Assembly: GCF_009914755.1 (NCBI RefSeq)
Contig: NC_060934.1
DNA length: 64,000 bases
Direction: 5' to 3' (one strand)
From: the human T2T-CHM13v2.0 reference genome, Homo sapiens
The position numbers and the translations under genes were made by a program. Each line of letters opens with the position of its first letter. Positions within the stretch are counted from its first letter, which is position 1. The notes below the pieces were generated by a model. It had not been told where the DNA came from and made no database searches. It saw only the letters and a program-made list of their open reading frames with translations. Shown here one piece after another: positions 1 through 64,000 of this stretch.

Positions 1-205
1 TCTCAGGTTGGTGGTTTCCTTTCCCCAGCTTTGCTGCTGACCTACCCATGGTCTTGAGCCAGTCTCTCCCGCTCTGGGCTTCAGTGCTGCCCAGGTGACG
101 GTGTTGACCATCTATGATGACACTGTCAGGACACAATGCTGAGTTGGTAATCTGGAGGTTCAGGGTGGTGGGCTTGCTGTGTGGCTCTGAGCAAGTGGCT
201 TCAGC

Positions 206-317
206 TAGGGTGAACAGGGCATTCCAGCTTAGCACTGAAAGTCCCGCATCCCAGGAAACCGCCCCCCGCCCCTCCCCTACCTCGTTCCTGGGCAAACTGT
301 GCTGGTTGGCCACCCTT
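206..317 (+). mobile_element. MER81-like non-autonomous hAT (Blackjack group) DNA transposon
   Basis: Starts TAGGGTGA, ends TGGTTGGCCACCCT (terminal inverted repeat); internal TTAGCACTGAAAGTCCCGCATCCCAGGAAACC matches the recalled MER81 consensus. Confidence 0.75.
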
Positions 318-874
318 CAGCCTCTGGGCCGAGACTTCCTGGATGAGCCTGTACAGGTCTTTGCCAGCTCACTGCATGGCCCCCTCCAGGACTGAGGGTC
401 GGACTTGCCTTCCTGGACAGACTCTGAGCCTGACTGGTGGGACAGGACAGACACCTGTCCTGGTGAACCCAGGCTGCTTCTGGGACAGGCAGGCTGCATG
501 AGCAGGTATTAGAAATTGGGACCAGAGTGGGAACAGATAGAGGCGCTGGGGCAGGGGAGGAGACTTGGAGAGAGTGGTCCCAAGGGCCTGGACCTGAGGG
601 GAGGGGTCTGATCAGCAGAGAAGAGCAGAGAAATATATTCCAGGGGAAGCCACAGATTGGGCAAAGCCTGGGAGGCCAGGTGGTAGGGCACGCGACGCCA
701 AGCCCTGTGCTGAGCATCAGCTAGATGGCAGGCCCCAAATGGACTTCCAGGGCCTCTCAGTTGAATTTCTAAATCCACTGTCTCCACTCTCTGAATTCCT
801 CTGGCCGTGTCCACTGCCAAACAATTTGCACCAAAAACAAACACATAAAAAAGAAAAACCCAACAAACAAGTTT

Positions 875-897
875 CCCCCCCCCCGCCCCCCCCCCCG
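875..897. repeat. poly-C tract (G-quadruplex/i-motif prone)
   Basis: Two long C runs interrupted by a single G. Confidence 0.85.
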
Positions 898-918
898 CAA
901 ATAAAGATAGACTTTGCT

Positions 919-1221
<303 letters not shown>

Positions 1222-1586
1222 GATAGACTTTTCCCAGAAACTAAAAGCCCCCAAGATGGGGCTCTGAAAGTGGATGGCTATGCTCCCATGCCTCCCTGAC
1301 TCTCTGTGCAGCCCAGCCAGCAGGGGCAGACCGCCCCAGGCAGAGGGCCTGCTTCAAATACCCTCAAGGCCTACCCACACCAAGGATGCAGATTGGCTTC
1401 TCCAGGCACTGCCCACTTGCTCAACCTCAGCCCTGCGAAGCATTTCACCAACTCCCCTGGTGGCAGGGAGTCACCTGCCCATCCTAGTTGTATGTGCCCA
1501 AGAGGCCTTGTCCCCAAGCCTCCACATCCTAGCTAGACAGCCCTAAACAAGTCACTTACCCTCTCTGAGCCTCAGTGACCTCATCT

Positions 1587-2378
1587 GCTAAAGAAAGATT
1601 ATGGAGATTTCTGCCCACCAGCAAGCGAGTCATCAGTTCTGCAGCAGATGCCAGCTGGGTGTCCCCTAATTCAATTCACTTCAAACACCATCCACCTGGA
1701 GATAGCATCAGATCCCACAGGGTGAGGATTCAGTCCCCTAACTCTGAGCCCCACTTCTGATGCCCACCGCAAACCCCAGGTTATTCTGCCTGTGCTTCTG
1801 ACCGTTCGTCTATGAATCGGGGTTCCCACAACCCCCTGCTTGGGTCTGATTAATTTGCCCGAGCGGCTCACAGAACTCTTGGAAAAATGTTTACTGGTTT
1901 ATAACAAAAGATATTTTAAAGGATACAAATAAACATCCAGATGAAGAGAGGCACAGGGCGAGGTCCGGAAGGGGTGCTCCCATGCCCTCTCTTGGAGTGC
2001 CACCTTCCAAGTGCCTCCAAACGTTCAGCTGTCTGGAGGCTCCCGGAACCCAGATTTGTTGCATTTTTATGGCGATGTCATTATGTAGTCATGATTGATT
2101 AAAACATTGGCCATTGGTGATCAACTCAACCTTCAGCCCTTCTCCCCACCCACCCCCAGATGGGGGAGGTGGGGCTGGAAGCCCCAACCCTCTAATCCTT
2201 GGTCTTTCTGGTGACCAGCCCACATCCTGAAGTGTCCTAGGAGCAGCCAGCCAGCAATCAACTCATTAGCATACAAAAAGAAACTTATCACTTTGGAGAG
2301 TCCAAGGATTTTAGGAGTCCTATGCCAGGAAATGGGATGGGAGGAGGGGGAAACAAATATGTATTTCACCATATCTCA
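1587..2378 (-). mobile_element. MER21-family solo LTR, apparently nested in a MIR
   Basis: Minus strand reads TGAGATATGGTGAAATACATATTTG...CTCCTAAAATCCTTGGACTCTCCAAAGTGATAAG...GGTCACCAGAAAGACCAAGG, matching recalled MER21 consensus; MIR core (CCTCTCTGAGCCTCAG...CTCATCTG) lies to its left. Left boundary approximate. Confidence 0.8.
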
Positions 2379-4930
2379 AGGGTAATAAAACATGCCTTGG
2401 GCAGTCTGGAGACATGGTGAGCTCAGAGGGTGAGGCACTTCCTGGAAGCCCAGTGAACATATTTGTGCCCCTCTTCTGGAAACTGCAAAACCCCCCAGAA
2501 GGTGAGAGGCAAATTCACTGAGCGCAGTGAAAGTCAGCTCCACTCTTGCATTGGGAGGAGGGGAGGGGCTACAGAAAATGGGAGTAGGGGTGCTCAGAAT
2601 AAAACTGTCCCTGTCACAGTGGCTGCTCAGCTGGTCTGTGGCCTCTGCTGGGGCCAGGGCTGGACCTGCCCTGCCTTCTCCCCACATATTTGCTAAGCAT
2701 CTTCAGCCTCCTGCAACACAGGGTCACGTGGCACGATTTCACCCACACACGTACATGCCGCCTGAGTTACAGACCCCCTGTACTCCATTTTCTCACTGAC
2801 CCTACGGAAGGTCTTGGAGTTCCCATTATTTGAACCAATAAACTGAGACTAGGAGAGGCAAGGCAGCTTCACCCACATCCCACCATGCAAAGCAATTCAA
2901 GCACTGAAACTAGGTCTAAGAGGTCTGGATTATTTTCACCTTCCAGCGCGTGCAAAGGAACCCAAAGCAAAAGTCTCCGGCAAGAAAGGGGTCTTTGGGA
3001 GCCACCAAGTTTCTGAACAGGGGAGTGGTGTGATTAGGTGGGCCACAGAAAACTGCACTGAGGACCTTGAGCCTGAGGACAGCAAGACTGGCAAAAAGGC
3101 CATCGTAGAAGTACAGGCAACTGGGAGTGCGGAGGCGAGTGTGGGGTCAGTGCTGCTATGCCAGATCACCACGGGTCTCCGTGTCAGCCTGTGTGTGGCC
3201 TCAGAGGTGGGCAGAGGAGCAACAGAGGAGGAGTGGGTTGGGATGTGGAGGGGATTTAGACGGTGCTCACGGCCTTCCACACTGACTGCCAGCTTTCATT
3301 CTTCCAACACGCCCTGCAGTGGGCCCACCTCCCCAGACAGGAGCAGCGGGAGGCTCAGGGGCAGGCGTGACTCCCCCAGTGAGAGGCAAGCCCCCAAGGC
3401 CGCCGCGGGACTGTGCCCGCTCCCCATCACACACCAGGCTCCTGTGCCCACCACTTTTTTCTAGGCTGATTCCCCATGCCAGCTTGATGAACAATCTAAT
3501 AAAGGGGGCAATCACATTATTCCTGAATGCATTTTAATAAAAATCAAATAAAAGCAATTATGTGAATTTCCAAGAGGATCACCTCTTCTCCTTTCCCTGA
3601 GGTAGGAAACGGAATGAATTCAGGAAATCATTAAAATCAGAAACCCGAGCTGTGTGCCACTGCCGCGCTGGCGGCTGCTACACAAAGGCAGCAGGGAAAC
3701 CCAGTCCCTGGCGGCAGCACGGGTGCATTTCTTAGCTCTTTGAGTGGAAATTCCACCTATGGGTGAAGAAGGGTAATTAAGGGCCAGGAGAGATGCTTTG
3801 AATGCAGGCTGCCTTTGCCCCTCCAGTGCAAACTTCCCAGCTTCAAAGGGGACTCAGACTCCCTGAGTGAGAGCTCTCCAACCTGGCTGCTGGGGGCCTG
3901 GCGGGGAGGGCAGGGGCAGGGCTCGGGAGAGGGTCCCCAAATGAGTGCAGCTCTCCCCTGTATGGGGGAAGTGCACCTCTCAGCCTGACTGGAGGCCAGA
4001 ACGCTGGGTGTGAGTGCACAAGGGACCCACTGAGAGTTGGTAGGTACCTGTTCCTCCCTCCAGCATCCCCAAAAGGGACACAAGCCTTGTGATTTGCAAG
4101 GCCCTTCTGATGTCTCATTGGTTATTCTGTCCTCCATGTGACCCTGGGATTGATGTGCTCATTTGGGGCTGAGGCTGTTGCAGCCAGAGGCAGCCAGGGA
4201 CATGCCCAAGGCCAACCAGCTGGTGAGGCAATGTCAGGACTGGAATTTGGGTTCGAAATCCTGGGGCCAAGAGGCAGGCCCAAATCCTGTGGGTCCAGGT
4301 GTTCTGGACACAACTTGGCTTGGCCACACATTCTTGCTTACAAGAATAAGCATTGACCACCCCAACTGCCATTTCCTGGGCCCTGATCCGAGACAATGCC
4401 TCCCTCTCCAAACATCATGAAGTATGTTCATCTTTTCGGTACAGGTTAGGGACTAAGATTCAGCAGGATGAAGCCTCCTGCCCACAGCCCACAGCTAGAA
4501 GTGAGGAATCCTGGATTCTGCCCTGGGCTGTCACAGTGTCCATAGCCAAAGATTCTAATGGCCATGCCATAATGCCATCCTCTTCCCAGAAAGGGGCCTT
4601 CACTCAGGGTCTTCCAGGTTGCATTTGGGTGCCAGGCAAGGAAAGACAGGGATCCTCCAGCCCCTATATTCACGCTGGCCGAAACTCCATGTCATCCTGC
4701 CACCTTAAGGGGGGGCCAATAGTGGCCCAGAAGGGAGCACCTGATCATGCCTCAGATCATCCTCCTCAGCCACCAGGGTCCTAATTCTCAGACTCGGGGG
4801 GCGGGGGGCGGGGAGGGCAAGAAGAGACAGGAAAGTGGGCAGCCTGAGTTAAACGAACAAACTGGGTCTGGGAGGGAGAGGGCCGGCACTCGCCATGGGC
4901 ATCCTTAGGCAACTCCCATCACCTCTCTGG

Positions 4931-4989
4931 GCATGTGTGCATGTGTGTGTATGTGTGTATGTGTGCATGCGTGTGTGTGGTATGTGTGT
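4931..4989. repeat. Degenerate (TG)n simple repeat
   Basis: gcatgtgtgcatgtgtgtgtatgtgtgtatgtgtgcatgcgtgtgtg. Confidence 0.85.
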
Positions 4990-6448
4990 TGGGGGAGGGG
5001 TGGCCCGGTCCCCAGTTCAGACATGGGGTAGTGCTGTCCTACACGGTCCAGTCTAACTCAGGTCAGAGCTTCCCTTAATTCCTCCTGCTGCTAACAGCTG
5101 TGATGCCCTCCTACAGGATGCCCAGGGAAATGCCCCCCAAAAAGTGTGGTTTCCAGTAGGGGAAAGGAGGGTGCAGGAGAGGATTCTGGGTGGGCCCTGT
5201 CAATGCCAGTTTTCTCTTGAAGTAGGGGTTTCTGGCACTTAGGATGGAGAATTGAGCACCGGACTGCTGGTCTCATTGTCCGTCCCCTCTGTTGACTCAA
5301 CAGGTGCCCCTCTCAGGCATCAGGACCTCAAAGTCCTCCTCTGGGAAGTAGAGGGGGGGGTGCCTGGCCTTGGGGGCTCCTGTGCAGGGGGACCAGGACA
5401 GAAAGACACTGTGTGAGTGCTCAGTCATTCCTGTCCCCTAGGGGCCAGCTGCCCTGCGCACTGCTCTGCCCCAACCCCTCAGGTCTTGCACACAGCAGGC
5501 ACTCCATAAATGTGCACTGTGAGATGTTCAGAGAGAACACAGGCCTGTCCAGGAGGGGGGTTAAAAGCAGGAAAAGGCAGTGGCCCTGCATGCTTCGCAA
5601 GACCTATAGCCTTGGCACCCCGTGTATGCACACGTGTGTGTAAACACGTGTATGAACGTGAGCACTCCTGCAACCACGCCCACCTTTGGGCACACCCACT
5701 GGCCTGATCATGTGCCTGAACAGCAGACAGGTAAACAGCAGGCACAAGCCCCAGGCAGTCTCCCCACAGACTTGCCTCCAAATCCCCAGTCCACACAGAA
5801 CTTGGAGCAAACTGGCTAGGACCCTGGAGGTCCAGGCCCATGGGGTTTCACAGGGATGCCCATCTGCTGTCACCTGCATGCCGATTCTATCTTGGTCACT
5901 CTGGGAGCTTCTCCTCCAGGTCTGACACCCAGCTGTGCCTGGGATCCAGGATCAAGGCTGTTCTTCCTGCCCTGGGATAAGGGCTGATAGAAGGATGCCC
6001 AAAACTCTGTCAGGGGAGAAGAGGACAGATCCAGCTCTGCTGGGGGAGAGGGGCAAGGGGTCACAGGGAAGGCATCTCCAGAACGAAACCTTGGAGTTGG
6101 ACCTGGAAGAAGGAACTGGGTTCCCACAACAGTCTAGCGAAGGGAATTCCAGGTGGAGGAATGGCTTACGCAAATGCAAGGCAGCATGCCATGTTCAGAG
6201 AATGCCCAGCTGCCGGAAGGCCCCCACCCTCCTTCTACTGGCCGTACCAGGAAGAAATGTCCTGTTTCAGGGCACTCACTGGAATGAGGGGGCCAAACAG
6301 AGCACTCACAGCACTGAAGCGAAGAGGCACATGGGGTGCAAGTGGCTCCTCCAAGTTCTCTCTCTATCCCTTTAAATAATGCACTTCCCCTGGGAATGAA
6401 TAATTGGGAGTGCAGAATAGAATGCAACATCTCAAAAGTGCAGTTAGC

Positions 6449-6747
6449 AGCTGGATGTGGTGGCTCACACTTGTAATGCCAGCACTTTGGGAGGCTGAGA
6501 CGGGAGCACTGTTTGAGGCCAGGAGTTTGAGGCCAGCCTGGGCAACATAGCAAGACCCTGTCTTTGCATAAAAATTAAAAAAAAATTAGCTGGGCATGGT
6601 GGCATGCACCTGCAGTCCCAGCTATTTGGGAGGCTGAGGTGGGAGGATCGCTTGAGCCAGGAGATCAAGGCTATAATGAGCCAGGATCACATCACTGCAC
6701 TCGGGTGTAGGTGACAGAGTGAGATCCCACCTCTTAAAAAAAAAAAA
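6449..6747 (+). mobile_element. AluJ
   Basis: Diverged dimeric Alu with J-type GGAGGATCGCTTGAGCC; partial TSD AAAAGTGCAGT. Confidence 0.9.
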
Positions 6748-6811
6748 GTGCAGTGAGTGAAGGGGTCTCCACACAGGTGCTAAAACTTTCTGTTAAAAAG
6801 AGGCAGGGAGA

Positions 6812-7111
6812 GGCTGGGCGTGGTAGCTCATGCCTGTAATCCCGGCACTTTGGGAAGCGAGGTGGGTGGATCACCTGAGGTCAGGAGTTTGAGACCAGCC
6901 TGGCCAACATGGTGAACCCTCATCATTACTAAAAATACAAAACATTAGCCTGGCGTGGTGGTGCACACCTGTAATCCCAACTACACAGGAGGCTAAGGCA
7001 GGAGAATCGCTTGAACTCAGGAGGCAGAGGTTTCAGTGAACCGAGATCACGCCACTGCACTCCAGCCTGGGCAACAGAATGAGACTCCTTAAAAAACAAA
7101 CAAACAAAAAC
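6812..7111 (+). mobile_element. AluS (AluSx-like)
   Basis: GGATCACCTGAGGTCAGGAG left arm, (AAAC)n tail. Confidence 0.93.
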
Positions 7112-7124
7112 AGCAGAGAGTAAT

Positions 7125-7297
7125 GACAATTAGGATAGTGGCTCCTTCTGGGAAGTAGGGGGCTGGGAAGGTCGGAGCTTCACAAGTGTCCCTAATACTC
7201 TAGTTCTTCAGCAGAGTAGTCATGAGCATTCATTGTAATGTTTCATGGCTTACAAATAGTCTTTTATATGTACAAAATATAATGTAATAAAAAACTT
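7125..7297 (+). mobile_element. Old L1M 3' end fragment
   Basis: AGGATAGTGG...GGGAAG start, AT-rich end with AATAAAAAA, typical of old L1 3' UTRs. Confidence 0.45.
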
Positions 7298-10134
7298 TAA
7301 TTGTGTTTATGTCCAAGTTTATGGGGCTGTTCGAGGCCCAGTTGGCTGAGACACCGCAGGGCGATGACCTGAGCTTGGCATCCTCATAGGTGCTGCACCC
7401 CTGCTCTGGGGCAGTGTCAGGGCCTGGACCCTTGTCTGAGCTCCACTGGGTCCATAGAAGAGTCCAGTCATTTCTGGAACCAGATGGAGCATACAGGAAG
7501 GTAGGAGATGCATGTCCAGCCAATTCCCTCTCTGTGTGGGATTGGGCATGTCCTTCCCCTGCCTGGGTCTCAGTGTCACCCCCTACAGGGAGGGGACTTT
7601 GGCCACCTGTGTCCTGGATTTGGTCAGACTTCACCACTCACCAGATAGTTACACAGGACTCTTTCCCCACCTATAAAGTGGGACTCATAAGAGCATTGCT
7701 GAGGACTGCATGAGGCAATGTATGTTAAGGCGCAGTCCCTGGCATGTCATGAATACGCCGTAGATGCTGGTTTCAAAAAAATCACCAGAACGAAGACCCA
7801 CCACGGAAACAGGGCGGGGTTGGAGTCTGGAAGATGTGTGCTCCCAGCCTGGCTCCACCTCTCAGTGGCCAGAAGCCTCCGGAGACCTTTCAACCCTGGG
7901 CCTCACTCTGCTCTTGTGCAAAATGGGAACAGCAGAGCCCCCTTTGGAGAGGAGAAGGTCGGTCAGGAAGAAAGAGGATGAGTCTGGTGAAGGAGAGTGT
8001 GTTGCCCACAGCAGGTCAGTAACCAGGGCTATAATCCCCCAAGCCCCTCCCAAGGGCGAAACCCCAGTCTGCCACATGGAAGGATGTGCCCCAGGCCTCA
8101 CCAAGGCAGCCCCTAATCTCAGGCCAGACCCAGCGCCTGCTCCTGCTCAGAGTTAGGGGCTGGGGCTAGAGAGATGGATCAAAGGCGGAGAAAATTAGCA
8201 TGACAGTGAACCCAAGAAGGGAGGCCAGGATTAATTCACTCTCCTCTCCCTGCTGTCCCTTCTGCAGCCCAGGGAGCCTGCCAGGGTTGCAGGAAGGGTC
8301 ACCTTTTACCCCAATCCCCTACCACACACCTGAGGCCCAGTTCTTACAGAAGACGGCAGGGCAGGGACCTGCCATGAGAAGCGGATCCGCTGTGCACACA
8401 TTCCAGAGCCGTAGTCTTGAAGGGATAGGAATGAAGGCACCTGGGCAGAAGGGACATCTGCAGAGGCTGGAGCCTGGACATGGGTCCAGGGGGTGCACTG
8501 TGAGTCCACAGACCCCACCATGTCGTGTCAGGCACACTGGAGCCCGTGTGAACGCGTGGGTGTGTATCCGTCATTCTGGGAATGGGACTTGTTGGTGCTT
8601 GGTTGTCAGTCTGAGGCCCAAAGCCCACATGTGCCCTATGTGTGCATCTGCGGCAGGGTGGGTGTGGTGCCTGCAGATGCATTTGTGGCTCTGAATTGAT
8701 GGTTGTGTGTGCAAAAGTGTGAGCCTTGTGCCTATGAGACGTTGGGCAGCCATGGTGTTGAGTGTGTGGACATGTAGGCGCCTGTATGGGCAGAGGGATG
8801 TCAATTGTGGTTCTGCAGCTACCTGAGAACCTTGAGATGAGCAGAAAAGAAACGTGTGAGAGGGACGACTCACAATGGTCATAATTTCCCATACAGAAAG
8901 GGTGAGAAGGCGGTTCAGAGGCCCATCCCTTGGGCCCGCCTTCCTGGCTCCATGGGCTATTCCCATCCCTTAGACTTCGCCTTCCCTGCCGTGGAACCCT
9001 GTGGAACACCTGGCTTACCCTCTCTGTGCCTCAGTTTCCTTATGTGAAATGAGGGAACTCACAGCGTGGCTGTGAGGACTGAACTAGTTAGTATGAGGGA
9101 AGAGCATTTAAAACAGCCCTTGGAACATGAAGAGTGCTCTCCAAGGGACATGGCTGGGCTCAACTGGGTTGGCCAGAGGAACAGGATCTAACCCAGAACT
9201 ATCCTTGCAGAAGCCCAGGAGGAAGACTGCTTTGAGGCAGCAGAGTCAGGCAGCCTTGGGAAAATGCAGTATGTGGTGCTGGAAGAATCCCAGCCAGGGC
9301 CAGCTTAGCAGACCTGGATTCACTGGCCAAGCACACAGGGCTCCTTGCACCACCTCCTTCTCTCCCAGCTTCCCACTCTCCCTCCCCGCAGTACCTTTCC
9401 CCCATTTCCTGCCCCAGGAGCGTCAGGCCCATCCCCACACAGCCCTATCTCATCCTTTAATCGGCATGCAAGGTCCACCCTTTATGCCCATTCTGAACTG
9501 GAGAAATTGAGGCTTGAAGAAATGGAGGGATGGGACTGGCACAGCTGAATTCGGGAACCCAGGACTTTGGAATCTCAGAGTAGCTTGCAGAGAAGCAAAA
9601 TGCCAATATGGCCCCGAGGGCAGCACAGGTGACTCTCAGCTCTCCTGGGCCTGCACTGGCTCTCAAGGCCCCTGAAAATGTCCTCCATTCCCTATTGAAT
9701 CACAGACTGGGAAACCAACATGCCCCTCCCCAAGTTCACAGTCTCTGCTCCATCCCACCCACCAGAACCAGTGAAAATGTCTAGTCTGACACCTAGGTGA
9801 ACCCCTAATATACCTCTCCCATGTCTACAATTTTGGTCCTCCTGTTCGCCCTGCCTTGTCCATCCTCATTTGGTGGCAAGCGCCACCTCTCCGGGAAGCC
9901 TCCTCTGATTGCCTTATTGATTATCACCTTCTAGTCCCCTGGCCTCCAGATACCTGGGGACACTCCTTTCTTCAGCACTAACCACTCACCTGTTAGGATG
10001 TCCTAATGCGCAGACCAGGGTCTTCCTTGTATCACTCCACCCCCACCCTGCAGGTCAGGGCAAGGATGCTCAAAGGCTGCAGTGAACCATGGGCACATAC
10101 ACTCACACCCCTCCAGAAGCCATACTATTCAATA

Positions 10135-10365
10135 GCTAAGGCTTTGAGGTGGATTTTCTTGGATTCAAATCTCAGCTCTCTCACTCACTAGCTGTGTGAC
10201 CTTGGGCTTGTTACCTAACCCCTCTGTGCCTCAGATTGCTCATCTGTTAATGGGAATAATGCTTCCAATGCCACAAGGTTGTGAGAATGAATGAGCTAAC
10301 ATATGTAAGCTCTTACCTTATGTATGGTATTGCTGTGTAAGTGTTGGTCATTGTTATTAATATTG
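10135..10365 (+). mobile_element. MIR SINE
   Basis: GGATTCAAATCTCAGCTCT...CTAGCTGTGTGACCTTGGG...CTCTGTGCCTCAG...CTCATCTG core. Confidence 0.85.
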
Positions 10366-10504
10366 TTATGTTATTATTACCAGGAGGCTACAGAGAAGTA
10401 TTGCACACAATCTCTGTCCCCAAGAGGATGGGAGTCCAGACAGGAGCAGGAAATGGGGTTGACATTTCTAATCCTACCAGTTGCTCAAAACCACATTGGA
10501 AGTA

Positions 10505-10640
10505 GTTATCACCATCCCCACTTTACAGATAAGGAAACTGAGGCTCCCAAAGGTGTTGTGAGCTCCCCGAGGGCTCACAGCTCTGAGTCGCAGGGTTGGG
10601 ATTGAGGGCCAGGTCATGCGGCTCCAAAGTCCACGCTCTT
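10505..10640 (-). mobile_element. MIR SINE
   Basis: CCCCACTTTACAGATAAGGAAACTGAGGCTC = reverse complement of the MIR core. Confidence 0.8.
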
Positions 10641-11205
10641 TCAACAGGCCCGCGTTGCCTCTCAGTCTGGCAGGGAGATAAGCCGTGTACACAAATAGCT
10701 GCAATCCCAGGTAGAAAGTGATAAGTGCCAAACAGGGGCGATAAAGGCTCTGGGAGGGGAGGAGACTGCCCACTGCGGGAGGGGCTAGGGTGGGGGTCAG
10801 GACAGGCTTCACAGAGTGGGCAGCATCTCTGCGCAAGCTAAGACATGGGTCGCTGAATCCACAGTATCTAGCAGTGTCTGACATTGTCACAGGGGCCCAG
10901 GAAATATTTGTGAAAGAAAGAGAGGAAGGAAGGGAGGTGAAGAGGGAGAGAGAAAGGCAGAATGGGAGGGTGGCTATGCTCTGACCCCACTTGGCCCAGG
11001 AACTTGCTCCTCTCACAGGAAGACATAGTCAAGAGCTGCCACCAATTAGAGAAGGCCTTCATGGGGTCCCCATTGTCCTGTGACACCCCAGAGAAGTAGT
11101 TCAGGACTTTCAGGCCAGAGTTCCTGACAATCAGATGTTTTGCTCAATACCAGAAAGAACTTCCCAATGAGTAAAGCTAGACAAGACTTCTCTGCGGGGC
11201 AGGGG

Positions 11206-11435
11206 AAATGGTGTGTTGGAGCCTGTTCATATGGCTCACAAGGGCCGATTGTTAAATTTTCAGGAACTGCGCGAGCTGGTTGATGGAACCAACCAGCTGT
11301 GCCAGCTGGCTCTGGTCGGCAGCTTGAAACTGGCCATGGTGGGGGTATTTACACCGTAGACATCGGCAAATACTACAAACCAGGTTCTCCCCACTTTGGG
11401 GAGCCAGCTGTTAAACATTTACCAGCACACCACTG
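11206..11435 (+). mobile_element. MER63A-like hAT MITE
   Basis: TIRs TGGTGTGTTGG / CCAGCACACCACTG; internal GCCGATTGTTAAATTTTCAGGAA and GCTTGAAACTGGCCATGGTGGGGGTATTTACACC match recalled MER63A. Confidence 0.8.
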
Positions 11436-13487
11436 GCAGAGGTCTGCTATGTGAGGGAGCAAGCAGCCCGTCCCTGGAAGAGTACAAGCAAAGACAGTCT
11501 CCTCCTGGCAGGAACGAGGCTAAGGGGTTCTTTCTTAGTGAAGGGCTCAGAGCAAATGATCTCAGAAGCCCTGTTCTGGCTCTAAGAGCCTAGGAAAAGT
11601 CGGGTTTAAGAAAAAAAACTAAATCAGGATAATTCATGCCGGGAAATCATGAACCACTAGACCCAGAGACTGGGAGTAGGGAAGAGACCTGAGAAAATGT
11701 GTGAGGGGCCACATGCTTGGATTTCTCAGGTGGAAAACTCGGTCCAAGGTGACATGGAGAGTCAGGGGCAATGCTAGGACTAGAACTTATGTCTCTGGCT
11801 GCCCATCTCACGGTTCCTTCTAGGACATATGGGCTGGGCAACTAGGAAGAGGGGGATCTTTCTGCACGAAGTCTGGTGTCTGTCTCAGAATATAAGCTCT
11901 GCAGCAGTGTGGACCAAATCTGTTTTGTTCACTGTTGGAGATCTGGCATATAGCAAGTATTTAATAAATATTCCTTAAAGGAATCGATGTGTCTGAGATC
12001 CTGTCTCCTGGCAGCATTTGGTCGGGTGGAGGTGGTGGGGGCTGGGAATGTCATCCTCTGACACCGTCACTTCCTGAGTCCCCACTGCAGCTTAGTGACA
12101 TGGAATCAAGAGACCAGGGTTCAAATCCCAACTCTGTCACCTCCTTTGACCTTGGCCAAACCATTATGCCTCCTGAACCCTTAGTTTATTCTTCTACGAA
12201 GTGGGTTAGCAATCCCTGCCTGCCTCTTGAGGCTGCTGTGGCACTTGCGTGAGACGTCAAGTACTTTTTACAAACTAAAGAGCTGTGTCCACAGGAGGAA
12301 GGGGGTGCCAGGAGAGCTGGCTGTGGTGGCAGTGCCAACCCAAGGGTCCCTGGTGGACACTGGACAGTGGCCAGGATGCTGCTCTCTTAGAACTGCTGCT
12401 TGGGGTAATCTGGGTCAAACTAGCCAATAGCCTGTGGAGAGGAGGTCTGAGTACCAGACAGCTCACGAAAGGGGCAGGAAGCACAGGATGAAATGAAGAT
12501 GGTAAGGGAGAGTTGGAGAAGTCCTTTTTCCTCCTAAGACCAAAGGCAGAAGGCAAACTAGCAACTTAAAAAACTGTTTTTGTCTCTGTAGAGCTGTTCA
12601 TCATGTTCCCCTTTCCCCCACAAGACCTTCACTATTGCAAGAGGCCTTAATGTGTGAGCTGAGGACTGGCACCTGCCAAGTCAGGTGGGGGTGGGGTGGA
12701 AAATCCTCATATGTCCTAGAATCAGACCAGTGTTTCAAACGATTTTGGAAGAGGGATTTGTGTCGCTCTCCCAGACAAGCATCCCAAGTCCCCTCCTGGT
12801 AGGGTGGGAGGACAGGCTGGCGGGGAGGGAGGCCCAGCGCACCCCAGGCTGTGAGTGGATGAAGAAGGAAAGCAGGGGGTGGGGGTGCTCCTCCAACCCT
12901 CCCCCAAGTGCCATCTGATTTTTGCAAAGAGGGTGAAGGCAGCAGGAGGCTCAGAGCCAGGGCCAGGGAGGCAGGTGGAGAGGGTGTCCGTGGAGGGGCT
13001 GCACCGTCAGCCTGGGCCCCCAGTGGAAAGCAAAATAGAAAGGCCCTGTGTCAGCAGCCAGGCCCCTGGGCAGCCGGGCTCTCGGCTCCATTCTGTTCAG
13101 TGGGATTCTGGTTGGCACCAGCTGCAGTCAGGAACAATGCCTGGATTTCTTTCTTTCTTTCTTTCTTTTTTCCATTTTAATAGAGGGGGGAGAAGGACCA
13201 GAGCCACTCATTGAACAGCTCAGAATTGTGGAGGCATCTGGGACCGTGTGTCCTTGAAAACAGCACAGTCGCAGGGGCCCCACAGCTGGCTGCAAGGTGC
13301 AAGAAGGCATGATACACTGGGAGCTCCAGGTCCCAGCCCTGCTGCTGTCTCATACTTGCTTGCTGTGTGACCTTAGGCAGGTCCATGCCCCACTCTGGCT
13401 TCCCCACAGCCCCACCAGAGCTTGCCTTCCAGGACCCACTCAATGCCAACTCTTCTTCTTCCCCGAACTCTTAGAATGGCATTGGGT

Positions 13488-13897
<410 letters not shown>

Positions 13898-15658
13898 TCA
13901 GCCCCCAAGGCCTTGCACTGGGTGATGGGATGTAGCAGTGAGCCATCCTATGACCTGCAGCCTTGACAGAAGAGGGCCATGTAACACAATACCTCCCTAG
14001 CCTGTGAGGTGTCATACTAGGAAATGAAACTCCCTGTGCCTCAGTTTCCTCATCTGTAAAATGAGAATACTAATAGCTCAGAGGATGGGAGGAGTTCATG
14101 TGTATGAGCTACTCAATGCCTGGAACATAGCAGGAACTTCACAAGTAATTCCTATGGTTATGCTGATGTTGGAGGCTGGGAGAGCAGCATATGGGGGTTA
14201 AGACAAGGAAGATGGCACATCTGGTGGAGGTATCAGGGTAGGCTTCCAAGCAAGTGGTTGCAGATGTGGCCTTGGTGACTGGGAGGGGTGTGTCCCAGGA
14301 GGTAGGAAGAGCATGAGCAATGGCACAGAGGTAAGAGTATGTACATAATGCTGGCAATTCTGGAAGTCACCCTGCATGGCCACAGGATGAGGTGAGGGCA
14401 AGGAAGCATGAGTCTTGAGGCTGGAGGACTGCACAGCCAGAAGGAGGAGAGATGCTGAGGATCTGAGACCTTCCCCCACCCCTCTCGGGGTGCAGGAGCT
14501 GTCAGGAAGGAAGTGGGAGGCATGGTCCTCCTCAGGTCGCTTGTCCCAGACTTCCTCATCAGTGCCGCATGTACTTGCTCCTCTGGAGGGGCGCTGACGC
14601 AGGTGAGGGGACACTGCATGAGGAGATGTGGCTCTTGCACCCCCTCTTGTCCCCCCACCGAGTTGCTGGGACTACAGGCATGTGCCACCATGCCTGGCTG
14701 AGACCTGGCTCTTGTTCCAGCTCTGGTGCTTCCCAGTGGTGCAGTCAGGGAAAGCCATCACCTCCTTTTGGGGCTCAGCTTAGTCACCCACAAAAGGGCT
14801 GTTGTGAGGCTCAGAGGGTGAGAGGTGCCTCATGAAGGGAGGCGTTAGGGTCATTACCTATTCACAGTCCTAGATAGTCACAGTTCTGAGCAGCTCCCTC
14901 CAGGTATTTTCTTGTCCCTACTCCACTAAATGGCCCCCTCTGAAAGCCCTCCCTAAAGCAGGGCCGCCCTCAAACTCTAAAGTGAACTGTAGCTCAGTCC
15001 AAGGGTTAAAGGCTCAGACCTACAGAATCTTAGGACAATCAGAGGCAAAAGTGCTGGTGGATATCCCACACTCTCTCACTTGGCAGATGGGGAACAGGCA
15101 CAGGGAGAGTTTGTGATGTGCTCAGGCCACACAGCAAGTCAGGCAATGGCGGGCTGGGCACATAGGTGTCCCGGCTCCTGAGGCAGGCTCCCAGCCTATT
15201 CTCTTGTGACTCCCATCTGAAGAAGGGGTTGGTGGTTGAACTGGGTCTCGAACCATAGGGCAGAACTCCATGGTAGAAAGTGAGAAGACGGCTGGCTTGA
15301 GGGAAGGACATTGGAGAGTCAAGCCTTGGAGGATGGGAAGGTGTGGGCTCAGAGAATGGAGGGGCCATCTGATTGGAAATGAGGGGGAGGCAGAGCAGGG
15401 GAGCCTAATTCGCTGAAGGACATAGATCTTCCCTGCTTGACCCAACCACTCACCTCTTAGAGGCACAGGGCTCAGAGCTGGGCAGGGCCCAAATGCTTCC
15501 TGTATCCACCAAGGGGTGAACTCTAAATGTAATCTCCATTACCTCACTGCCATGGGAGGCACCCTGGTCATTCCCTGGCAAGTGGGTGAGAGTCTTTACT
15601 TCACCCCAAAGTACCTGGTAGGTTACCTTATCTGCACCATAACCTGGCAGTGAGATGA

Positions 15659-16201
<543 letters not shown>

Positions 16202-17724
16202 TAGTCTCAATTTTAGATGTTCCCTGGCTCCCTTAAGTTCCAGAAGTGAGAGGTGGAGAGTGGGGACAGAGAAGGCAGCTCCTGGACAGGTGGGAATCCC
16301 CACTGTGTACCCGCCCCCATCCCAGCCCAGCCTAGGAGGCCATACTCGCCGCACCCTACACAAGTCCTTTGCTTCCCTCAGGGACCTCAAGCCTCCCACC
16401 CCCACCATCCTGCTGGCCTCCAGATTTTCTGCCTCCTGAAACCTGGGCCCAGGCCCCAGCAATGGTCCTCTCCCCAATCTGCTGGTGGCTCCCACAGGAC
16501 AGGGAAATTAACAGCACTTGAGTGTGCTCTGAAGGTTGGTACAACCTGGCGGCCCCACACTGCCCATGTCCTCCTAGTGGAGCCAGGTGACTTCTGGGCC
16601 TGCAGGGGCTGAGCAGGATGCATCTTCCAGCTCTGGGCCACGAGGAAGTGATGGCACTGTCCTCTCTTGTCTCACCAGCAGATCTCCAGGCCCAGTGAGG
16701 CTGAGGCTTTGGGGGTGAGGTTGTTGGACACACAGTTCCCAGTGAGTCCTGATGGCACCATGGACCTTACAGGGGCTCAGAGGGGGAAAGCAGCTTGCTT
16801 GGGGCTACACAGTCTATGGATGAACAGAGCCAGGGCTGAGGGGACAACAGGAAACTCTGTTCATGGGGGCCCGAGTTCCCATCCTGACCAATCTTGGGCA
16901 AGTCATTCACAGTTGAGTTTCCTCTGAAAGGGGGATGGTAGCGGCACCTAACTTAAGACAATGTGACAGTTCAATCAGGGAACTGAATTCTCAATACCTA
17001 GGAGGACCCACCACAGTACTCACCACATAGTAGACAGTAAATAAGTCATAGCTTCTTCCAAGACCCCAGAGGTATCCAATCTACCCCATTACCTCCCTGG
17101 AAGATGAACAAAGAGAGCAAGGGCCTCAGAGACCCAAGGACTGGAGCCTAGGGAAGACCCAGGACCCTGGTGGGCTTTCTGACTTGCTGCCATGCTTGCA
17201 CAGAAGGGGAGGGTTGAAATGATCCCTGGTTCCATGCTACTAAGTTGAGCCTACTTGGCTCCTCTGCCCTCTGCAGCCACTTCCTGGGTTTCAGATGTAA
17301 ATACTGGTGGGAGAGTAGGGGGCTGGGATGTGGGGTAGGGGGTGGAGCTTCTGGACAGGAGACTTTGAACATGAGTGGTCACCTCCGAGGTCACCTGCAT
17401 CCCCCAATTCCTGGAAGTGGGCAGGCCCTGGATACTTATTGAGGAATCTGGACAGAAAGGTTGAGAGGGCTGGGCGTCCAGACCTAGCTGGTCATTAAGG
17501 CAACAAGAACTGGTCTAATTGTGGGCTGGGCTGGATTATCACATCCCAAATCCTTAAATACCCAGAAACTCTCTTTTGGGATTTTGGACCTGGGTATGGG
17601 GTGGCTGCTGCCACTGCTGCAATGCTGTGGATTGCTGGGAGTGGGACAGCTGTGGCTGCAGCCACCGTTCTGCAAGCTTAATTCCTACCTTCGGAGGTTT
17701 CTCAGGTGGCCCTGGTGTACCTAC

Positions 17725-18730
17725 CTGTGAACTTAGGCCACCCACAGGCTGAGGAGGGGCTCAATCACACAGCAATGTGCTGGGACCATGACTCCCTGGT
17801 GTCCCTAGAGGTCTGGAAGTGCTTTCATACCACCCACCCTCTCCAGGGATGCTCAGCTGCCACCTACAGGGAGGGCGGGGGTGGAAGAGCAGCAGTCATC
17901 ACAGTCCATGTCCATGTGACAGGTAGGAAGACTGAGGCCCCAAAGGAGTGCCTTTTCTTGCACCCAATGGCATAGGGAGGCAGAATTTCCCCTGGGGAAA
18001 ATAAAATAACGCCCCCACTCCGCCGCCTGCGCCCCCACACACCCCGTCCCCCACGCCCGGGTGGACCTAAGCAGCAGTTTTCTGAGCTTTCAGGAATTCC
18101 AGACTGAGTTCACTGGCTGTGAGACTAGCGGAGCCTTGAGAATGAATTCAAAGCTGGCAAATTCATTTTGCCTCCTCTCCCTCGGTGGTGGAAGGAGTGA
18201 TCTCTCCGGCTCTGAAGGAGTTCAAGCCGAGGTCAGCGAAGCCCTCAGAAGGATGTTCTAAAATGGGGGTGGGGGGTAGTGCTCCGGCCTGCTTCCCCGG
18301 TTGGCCCAAGGTCCGCGCTGATCACCGCCCAAGAGGCCCAGGAGACCCGCAAATCTGTGCTGCACGTCCGCACTCCCATGCGGGCCTCGTCAATCAGGAG
18401 GCGGCTCCGGCCAGGCCTGGACATCTTCGGCCCGCCCCAGGCCCCGGGGGAGACCCCCGCCTGGGCCGCCTCCGGGTGCCCGCCCCCCGGCGGTGTCATT
18501 GTTCTCTGACGTCACGCCTCAGCCCCGCCCCTCTCCCCCCACCCTTCCTCCCCCACCTCCGGCTCCCCGCGCCCCCGACCCTGCAGCCTCCGAAGCCCCG
18601 GCCGTGCAAGGCTCCCCCCGCAGCCCGGCCGGGGCTGCGCCCCCTTGCGCTCTCCCCAACTTGCCTTTGTTATTCCAGCTCCCTTCCTCGCCTCGCCTCC
18701 GACACGGTGGCAGCCTGCAAAACGTGGAGC
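17725..18730 (-). ncRNA. ZMIZ1-AS1: Probable 5' region of a divergent antisense lncRNA (exon limits uncertain)
   Basis: Inferred from locus identity (recalled head-to-head lncRNA), C-rich plus strand at 18510-18700, and a minus-strand CAG|GTAGGT donor at 17725/17724; no direct transcript evidence. Confidence 0.3.
18507..18514. promoter_or_regulatory. Full palindromic CRE (CREB/ATF site)
   Basis: TGACGTCA within the CpG island. Confidence 0.65.
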
Positions 18731-20196
18731 GCGGAGTCACTGCCACACCTGGAATCCGAAGCGGGCTCCGCCGGCTCCCGGCCGAAGCCGCCCCCGCCTG
18801 CCGGGGAGGGGAGCGCGTGCGTGGGCGGCGCGTGTGTGTCCAAAGAGGGCTGCGCGGGCGCCAATTATGATTGGGACTGGGGGTGCCGAAAATCAGGGGT
18901 GGGGGGCCTCGAGGAAGGGGTATGGAAGAGGAAGTGGGAGAGGAGGGCGTGTGTTTGTGTGTGTACGTTAACGTGAGGATTTAGTGCCCAGGGGAACGTT
19001 TCGTGTTTTGTTTTTTGATTGTATGTGGGGTTGTGTACAGCGATGTGTGTGTGTAACTGCGTGTCTCTGAGCGTGCCTGCTGTGGCCGTGTAAGCGGGCA
19101 TCTTTGTGAGGGAAAGTAAGCGAGTGTGTGGGGGCGCGTTTGTGGTTTGGGGGGGAGCGTGTTTGCAATGCTGAGGGAGCGAACGTGTGTGCCGTTCTTG
19201 TAGGAGTTTCCGTGAGAGTGGCAGTGGACGTGAGCCAAAGTGGGCGCGTAGTTGGATGCTCTCGGGGGGGGGGGGGGGTGGGTCGGCTAGGGGAACTCCC
19301 GCGAGTGGGTGCACCCAACTGCGCCTCGTGAGTACCTTAGCTCTCCGCTATCTCTGGCAGTGCCCAGTCCGGGGCAGAGGGCCAGGCCCCAGCCTAGCAG
19401 CTCCCACGCAGCCCGCGCGCACAGCGCCCCGGGCGCTCCGCGCCGGGCCTAGGGGAATCCACGCGTCTCTGGACTGTGCTAGGTGCCGCGGATCAACTGT
19501 GGCCACCACACCCCCGCTCCCCCACAGCTGTCGGGGGGCCGCGCTCTAGTCTCCCTCAAAGTCACCCTTGGTGGTGGTGGTCCTCTTCCCACCCCAACCA
19601 CCAGTCCCCGGGCTGTAGGAACAATTCCAAAGTCAACCCCAGGGGAAGGCTTTGGAGGTCCAGTTACCAACTCGCTTACCCCAATTCGGGTACCTGACAG
19701 CGCCCGGGGCCACGAGTGCACTCCAGGCGGGGGCGTGCCAGCGCGGGGCAGGGGCTCTCGGGTGAGCAGTGTGATTTTGGCTTCCTCCCCAAGGTGGTCC
19801 CTACCTAGGCTCAGCATTTGTTCCCCTCTCCAAACTTACTGGGGCTGGGGCCTGCAGGGGGGCTGGGGGCTGCAGGGGGCGTCAGGGAGTAGCGGAGGGA
19901 GTAGGGCAAGGAGAGAGGTGAGTGGACTGGTGGCGTAGCGGGGAACCAGGAGCCAGGAGAAGAAAAGCTGGGAGAGCGCCGAGACCGAGGAGCGAGGAAG
20001 AGAGGAAGAGAAAGGAAAGGAAAGGCGAGGGAGAGAACGAGGAGAGGCGAAAAGGAAAGGGGAAAGAGAGCGCAGAGCGCGAGCCAAGCCGAGCGCCGGC
20101 AGCGGCGGCGGCGCGGCGCGGCGCTCCACTCCGGCCTGACTCCGCACCGGCTTTTGCGGGCGGCCGGCGGCGCGGGGCCCTTTGGAAATAGAATAG

Positions 20197-20201
20197 CCAA
20201 T
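20197..20201 (+). promoter_or_regulatory. CCAAT box just upstream of exon 1
   Basis: TAGCCAATG in an AT-richer patch of the CpG island. Confidence 0.5.
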
Positions 20202-20239
20202 GTAATCTGACACTTCAACTTGCTCGGCTCCGGGCGAGT

Positions 20240-20550
20240 TGATTCACTTACTCACCCCCTAACGCCGAGTTCCTTTTCACTGTCTGTGGACATTAAAAAA
20301 GCGAGCGGCGGCGGCGGGCGCCGGGGAGAGCGGGCGGCCGGGCGGCAGGCGGGCGAGCAGCGATCGGGCGGCCGAGCGAGCGAGCAACGCCGGCGCAGCG
20401 CGGTGACCCCAGCCCCAGCCGGCGCGGAGCAGGAGCCGGAGCCGAGCGGATCTCGGCGCCCTCGCTGCGCTCCTCCCGGCCCGAGCCTGCCCTACCCGGC
20501 GGTGGCGGCGGCGCGTCCTCCAGCGGCGGCAGCGGCGCTCGCAGCGCCCG
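20240..20550 (+). other. ZMIZ1: Non-coding first exon (5' UTR); exact TSS uncertain (~20210-20250)
   Basis: No ATG between 20210 and 20550; consensus donor CCG|GTAAGT at 20550/20551; in CpG island after CCAAT; resembles the ZMIZ1 mRNA 5' end as recalled, not aligned. Confidence 0.7.
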
Positions 20551-23500
20551 GTAAGTTTGGGGCCAGAGCCAGGCGCCCGCTGGCTCCGGGGCTACCTCCC
20601 GCTCCCCGGGGACTCTCGGGGTGCAAGCGTGGGGATTGGGTGCTGGGGTTTTTCCCTTAAAGTGTCCCCCGGAGCGGGGCGACCGGCCGGCGGCGCGGGC
20701 TCCGCTCCGCTCTCCTTGGCGGCCGGGGGCCGAGGCCCGGCGGCCGGCGAGCTCCCGGCTGCGCGGAGCCGGCTTGGGCTGCGCGTGGGGGCCGGGTTTG
20801 TCAGGGTGTGCGGGGCGTAAGTGTGGTCGTGCGCGCGCGGACCCGGTGCCCGCCTCCTGCCGGCGCGCCTCCAGCCCTCGCTCCCTACACCCGGGGGCCG
20901 GGCAGGACCGGGAATCGGAGGAGGGAGGGAAGGACCGCCTCGGTCTCCTTCGCCTCCTCTGGGGAGATGCGAAGTTGTGCGCCTGTGTGTGTACAGGAAC
21001 CGCTGGGGAAAGCGCTGGATTTCAGGATGGCAAGGGGTGGTGGTGTTAACTTGTGCGTCTGAATTTCCAGGGAAAACATACACTTTTGTAAATGGGAGGT
21101 GGGGGCGCGGTTAAGTTGTTTGTGTGGGAATTGCCCGGGGAAAGCTGGCGCGCGGTACAAACGAGAAACGCGGAGGTGTGTGTGCAGGGTTTTCTCCCAG
21201 GGCTTCGCAAGCCAGAGGGGCGCTCAGGCCAGTGCCTGGACGGGGCTGCCCCGGCCAGGAGGGGAGCCCAGGGGGAAGATGTGCGTGTGTGTGCGCGCGC
21301 GCGTTGCAAATACGAAAGTAATTTCCCCGTGTTCTTTCTTCCTCTCCGTCTCCGGCGGCGGTGGCCCCGGGGGAGTGGGAGGCCAGCCGGGGCGGAGGTT
21401 GGGGGGCCGGGGCTGGAGCCGGGGTCGGGGGGGGGAGGCGGGTTCTGGAAGCTTGCTTCACATTCCTGGCGTCTGGGCTGGGGAAAAAACAGTGGGGAGC
21501 GCGGCCTCGGCGTCTAGGGCGCGGGCAGCGGGCGCGCGTCGCCCCCTCGCTGGGGACATCTGTCCAGGAAGCCGGCCGGGCGGGGATAGGGCGCGGTGCG
21601 GAGGGCAGGCTCCCCGCCCTGGAGCGGTGGGGGCGCGGGCGAGGGGCGGCCGCCTTCCCGGCCATTGTGCGCCAGCAGATTTTCACGGGAGACTGCCCCG
21701 GAGCCGCCGGAGAAGGCCGGGAGCCGGCCTCAGCCCCGGGTTTAAAAGACACTCCAGGAATGTAAACAACCCGGGCGGGAGGGCGGGCGGACGGGAGCGC
21801 GCCAGGGCAGCCGGCCCGGGCCCCCCACCCCTCCCCGGGGACAGCCGGTCGGCACTGCCGCCCAGCCCTACCCCTCTACCTGCAGCAAACTTTTTCCTTC
21901 TCTGCCTTCCCTTCCCACCTCGTCCCTCCAGCAGGTCACAGAGCGAGGGCCGCTCCCAGGTGGGCCAAGGGTGCTTGGTACCCTTGCCTGACCGGGGAGG
22001 CCTGACGGCCGGGTCCCTGCTTCGGTGCCCGGAGCCCCGGCTGCGCCTGCCCGGGAGCCGTCAGCTTCCTGGGTAGGCAGTGCCCGAGTAACTGGGGCTT
22101 TGAGCCTGCCCGCCTGCCTCCCTCCCTCCCTCCCTCCCGCTGCTCCTTCCCCCGCGCGCTCTCCCCCTTCTCCTCTCCCCTGACTGCTTTTCCAATGCCC
22201 TGACATGAGGGAGGAAGATTTAACTTGGCAGCCCAAACAAATGTTCTCTCAGAGGTCCTCCAAGAAGCTGGCGGCTGGGCTGGCGGGGTGAGGGCACGGC
22301 TCGGCCAGCCTTTCCCTCCTCTCTGCTCTGCCACGGACATTTGGAGCCCTCTGGGTGGACAGCCCAGGGCATGGGAGAGTAGGGCCCAGCCCCAAAGATT
22401 TAAAAGGGCAGTGGGCGGCCGCCTGTGGAAGCCCCTGGCTCCGCGCCGGGTGCAGAGCCGCTCCGAGCTGCCTCCTGGTGCCAAGGGTTTTCTGAAGGAT
22501 TTTCTTGAGCAACAGTTTGTCTCCCTGCTGCAACCTGGGAACCGGGCCTGGTAGACCAGAGGGTTAACCAGTGCCGACTCCTCCTCCCTGGTGGGTGTGA
22601 GGACAGGCTGGTTACACAGGGCAGGGCAGGAGGCCAGAGGCTGTTCCCAGAGGTGCCTGGGTTTGCTTATTACTGTTTTTGAAGGTACAGATAAAGAGGC
22701 AGGCGCCGGGGCTGGAGAGCCGGGCAGCTTGGCGCTGGTGAATTCCAGCCTGCGTTCGCTGGCGCTTGTACGGTCCCGGGAGTGTGAAGCTGCTGTTGAG
22801 CTATCGGGGAAGTTGAGATGAGAGAGCAAGCTCTTTCTTAGCCTTCTCAGCCCCGGCTGCTTTGTGAGGGGGTCCAGAGTGGGGGAAATTCCTGGCCCCT
22901 CACTTGCTGGCTCCTGGCCCCAGTGCAGGGGCCGGGTGGGTTTGTGAATACCCCAAGCCTTGGGCTGACCTTTCCCTCTTCAAGTCGAGGATGTTGAAAC
23001 ATCAGCATCAAACAAAAGACACATTGAAAGCCCTATCTGCTACAGAGCACGTGTGAGTTGGGGGCCCAGGGAATGCATTTGGAGGGAGATGGTGTTTTCT
23101 TCTGAGCTTTATGATTTTCGGTTGGGTTTTGTTTTCCCCCAAAGGACAGAAGCGTCTCCTTGTCCCAAATCACGAGGTTTTGAAACGCTGTTTTCACATG
23201 TAAATCTCAAAAGTTTAGACTTCTGAGAGTTGGTGGCAGTGACTGGGGGTGGGGGCTGGGTGGGGGGAGGAGAAGGGAGCAGTAGGGAGTGGATTCAAGA
23301 GGTGGATTTGGCATTTTGGGTAGGGCTTACTGAGAAGAGTTGGGAATAAGAAATTGCTGGACTTATGAATAAATAGCCTTGTCTATGCAGAAAAGGGTTG
23401 CTGGCTTCTTTGTGGGGACAAAATGTCCCTTTTCCCTCCTAAGCAAAGGGGGGAGGAGGGTTCTTGTTCCTCTCACAGCCAGGGGCAAAATGAAGAAAGG

Positions 23501-26500
23501 TCCAGAGACTGCGGGGTTTGGCGACAGAACCAGTTTCTCCCTCACGCACGCGCGCACGCACACTCACTTCCCTAGCCACAATAACAACGATGTCTCCATC
23601 CCTGGCCCCCATAGATATGCCTCCAACATAGGACAGGTGTCCATGCTTGACTCATTCCAGAAAATTGCAGGGGCAAGGACCCAACTGAGAAGAGCTGCAG
23701 ACTTCACTTTTTTTCCTGTTTCTTCCTGATGGCGGGAGGGGTGAAGGGATTTAGGAAGGAAGGCACTTTGAGGCCTGCTGCATCCTGAGAGTTTTGTCAC
23801 AAGAATACCTGCGTATAAAGCCACTGACCCTGAGGGTCCAACGAGTGGCCATGACCCTGGCCTCAGGGTGAGGCATTGTTGTAAGAAATTCAGGCACCAA
23901 CCAATTAATTTCCAGAAGCTTCTGTAGGCACTTGGTCGTGGGACCAGGAAGCAGGGCCTGCTGGTTCGTGGCTGGGTCCTCTACATTTTCATTCATAACT
24001 TTGCTCCCCAGGGCCCTGGCCCAGCCCCTGTCACTGCTGCCTGGTCTTTATGAGGCTCCTTAGATTTTGTGTGGACAACAAAGGCCAGGCTGCCACGATT
24101 ACCCAGGACACTGCTGCAGCCTTGCCTGGCGACAGCTCTGACCTCTTAGCAGGATATAGTGCTCTCTGCTCATGCCCTTTGGGGGAGTGCTCTTTGTCCT
24201 TAAGAGTCCCTCAGGATGGGGAGGCAGCAATCCACCTGGCTGTAAGCTCCGGGGCGTTCTGAGGTTGGGCCCTGCCTTTAGAGAGGATGAAGGGAGGAGG
24301 CTGAGAAAAGCAGTCCTAGGCATAGGCTCTGGGGAGAGGCTAGACCCCATCATGATTGAGAGGGTCTCCCTATTACCGGAGGAGATGGGCGAGAGGACCA
24401 AGGTGTCAGGAGGCTGTTGCTTGCTATCTGTGTTGGGCCAGTAACTCTCCTGTGCTGGACCTTAGTCTCCTGATCTGTAAAATGGGTCTGAGGGCAGAAC
24501 TCCTCCGATCCCACTTGGTTGCTGGGAGAATGAGGCAGATGTGGGCATGAGTCCCCTAGGCATGTGTCCCTTGAAGGCCTGGGAGGCTCTGGGTACAGAA
24601 TGGGTAGAACACAAAGGGTTTAGATTGCAAGTGCTAGAAGCATTTTGCTGAAGCTGCTCTCATCCAGACCTACTTCCCTGGCAGCTGATTGTCCAGTCTT
24701 GGCTTGCATGCCCCCCACAGGACAGGGTACTCATTACCTCCTGGAAGCCTCTGCCTTCAGTGGGCAGTTGTGAGTGTTAACATGTTCTGCTACATGCCTT
24801 CTGCAAATCCACACCTCCTGACCCCACTCTGGGCTTGAGATGCTGGGGGGCCCTCCAGACCATAGACTCGTTCTTTCCTGAATGATCCTGGGTTCAAGAC
24901 CAGTGCCTAGGCAGGCCCCTAGGTAGGGGGACACATTCAAGTGGCTGCTTCTAGCCCTTATTGGGAATGACCTGTTGTGGGGGGTGCAGAAGGGGGAAGG
25001 GTCTGCCTGGGGGTGCTCACTGTCATCTGCCTTTGTGTGCCAGGTTTGCCTCTGGGCACTTTCCTTGGAGCGGGGTATGAGAAGGAAGGGGGTGCGTGAT
25101 GAGGGCTGGGGTTGGGTCAGGGGCCCGGCATGGGTGCCACAGGTGTTGACTGTGAGTGTCCACCCTGTGGATAAAGACTGTGTCCTAGGAGAGACCAGAA
25201 CTGTGGAAGACAGTTCCTGTTCCTCAGGAGCCCACAGTCCAGTGCCGGCAGGAAGATCAGTCCAAATAAATAATTAACCGCTACCAGCTGGCTGCCTGCC
25301 ACGGGCGCGTGATGACAGTAATAACCACAGCCCCTCTCCTTTGTATGGTACTTGGTGGATTTAGAAGCTTTTTCCATCTTTGTTTATCCCCAATAACAAC
25401 AGTGTAAGCTAGTTACTATTTGGAATTATCCCCATTTAACAGAGCAGAAAACCAAGGTTCAGAGCGGTCAAACAACTGGTGGCAAAGTTAGGACTGAACC
25501 TCAGGCCTTACCGATACCAACCCCTGCGCTGCCTCCTTTCCAGTCCACTGAGTGAGCGCTCCAGCCAGGCTCGGACACGGTGCAGAGTCAGGATAGGCTC
25601 CAAAACTGGGTGCTGGGGGAATGAGGTGAAGGAGGAGCCATTCTCAGGAAGGGTCACAGATGGGCCTCACCTGTCTTCCCCCTCCCATATGGCAGCACAT
25701 GGTCCATGCCCCCAGTAGCTGTGTCCCTTTCTTTTGGCACAGTGTCTTACAGCCAGAGCTTGCTTCGAGACACAAATCCTGCCTTGACTGCCCAGGGCAC
25801 ACAGGTCTATACATGGGGCTTCATGCCCTTCTCCGGCTCTGGAGTAGGAGGCAGAGGTGTTTCCAGCCCCCCGGGTCCCCATGAAGCCCAGTGCTCTTCC
25901 TTGGGTTCCTATGGTTTCTGTAGTCCCTCTTCGGGCTGAGTCAGTCCCCAGGCTATGTGGGGCACCCACTCCGTGTGAGACCTTAGGTTCTTTCTGCCCC
26001 TTGCAGCCTCCACCCTTGGGCCTGGTTTTCTGTAGCTCAGCTGAGTGCCACCCTAGGACAAGGCTGTAGCTAGTGGGGTTCAGGCCGGGGAGCAGCCGGG
26101 CAGGCTGAGCTGGCACCTCCCCAGGAAGCCTGGCCCAGCCTGGCACACCTGTGCAGGTAATGACTGTGGCTTGGGAGGGCCCCAGGCCCTGCCTGTCAGG
26201 CCCAGCTGCTGGAGTTACTGCAGGATTGTGCTGGGGGAGGCTGGGGTGTCTGAGCTAATTAGATTTCTTAGATTTCAATGCTCCCCTAATCCTGTTAGTC
26301 TGGCTGTAATTGTAACCACTTGAAGGTTTCGGCTGTGGCAGGCTGTTGAGGACAGACGGTGGGGGGACTGTGCTCTGCCCCAGCCCCAGCTCCACCCCTA
26401 GACAGCCAGCTGAGGGCCTGGGGACTGCCTTCTTAGGTCTTGAGGATGGGGGCTTGAGTGATGGTGGGTGTCGTGTTTTTCTGTAGAAACTGAGTATCGC

Positions 26501-26814
26501 AGACTGTCAGAGTGGACATAGCCCTTTGAGATCACCCAGCTCAAACCCTTCACTGTTCAGATGGGGAAACTTAGGCCCACAGAGGGACAGAGACTGGCTC
26601 AGGACCTTGATGGCTGGTAGCAGTGGAGCATCAAAGACTAGTGGTCTGACTTTGGGATATTTGTCCCTAGGCACTTCAGGGAAAGTCTGGAATTTCCAGG
26701 GACTAGTGAACCCTCCAGAGACTTCTGCCCCTAGAGATAGGGCTTGGGGGGCTTCATTTGTCCCCAAGCTTGTTCCCCAGTTGGCAGTTACCTGTCTTAT
26801 ATTCCCCCAGCCCT

Positions 26815-26938
26815 GTGTGTGTGCACACCTGCACACAGCTGCACACACATGCACACACATGCACACCTGCACACATATGCACACATGCACACCTGCACAC
26901 ATGCAAACGCATGCACACCTGCACACACATGCACACAC
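26815..26938. repeat. Degenerate (GCACAC/ACATGC/ACACCT) minisatellite-like repeat
   Basis: Tandem tgcacac(a/ct) units over ~120 bp. Confidence 0.9.
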
Positions 26939-27853
26939 TGGCCCTGCTGGCCAGGGCTTCTGCCAGGACTCCGGCTGCCTGGCCCAGGGTCCTGAGACCT
27001 GAGAGCTCTCTCCGTCCTCCCCCACCACTCTTAGCCAGATACTTGCCCTCTTGGAGCCTCTGATTCAATGCAGATCAGGAAATGGCCAAGCTGTTCTGAT
27101 GGGGGTGTGTGTTAAAATACATACACTGTACTTTCCCCAGCTCTTTCTTCGAAAGTTCTGTTTTGGTGTCTGGCTTAAATGGAGATCTGTCCTCTCTCCC
27201 CGCACCCCATTCTCACTTCCCAATCCCCAGGGGATGACTGGCAGGGAGGATGGGGACGGTGTGCCTTGGATCTTCCCACTTAGGTCCTGTGCTGCCCTCC
27301 TCTTAGCTCGGGAGCTTCGGGGAAAGATCTGGAAAGCCCCTTCCACTGTGAACCTCTCTGACTCTGGGGTTTGAATTCCTAAGCTTGTAGCATAAAATTA
27401 GTGGGAACTGATTGCGTTACCTGGTCTGGCCTTTCCTTTCCTAGCCCAGGAAACTGAACCATGGAAAGAAACACTTGGTCTCATCCAAGGTCAGCAGCGA
27501 ATGGGTGACCGATCTGGGCCTGGAACCCCATCTCCGCCAGTCCATTAGCTCATGAAACATGTATTGAGTGTGTGCTGTTGGCCTGGCACAGCCCCCCTTA
27601 GCCACTCTTGAGCTCATTAATAAATGCTCTTCGGGTCTGATGAGAGGCCCAGCTGAACCTTGGGGGTGGGGTTCACTTCTGAGTGCTCAGGGTGAGGACG
27701 AAGGATGGGGAGTTTTCAGTGGCATTCCCAGACTCCCAGATCCTCTGCAGCCAGGGGAGTGTGGAACACTCCTGGTCTGGCATTAGAGCCCCTGCCCAGC
27801 AGCATGTGTCTTTACAGGGTGGTTGCATTGTGAATTTGAGAGAAGTAAAACAG

Positions 27854-28372
<519 letters not shown>

Positions 28373-29870
28373 CTAGGAGTCACCTGCTGAGAGTCACCTT
28401 TGTCAGCCTAGGTGAGAGCACACTAGGAAGAGCCAGCTAGGCTCAGGACAAAGGAGGAGATGCCAGGTGCCTGGACCTTGCCCTGTCCACAGGGGTCCCA
28501 CCCAAACTCCTACCCCTACTCCCCGGTGGACCTTGACCGCCGCTGGGAAGCACAGTGCACAGCTCTAACCACTCAGCGACCTAGCCAAGGATCAGCAGGG
28601 CACAGAGACCTCTGGGAAGAGTCCTGAAACCCTTTCCTGGTGTGTGCAAGTGGGACGCGACCTTATAGGGTCTCTGTCCAACCTTCTTATTTTCCACATG
28701 GGGAAACCCAAAGCCCAGAGAGGTGGTGGGATTGGCTGGGGGTCATACAGTGGGGTGTCTCACTAAGAGTGGGGGGTTCTGTGGTCTGGGTGGGGAGGGG
28801 TGGGGTTTTCCATCGAAAAATGGTGTTCCATCGAAAAATGCTTTGGTGTTCCTGCTGTTGTTTACATACTTAAAACAACTTGCCAAAGGTCTGCCATAAA
28901 TATAATAGCCAGCATTTATTGGGCAACTAATGTGTTTCATGCTTTTCCCAGACTGCCTGGGTTCAGCCCTCAGCTCTGCTCTTTATGAGCTCTGTAACTT
29001 TGGGCAAGTAATGTTTAACTTCTCCGACTTTGGTCTCCACATCTGTAAAACAGGCTTACTAGTGGTGTAGTAATAACTAACATACTACCTCCTCCATAGG
29101 TTGAGAAGATGGAGTGCGCAAACTTCCTGGCACATAGTAAGTGCTCAAGAAAAGGTAGCCCTAGTCATGGTCACCACCAGCATTCCCATTGCCTTACCTC
29201 TGATTTACAGATGAGACGGTGAAGTCGATTGCCCAGGTCATGTGGTGCCTGGAGCCCAACCAAAGCGGCCTGCTGGCACCTAGGCTTCCTGATCTCCAAC
29301 TCCCTGCCGTTTTCCACACTCTTGTGTAGCACAAAGGGCTGGCCCATCATCTCTGAGAGGCCCCCAGTCAGTCATAACCCAAGTACATTGTAATTCAACC
29401 TACTAGGGCAGCTTGTTCCCCTTGGAAAGGCGTTCGAGAGGGAGGTGTTGCATCTGGGCTTCTGTCTGAGAAGCTTATTTTTTTCATGTGTAAACTGAGG
29501 CTCATAATAACAATACCTACTTTTTGGACTCTTCTCGTGTGAAGGGAAGGAGGCCACAGAGGGACTGGGCTTGTCAGTTGTACCCTATTATGTGGAATCA
29601 CTATGAATGGTAACTGACTGGAACTTCTGGCCAGTCACTCACCCCTCCGAGCCTCAGTTTCCTCATCTGAAGACCATGAGCCGAAACAACATAATCTCTT
29701 CCCGAAGTGGCTTCTCAGGGCCACCAGTCCCCAAAAGCAAAAGAGAGGGCAGCAGAGCACCCCCACCCCCAAGAAATTGTCAAACCTATTTGCCTGGAGG
29801 AGATGGCTCAGAGTAAATAGTTTGCTTCACTCAGCCTTTCCCCAGACTACAGACACCACCCACCCCCGAC

Positions 29871-30158
29871 TTTTTTTTTTTTTTTTTTTTTTTTGGAGTG
29901 CAGTGGTGCAATCTCAGCTCACTGCAACCTCTGCCTCCTGGGCTCAGGTGATTTTCCCACCACATCCTCCTGAGTAGCTGGGACTACAGGCATGCGCACC
30001 CATGCCCAGCTAATTTTTGTATTTTTTTTTTTTTTTTTTTTTGCATATGGTGTTTCACCATATTGCCCAGGCTGATCTTGAACTGCTGGGCTCAAGCAAT
30101 CCACCTGCATCTGCCTCCCATAGTGCTGGGATTACAAGCATGAGCACCATGCCTAGCC
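29871..30158 (-). mobile_element. AluJ with 3' end deletion and expanded central A tract
   Basis: 24-nt T run abuts GGAGTGCAGTGG directly; 21-nt central T run at 30022-30042. Confidence 0.88.
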
Positions 30159-31552
30159 CCACCCTTTTTTTAATGCAAAATAACTATGGAAAAGACCAAT
30201 AGATCATTTTGGGAAACGCCCGCGTAAACAGTCCCTTTCAGCTCAGGCATTGCAGCTCCATCCAGCGGATGGTTTACCTACTGAAGAACCACCTTTCCAG
30301 GGGAGCCTTTCACAGAGGAGAGGAGGGGACAGTGTCTGCAGAGGCAGAAGTCTTCCCCTCAGCCTGCTTTCTTGGCCTTTCCACCTCTTTTTAACCCACC
30401 CTCCAGCCTCCCACTTTTGCCGGCCTCCTTGTCTTTTCTTTTTTTGTTACCAGACCACAAATCTGTTTGTGGTTGGGCAGTCCCAAGAGCAAGGCCAACT
30501 GGGCAGAGGGGTGGGGCCTCTGCCATGTCCCTAGAGACAGGCCCCAGAGTTTTGCTGGCTGTCAGAGCCAGAAGGGGTTTGTTTCACCCGTGGGGGCTGT
30601 GGGCCCCCAGAACCTGTGGTCAAGCCTTTGCAAACGTGCACTTTCCTGGAGAGGTGGTCTGAAGCCTTGTTTCAGATCCTTAATTCAATGTGGACACCTG
30701 GAAACAGTGTCGAAACTATAGCCTTAGTCCAAGGGTCTGTAGTCCCTGGCCGTTGAATGGAGTGGAACTGTCATGCTGCCTTTCTCCCCCTCTTCCATTC
30801 CACCTCAGTCGTGTGACTCTTGAAGATGTGAATAGATTTATGTTCACACCTCCTGCTTCTAATCCAGCTTGACATGTTCCTGGCAAGGAAACTGTGACCA
30901 AGGGATGTGAAGCGACTTGACCAAGGCCACAGGGCCTGGCACTGGGGCCGGGGGGGGTCCAGGGAATGATGAGTGAGTGGCAGGCAGGCATGGCCTTCTG
31001 CAGCAGCTGACTTCACTGTGAAGCCATCCCATCTTGTCCTCTGTGAGACCTACTAGGGGTGTTGGGATTCAGTGTCCCAGAAAGAGCTGGCACTGGGGTG
31101 AAGGAAGTCCCCGCCCAGTCCCTCTTCTAGGAAGGCTGGGCAGGACTGGTTTAGGAGTTGCCTCCTCTGGGTCAGGAGGTCAGCTTCTGCTCTGCAGGCT
31201 GCATTGTGTGGGTCCCGCCCAGGTTCATGGTTCCTCTTCGGGGGCTGTGGGGACCACTGGCACTTATATTGAGGGGCACACGGTGTCTTCAGATTGCCCG
31301 GCTGGTGTAAGCTGGTTAGGAGTCCTTAGCTGGGGTTGTTGTGCTGTTGGTGGGGAGAGGCAGCCTGGGGCCTCCAGAGAGCCGCTGGCCGGCCACTCTG
31401 TAATTGTGCATGAGTCACTCTGCCTCCCTGCTCGCAGTCCTCATGTCCCCACCTTCCTGGGATCCTGAGAAGTGGGCTTTGTGATGGTTGGGAGCAAGTA
31501 AGGGGATTTCTTGGCTCTCCGCCTGTCTGCCCTGTGTGCCCGGCATACCTGA

Positions 31553-31924
<372 letters not shown>

Positions 31925-34284
31925 TGATTTCTTGTTTGGTGTTTGGCGATGGGGCTGTGAAGCTGTGAGTTTGACGTCAGTTTATCTCCTGCAAAAGAAT
32001 GGCCTTCTGATTCCTCCCACCTGGCCTGGGTTGACATCTGCATTTCTGCTTGTGCTTCATCTGCAGGACTGACCCCTTTAGGCAGAAGGAGTGGGTCTGC
32101 ATTGGGGGTTGGAATCCTCATGGGCCTCAGAAGTCTTGGCGCCTTCTGCCTTGTGGATGGCCTCCCTCCTAGCCAGCTCCCCAGAGGGGTCTGGGCAGCT
32201 CTGCTCCACCCGAAGGCTCTGGATGCTCCTATTTCTGGTATTCTTGGCACCTTTGATTCCCAAGACCATTAGGGACCTTGGCGCCCATCTCATCTGATGC
32301 CTGTCATACGGATGACTTATGCCCCATCTACGGTATCCCCATAGAGCACCTTCCCATGTGGGCTTGCATGCCTCCACGGACAGGCTGCTCCCTGCCTCCC
32401 CAGCAGCTCCCTCTGTCTAGAAAGTTCCACATCGTATGGAGCCCAGAAGGATACCTCTCCCCTAGTTCTCTTCTCAGGACCTTGCAGAATGTGGTGAATT
32501 TGGTCCTCAGGAAGTCTCTTCCATTCTCTGCCTCAGAGATTGTATCCTCGGAGACTTCTCTCTGGGCTGAGTCTAAGGCTGGAGAAGGCAGAATGGGCTT
32601 CCTGGGGAGGTGGCCTTCTTATATCCCCTGGGCCTTATTATCTCTGCCTCTGGTAAGTGTCTGGGCAGCTTGGAGACCTGAGACCTGACCTGAAAATAGC
32701 CTAGCCCAGGTTGTAAGACGTGGCAGTAGGCTGGGGAGGCCACAACAGTGGCTCACTGGGGCCCTAGGGGAAGAAAGTGGTCTGGCTTCTGCTTTTCAAG
32801 CAGGGTCAGACATTCCAGGAGGCTGAGAAGGCCGTCTGTCTTCCTAGCCTCTTGCAGCATGCTCGCCTGCCACTGCAGCCAGAGCCCACTCACTGGAGGT
32901 AGCCAGGGGCTGTGAATAGTGCTTCCTCCCCTGTGGACCAGCACCCAGCTCCTTGCTGAGCTCCTCTCTGCCTGGCCCTGGCCCCTGCCACTTAGGCGCA
33001 TCTTGCCTAAGTGTCTACAGGCCCCTGAGACCTGGGCTCTGTGCAAGGAGCGCTGGATTTAGAGACAGAACTTCTGGCCTCCTCCTGCCAGCATCGCTGG
33101 GGGCTGTCCCACAAGTCCAAGGGGAAGGCCAGCACGTTGCATGCTGTCCAGTATCACTGCATCGGGGAGTGTAATGTTTCATTACCATGTGCAATGATGG
33201 TAATGGCAGCACAGAAAGGCCCTGGAGACCATCCAGGCCAACCTTCTCATTTAGATGCTGAGTCAAACCCCAGAGGGGACGAGGTCACACGACAAGTCCC
33301 TGGCAGAGCTGGAGCTAAAATCCAGGTGTCCCCACCATCTAGCCAGTGCCCAGCCCTGCCTGTTACTCCACAGAAACCCTTTGCTGGAGTAAGGCACAGG
33401 AGAGGTGCCTCCATGGCTGTGGCAGTGGCACTGGCCTGGCCTGGGACTCACCTTCCTCATTTTGCAAAGCGGCTGGGCCTTTCGGCTCTGGCTGTGCCAC
33501 CAGAAACACTCGTCCTGGGGGCAGGCACTCGGTGCCTATGGTCTTGGTAAGACAGCTGGCTCCTCCAGCCTGGGGGCCGCTGCCCTATAGCAGGACACTT
33601 TCTCTCACTTCCTGGCTTATATGGGGCTGCCTTGCATTCCGCCTTGGGTGGCAACAGGGTCCTCAGGAGCCCACCTGAGACCCCACGCCCAGCTTTTTGG
33701 CTCATCAGGCTCATTTGGTGGCCTAGACCATGGCTTGAATTTATGGTCTGAGATGCAGCCTGGTGTGATCCCTTCCAGGCCCCTAAGACCCAAAGATGCC
33801 CAAACTATTGGAGCAGGAGGGACCTGGGCAGCCAGTCTACTTAATGCCCTTCTCATCCCATTTCCCAGATTAGAGCCCTGAGGCCAGAGAGGGAAGGAAT
33901 CCAGCTGCACAGCTGCAGGCAGGATCCCATGTCCTCCCAGCCTCACTGGCTTGGTCTCCCCCTACTTCCACCCTTTGCGCCCGAGGCTGTCCTTGGCCTT
34001 CCCAGGGTTTGTGTGGAGTGAAGGACGATGGGGGACAATGGGCAGAGTAGCAACTGCTACTTTTCCCTCAGGGCTCCTCTAGACCTCTGCCAGGCCCTGC
34101 GTCACTTCCAGTTCTGGGGAGCCCATGCACTGAATGGGCTGGGAGGGTCCTGCTGGTGGGGCCTCGTGCCAGCCTGAGAACAAGGCTTCCTGGCTGGGCT
34201 TGAGTCCCCAGCACTCTGGCCCTGGGGAGGGCAGAGTCTGGGGTCCTTTTGTGCCTCCCCTCGCCCAGCTACCCAAGGAAGGTG

Positions 34285-35060
34285 GATTCATGTATTCCTT
34301 TGTCAAGTTTATCAAGCACCTTCCATGTGCCAGGCACTCTTCCAGGCCCTGGGGATACATTGGTGAATTTGACAGGGGCCCTGCTTACATTCTAGTAGGC
34401 GAGACAGTCAGCAGGTCAACAACTTAATGCATGACATCATGCCTGAGTTATAATCAGTGCTTTGAAGAAAAATAAACCAGGATAAGGTGATATAGGGACA
34501 TGAGTGGGTGATGGGGCTTCTTTAGGTGGTGTGGTCAGGGAAGGCTTCTCTGAAGAGGCTGCATTTGAGCACATACCTCAGGGAGACAGGGAAGTGAACT
34601 CCATGAACATTTGGGAGAAGAGCTCTCCAGGCAGTGGGAACAGCATGTGCAGAGGCCCTGTGGCAGATGCTTGTTTGGCGTGGTCTGGGAAAAGCAGGGA
34701 GGCCAGTGTGGCTAGATGGAGTGAGGGAAGGAGAGAGTGGGGAGGAAGTCAACAGAGTGATCAGGGACCAGGTGATAAGGGACAGAGAGCCTTATCAAGT
34801 ACAGGAAGGGCTTCTGACTTCATGCTCAGTGATTTGGAAGCCACTGAAGGATTTTAAGTAAAGGACTGAGGCTATCAGATGTGTCCTCTAAGATCTCTGG
34901 CTGATGAGCCGAGAATAGACTGAAGGGACAAGGGTGGCCACAAGGAGACCATCTGGGCAGCATTTACAGGAACCCAGGAAAGGATGCTGGCGGCTTGGAC
35001 CAGAGTGTTCAGTGGAGGTAGTGAAACAAGGTCGGATCCTGAATGTATTTTAAAGATTGA
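34285..35060 (-). mobile_element. L2 LINE 3' portion
   Basis: ATGTGCCAGGCACT...GGGGATAC, GTGGTCAGGGAAGGCTTCTCTGAAGAGG, GGGAACAGCATGTGCAGAGGCCCTG, typical antisense L2 motifs. Confidence 0.8.
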
Positions 35061-37806
35061 CTGAGGCTGTGGCCAGGAGCCCACTGGGAATGCCTGTCAA
35101 CCTCCGTGAAACAGGCTGAGCTAGAGAACTGGCTCAAGTTGCTGTGTCCTGGGAGTCTGAGCCCTTCTCCTTTTGTGCTTGTCAATTCCTGTGCCTCAGC
35201 CACTCTGTCATAAGGTGGCCTTTTAACAGTTGGAAAAATAGAGGCATAGTGGGTCTTCCTGATACCCTTGTCTACCCTTGGAATTCTGATATTCTGCATT
35301 TGGTCTCTCTCCTCCCCTCTGGCTGATTCCCTGGCATTCATCCCCTGCATGTTCATACACTCCACTCTATGCACCATAGTTTCCCAACATGTTAGTCATC
35401 CTCTATCCCGAGGCCTTTGCATATGCTAAGTCCTCCACCTCCACTCTTCAGTCAGGTGAACTCCTACCCATCCTTAAGAGCCCAGCTCAAAAGCTGCCAT
35501 CTTTGAACTCTCTCCCCTGACACTCTCAGGCACTGAGGATTTCTTCTCCACTGAAAATTCTACTCCTCTCCCTCCCACACTCTATTGCAAGGGATCAACT
35601 GCGTGGGGCTGGGTCTGTGCCTTCCTTCACACCTCCTCTTTCTGTTCTGTGTCCTCACAGCCTGGCCCAGGGCCAGCACAGAGGAGGGAACAAAAACATT
35701 TCAGTGTATTCCTGGAGCAGTAGTTGGTTACTATGGAAACAAGGAAGTGTTGCAACTTCCTGAACTTGAGGTTGGGGTCAAAGAGGGCAGCTCTATCTTG
35801 GCCACACGGGATCAACCCAAGATGGCCATGCTGAGGTTCTTATTAATTCAAAGTCACTTCGGACAGGCTCTTTCCCATCCCTGAGCCTCAGCTTACCCCA
35901 TCAATAAGATGCAGGTGTTGGGACTGCTTGACTGTCTGCTCTAACGTTCTGTATCCTTGTGCCTCCAATCCTGCCGTATGAACACAGGCAGGTCCTTTGC
36001 CCTCTTTGAGCCTCAGTTTCCCTATTTTGTTGACCTCTCTCCAAGAACATAGCTGCCTGAGTCAAGCAACTCCAGAATCCTAGGGTCAGCGGCTGGGCTG
36101 GCCGTTGATGATTGAACTGGGATTCTTGTGACTTGCAGAGGCACAAAGAGGGAAGTCCTGCTTTCCAGGGTGGTGGGGTGGGGGTGGGGGAATGAGGCAG
36201 CAGGAGGGTGGGTTGGTAGGGATAATCCAGGCCGGCTCACTCTGGCCTGAACCTGCACAGGCCCCTGGGTCTCCTTTCTTCACCTTGAAGGTGGCAGGAG
36301 CTAGTGCTTGCCAGGGGCCCTTGGCTCTGCCGGACGCTGCCCGCTCCGCATTCTGGTGCCGTGCCATGTAGATCCCGGCCTGTGCTCTGAGGGCCACAGG
36401 TCCTGTGGTGGCCCCAGAGGCTGCCTGCTGCCTGTGGTGGCAGGGCTGAGTGGGTGGGCACCATGTTCTTACTGTGTCTCTTCTCTCTCCACTTCATTGC
36501 TCAGAAGCCAAGAGTTAGCCAAGCACAAAACCACAGCCTGGCTGCTGGCACCCTCCTCTGCAACCCTGCAGCACCTGGGCAGGCTGGTTCTGGGGGTCAG
36601 CACCAGTCACCAGGGCTCGGATGTAGCCTCCTCAAGCTGGGGGTGGGGGTCAAGGGGCCAACATGCCCAGCGTGACGCCAGGCCCGCAGTTGAGTTCCCA
36701 CCTGCCATTTGCACATGCCATTGGGCAGAGTGGGCAGAGGCCTCAGCCCGCATAACGCCCCACCCTGACTCCTGCCTGGCACTCAGGTGCCGTCTGGACT
36801 GCACCAGACCCAGAAAGAGTGACCTGGGATGAGAGGCCTTCCATGGCTCTCTGGGCCTGCCTCCTCATCTGAAAAATGGGCAGAGGGTGCCCGCCTCCCA
36901 TGGCCACCAGGAGGGGAGACAGAGGAAGGCAGCTTGTGATCTCCAGAGCCCAATAAACACACTTGTTAGGATTACCAGCAGCAGGCAACAGGCTTCAGCC
37001 CAAGAGATGCCCCTGAGAACCTCTTTTTCAGGAAGCAAAAGCCCAAACCTTTTCAGAATGAGACTCTTATTCTGGGAATGAGAAGTGCCTCTCCCTCTGT
37101 TTCTGAGCTGTGCCCAGTGGCCAGGGACCTGAGTGGCCATCACAACGTGCCTTTCCCGCCTACCACTGCTCCCTGGCTTTCTAGGGTTGGAGTTGGATGA
37201 AACCCCTGGGGCAGCACCGGGCACTGGAAGGGCCCTGGTAAGGGAGAGGATACCCACTGCCCATCTCTGCCACTCATCAGCTTCCTGACCCTGACAAGTC
37301 CTTGTCTCTCTGCCCTCTGTGCATTGAGGCCCCTTCTAGCTGGGACTCTCCTTTGGAGTCTACTGGAGCATTTTTACCTCCAGGATAGGTGAGGCTCCCT
37401 ACTCCAGACCCCCAGGATGTAATGTGGGTCTCACCTCAACTCACAAAATTCTCACTTCTGTTAAGAAAGGGCCTTGCCATGGTTGACGGGGATTTGCACT
37501 TCACCGTGTGGACAGTGACAGAATGCGTCTCCCCGCCCCTCCTTACCTGGCAAACTTTGTCATTACCTCCGCCCAGGGACCTCCTAGGCATTCTCCTCTG
37601 GACTCCCTCAGCCCTCAGCCTTCTCCTCCTCCCGGTACCAGCTAGGTCAGACAAGACCTGGAGCAGAGAAGGTGCCCAGTAAAGCCTGATGAGTTCTTGA
37701 ATGATCAAGTGAAAGCCCTCAGGTATCCAGATAGTTCAGTTGGCCAGAAAGCCCATTTTTCTCAGATTTTACTCAGCTATGTTTGCTTGTTCAGCATATA
37801 GAATCC

Positions 37807-38035
37807 TTTTTATTTTTATTACTTCATTTTATTTTGTAGAAACTGGGTCTCAGTCTGTCACCCAGGCTGGAGTACAGTGGTGTGATCATGGCTTACTGCA
37901 GTCTCGAACTCCTGGACTCAAGCGATCCTCCCACCTCTGCCTCCTGCTGGGACTACCGGCACGAGCCATCACCCCGGCTAATTGAAAAAAATTTTTTTTG
38001 TAAAGACGAGGTCTTGCTTTGTTACCTAGGCTGGT
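37807..38035 (-). mobile_element. 5'-truncated AluJ
   Basis: Right arm plus partial left arm in antisense orientation. Confidence 0.85.
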
Positions 38036-41000
38036 AGGATCTTTTGTTATTTATTTTTTATTTTTTTATTTTTATTTTTTTTAAAGATAATCTTTTTGGA
38101 AGCTCTGTGTCCAGGACTGATTCTCTATACCTTTGGCCAATCTCTTTCTTTTAAAACCAGGGTTTCCTGAATTGCATTTTTGCATTTCTTTTATTTACCT
38201 GGTCTGTGCAACTATTTTTTTCTCTTTTGGACTCCATATAGCAAATAATTCTGCCTCTCCTTTTATTTGAATTTCTCATGCCAAAAAGGCAGGGAGGGTT
38301 AGTAAACACTGCTTTGGTTGTTCTTTGTTTTGTTAAGTGTTTTTAACTTCTTAGTGTGTTAGATTAGATTTTATCTGCCTTTCCTACCTGCCTTAACCCC
38401 AGGCCTCTAACCCTCCACCTTCCCATTGCTTGTTCACTGGCATTGTGTCTCCTAGGACAGCTGTGTGTGGTAGCGCATGTTGCGCACTGCACAAGTTGGG
38501 GGTGGTACTCACATTTTAGTCCCCTCACATTATACATGTATTAGATGATTTTTTGGCAGGTGATGGTAAAGTGTTGGAGGAAGGGGAGCCTGGTTCTAAT
38601 TCTCATAAAGCCACCTTGGATTAGGAGTAGGCTGACATTGTCCCATGGTCCTGGCTGAAATTGGGAAGTCATTTTGACTCCTCCCCAGGGCTGTACCCCG
38701 TGACATTGGGTGTCCATGTCCCCATTCCCCTGCCCAGAGCATGGCTTATGGGAGTATGTAGTCAGGGAACTGATGTCTTTGGACTCCACCTTCTGGATGT
38801 TTCTCCAGCCACCTCTCCTGTCTACATCCCCAGGCAGCAACCTTCTCCCTCAGGTGTCTACCTCCAGCTTCCCCTTTTCCATCGCCCCTTCACTTGGCTA
38901 CCAGTGTGAACCTGAATAAAAGGCACCCCTGATCTATCACCTCTTCCACTCTACTTAAAACTCCTTCGTGCCTCTCTACGATCTACAATCTGAAATTCAG
39001 TGCCCTTCATTCTCTGGCCCCAGATGAACTTTCACTTGTGTGTGCTTTGCACGTTGTGTTCCTCTCTGCTCTGTCTGCCTGGAGAACTCCTAGGCATCCT
39101 GCAAACTCTGCCCAAGCCTCAGCTTGCCCTCATGCACCAGCTAGGTCAAGCGGATTGGTCCTCCCCTTGCCCCAGTTCCCCAGGCACTGTTTCCTGACCA
39201 GTGTTGCAGCCCTTGCTTGGCAGGATCGCAGCTACCTTTAGAATACCACAGCCACCACCAGGCTCTGGCTCCCTGTCACCCAGCAGCACCAGCTTGGATC
39301 TAGCAAACATTCCAGTGCGCTCCCTGCAAGTTGAATAACACATGGTGGCTACCCTTTCCCAGAGCTGGTCGGCTTTGTGATGTGGACCATGTGCATGGTC
39401 TGACCCCTGGCCCCTTCTTTTGCCCTTTCCCCTGCCAGCCAAAGCCAGAGAGATGGCTGGGCCATGCCAGGCTCCCAGGAGCGCTTTGTGGGTCAGGTTG
39501 TTTTGCCCAAAGCTACTGGGTCTGAGGATACCTGTGAGCTTGCTGTGCCTGCATTGCCGCTGCCCAGGCTTGGCTTCCTGGGAGAATTGGCTCGGCAACA
39601 GCAGCCTGGGCCAGGCCACGAGGCTTCTTGGGCAAAACTCCCTGGGCAGGGCCAGGGGCTGGGGCCTCATATGCACTGCCTGTGCACCAGGCGAGTCTGT
39701 GGGCAAATGAGCTCCAGCTTGCCATGGTGCTGGGGGAGGGCCACCCTTCTGCTGGGTAAACATGGGTGTTCAGGCCTGCCTAGGCACGGCCCTGGGTTCT
39801 TTCGGTTAAAGGTGCAGGACAGCATTTTGTCGAGCCGGGAGTTGCCAGTGAGAGGGTGACAGAGAGGGACACATGGGAACCTTCACCAACCTTCCCTGGG
39901 ACTCGGCCCCTACAGGCTTTAAGCAGAGGCTGCAAGGAGGCTTAGGGGTCCCTGGGCCAGGACTACTGTTCCGACTCTGAGATCTTTTATCTGCTGCAAT
40001 GCTGGCTGCTTTCTGGGACTTGGGGAAGGTGGGTGGGCTGTGAGCAGGTGCGTTTCCTAAGCCAGGTCTGAGACCAGAGCTTCCATTTAGCGGTCCCCAC
40101 TGCAAATGCATTTCAGTCCTTGCTCCCCCAGGCAAAGCTCACATCCTTGGGAACATCCTTCCTGCACCAGGCATGGTACTTTGGGGTCTGGAGACTGTCG
40201 CAGCACCCCTCTGAAGTGGGTGGTATTATCCCATTTTGCAGAGGAGGAAGCTGGAGTTCAGAGTGCTGAACTTGTTCAGCCTCCACAGCTGCTCAGGGAA
40301 TCAGGTCTTCTACTCCCTACGTGAGGCCACAGCTTGATTTTTCTTTTCTGGTCCGTGGCTGTTTGTACAAACGAGTATCCTGTGGACATGGTTGTCTGCC
40401 CCTGCCCCTCCGACAGGACAGCGCTGAGCAGGTACCTGGGCTGGTGCCACACTTGGGGAGGTGGACACGTAGCCTCAGAGCCCGAAGCAACTGGTGGGGT
40501 TCATTCCCATGGAGGAGAGGTTCTCCGTGGTCCACGGCCGGAGCCTCCGCATGTCAGATCCTTCTCCCCACCCAGATGGAGCCAAGTGGGCCCCACATCA
40601 GTGAAGGAAAAAGCCCTTGGCTCTTGTGCAAACACAAATTGTGGAAGAGTGGCATCAACAACACGAGGTGCTCCCCATCCATCCGGCTCACTTTCCTTCT
40701 ACGAGATGAACTCAGCTCAGGGTGTTTTGTGCCTTCTCCGGTTTGCTCTAGTTTGGTTTTGGTCTGGTACAATTGAAGTCTTTGCCTCCTTCCGACAGAA
40801 GCACTGGACCCCTCTCCCTGGGCCCTGAAAACCCGGAGGGGTACTGGGACTGCTGTGTTGGATCAGAGGAGTCAGGTAGAAATTGGGGGTTCTGGGTGCA
40901 GGGAGCACTTGAGGTGCCTGCTGCATGCTCCCTGAAGACAAAATCCCAGGGAGGATGTGTCAGTTCCGAGGGCCACTGAGATCACCACCTCCGTGAGCAT

Positions 41001-42525
41001 GAGCAAGACCCTATTGGCCGCACCTGGGACAGCCTTCCTGGGCAGGGCCAGTCCTACCACCTCCTTTGTCCCTCTCCCACTCCCCAGACCCCCACCCCCT
41101 ACCCCTCAGGCCACCTGCTCCCTTTTTACCCAGGCACATGTCCATGTGTGCCCTTACAAGCTCCTGGCTTTCGGAAGGGAGGGGACAGGTTGTAGAGAGA
41201 CGGGATGCGCCGGAGTGTAATTTTATTTCTGTGGCTCTCCTTTCAAGCTGTCACGGTAAATCTATTTTACTTGTCACTTTGTAAATCATTATGCAGGATT
41301 AAGCCTTTTACCAGCTTTTAAGGCTTCTGCAACCAGGGACAACCCCACCTCTCCCTCATCCTGCCTTCTTTCCCTCACCTCCCTTCTGAATGACCCTACT
41401 GCTGTGTCTTAAGGCTCAGTTAGAATGTAAGTGGGGACCCAGGAGACAGCTTGCTGTCATTGAGTTTAGCTGCCCCATTTTACAGGTGGGAAAACAATCC
41501 CTGGAGAGGGAGGGACTCCCAGGTGCAGTGCCTGGGGTGCTTAGTGTTTTGTGGTGCCCCTGAGCAGTGGGGAGGGAAGTTGCTGAAAGCAACCGAGCCT
41601 GGGCATGGGACTTGGAGGGTTTTTTTTCCTCATCCCCCATGGGGACCTGGAGGCCCCCTGTGGCTGTGGCAAGATTGCTCAAGACCCACAAGGAGACCCC
41701 GTTTGGAAGAGGAGACATACTTGGAGGGAGAGAAGGACCTTCTGCCCCCTCTCAGGGTGTGGGGCTGGTGGGGTAGGGGACTGGTGACAGGAAGCTGGAG
41801 GTGGGAATGTGGTCACAGTCACCCTACTGGCATGTGGGATCCCGTTTATTTATTTCTCCAGAAATCTGTGTCCTTCTCCAGAGAAGGCTTTGAGGTGCAA
41901 GAACAATGAAGCCATGTGCTGAGATGTTGAGAGTTGCAGATAGTGGCTGGGACTACTAGGCCAAGAGCCAGCAGTGTGCAGCGGTGCGTTTCCTTTCACG
42001 GGTCCATCTGGAGCAGCCTGCTCACAAAACCAGAGTGAAAAGATGCTCACCCACAAGGCTGATGTGCATTGTGGGAGCTGAGGTTTGGGGGGTGCCCACT
42101 TTGAGAAGCCAGGGATGTATGTGCCCAGGGCCAGACTGCCCAGCTGGGCCATGCCGGGTTTGACAGCCTTAGGTCTTGCTGCCTTTTCCATCGGGATACA
42201 CTGGCCTCATCGCCAGGTCAAGGGCTTCCTCCCTATTGCTGGGGTTCCAGGGCTGTCCTCTGCCCGTCTGTGCCAATAGAGGGCCCCGCCTTGGGGGGCC
42301 CACACTCACCTGTCCTGCTTCCACCACTCCCCACCTAGACCTCTGCTGTCTTGAGCCCAGATGAATTAATCTCTTGCAGCAATTTCAGTCTACCAAGAGA
42401 CCTTCTCCAGCATCTTCTAGGGGAGGGTCCTGTGCTTTGGGGAAGCTGGACTGGGTGACATTCATTTCCACAGCCCTCTTTGCTTTCCCTGTTCAAGCCA
42501 CCATGATGTGCAATGGCAGCTGCCT

Positions 42526-42588
42526 TTTTTTTTTAACTTAAAATTTTAAAATTTTGTGAGTACATAAGTAGGTATATGTATTTATGTG
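42526..42588 (-). mobile_element. Very short 5'-truncated L1MA-type 3' end
   Basis: poly-T then AAATTTTGTGAGTACATAAGTAGGTATATGTATTTATG; flanked by TSD GGCA(G/A)CTGCCT at 42515-42525 and 42589-42599. Confidence 0.65.
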
Positions 42589-44441
42589 GGCAACTGCCTA
42601 TTTATTGGCCTATTTCTAGACTCGAGCTGTTCTGCAAAGCCAGAGCCTTGTCTCTTATCCCCTAGCACGGGGGCCATAACGGCACAGGCTAAGGCAATAT
42701 TTCTCCATTAGAAGGATGGCCAAACAAGAGTCCTCAGACCCTGACCTCAAGGAGTTTCACAGTCTGCATTGGAAACAACCTTGGCTACTCAGCAGAATAG
42801 CTGCAATGAGTACTGAAAGCTTCAGAGAAATCGGCTAATAAGTTCCAAGGAGTGAGATGAGAATGAGCTAGAGTGGTCGGTGGGGAGGGGCCTCCTGGAG
42901 GAGGGGGCATTTAAGGGCTGCACTGAGGATGGAGAGGCTTTAGCTAGAACAAGGCAAGGAGCGGGAGGAAAGGTACTTCTGGGCGGTGGAACCGGCATGA
43001 CCAAAGGAAGGGAGGTGTGCCTGTGGGGGTGCTGGGGCAGCTCAGCCAGCACCCATGGACTTTAGGGGAAGAACAGAGGCCAAGTTTCTAGGGATGGCTG
43101 GGACCCCAGAAGGAAGCCAGGGTTAGGAGGGAACACTTATTCTAGAAGTGGGGAGGGAGAGGTGTGTGACAGACTGGGTGAGGACAGAGCAGTGTTTTAG
43201 GAGATTTAGTGACAGGGAGCCACCTGGGTTGGAGGAGACCTGAGCCTATTAATTAGGCAGGTGAGTGGAGTCCCTGAGGTGTACTTCAGGACCAACCAGG
43301 CTCCCTGTACTGGGTGGGATGGGGCAGGGCTTAGGGGCTGGTGCTGTTCCCACCAGCCCCGCTCCATGCTGAGTGGGAGAGGAGGTGGCAGCAGCAGCTG
43401 GGGCTTCTGAAGATCTGGGTGCAGGCTTGGTCTGGCTACTCCTGTGCCTCTGTCCTCAACCTGCAAAATGGGGAGATTCTGCAACTCCACCCAGCCTGTC
43501 TGCCTGCTGCTGTGAGGAGTGCTGGAGACACAGGGAGGGGAAGTTCTTTGTGAACTGACATTGCCTGTTCTCATCCCCTTCTGGAAAACTGGTGGCTGCC
43601 ATGGCATGGCCATTTCATGGCTGCTGGCTTCCCTCTGTTCTCCAGATTGGGGGTGACCCTAGGACCTGGGTTTCATTACCAACAAGCCATGTGATCTTGG
43701 GTCAGTCACCTCCCTCTTCCAGGCCTTGGCGTTCTCCTCCATAAATGGATCCGTGCTGATAACCTAAGCCTCGCTGCACGCAGTGTGGCTGTTGTTGTGC
43801 TAGGAGACCCAGGCTTGGGCTGCGGCTAGGGGTGTCCCCCTGTGGGCAGAGCCCCATACCTGTTGTCACAGTAGCATCGCAACACCTCCTTATAAGCCTT
43901 GGAACCTCGGCCAAGAGGTTTCTGTGTGCGCTTCTTGGTCTCTGGTGACTTCTAGGCCCATTTGACATTTCTTTGCACTTCCTGCCCACTCCTGGAGGCC
44001 CCTGATTAGTCTACTTGGTTACAAACCCATATCAGATCCCTGATATCTCCCAGCAAGCCTTGCACAAGGCATGTGCCTTTAAGTGATGCTCGTGGCTCTT
44101 TGAAATCTGGACACCAGCTGGCAGAGGGGTGGTCAGGTAGCTCGCTTTTCTATAAGATGGGTGTATTTTGTTTTTTTTCTTTTGGAACAGATTTTGATTT
44201 TCTGATAATAGAGCCCTTGAGATAGTGAGGAGACAGTACCGGAAGCAGCACCCCCAAAGCCGTTTGAATACAATGCAAGCAGTTGAGGGGCTGAGCTACC
44301 AGCCAGTAGGAGAGAGGGTCCTGGGGGTTCAAAGAGCAGTGGGGGAAACTGAGGTACAGAGAGTACCCAGCAAGAGAATGAATGAGTGGCAGGTCCAAGC
44401 TTCAGATAATTATTATTCTTTCTACCACCCCCCCCACCCCC

Positions 44442-44442
<1 letters not shown>

Positions 44443-44473
<31 letters not shown>
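44443..44473. repeat. (AC)n microsatellite
   Basis: About 15 perfect AC units. Confidence 0.95.
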
Positions 44474-44478
<5 letters not shown>

Positions 44479-44586
44479 ATATTCAGGGGATGCTTTAGGT
44501 TCTCTGCACTGTGCCATGCAGTTTATGTGCATTATCTCATTTACTGTTCTGAAGAACCCTACGCGGGAAGGACTGCTGTACCCCAG

Positions 44587-44968
<382 letters not shown>

Positions 44969-45963
44969 TGATTAGGGCCACAGAGCCAGAAGGCGTTTTA
45001 GGCAGGATTTGAATGCAGGCCTGTGAGTTTAGATCCTGGCTCCCACTACCCTATGCACACCCTCCCATGCCCTTGCGTGCCTCTTCAGGGCCTCTCTCTG
45101 GGCCATCCCTGCCGCAGGCACTCTGCAGACAGACAGTCTTCCTCTTTCTAGGAGGTGTGGGTGCAGAGGACTTTGTGTATTGGGGAGATAAAAGAGCCCG
45201 TTTGGGATGATTTTTATCAGCTCGAGCAAGTCGGTTTGACTTACAGGAAGAAGCCAATTTGCATTTTGGGAAAGAGCTGAGTGTAAAGGCCGCAGTGAGC
45301 ACTGGGTGGATTTATAAATAAACAGTCGACCGAGGGCATTGTATGTCCCCAGCTGTACAATGCTGGGTTCATATTGACACCACAGACCTGTTCCACACGT
45401 CACAGCTGCCCTTTGGACAGAAAGGGCCTAATTGAGTAAGAGAGCGCTGCTGCTGGAAATGCCAAGGAACCCTTCCTCCGACCTGGCTTCCTCGGCACAA
45501 GCGAGCCGGGTGAGTCCGGCTGCAGCCGGGCCTGTTTACCGAGGCTGCTGGCATTGCATGCCAGGTACAGAGCCCACGGGCGACTCAGAAGGCCACGAAC
45601 GCTGGGGCCAAGGCGGCCTCTGCTCTCCCTGCAACCCGGAGGGAGCTGGAGCCAGAGCCAGATCTCAGGAAACTGGGGTCATTGCATAGAGGCTGCCAGA
45701 CAGTCTGCAGAGCTCAGCGGCCTGGGTTCAAACCTTCTCGCACACTGCCACTGTCGGTTACTTTGGCTTTCTAGAGCCAGATTCCTTGGCCATGAAGTGG
45801 GTACTGCTTACTTCCCAGGTTATTTTGAGAATGAAGTGAGATGAAGTCAACAGTAGATGTATCTGTCCGTTGTCCCTGCCCTGCTGTGGGATGACAGAGT
45901 GATTTTGGACAAGACCAAGGCCTCGCTGGGCATCACTGTCTTCTTCAGAAAGCAATGGGGCTA

Positions 45964-46445
<482 letters not shown>

Positions 46446-47529
46446 TCAGGACCTCAGTTTTCATGGGTAGAAAGTGGGAACGATTAAGGTTGTTGGAAAG
46501 ACAAAATATGCTCATGTACACTTAGTGCTCAGCATAGGGCTGGCCACATGGTGAATGCTCATAAATCAGTCATGTCTATAACATACATTTCAAGGGAAAA
46601 ACATCTGTTTTGAGGGCAGAACGCTATCAAGTCAAATATTTTCCTGATTTAATTTCAATAGTACTGTTATAAAAAACAATAACCATGATACCGATAGTTA
46701 GAAGACCGCCCCTTCCAGGCCCACTTCTTTACCCCTTTGCTTTTTGGCAATAACCCTTGTGCAGAGCCAACCCCATTCTCCTGACCTAACCAGTTCTCAC
46801 CTGGCCATGCGGCCTTTCCGGGTGTCAGGCAGGTCTCTCCGGTTAGGTAAGGGAGGCCTCATCCTTCTTACCTGACTGCTCTGAGTGCAGATCTATGCTG
46901 CTTCCCATCTTCTCCAGGCGCCTGATCTATTACCTTGGGCTTGGAACGCACCTAACAAAGGCTACCGTGAGGAGGCCCCTCGGTACCTGTTCATCTGGAC
47001 ACATCGTGCAGACCCCCGCACCCCGTGTGGCTCCCGGTTAATCTTCAGGGTGCAATCAATTTCTTCCTCAGAGGCCAGACTTCATTGTTCTAAGCCTTTC
47101 TCAGATCCACATCTTGGGGCTGCTGGGGTCCCTGCATCTGTGTCCTGGTGGTCAGTTTGAAGCACCAGCAGACAGCAGCGCTAAAGGCACCTTGTGTGTA
47201 CTACGTGTGGCCATCTAGGGATGTCTCCTCTGTTGCTGAACCTGCAGATCCCCGTGAGGCAGGTGGGGCCACAGGCCTCTCCCCTCTGTTTTATAGGGGA
47301 GGTAATTGAGCAGAACTTAGGACAGTTACATGCTTTGCTTCAGTTGCGGGGCTGGGATTTGGACCTGGCTCCTGGCCTGACACAGGTCCTCAGCTTCCAC
47401 CAGCCTTGCTGCCTCTGAAGGTTGCTGGAGAAAGGAAGCTGAATGTAGAGGGTGGGTCTGGAGGAGAGGGGGAGGAGATGAGCCCAGAAGGACAAATGTT
47501 TGCACAAGGAGTTAGAAATGAGATGTCTA

Positions 47530-47974
<445 letters not shown>

Positions 47975-48009
47975 TCAATGCCTGCTTTCAGACCTGGATG
48001 TGGGGGCCT

Positions 48010-48335
48010 GCTGGGTGCCAGCCCCCTGCTAGGCTCTGGGAATAGGACAATGGCCAGAACAGATAAGATCCCTGTCTGCTGGGAGCCAAAGAGAGAAACC
48101 AGGTAAACAAGACAATCACAATCAAGGACACCTTTATAAATTATGATAAGCACCAAGAAAGAAACAAACAGGGTGCTGAATAGAAAACCACCCAGAGGTG
48201 AGTGTGGGGGCCTTGAGACAGGAAGGCCTTTCTGAGGAGGGCCGTGAGATGATGGGGTGGGAAAAGAGAGCACACAGGCAGAGGAAACAGCGTGTGCAAA
48301 GGCTAGAGACAGAGAGGGGTCCCATGTGGCTCGGG
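48010..48335 (-). mobile_element. L2 fragment
   Basis: GGAAGGCCTTTCTGAGGAGG...CAGGCAGAGGAAACAGCGTGTGCAAAGGC. Confidence 0.65.
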
Positions 48336-49620
48336 GATGACCGGCAGGGGCAGAGCAGCTGAAACACGGTGGGCACCATGCATATCTTCCAGCTCCACTT
48401 GCCCCCGGGTCGCCAGCAGTGCTGCCAGCCTGCTGTGGGCATGGGCTCAGGTGTGGACATGCCTGTATCTGCTGGGGGGTCCCACATGGTGCTGGCTCCC
48501 TGCCTCAGCCAAGAGGCACATGACACATGACATCACTGGCTATTTCTGCCTCCCACCGGCCACCTCCATCTTTGCAGCATGAAGGGAGGCCTGGCCTGAG
48601 CCCTTAACTGGTCCCCTGGCTTGGCTGTCTGCCACTGAATATCACCTGCTATTTCAGTGACCATCCTGCTGTCATAGAGGGCAGAGGAGGCTGAGGGGTG
48701 CAAGGGCTGTCACCAGGGGTCCCCGGACAAGCCCAGGTTCTTCCGCCTAGGGTCAGCCCTGGCCCTGCAACCTTTGTTTATTTACTTTGGGCCTTGCTCA
48801 AAACTAGTAGCAAGCTGCCTGGAATGCAATGTGACGAACTCGAGATAATAATAAAATCAATTGGACTGTTTCCCCAGTAATTCTAGAGACTGATGCATCA
48901 TTAATGTTGGTAATACAGTGCCTGTCAGATCACAAACTTCTCAATAAATGTGCAGCTGGCAAGCTCTGATAGAAATTGGAGGCAAGCAGAGAATGAGATT
49001 TGGGGCCTTTGATATATGGGGTGTCAGTGGCGCAGTGAAGTTTTTATCAATTTCTGTCACTTTGGGCTTTTGTGCTCACAGCATATGTGGTCTTCATGGC
49101 ACCTCTCTGTGGGCTGCTTGGATGCTAACTGCACCCCCCCACCCAACAGTGTGAGGAAGAGGAGTTCCTGGAGAGGCCTCAGCAGCACTGGTGCCCTTCT
49201 GTGCAGCTTCATTACCAGGGGCTTCTCAGGCAGACGTAGACGGGCAAAGCCTTTGGACTTGACTCTGTGGATCACTCAGGCACTCTCCAAGCATTGATTG
49301 AGTCCCTGTTGGATTCAAGATGCCACTGGGCCCTCGGAGGCCTTTGGAGGCTCTGGAGGACTTGATGGAAGTCTGGGGCTTGGGGTTGTGGGGAATGGTC
49401 AAATGATCATTCCTACCTAAGGGTCAGGAGAAAATGGAAGCAGTGTGTGAGCTAGCCTGGAAGTGTCTTGCCAGGTAGACTAGGAGAAGAGACTATTAGA
49501 CTGGGGAGCTCTGTGGGCCCAGGCCCTGAAGCATGATGAATCCTGGAGTTTATGCGGGAGTGAGGACTTTGGCCAGGCCAGGCCCCAGCGGCATTGGAGA
49601 GAAGGCAGAAGCTGCCTGGA

Positions 49621-49873
49621 GGCAGTGTAGTGTGGTGGTTAGCACAAGCACTCTGGAGCTAGACAGGCAGGCTCCGAATCCTAGCTCCCACACTTAGCAG
49701 CTGGGCAACCTCAGGGAAGTGACTCGACCGCTCTGTGCCTCAGTTTCCTCACCTGTAAAATGGAGGTGGTGATAGTTGACCACCTATCTCGAAGGACTCT
49801 AGCGAGCATAAATGAATTAATACTTGTATGAGTGCCTGGTCCATTGCAAGCACCTGATAAGTAATTGGCATTA
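49621..49873 (+). mobile_element. Near full-length MIR
   Basis: GCAGTGTAGTGTGGTGGTTAG...CTCTGGAGCTAGAC...CTCTGTGCCTCAGTTTCCTCACCTGTAAAATGG. Confidence 0.88.
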
Positions 49874-51625
49874 CTTTTGCATAATGAGCTCAGTGAACCC
49901 ACCAGTCACCTGAAAGCCATACAGTGAGATTCAGAGAGTTGAAGTGGGGCATCCGCACTCATACAGCCGCCCAGAAGCAGAACTGAGATTTGAGTGCAGG
50001 TGATCTCAAAACCTGCGTCTCTAAGCTGCTGCTGAGGCTGCGGTTGAGAAGCGTGGGCCTTGGGTGCCCAGGTGGAGGAGGTGGCATGCGGCTGGGGGCC
50101 CAGCACCCTACCGAGGACAGGCCTGTGAGGTCACCGTCATTAGCAAGGAGATTGGGTGGGCAGTGAGTCAGCTCAGGCTTCATTTGTCAGTAGCCCTCTG
50201 GAGCTGGAGAACTTCTGAGACTGGGGACTTGACTGTGGTGCAGACGTCTGCATTGGCCCCTGGAGGCTGGAAGTGGCTTTGAGTAGCAGAGGAGCCAAAT
50301 GGGAACCATGTTGGCGGCAGATTCCAGAAGTGAGTCAGAATTTCAATGTTCCCAGCTCATCTGCTTGAGAGCAGGTCCTGAGACCCAGCAAGGCCTGCAC
50401 CCCCTCCTCGACACCCACCCACCCTAGAGCACCACAGTGTCTGCAAACCAGAGCGGAGGGTCCCTAGGCTGTGGGGGTGACTTGGGTGTGCGCACATTCT
50501 GATGCAGCTATCACTGTGGTGCACCTGCTGGGGACCCACCGTGAGGCCCCGGGAGTCGGTGTGCTGGTGCTGGATACCAGCGCTCCTTGAGAGTGCCCTG
50601 GGCACAGGGACCCCATGCTCCCATGAGCAGGGGTGCTCCTGGCCCTTCCCCAGGCTGCCTTTGAAAAGGTCCTTCCCCCTCCCCATGGCTCCACACAACA
50701 CCAGGATGTACTCCTGGCTGGTTCTGCATCTGTGTTTGCCTTTAAAAAAGGTGGGTTGCAAGGCCCCCCAGGGCCTCAGGAAAGAAGAAGCAATCTTGTT
50801 AGACTGGCGTGTGGAAGACAGAGGGGCCTGTGCTGCACTGGGAACAGGGAGCGGTGGCCTCTGGGCCCAGGTCTGCCCCCATCCCCTCCCCGGCTCCCTT
50901 CAAACCTCCCTGAGCCTCCATGCCCTGCTTGGGACGTCCCAGTGTGGAGCCCAAGTCCCTGCACTTGTTGGGTGGTGGAGGATAGCTGGTCCTGCATTTC
51001 CCAGGTGATGTGCCTGGGAAGCATCTCTCCATAAACCCCCTGTGACTTGGGCTTGGAGGAAGTGTCCCTTCCTGCCAGAGGAGCGGGGGCTGGGTGAAGC
51101 ATTGAGAGGAGCTACAGGTGCATTTGAAAAAGCAGGTAGGTCTTCTTTTTACCACCTGGAGGTCCTGGTTATGGGGGCAGGTAGGAGCACGGTGCTGACA
51201 TGGTCCTAACCGGTGTGGTTCCCATCACTACTGCTTGTATGACCCGAACAAGTCTCCAGCCACTCTGAATGTCACTTATCACCACAGTGCAGGTCCTCAT
51301 GCCCACCTGACCTGGGGTGTAATGGACCACACACCCTGATGCTCAGAGCACATCTCTTGTTGAATGCTAGGCCCTGGATGACTGGTCCTGGCCCAACCCC
51401 AGGAGTTTAGAGCCTCACTAGGGAACAAGACTGGGCATGTACTACCTGTAGCATGAGGGGCTGGTGGCTGTGAACAAGAGCCCTGCTGAGGGGAGCCCCA
51501 GGGGGACAGGTTCAGGTCAGCCTACTAGGGGAGGGCATTCAAGGAGGGCCTCCCAGAGGAGGTGGCCTTTGTGCTTCAGCCCAAAGGATGAGTTGGGGAA
51601 TGCTCAGCAGAAAGAGGCAGGTGAG

Positions 51626-51756
51626 GGCTGGGCATGGTGGCTTATGCCTGTAATCCAGCACTTTGGGAGGTCAAGGTGGGAGAATTGCTAGAGCCCAGGA
51701 ATTCAAGAACATCCTGGGCAACATAGACACCATCTCTGAAAAAAAAAAAAAAAAAA
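51626..51756 (+). mobile_element. Free left Alu monomer (FLAM-like)
   Basis: Single Alu arm with A tail; TSD AAAGAGG(G)CAGGTGAG. Confidence 0.85.
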
Positions 51757-54147
51757 GAGGGCAGGTGAGGTTATCAGGCCTGGGTGGGTGGGAGGCAAAG
51801 CCTGGGAGCTCAGTGGGGGCCTGATCACATCCCAGAGGGCCTTGAATGCCGAATGGAGTTTATCCTTGACTCAGGGTCAACAAGGAAACATTGTGGGGTG
51901 AAGAGTGCTGTCCTCAGATCTGATTTGCAGACCAGTAGCTGCAGTGGCTGCTTGGAGGATGTTCTCACAGGGGTCCCATGATCCCTGCTGCGTTCCAGGA
52001 GAGAGGGCATGAGGCTCATTGCTGGCAGGGGCCTGGGTATGGGCCAAACAGTGCTGCAGATATCATGTGGCTGGTAGGGGGTGAGGATGGTGGTCATCGG
52101 GGGCACTGGGTGCTGTGGTATCTGAAGGGAGTGATTTCCAAGTGCCGTGAGGGTGCCCTTGGCCCTCAGGGCTTTTGCACACAGCATCCCTGGGTGCCTG
52201 CTAAACGTGCAGATGCTGTTCTCACCCCAGCACAGCTGGGCCAGGTGCATTTAGAAACCTGGCTGAAAACTGCAGGTCTGATGAGGAGCACAAAGGTCGG
52301 GTCCCTAGAGAACAGGAGCCTTTGAAGGAAGAGGGTGGAGCTGATTGCAGACTGCCGAATCTTGAAGGGGTCCACAGAGGGGCTGCAGGGTGTGGACTTG
52401 GCTGCAGCAAGGAGAGAGGAGGACCAAGCTCTCCCCTTGATGAGTAATTCAGCATACAGTTGAAGCTCTTTGCAGTAGGTGTGAGGAAGGCAAGATCTTG
52501 GCACTGGGGATGCTACTGATTGTCTAATGGAAGGGGTTCTCAGCACAGGCAAAGGGCTGAGCTCACTGTGCTGGTGAAGGGGGCAACTGAGTAAGTCCTC
52601 TAGGATGAGGGGGAAGTTCCTAGTCTGGAAGTGAGGGAAAAACATCTGAGGCAGAGGGAACAGCATATGCAAAGGCTCAGAGTGCTGGGGGGATGCTGTC
52701 AGAGGGGCACAGCTCTTGAAGCCAGGCCAGCAGGGATGGACTTTGTTCCTGTCTAGGGGCAGCAAGTCAGCCAGGCTTTCTTCTCTCAAGTCAGAGAAGA
52801 AAGGCCAGGGCTACTGGATCCTGGAATGTGTGAGGTCCTTGGCCCAGTGGATGTCTGGTGGCCTTGGTGTATCTTATTGGCACGGCCACGTTCACAGGAC
52901 CCGTGGGGTCAGGGGAGGGCCTACTTGTGCAGAGGGAGGGGTAGTCTCTAGGTAGGCAACTGGCACCTGCCTCCATCTGGGTGAACCAGGGCAGGGAGGG
53001 AGGGAGGCGGGTGGCCAGGTGACGGCCGTCCTGGCAGGTGCGTTCCATCATCTGCCATGAAGACAGCCGTGGGGCCTCAGGGGCTGGAGCTGTTTCTCAC
53101 ACTGTCCCCGACCATAAACACACACACTGAGATTCCACCGTTGTCCCTCCCCTCTCTGAGGATGTGATGTGAGGAGCAGCTGTCAATTACCATCAGCTGC
53201 CACAATGCAGGGAGGCAGCTGAGGACCAGATAGAGCAGGAGTGGCCAGCTCCAGGTCACACGGCAAGTGGGACCTCCGACCAGCTCCCAGCCTCCCCATG
53301 GCACCAGGGACCTCACGTGGGTCAGGATCTCTCCACCTTCTCTGTAACTCTGGCTCCTGCTCTCAAGGAGGAAGAGCTGTCCCCTAGCAATAAGCTCTTC
53401 CCATCTGGAGTCACCAGCTTGTTCAGCTTTTCCTCACCTCCCTCCACCTACAAACAACCCAAGGGAACAAACCCAGAAAGCCAGGTCCCAGCCTGTTGGA
53501 CCAGGCCTCGCCCAGTTGGAGCAGAAGGCGTGCAGTGGGGAACGCAGCCTGTAGCCCCTCTCACAGGGAGGCAGAAATCCCGGCTCTGGAAGTGTATAAA
53601 CACGGTTATTTTTAGCCTTCAGAGGGCTGTGGGCGCAGCAGCGTGACCTGAATCTGGCTCAGCCCCCTCCTTCTGCCCCACCCGGGAGAGAAGGCCTCCT
53701 TTGCCCCGCCCTCTGCTCCATCAGCCTCAGGGCTGGGCCAGTGAATTCCAGGATCCAGGGAGAGAAAGAAATGGGTGTGTGTGGGGGTCTCAGCAAGGCT
53801 GCCCAGGGCCAGGAGCTGAGGGGGGACAGGATGTGGTTTTCAAAGAGGCAGCATTTCAAGTTGCAACAGAAATATTGGAGCCACCCAATTTCATGACTTT
53901 TCCATGGGTTCTTACTCCCTAATCCTGGTCCCTTCCCTGGTCTGGCTGGAGGCGAGTCCCAGGCGCCACCTGGGAAGCAGTGCTGGCCTAGCACCAGGCG
54001 GCCTTGCTGCTGCTTTGCTGCCGTAGGCTACCAGGCCCACATAGCACCTCTCCGCGGCTCAGTGCCCTCATCTGAGAAGTGGGATCATTCCCAACCTGGC
54101 TGGCAGGGAGTTGAGGGGGTGATGGTGAGCTGACAGAATCGTAGCTG

Positions 54148-54530
54148 TTCACTCACTTGTTCATTCAACCAACACTTATTAAATGTTAGTTTTATGCCAG
54201 CCAGTGATCTAAACATTGGATAGAAAGCAGGAAACCAGCTTGAGGAGGTGCTGACCCTCCTGGGGCTAACATCATTGAGCAGGGCTGGGGAACACAGAAG
54301 GACAGTAATCAGCTCGTAGTACGTGCAGTACAGTAGTAATGTCGAGCGATGTGTTACGGAGCGGCTGGGGTGGGGGAGGCGGCATGTATTTTAGATGAGG
54401 GCAGTCTGGGAGGACCCCTTGAGAAACTGTAAAACAGCCAGCCACTGTAGGTGGAGGAGGTGGTGAGCGGGAACAGCAGGTGCAAAGGCCCAGGGGTAGG
54501 AATATGCTTGGTGCCCGAGAACTGAGGACA
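54148..54530 (-). mobile_element. L2 3' fragment
   Basis: TTCATTCAACCAACACTTATT...ATGCCAG, GGGAACAGCAGGTGCAAAGGCCCAGGG. Confidence 0.7.
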
Positions 54531-56249
54531 TGGGGAAACCGTGAGGGGGAGCGAGCAGAGCCAGCTGCACGGGGCTCGAGGGCCGTGGGGATGCCTGGGG
54601 TGGGGGGCTGTAAACAGGAAAAGCTTTACAGCTGTAAGGAAGAGCAGGAAGGAAGTGAGAGTGGGAGGCCAAGGAGGGGCTGTTGCCCCCACCCAGGCAA
54701 AGGAGCTGGCGAGGAGTGGGCAGATCCGCACGCGGGGAGGGTGAACGGTGGAAATGGCAGATGGCTTGGTTGAGGGGGAGCGTCAGAAACCAGGATGGTT
54801 CCTTGACTTTTGGATTTGATGCCTGGGTGGGTGGGGGTGGAGAGGGCATTTGATCCAAAAGGAGGGCGGAGGGAGAACAGGATCTAGGGGAGGGAGGGCA
54901 AGGGGTGATGCCAACCTGGACACAGGTTTTCGGTGTCTGTTGACATCGGAGTGGAGAGGGGAGCCCTGGGGGAGCAGCTGCATGGGGCACACCAGGCCCC
55001 AGGCTGGCAAGCCCTCCTCCCTGGGGCTCTTTGCCAGCCCGGAGCCAGGCTGTGTGGGCGAGTGCTTCCCTGGGGGCCTGGCCTGGGGTTTTGTCCCATT
55101 GCATCATGGATGAGGACCTTCCGGTCCCCTGGCTTGGAGGCAGACGTAGGTGGAGGTGCAGAGTGGTCCACGGCTCTGCCCAAAAGGCTGGACAAGTTGG
55201 AAGGTGGTCTGTCATTCAAGCACCATTTGCCATTGGCTGGATGCGAGCCCTGGTGTCACTACCAACCTTGTTCCCAGCTGGGCTGACTTCTTACTATGAA
55301 CTAGCAACTATGAACTAGTCCTGCCACTCCTGTGCCTGGACTGGGATGGGAAGGACAGCAGGAGTAGCAACATGCTCTGGAATTTTTCACAGCAGACCTG
55401 GTTCACTTTCATCTGGTCACCAGACAATGTAGTGACCCCTCCCCTCTCTGGGCCTCAGAATCCCACCTGAGACCCCAGGATGGAGTAGAAGGTCTTCAGG
55501 GTCTCCGTGTGAAACACAGCCTTTCGATGACGGAGATTTGGTATTGAGAGGGTCATGGCGTGAGTAAAGGCCTGGAGGCTGGTCTAGGGAGTCACCTTGC
55601 AGGATCTTGGGGAGCGGATGAGTATAGAGTCCGCGTGCATAGAAGCCATGTGCAGGGTGGTCACTGGAGGTGAGGTGGGAACACCAGGCTGCCTGGTTGG
55701 GTCAGAGGGACCAGATTACCATATAAGCCATTGTGCTCTCAGGATAATCTCCTGGCTTGTTAAAGCCTCAGTTTTGTCATCTGCAAAATGGGTACAATAG
55801 ACGTCACTGAGCTTGCAGGGGTGAATACCCACCAAGGTACAGAGATGGGCCAACTCAGTGCCTGGTCGTAGGATGTCTTTGATTTCCAGAGGTTGCCTTC
55901 TTTCCCTGTCTTTCTCCAGTTTGTAGCCAGAATCCAAATTTCAGGGGAGGGCTCTTTTGCTGTTGGGGCTTCCTGTGAGAGCCACAGCCCTGGGCCTGGG
56001 AGTCCTGCCAAACCCAACTCTGGAGGCCGTGAACCTCACCGTAGCCTTGGGGACTGGCCCGCTGGCCACGGCACTCTGAGCATCAGCCTTAGGTACTGCT
56101 AGTAGGAGGTGCACTGGGGTTTTAACCAGAGGCAGTAATGAGCTTTCTGAAATCATGCCAGCTTCATGTTTTGTTTCTCAAAGAAACGATGGGCCTTGAT
56201 TTCCTATCAGCATTGATGTGGTTGCTGTTGTTGTTGGGTTGTTGTTGTG

Positions 56250-56251
<2 letters not shown>

Positions 56252-56297
<46 letters not shown>
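56252..56297. repeat. (GT)23 microsatellite
   Basis: 46-bp perfect GT run preceded by (GTT)n. Confidence 0.97.
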
Positions 56298-56298
<1 letters not shown>

Positions 56299-59200
56299 TT
56301 AACTGCCATGGGTTTTAAAGCCATGGTGGAAAGTGAGGAAAATAGCAGATGCTAGATCCAATTGCCACCAAACTGTCTTGAAATGCTATAAATATTTTCT
56401 AAAAAGACTAGCTTCCCGAGCCCAATGTGTTAGTTGTCTCCTCCCTGAGAAACTGATTCCCGAAAATTTAGACAAATAACCTCTTAAATCACAGCTGTTA
56501 ACCTCGGGTGTAAAAACTGCTACCACACCAGCCGCAGGTCACAGCGACTCTGCTCTGCCTAAGTGCCTCCGTGTGGCATAGAGAAGGTGGTGGCAGAGAA
56601 GAGAGATCTTGTGCTTAGGCAAGAGACCAGGGTCGGAAGCCGGGCTTGGCCACTGACTGCTGTGTGACCTGGGGCCATTGGCCCACCTCTCTGAGCCTCT
56701 TCTGTGTAACAGACCTGTTACAGGCTGCCTCGATCCTGAGAGTGCCACTGAACTGAGCTTCTTTCTGCTCCTCAAAGGTAAACAAAAGTGACCGTTGGCA
56801 TTCAGGAGTTCATGTTAATCAGGACTGAGAAAACCCCTCCGCCCCTAGTCCCCTTTAGCCCTCTGACTGTGTCAAGGACAGCTGCCAGTGACTGGATACT
56901 TGCTGGTGTCTCTTTTCAACAGAGAGCACCTGCAGGACCCGGAGCCTCCAGCAGGCAGGCAGCAAAACAGTGCCATTGTTTGTTCTCCTTGTATTTGTTT
57001 TTGTGTTTAACTTCTATCCTTGGTGAGTAAGGCTAATTTTGTATTTAAGGTAGTAATATAAAGTTCTTTTAAAAATAAAAGTATTTATGCAAAAGTTGTG
57101 AATTGATTATTAAGCTAATGGCAGTTTCGATGGCAGAAGGAAATGACAAACATCAGGAAGATGGGAGGAAATGTGACGGACTCTGCACACTGTCCAGGTT
57201 GCCCTTCCCCTAAGTGCTCACCAACTTCTGTGCCCTTGTAGAAGGAATGAGTGGGGAGGGGTTGCTGGAGGGACGTTCTGGTAAATTGTCTTCCAATTGC
57301 ACAATACCCAGAGGTGACCACCACACTCCCTAAGACGGTGGGGCTACAGAAAGCCCCATTCTGGCATCCGGGCCAAGGAAACCACTCTCGTGGAGAGTCT
57401 TGGCCAAGAAGCTGGGATTCTGTAGCAAAACCAAATCCCCCCACCCCCAGGCCCTCTGTGCCTCTCCATTGAAGTTCCCAAACTGAGGGTCTAAGCTTGA
57501 CACCATCTGGCTGCTCTCTCCTAGGCCAGAGACCAAGACCAGGCCCTAGCTCTCCCAGATGTGGCTGAACCCAGCAGAATGTAGTAGTTGCTCCACTAAC
57601 AGGGACATCAAGTGCTGTAGGTTTTGTCTTATGCTCTGCCTGAGAGTGACAGCCTGGAGTGCTATACAGAATAGCAATTCTGAGGCTACAAGGAGCTCTG
57701 TAAGAGAGCATGGGGACCAATTGGTAATGCCTGCCATGGGTGTGGGAAGGAAGCCTGGGGGTACACAGGCCTTTATTTGTGACTCATATGCTCCCCCAAG
57801 CCTGTGGCTAGATCCTGCCCCCATTGCATCGCCAGCACCCAGCTTGGCGATCAGTGGGTGATTGAGCCCAGAAGCTCCTATAAGAACTTAGCAGATGCTC
57901 CTTGGCCGGTCTTTGCCCGTTGTGCAAGGGGACATCCCCCAACCACATTGCAGGCCCTGGAGGGTCAACACTCAGCCCTTGAGTTTAGGAAGCTCTTGTT
58001 CATTCCATACCCACTCCCTGCTAGGGCTGGATATGGGGTAGGTACCCAGGAAGTGTGTTGATGAGACCCAAGAATGATCGACAAATGGGACTGGAGAGGT
58101 GGTTCGGCCTGGCTTGGCGGCAGTCCATGTAACACTACCTCACTACAGGCATCGTGCAGGTGGCCGAGTGCCCCAGATTTTCTAGGACAGCCCTGGTTTC
58201 AGATCCTTCATCTATTGTTCTTGAGTGCCCCTGCCTGAACAGGCATTTGGGCTCCGCTTTGGAAGTCCTGGCTGCTGTGGATATAGCCCTCATGATCATG
58301 CTTTTTGATCATTTTCAGAGCACTCACTCTTCCATTGCCTTTGCATCTGGCCAGGGGATGGAGCAGCCCCATTTGCTCACTTTTTTCAGGTGAGGAAATT
58401 GAAGGCCAGAGTGAGCAAGTGACTGGCTTGCGGCCACACAGCCAGTTAATGCAGACATCTGGCCTGAACCTGTGATACCCATCTTCTGGCCACTTCACTG
58501 TCCACTTACAAAGCCCAGAACTTTCTGCATCCTGCTATTTAAGCCTCATTCATTCAGTCAGCTTTTGTAGCCTAGCGGGTTAGACCTCAGGAGTCAAACA
58601 GCATGCTTTGCATTTGAACTACTTCTGGCCGTGTGACTTTTGGTGAGTTCCTTTCTCTCTCTGTGCCTCAGTTTCTTCATTGATAAAAGGGGTGTAGACA
58701 CCACACGGGGCTCTTGTGAGTATTACTGGGTTAACAGTGTCTGTCTCAGGGTGAGGGTTCTGTGGGGCCCGCCAGTGGTGTTCACAGAGGTGGATTGATC
58801 AGAGTTGCTCACAGTCTGGTGAATGTGAGGTGGGAGGCAGATGTGTTCACCACGAAAGAGCGTTCAAGTGGATGGGTGAGGTCAGAGGTGCACTGGGCAC
58901 CACCGGGCGGTGGGAGGAGGGACCGTCTCCATTGCTCCCACACTACTCGGAGGCATTCAGAAAGGCTCCTCCGTTGATGGACGCTACTTGGAGCAGGGCT
59001 TGCAGGGGGCAGGGAGGGCACTGGCCTGATCCTGGCAGATAGCAACCTCCAAAACTTCTCTGGACAGAGGATGGCACTCATGCCTACCGCCTCACTACCT
59101 CCAGCAGCTGGAGCTTCTGGGCTCTGCTGTAGGGTGGAGGTGGGGTTGAGAAGAGGTGAAAAGACCCAGTTGCTTTGTCCCAGGGGCAGGCACAGAGTCC

Positions 59201-60195
59201 TGCCTGAGGGCCCTGGCATGGGGTAATTGTCTATTGTTCATCGTCTGGTAAGCCAGCTCCCCACCTTCTTTCTGCCTGCCTGCCTTTCTGTCCTTCCTCT
59301 CAGCATCTGTCTATGCAATATAAAGAGCCCCTCCCAACACAGTCACCAGTGATCTGCTTCCAGGCTAGTGTTGACATCCCAGCCCACCCGGAGACCCATT
59401 TATTCTGCCACTGGGGCACAGGGCCCAGTTTTAATCATCCTCGCTCCACTGTGAGATACAGATGGTTGTATTATTAATAGTCATAATTAATCAGCATCCA
59501 CAGAGGAGCTTTTCCCTAGGCAGCAGATCCTCAGGACGAGCAGCCCTGGGAGGTCCCATTCCAGTCCCCCTTTACAGACAGGGGAAGTGAGGCTGGGAGA
59601 AGGGGTGGTGGGACTCATCCGAGGTGGAGCTAGGTATGGACCCCAGCTCAGATCTCAGATCTGATAACCACCTGCAGTGTTACTGTCTGGGAATGGACTG
59701 TTCACCCCACCCACCCATACCTAGGTCCTAGGGTGCCAATTGCTGGGAGAAGCTTTCAGCACTGGGGATGGGAGGGTGGTGCTCAGGCTGATGGTGCACT
59801 TTGAGATCTCAGGCTGAGAGTGAAGGAAGAAAGGTGGGATGGGGAAGAAAGGCCTGAGGGAGGCCGGACATATTGGGCTAGCAGGACAGGGGGCCTGATT
59901 GGGGTAAGGGTGGGGAGGTGGCCTTGGGTAGAAGGAAAGCCAAATACCAACCATCACCCCCTAATACACACAGATCGTGGGTCAGGGCCTGAGGTTGGCT
60001 GCTTCTCTGTTCTAAGCTCTGCATCCCAGGGACAGTGATATAAATGCTTACAGCAGGCAGCATCCTGATTTATGGGGCTGTTTTGGACGGGCCTAACTAC
60101 ATCAGCACAGAGGCAGTGAGGGGCTTCTTGCACAATTCTGCAAGCCCACCTTCTCCCCTGCCTGGCTCCTGGGGCTGACCACCACCGAGGCCCCT

Positions 60196-60221
60196 GTGCA
60201 TGCATGTGCACATGCATGCAC
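60196..60221. repeat. Perfect 26-bp palindrome
   Basis: GTGCATGCATGTGCACATGCATGCAC equals its own reverse complement. Confidence 0.95.
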
Positions 60222-61634
60222 CCAGACCCACGCCTGAGTGGGCACACCCAGGCCCACGTGCTCTGTGTGCACCTGAGGCTGTCCACATCCCTGCCCACAG
60301 CCCATAAACTGTGTTAGCCCAGCACGCAGGTGTGTGCTGCTTTGGGCCTGTGCGCAGATGAACACAGGTGTGCCCAGGTGCACACATGTGTGTGTCTGCC
60401 TGCACTCTGCAGGCATCCATGTGCCTATGTCCTCTGGGCTGCCTCTCTCTGTGTTGATCTGTTCGTGGCTCTGGGAGGTGGATGTCTGTTCGCTGTCCTG
60501 TGTGTGTCCCAGTGTGGATGTGCATTGGTGAGGGGTGTACATGCCTCTGTGCAAGTGCGCCTGTGTGCATGGGTCTGTGTGCACACATGTGTGGGCATGC
60601 AACTGCCGCCTCATCCTGTCTTTTTCATTATGGGTGTTGTCCACACTCACATCCTTGCGTGCAACACACACCCGGTGCCCAGCGTGGCTGGGCTGCCCCC
60701 GCCTGATCATTAGGCTCATGGATAAGACTCTCTGTCATCGTAAATGAGTATAGAGTGCCCCAGTCCAGGAGTCCTGAAGGAACTGGGGAGGTAGCCTCAT
60801 CTGTCCTCAGCATCTCCACCCCACCTCCATATGGATGGTGCTGGAGAGGGGAGGCTGGGAGGGAGGGATGTGGTGCCCACTCCCAGGCCCCCACACTGGG
60901 TTCCTGATCCACCCTTTGTTTCTCCCCACCATGCCTATGCACTCGCCCATATTCTGTGCCAGACCTTGAGGACAGCCCCGGGTCGTGGGAGAAGCCCAGT
61001 CAAGAGTCAGGCAGCCAGGTGCACAAACCCAGGCTCTGTTGCCAGCATGTGGCCCTAGACAGCCCCTCTGCCTCTCCCATCATCACTGTTTTCCCACCTG
61101 CAAAATGGTCTTAGCAATGGCCACCTCATGGGGTTATTGTGAGGACAAAAGGGGTGCAGAAACTGCTAGAGAAGTCAAGTTCCTTCCCCCAGCAGACCTC
61201 AGTCTCCCCATCTGTAAGATGGCAATAATGACCCTCACCAGTGGTCTCATGGAGTGTTTTGAAGGTCAGATGAGAAAAAGGTTCAGTGAAGGCTGCAGGG
61301 TGGTACCCATAGGACTTGTTCCAGCTGTGAGCAAAGGAGATGAGGGGTGCTAGGCACTTGGGGGTGGCATGCATGGCCTGGGCCAGATGCCTGCATCCAA
61401 ACCCCCATGCTGCCACCCTCTGGCCTTGGGATGTGGGAAGGTTACTTCATCCTCATCTGCATCTCTATTATCCTTAGATTCCTCATCTTTCCAGCAGGCA
61501 TGTTCGTAGTAGTATCCATCTCCTGGCATGTTGGGAGAATTCAGGAGAAATGAGTGTGGAGCTTAGCACAGAGCTTGACACAAAGCAGCTGCTCAAATCA
61601 GCGGTATTTGTTATTCTTGTTTTTGGCCTTATTG

Positions 61635-62293
61635 CGATACCGGTGGCCACTCGGTCTGGAAGGACAGGTGAATGCATGGCGGATGGTGCATTAATACCAC
61701 ACTAGGATACCTATTAATGAGGTTTAATCTGTGTTTCCAGACTTGATGTCCATCCGTCCCACCGAAGAAGAGTTCAAGCTTTTCTTCCAGGGAACTGAGA
61801 GGGCCATGCTGAAACTGGAAGCCTCAGCCTGCAAGAGGTGCCCTGGGGAAGGAGGTAGTTGGTACTGATGTTGGCCGACTACAAAGGAGCTGGCTCCTGG
61901 GACTCTGAATGCTGTGCCCTCTGCAGCCACCCAGCCCCACAATGGGAAGCCAGTGGTTACATTTACCCCTGTCTCTTCTGAACCATATGGTGGCTGCACC
62001 ACAGCTGGCTCAGAGGCTCTGAAAGAAGGCCCACAGGGGAACATGATGTCTTGCCTGAGCCAGGTGAGGACTGAGGCCCCCACTGCCAAGCACTGCAGTC
62101 TGGGGCTTCCATTTTCACCATAGTTCCTCTAAGCTGCCTGGAGGAAGGGCTTGAACTCATGAACTTCATGACCAATGGACCTGAAGTCTGGAAGCACAGA
62201 TGATACCTCATTAACAGGTATCCCAGTGTGATATCAATACATCATCTGTCATGCACTCACCTGTGCTTCCAGATGGGGTGGCCACTGGCACCG
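61635..62293. repeat. Long non-Alu inverted repeat (arms 61635-61833 and 62094-62293)
   Basis: Manual alignment: 61635-61753 vs revcomp 62175-62293, 98/119 identical, ungapped; 16-nt/16-nt symmetric mismatch block; 61770-61833 vs revcomp 62094-62158, 52/65 identical with one gap. Confidence 0.92.
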
Positions 62294-64000
62294 AGGGACT
62301 CCTTGCACAGTTATGCAGATGGCTGCCAATCTACTTGCTCCCCTTGCCCAGCTCCTGGGCTGACCACCACCGGGGCCCCTGTGCATAGAGCCCATGAGCA
62401 GTCCCCATCACCTGTGGGCTTCCCAGTCTGTGCCCAACTTAATGATAGCTGTTAGGGTCCAGTAGAGGATGCAATGTCCCCATCCTAGCAGGGGCTTTAC
62501 TGAAGAAACGAGGCCCTGGCACCCAGGCCAGGGCAGGGAGGAGACAGTTGGTAGACACAGCCGGGTCTGCAGGGGCTCGGAGGTCATGGGGCCCAGGTGG
62601 GCAGGCAAGGGAGGAGGCAGGCCAGGCTGGAGCCAGTCCTTGAAGGACAAAGAGGATTTAGCTCACTGGAAGGGATGGCATTCCAGAAGGACAGAAGTGT
62701 GTGGGCAAAAGTTTGGAATCATTCCCGGGGAAAGGTGTACCCTCTCCCATAAGAAGTTTGGCCTGCCCTGGACCAAAGAGCAGAGTCTTTGCTCTCGATG
62801 GCTAGTGGCTGTGGGGTGAAGCAGATGGCCAGGGGGTGTGGGTGACGGGGGAGGCGCACCCTCAGGCCTGAGCCAAGGGAAACCAAGTGGGCCCACACAG
62901 GCCAGAGCCTGAGACCTTGGCACCAGCTACTCGGAGATCTTGACTCAAGAGTTAATGATTCATTTGTGGCCAATTTTCTGCTGGCTTTGCCTGGAAATTC
63001 CCAAGCTTGCCCCTTCCCTCACCTTAGGGAGCTCCAAGAATACAGTCTCACTTACACTTGGCTGAGAACGTCTCACCCACTATCCAGGGAATGGTTTTTA
63101 AAATTACAGCAGGTGTGATGTAGGTTAGCCATTAGGAAAAGCTGATCGGGGGCTATAGGCTGGGAGCTGGGGTGGTTTGTTTGAGTGTTTGGAACAAATG
63201 TGAATAGAATTCAGTCTAGTGTAAAGTGTTGTGACAGTTACAAATTGGGAGCTACAGCTTGACCCAGAGTAGGACTTGGTTGGGCTAAAAAAGTAATGGC
63301 ATAGGCAAAGGCCCTGGGGCATGAACATCCAGGGAACGCTGAGTGATTGTGGTGTGGCTGGAGTGTAGAGGGTGTGAGAGACTTCTAGAAGTGTGGACAC
63401 AACTCCCAAGTGAAGGACTCTCAGGACTTGAAGATTTGGCAGTGGGACGTGCTGGCAGTGGGGAGTCAGGGCTGGTACCTGAGTAGGGGACAGGTGTGTT
63501 TGATTTGGGTTGTAGGGTCGCTTGCCCATCCCTGTCTTGATTCTGCTGGTCAGCAGACCTTCCTTGACAGCCTGCTCTGTGCCAGGTCGGACCCACGCTC
63601 TGCACGGGTCCTGCACCTGTGTGGAGGCTGAACTAAAGGGAGGGGGTTACATGTAGCAATTCAGGTGGGAGCATGGGTGTGTGCAGGAGCAGGGGAATGG
63701 CTGATGACTTCAGACCCACTCGGCTCCATCACCGAAAGTCCTTGGGTGAGCGTAGCAGAGGTGTTGGGGTAGGCTTCAGGAACCCCATGTTCCTGGCAGG
63801 CTCTGTGGACACGCCGCCTGGAAACCACTTCTGCCCTGTAATATCAGCATGGCTGAAGGGGCCTGGAATGTGTATCTGTCCTTGTACAGAGGAGGGGAGC
63901 AGACGAGGCCCAGAGAGGGGAAGGTTGATGGCAGAGCCCAGGCAGAACTCAGGGCCCAGTCTCCCAATCCTGGCTGATTGCACATATATCCCACCACCCA

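What the first reader, a model, noticed from the sequence alone, without database searches (positions are those of the whole stretch)
61635..62293. ~660-bp fold-back element: two ~200-bp inverted arms that match no repeat I recognise
Seen: the left arm (CGATACCGGTGGCCACTCGG...CCTGCA) pairs colinearly with the right arm (TGCAGTCTGGGG...GGCCACTGGCACCG). The outer block is 98/119 identical without gaps, followed by a 16x16-nt internal loop and an inner block of 52/65. A further TGCAGCCACC/GGTGGCTGCA match (61922-61931 / 61989-61998) lies near the centre. By my count 16 of the 21 outer-block mismatches are transitions, giving G-U or A-C pairs in the + strand pre-mRNA. I see no target-site duplication and no Alu/MIR/L2/MITE signature. 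Established: long intronic dsRNA is an ADAR substrate (A-C mismatches are favoured editing sites) and can feed Drosha/Dicer or MDA5. Inference: this is an old local inverted duplication or an unannotated long-TIR element that may form a functional hairpin in intron 1. Transition bias alone is also expected from neutral decay.
Basis: partly seen in the sequence, partly recalled or inferred. Interest (0 to 1): 0.8.

Follow-up and report, generated by a model that had tools for sequence, protein, structure and literature searches.

The report
Inverted duplicate of an old MITE
The fold-back in ZMIZ1 intron 1 is real, but it is an old reversed local copy of a short stretch carrying a small multicopy transposon relic, it looks neutrally decayed, and its one visible effect is to supply splice sites for an alternative exon.

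Summary
The fold-back is real. The arms are 61635-61835 and 62094-62293, about 80% complementary. RNA MFE is -374.5 kcal/mol, z -19.6.

It is not an unknown repeat. Each outer block is itself a complete 117-nt palindrome (61640-61756 and 62172-62288). These belong to a dispersed family of TA-flanked, CAG-ended elements of Tc1/mariner type. The family's end motif gives 84 genome hits against 7 for the control, and copies on eight other chromosomes align.

The inner block (52 of 65) is unique to this locus. The 258-nt centre has no inverted homology. The two copies share 21 changes from the family majority, against 3 and 8 private ones. One already-old copy plus about 77 nt of flank was therefore duplicated in reverse, and both parts have since diverged equally (K2P 0.21).

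Mismatches give 7 G-U against 7-9 A-C, so I see no sign of selection for pairing. No Rfam family matches.

The element's terminal repeat supplies the acceptor of annotated exon 61741-62063. This is ordinary and of low novelty. The family's Dfam name, conservation in other species and RNA editing could not be checked here.

The parts
61635..61835 (+). Left arm of the fold-back: duplicated unit of MITE copy plus adjacent unique sequence
   Evidence: colinear inverted match to 62094-62293, about 80% identical
61638..61639 (.). TA dinucleotide directly before the left MITE copy (candidate target-site duplication; the matching site after the copy reads TC at 61757-61758)
   Evidence: sequence. Family copies carry TA next to CAG/CTG-type termini
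61640..61756 (+). Left MITE copy (ZL): a 117-nt palindromic element with both terminal inverted repeats
   Evidence: The stretch 61640-61757 folds alone at -42.2 kcal/mol. It aligns to copies on chr14, chr4, chr9 and others. Its right TIR is one of the 84 hits of the family motif, with 2 mismatches
61759..61835 (+). Left inner block: unique flank copied together with the MITE (homology 61770-61834)
   Evidence: 52 of 65, score 38 against a null maximum of 16, and not found beside other family copies; the only 2 genome hits are the two arms
61836..62093 (.). 258-nt unique spacer (loop) holding the 62063 splice donor and a chance-level 10-nt inverted match
   Evidence: no inverted homology (score 11; 19% of shuffles reach it); no other copy at word-level sensitivity
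62094..62169 (-). Right inner block: reversed copy of the unique flank
62172..62288 (-). Right MITE copy (ZR), inverted relative to ZL
   Evidence: ZL against ZR scores 78 inverted and 14 direct; the stretch 62171-62288 folds alone at -46.5 kcal/mol; aligns to the family
61741..62063 (+). Annotated alternative ZMIZ1 exon. Its acceptor (TGTTTCCAG|A, AG at 61739-61740) lies in the right TIR of ZL and its donor (CCAG|gtgagg) lies in the spacer
   Evidence: The exon comes from the annotation supplied with the finding. Splice-site contexts were read
62217..62218 (+). Alternative donor (AACAG|gtatcc) inside the loop of ZR, used by annotated exon 59908-62217
   Evidence: annotation supplied with the finding

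Best explanation
A small non-autonomous DNA transposon of the Tc1/mariner type inserted into what is now ZMIZ1 intron 1. It is a roughly 117-nt palindromic MITE with TA flanks and CAG...CTG ends. Much later, after that copy had already drifted far from its family, about 200 bp was copied in reverse orientation 258 bp away. The copied piece held the MITE, about 77 nt on its inner side and perhaps 5 nt on its outer side. The likely route was a template switch or fold-back repair event, possibly helped by the palindrome. This origin step is inferred.

Since then both arms have decayed at the same, apparently neutral, rate. In transcripts that run through the region the two arms are predicted to pair into a long imperfect duplex, but nothing found here indicates that the pairing is maintained by selection.

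The one visible consequence is exonisation. Read towards its outer end, the element's terminal repeat is TGTTTCCAG|AC, a ready-made 3' splice site, and it is the annotated acceptor of alternative exon 61741-62063. The loop of the right copy supplies the alternative donor at 62217.
For: The fold-back is real.

Each outer block is a palindrome of its own.
- I4.
- Local hairpins of -42.2 and -46.5 kcal/mol.

It belongs to a dispersed family.
- A gapped palindrome pattern gave 15 matches against 0 controls, including chr14 and chr4 copies.
- The chr14 copy aligns to the arms at scores 37-41 against a null maximum of 18.
- The chr9, chr5, chr4 and chr10 copies score 32-37 against the chr14 copy, with a null maximum of 23.
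- The end motif gave 84 genome hits against 7 controls.
- A second, more internal motif gave 5 against 0.

TA flanks in the alignment:
- TA follows the right terminus in 6 of the 9 other copies with a readable right end.
- TA precedes a CAG-type left terminus in 4 of 11.
- L093, L097 and L099 have TA on both sides.

A duplication rather than two separate insertions:
- ZL and ZR share 21 derived states over 92 well-defined columns, against 3 and 8 private ones.
- The inner block of 52 of 65 lies outside the MITE.
- It is absent beside 17 other family loci (maximum score 14, null maximum 17).
- It is unique in the genome (2 hits, both the arms themselves, 0 controls).
- K2P is 0.21 for both the outer and inner blocks.

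Neutral decay:
- 7 G-U against 7 A-C in the 119-nt block, or 7 against 9 in the 124-nt block.
- No Rfam family matches in 60500-63500 apart from an unrelated weak hit.

Splice sites were read against the supplied annotation.
Against: - The family could not be named because no Dfam or RepeatMasker library was on hand. The claim that it is a known kind of repeat therefore rests on its structure, not on a look-up.
- The whole-genome DNA search is insensitive. It did not even report the right arm when queried with the left arm, so diverged copies of the inner block or spacer could have been missed. The pattern search would catch only roughly one in five copies that are 20% diverged (my estimate).
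- The flanks of these two copies are imperfect: TA...TC for ZL and TG...TC for ZR.
- The 21 shared derived states could partly reflect a distinct subfamily rather than age before the duplication.
- The G-U against A-C test has few sites and cannot exclude weak selection.
- No conservation, editing or expression data could be examined.
- The exons come from the supplied RefSeq table, and I could not check their read support.
Confidence: 0.7

Rival explanations
1. The fold-back is a working RNA structure. In ZMIZ1 pre-mRNA, or in the alternative-promoter transcripts that keep it, the duplex of about 150 bp recruits ADAR or other dsRNA-binding proteins. Alternatively it hides the 61741 acceptor and the 62217 donor and so steers splice-site choice or translation of the leader.
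For: - The duplex is very stable. The long-range fold is -357.5 kcal/mol against -251.6 when only local pairs are allowed, with 147 long-range pairs in helices of up to 22 bp.
- The tail of exon 59908-62217 keeps 102 long-range pairs (MFE -261.5, z -11.8). The tail ending at 62063 keeps 31 (z -3.1).
- Both MITE-derived splice sites lie inside the paired arms.
Against: - There is no excess of pairing-preserving G-U over A-C mismatches (7 against 7-9).
- The arms have diverged as much as an unconstrained sequence of that age would, and equally in the MITE and non-MITE parts (K2P 0.21).
- No Rfam match.
- Full-text searches found no paper linking ZMIZ1 to this hairpin or to editing at it (4 papers, unrelated by listing; 1 paper, whose ZMIZ1 passage concerns an eQTL).
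- Predicted stability alone is what any 80%-identical inverted pair gives.
Confidence: 0.15
2. The whole 660 bp is a single composite transposable element with about 200-bp terminal inverted repeats, mobilised through the outermost MITE ends.
For: - The outermost ends are genuine transposon termini in inverted orientation: CCGGTGGCC... at the left and ...GGCCACTGG at the right.
- The flanks read TA on the left and CA on the right, one transition away from a TA/TA duplication.
Against: - No second copy of the inner block (2 hits, both this locus).
- No second copy of the spacer or of the whole element.
- Arm homology may run about 5 nt beyond the MITE end (CGATA against CGGTG), which transposition would not copy.
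- The searches have limited sensitivity.
Confidence: 0.08
3. Two independent insertions of the same MITE about 530 bp apart in opposite orientation, with no duplication event.
For: - The family is multicopy.
- Another motif hit lies about 72 kb upstream of the window on the same chromosome.
Against: - The 65-column inner block outside the MITE is 80% identical between the arms and unique in the genome.
- ZL and ZR share 21 derived states and are far closer to each other (score 78) than to any other copy (29-39).
Confidence: 0.03

Closest known systems
Palindromic Tc1/mariner-type MITEs of the human genome, such as MADE1 (name and properties recalled, not looked up here)
   Same: - Short (about 120 nt) and non-coding.
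- Nearly its whole length is two terminal inverted repeats around a small loop.
- TA flanks and CAG-type termini.
- Dispersed on many chromosomes.
- Longer forms of about 330 bp also exist.
   Different: - The sequence is unrelated to MADE1 as far as I recall it.
- No microRNA family in Rfam matches this locus or 13 other family loci at the gathering score.
Intronic inverted repeat pairs (typically inverted Alu pairs) that form dsRNA, are edited by ADAR and can promote exon skipping or back-splicing (established knowledge, recalled)
   Same: Two inverted copies of a transposon-bearing segment a few hundred bases apart in an intron of an expressed gene, predicted to form a long imperfect duplex that brackets an exon's donor and overlaps its acceptor.
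   Different: - The pair arose by local duplication of one copy plus its flank, not by two insertions.
- The arms are non-Alu.
- No editing or circular-RNA evidence was seen. The reported circZMIZ1 comes from exons 2-4, elsewhere in the gene (passages of PMC13687641).
Exonisation of transposable elements (latent splice sites in Alu, MIR and DNA-transposon sequences; established knowledge, recalled)
   Same: The annotated acceptor of exon 61741-62063 is the pyrimidine-rich TGTTTCCAG|A of the element's terminal repeat, and the 62217 donor lies in the other copy (and the supplied annotation).
   Different: Because the element is a palindrome, the same latent acceptor is present on both strands of every copy. 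Whether other copies are exonised was not tested.
Inverted duplications with a spacer produced by fold-back priming or replication template switching (established mechanism, recalled)
   Same: Two inverted arms of equal divergence separated by a unique spacer, with no further copies elsewhere.
   Different: The event itself is inferred. The 10-nt inverted match in the spacer is no better than chance and is not at the arm borders, so no priming microhomology can be pointed to.

Membership tests
Tc1/mariner-type MITE (outer block of each arm) | Terminal inverted repeats covering most of a short non-coding element | tested here: met
   ZL and ZR each fold as a single hairpin (-42.2 and -46.5 kcal/mol), see also I4. 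The TIRs align to the family's.
Tc1/mariner-type MITE (outer block of each arm) | Many dispersed copies in the genome | tested here: met
   The end motif gave 84 hits against 7 controls. A second motif gave 5 against 0. Copies from 17 other loci were fetched and 11 of them were aligned with the two arms.
Tc1/mariner-type MITE (outer block of each arm) | TA target-site duplication beside the termini | tested here: inconclusive
   For the family, TA follows the right terminus in 6 of 9 readable copies and lies on both sides in L093, L097 and L099. At this locus the flanks read TA...TC (ZL) and TG...TC (ZR), so they are decayed.
Tc1/mariner-type MITE (outer block of each arm) | Match to a named Dfam/Repbase consensus or to a transposase-bearing parent element | not testable with these tools
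   No repeat library is on hand. The long forms seen are only about 330 bp with no coding part. A full-text search for four strings of the end motif found 0 papers.
Single long-TIR transposon (whole 660 bp) | Other genomic copies carrying the same inner block and spacer | tested here: not met
   The inner-block pattern gave 2 hits, both this locus, and 0 controls. The spacer and the whole element found only themselves. Sensitivity is limited (one search missed the other arm).
microRNA or other curated RNA family | Score at or above an Rfam gathering threshold | tested here: not met
   One search gave no match within 61635-62293. One search gave 5 weak matches in 13 family loci, all far below the gathering score.
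Selected dsRNA or ADAR-substrate hairpin | Long intramolecular duplex | tested here: met
   Prediction only: MFE -374.5, z -19.6, and 147 long-range pairs.
Selected dsRNA or ADAR-substrate hairpin | Evidence that pairing is conserved (bias towards pairing-preserving changes, covariation between species) | tested here: not met
   G-U 7 against A-C 7-9. Covariation across species could not be tested because no other vertebrate genome is held.
Selected dsRNA or ADAR-substrate hairpin | Observed A-to-I editing, dsRNA-binding protein CLIP signal or small RNAs | not testable with these tools
Paper searches gave nothing for this site.

The most novel reading that the evidence does not exclude
The fold-back acts as a structural switch in ZMIZ1 transcripts that start at the alternative first exon (59908). 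Use of the 62217 donor keeps a duplex of about 100 bp in the mature leader, whereas use of the 62063 donor removes its partner arm (102 against 31 long-range pairs). Splice-site choice would then decide whether the leader carries a dsRNA that blocks scanning or draws ADAR or PKR. In the long pre-mRNA the same pairing would mask the MITE-derived acceptor at 61741.
Probability: 0.08. Interest if true: 0.5.

Novelty: new member of a known kind. Interest (0 to 1): 0.22.

Why it matters
It matters mostly as a correction. What looked like an orphan 660-bp hairpin is a reversed local duplicate of an ancient transposon relic plus its flank, a common and usually neutral kind of structure.

Three small points are worth keeping.
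- A palindromic MITE carries a latent 3' splice site on both strands, and here it is the annotated acceptor of a ZMIZ1 alternative exon.
- An inverted pair can arise by duplicating one copy rather than by two insertions. That changes how such pairs should be dated.
- ZMIZ1 is a dosage-sensitive gene, so a strong duplex in an alternative leader is cheap to test. There is no present evidence that it does anything.

Tried and rejected
- Whole-genome word-based DNA searches with the whole element, the left arm and the spacer found only the query itself. I rejected these as evidence of uniqueness because one search did not even report the right arm.
- The loop motif GGATACCTNTTAATGAGGT gave 71 hits against 149 controls, so it is not enriched. 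BLAST of the element against those 28 loci and against the rest of the window gave nothing convincing. The best was 71% over 80 nt in L004, seeded by the motif itself.
- A sequence-only covariance model of the two arms was built, but this genome cannot be searched with a model. It was not used.
- The central 10-nt inverted match as a priming site was rejected as chance level. Inverted homology beyond the arms, in the 150-nt outer flanks, is also at chance level.
- I tried to name the family from the literature by its end motif and found 0 papers.
- I looked for a transposase-bearing parent. The longest copies seen are about 330 bp.
- A link to circZMIZ1 was rejected. A review states that it comes from exons 2-4 (passages only), which lie outside this window.
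- About half of the pattern hits (47 against 5 controls) came from tandem arrays on chr2, chr7 and chr16, not from family copies, so that count was not used as evidence for the family.

Full report
**1. The observation**

- The repeat finder reports inverted arms 61635-61758 / 62170-62293 (124 nt, 81% complementary, 411 nt apart) and 61770-61802 / 62126-62158 (33 nt, 82%).
- A gapped local alignment of the left half against the reverse complement of the right half runs colinearly from 61640 to 61834.
Its 21 mismatches are 14 transitions and 7 transversions.
- The inner block has 52 matches in 65 columns and scores 38, against a maximum of 16 in 1000 shuffles.
- As RNA, 61600-62330 folds at -374.5 kcal/mol. 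Shuffles give -258.8 ± 5.9, z -19.6, and 0 of 20 fold as well.
- The central TGCAGCCACC/GGTGGCTGCA match is at chance level. The best inverted alignment inside 61836-62093 scores 11, which 19% of shuffles reach. There is also no inverted homology outside the arms.

**2. What the arms are made of**

The repeat finder also showed a 17-nt inverted pair inside the right arm (I4, 94%) and a direct match between the arms (D2). Each outer block is therefore a palindrome in its own right: TCTGGAAG.ACAGGTGA ... TC.CCTGTG.TTCCAGA. Folded alone, 61640-61757 gives -42.2 kcal/mol and 62171-62288 gives -46.5 kcal/mol, each as a single hairpin.

Word-based whole-genome DNA searches found only the query itself. 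That says little, because the left arm as query did not even retrieve the right arm. I turned to degenerate patterns built from positions that the two arms share.
- The pattern from the inner end of the palindrome gave 15 hits against 3 controls, and several hits shared a base the pattern had not asked for.
- A gapped 'stem ... stem' pattern gave 15 matches against 0 controls, among them loci on chr14 and chr4.
- The chr14 copy aligns to both arms over about 105-120 nt, with scores 37 and 41 against a null maximum of 18.
- Copies on chr9, chr5, chr4 and chr10 align to the chr14 copy with scores 32-37, against a null mean of 14.3 and maximum of 23.
- A 22-nt majority motif for the element's end (ATGGCCATAAAGTCTGGAAACA, up to 3 mismatches) gave 84 genome hits against 7 for the reversed control. 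One of those hits is the right terminal repeat of the left copy at this locus.
- A second motif further inside the repeat gave 5 against 0, and two of these lie within about 100 nt of hits.

**3. The family**

I fetched eleven further copies and aligned nine of them, together with the chr14, chr4 and chr9 copies and the two arms.
- The ends read TA|CAG(A/G)GTGGCCATAAAGTCTGGAAACA(T/C)AGGTGAATA... on one side and the reverse complement, ...CTG|TA, on the other.
- In the alignment, TA follows the right terminus in 6 of the 9 other copies whose right end can be read.
- TA precedes a CAG-type left terminus in 4 of 11.
- L093, L097 and L099 have TA on both sides.

Taken together, TA flanks, CAG termini, a length of about 120 nt, no coding capacity and many dispersed copies describe a Tc1/mariner-superfamily MITE. 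The superfamily assignment rests on established knowledge of TA duplication and not on a library match.

Longer forms of about 330 bp also exist. L045 has a second terminal repeat about 310 nt from the first, and L090, L091 and L045 share about 190-240 nt. No transposase-bearing copy was seen.

From 77 excess hits and the identities, I estimate some hundreds of copies. This is rough and biased by how the copies were chosen. I could not obtain the family's Dfam or Repbase name: there is no repeat library here, the window file carries no soft-masking, and a full-text search for the end motif found 0 papers. I name no family from memory.

**4. How the fold-back arose**

The two copies here are ZL (61640-61756) and ZR (62172-62288).
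- They match each other only in inverted orientation (score 78 against 14 direct) and far better than either matches any other copy (29-39).
- I compared them with the majority of the 11 other copies over 92 well-defined columns. They agree with it at 57, share the same departure at 21, and differ privately at 3 (ZL) and 8 (ZR). At 2 columns all three differ, and 1 column has a gap.
- Of the 21 shared changes, 14 go from A/T to G/C. This fits a long stay in this GC-rich region.
- The arms also share the 65-column inner block, which lies outside the MITE. That block is not found beside any of 17 other family loci (best 14, null maximum 17).
- A 33-place pattern for the inner block hits only the two arms in the whole genome (2 hits, 0 controls).
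- Outer and inner blocks have the same divergence (K2P 0.21-0.22 and 0.21).
- The 258-nt centre is unique.

The simplest history has three steps. One MITE inserted. It aged in place. A segment of about 200 bp, made of the MITE plus about 77 nt of inner flank, was then copied in reverse 258 bp away.

The mechanism (template switch or fold-back repair, perhaps prompted by the palindrome) is inferred. No priming microhomology can be shown. Using recalled neutral rates of about 1-2.2e-9 per site per year, K2P 0.21 puts the duplication very roughly 50-100 million years ago. This needs a multi-species alignment, which I could not make.

**5. Does the hairpin do anything?**

Thermodynamically the long-range fold wins. 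It gives -357.5 kcal/mol for 61635-62293, against -251.6 when pairs are limited to 150 nt. There are 147 long-range pairs in helices of up to 22 bp. The two local hairpins would form first during transcription.

I found no sign that pairing is protected.
- Transition mismatches give 7 G-U and 7 A-C pairs on the + strand RNA in the 119-nt block, or 7 and 9 in the 124-nt block. Neutral decay predicts an even split.
- Only 2 of the transitions sit at CpG sites.
- No Rfam family matches the element or 13 other family loci at the gathering score.
- Papers: 'ZMIZ1' with 'inverted repeat' gave 4 papers, none relevant by title or abstract.
- 'ZMIZ1' with 'A-to-I' and 'editing' gave 1 paper, whose only ZMIZ1 passage concerns an eQTL.
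- A review states that circZMIZ1 comes from exons 2-4, elsewhere in the gene (passages only).
- Editing catalogues, CLIP data, small-RNA reads and conservation across species were out of reach. The functional reading is therefore unproven, not excluded.

**6. What can be seen: exonisation**

The annotation supplied with the finding lists the alternative ZMIZ1 exons 61741-62063, 59908-62063 and 59908-62217.
- The acceptor of the first (ggtttaatctgtgtttccag|ACTT) is the right terminal repeat of ZL. This pyrimidine-rich CAG is a family feature and, because the element is a palindrome, it is present on both strands of every copy.
- The 62217 donor (AACAG|gtatcc) lies in the loop of ZR. The 62063 donor lies in the spacer.
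- A leader ending at 62217 keeps 102 long-range pairs (MFE -261.5, z -11.8). One ending at 62063 keeps 31 (z -3.1).

This is the basis of the boldest reading I cannot exclude, that donor choice toggles a duplex in the leader. I give it about 8%.

**7. Verdict**

'No known repeat or MITE signature' and 'long-TIR element' are not supported. 'Functional hairpin' is not shown.

This is a new instance of known kinds of thing: an ancient MITE, a local inverted duplication and transposon exonisation. Interest is low. My confidence in the main reading is about 0.7. The main gaps are the missing repeat-library look-up, the limited sensitivity of the copy search, and the lack of comparative and RNA data.

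Noticed in passing
L055-L062 (own genome, contig 2, 16040906-16041369): A tandem array with a period of about 31 nt. Its unit matches 61657-61686 of the left arm at 28 of 30. It may be chance, or a minisatellite grown from another copy's terminal repeat.
   Followed up: no
own genome, contig 16, 94070921-94072466: TCTGGAAGGACAGGTGAGTCCAGC recurs four times within 1.5 kb. This is a local repeat that inflated the hit count of that pattern.
   Followed up: no
window 60537-60601: A weak mir-297-like Rfam match: 26.4 bits against a gathering score of 90, E 0.11. Most likely low-complexity sequence, not a microRNA.
   Followed up: no
window 62259-62274 and every family copy: The terminal repeat reads (C/T)TGTG(C/T)TTCCAG|A on whichever strand is transcribed, so each copy of this MITE family carries a latent 3' splice site in both orientations. 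The one at 62273/62274 in the right copy is not in the supplied exon list.
   Followed up: partly
own genome, contig 10, 79845566-79845587 (about 72 kb before the window start): Another 3-mismatch hit of the family's end motif in the same gene neighbourhood. It was not fetched.
   Followed up: no
L037, L041, L042, L043, L047: Five hits of the pattern share ATTCCACACT.TA.GTCCAT. They evidently belong to a different, unrelated interspersed repeat that resembles the arm by chance.
   Followed up: no
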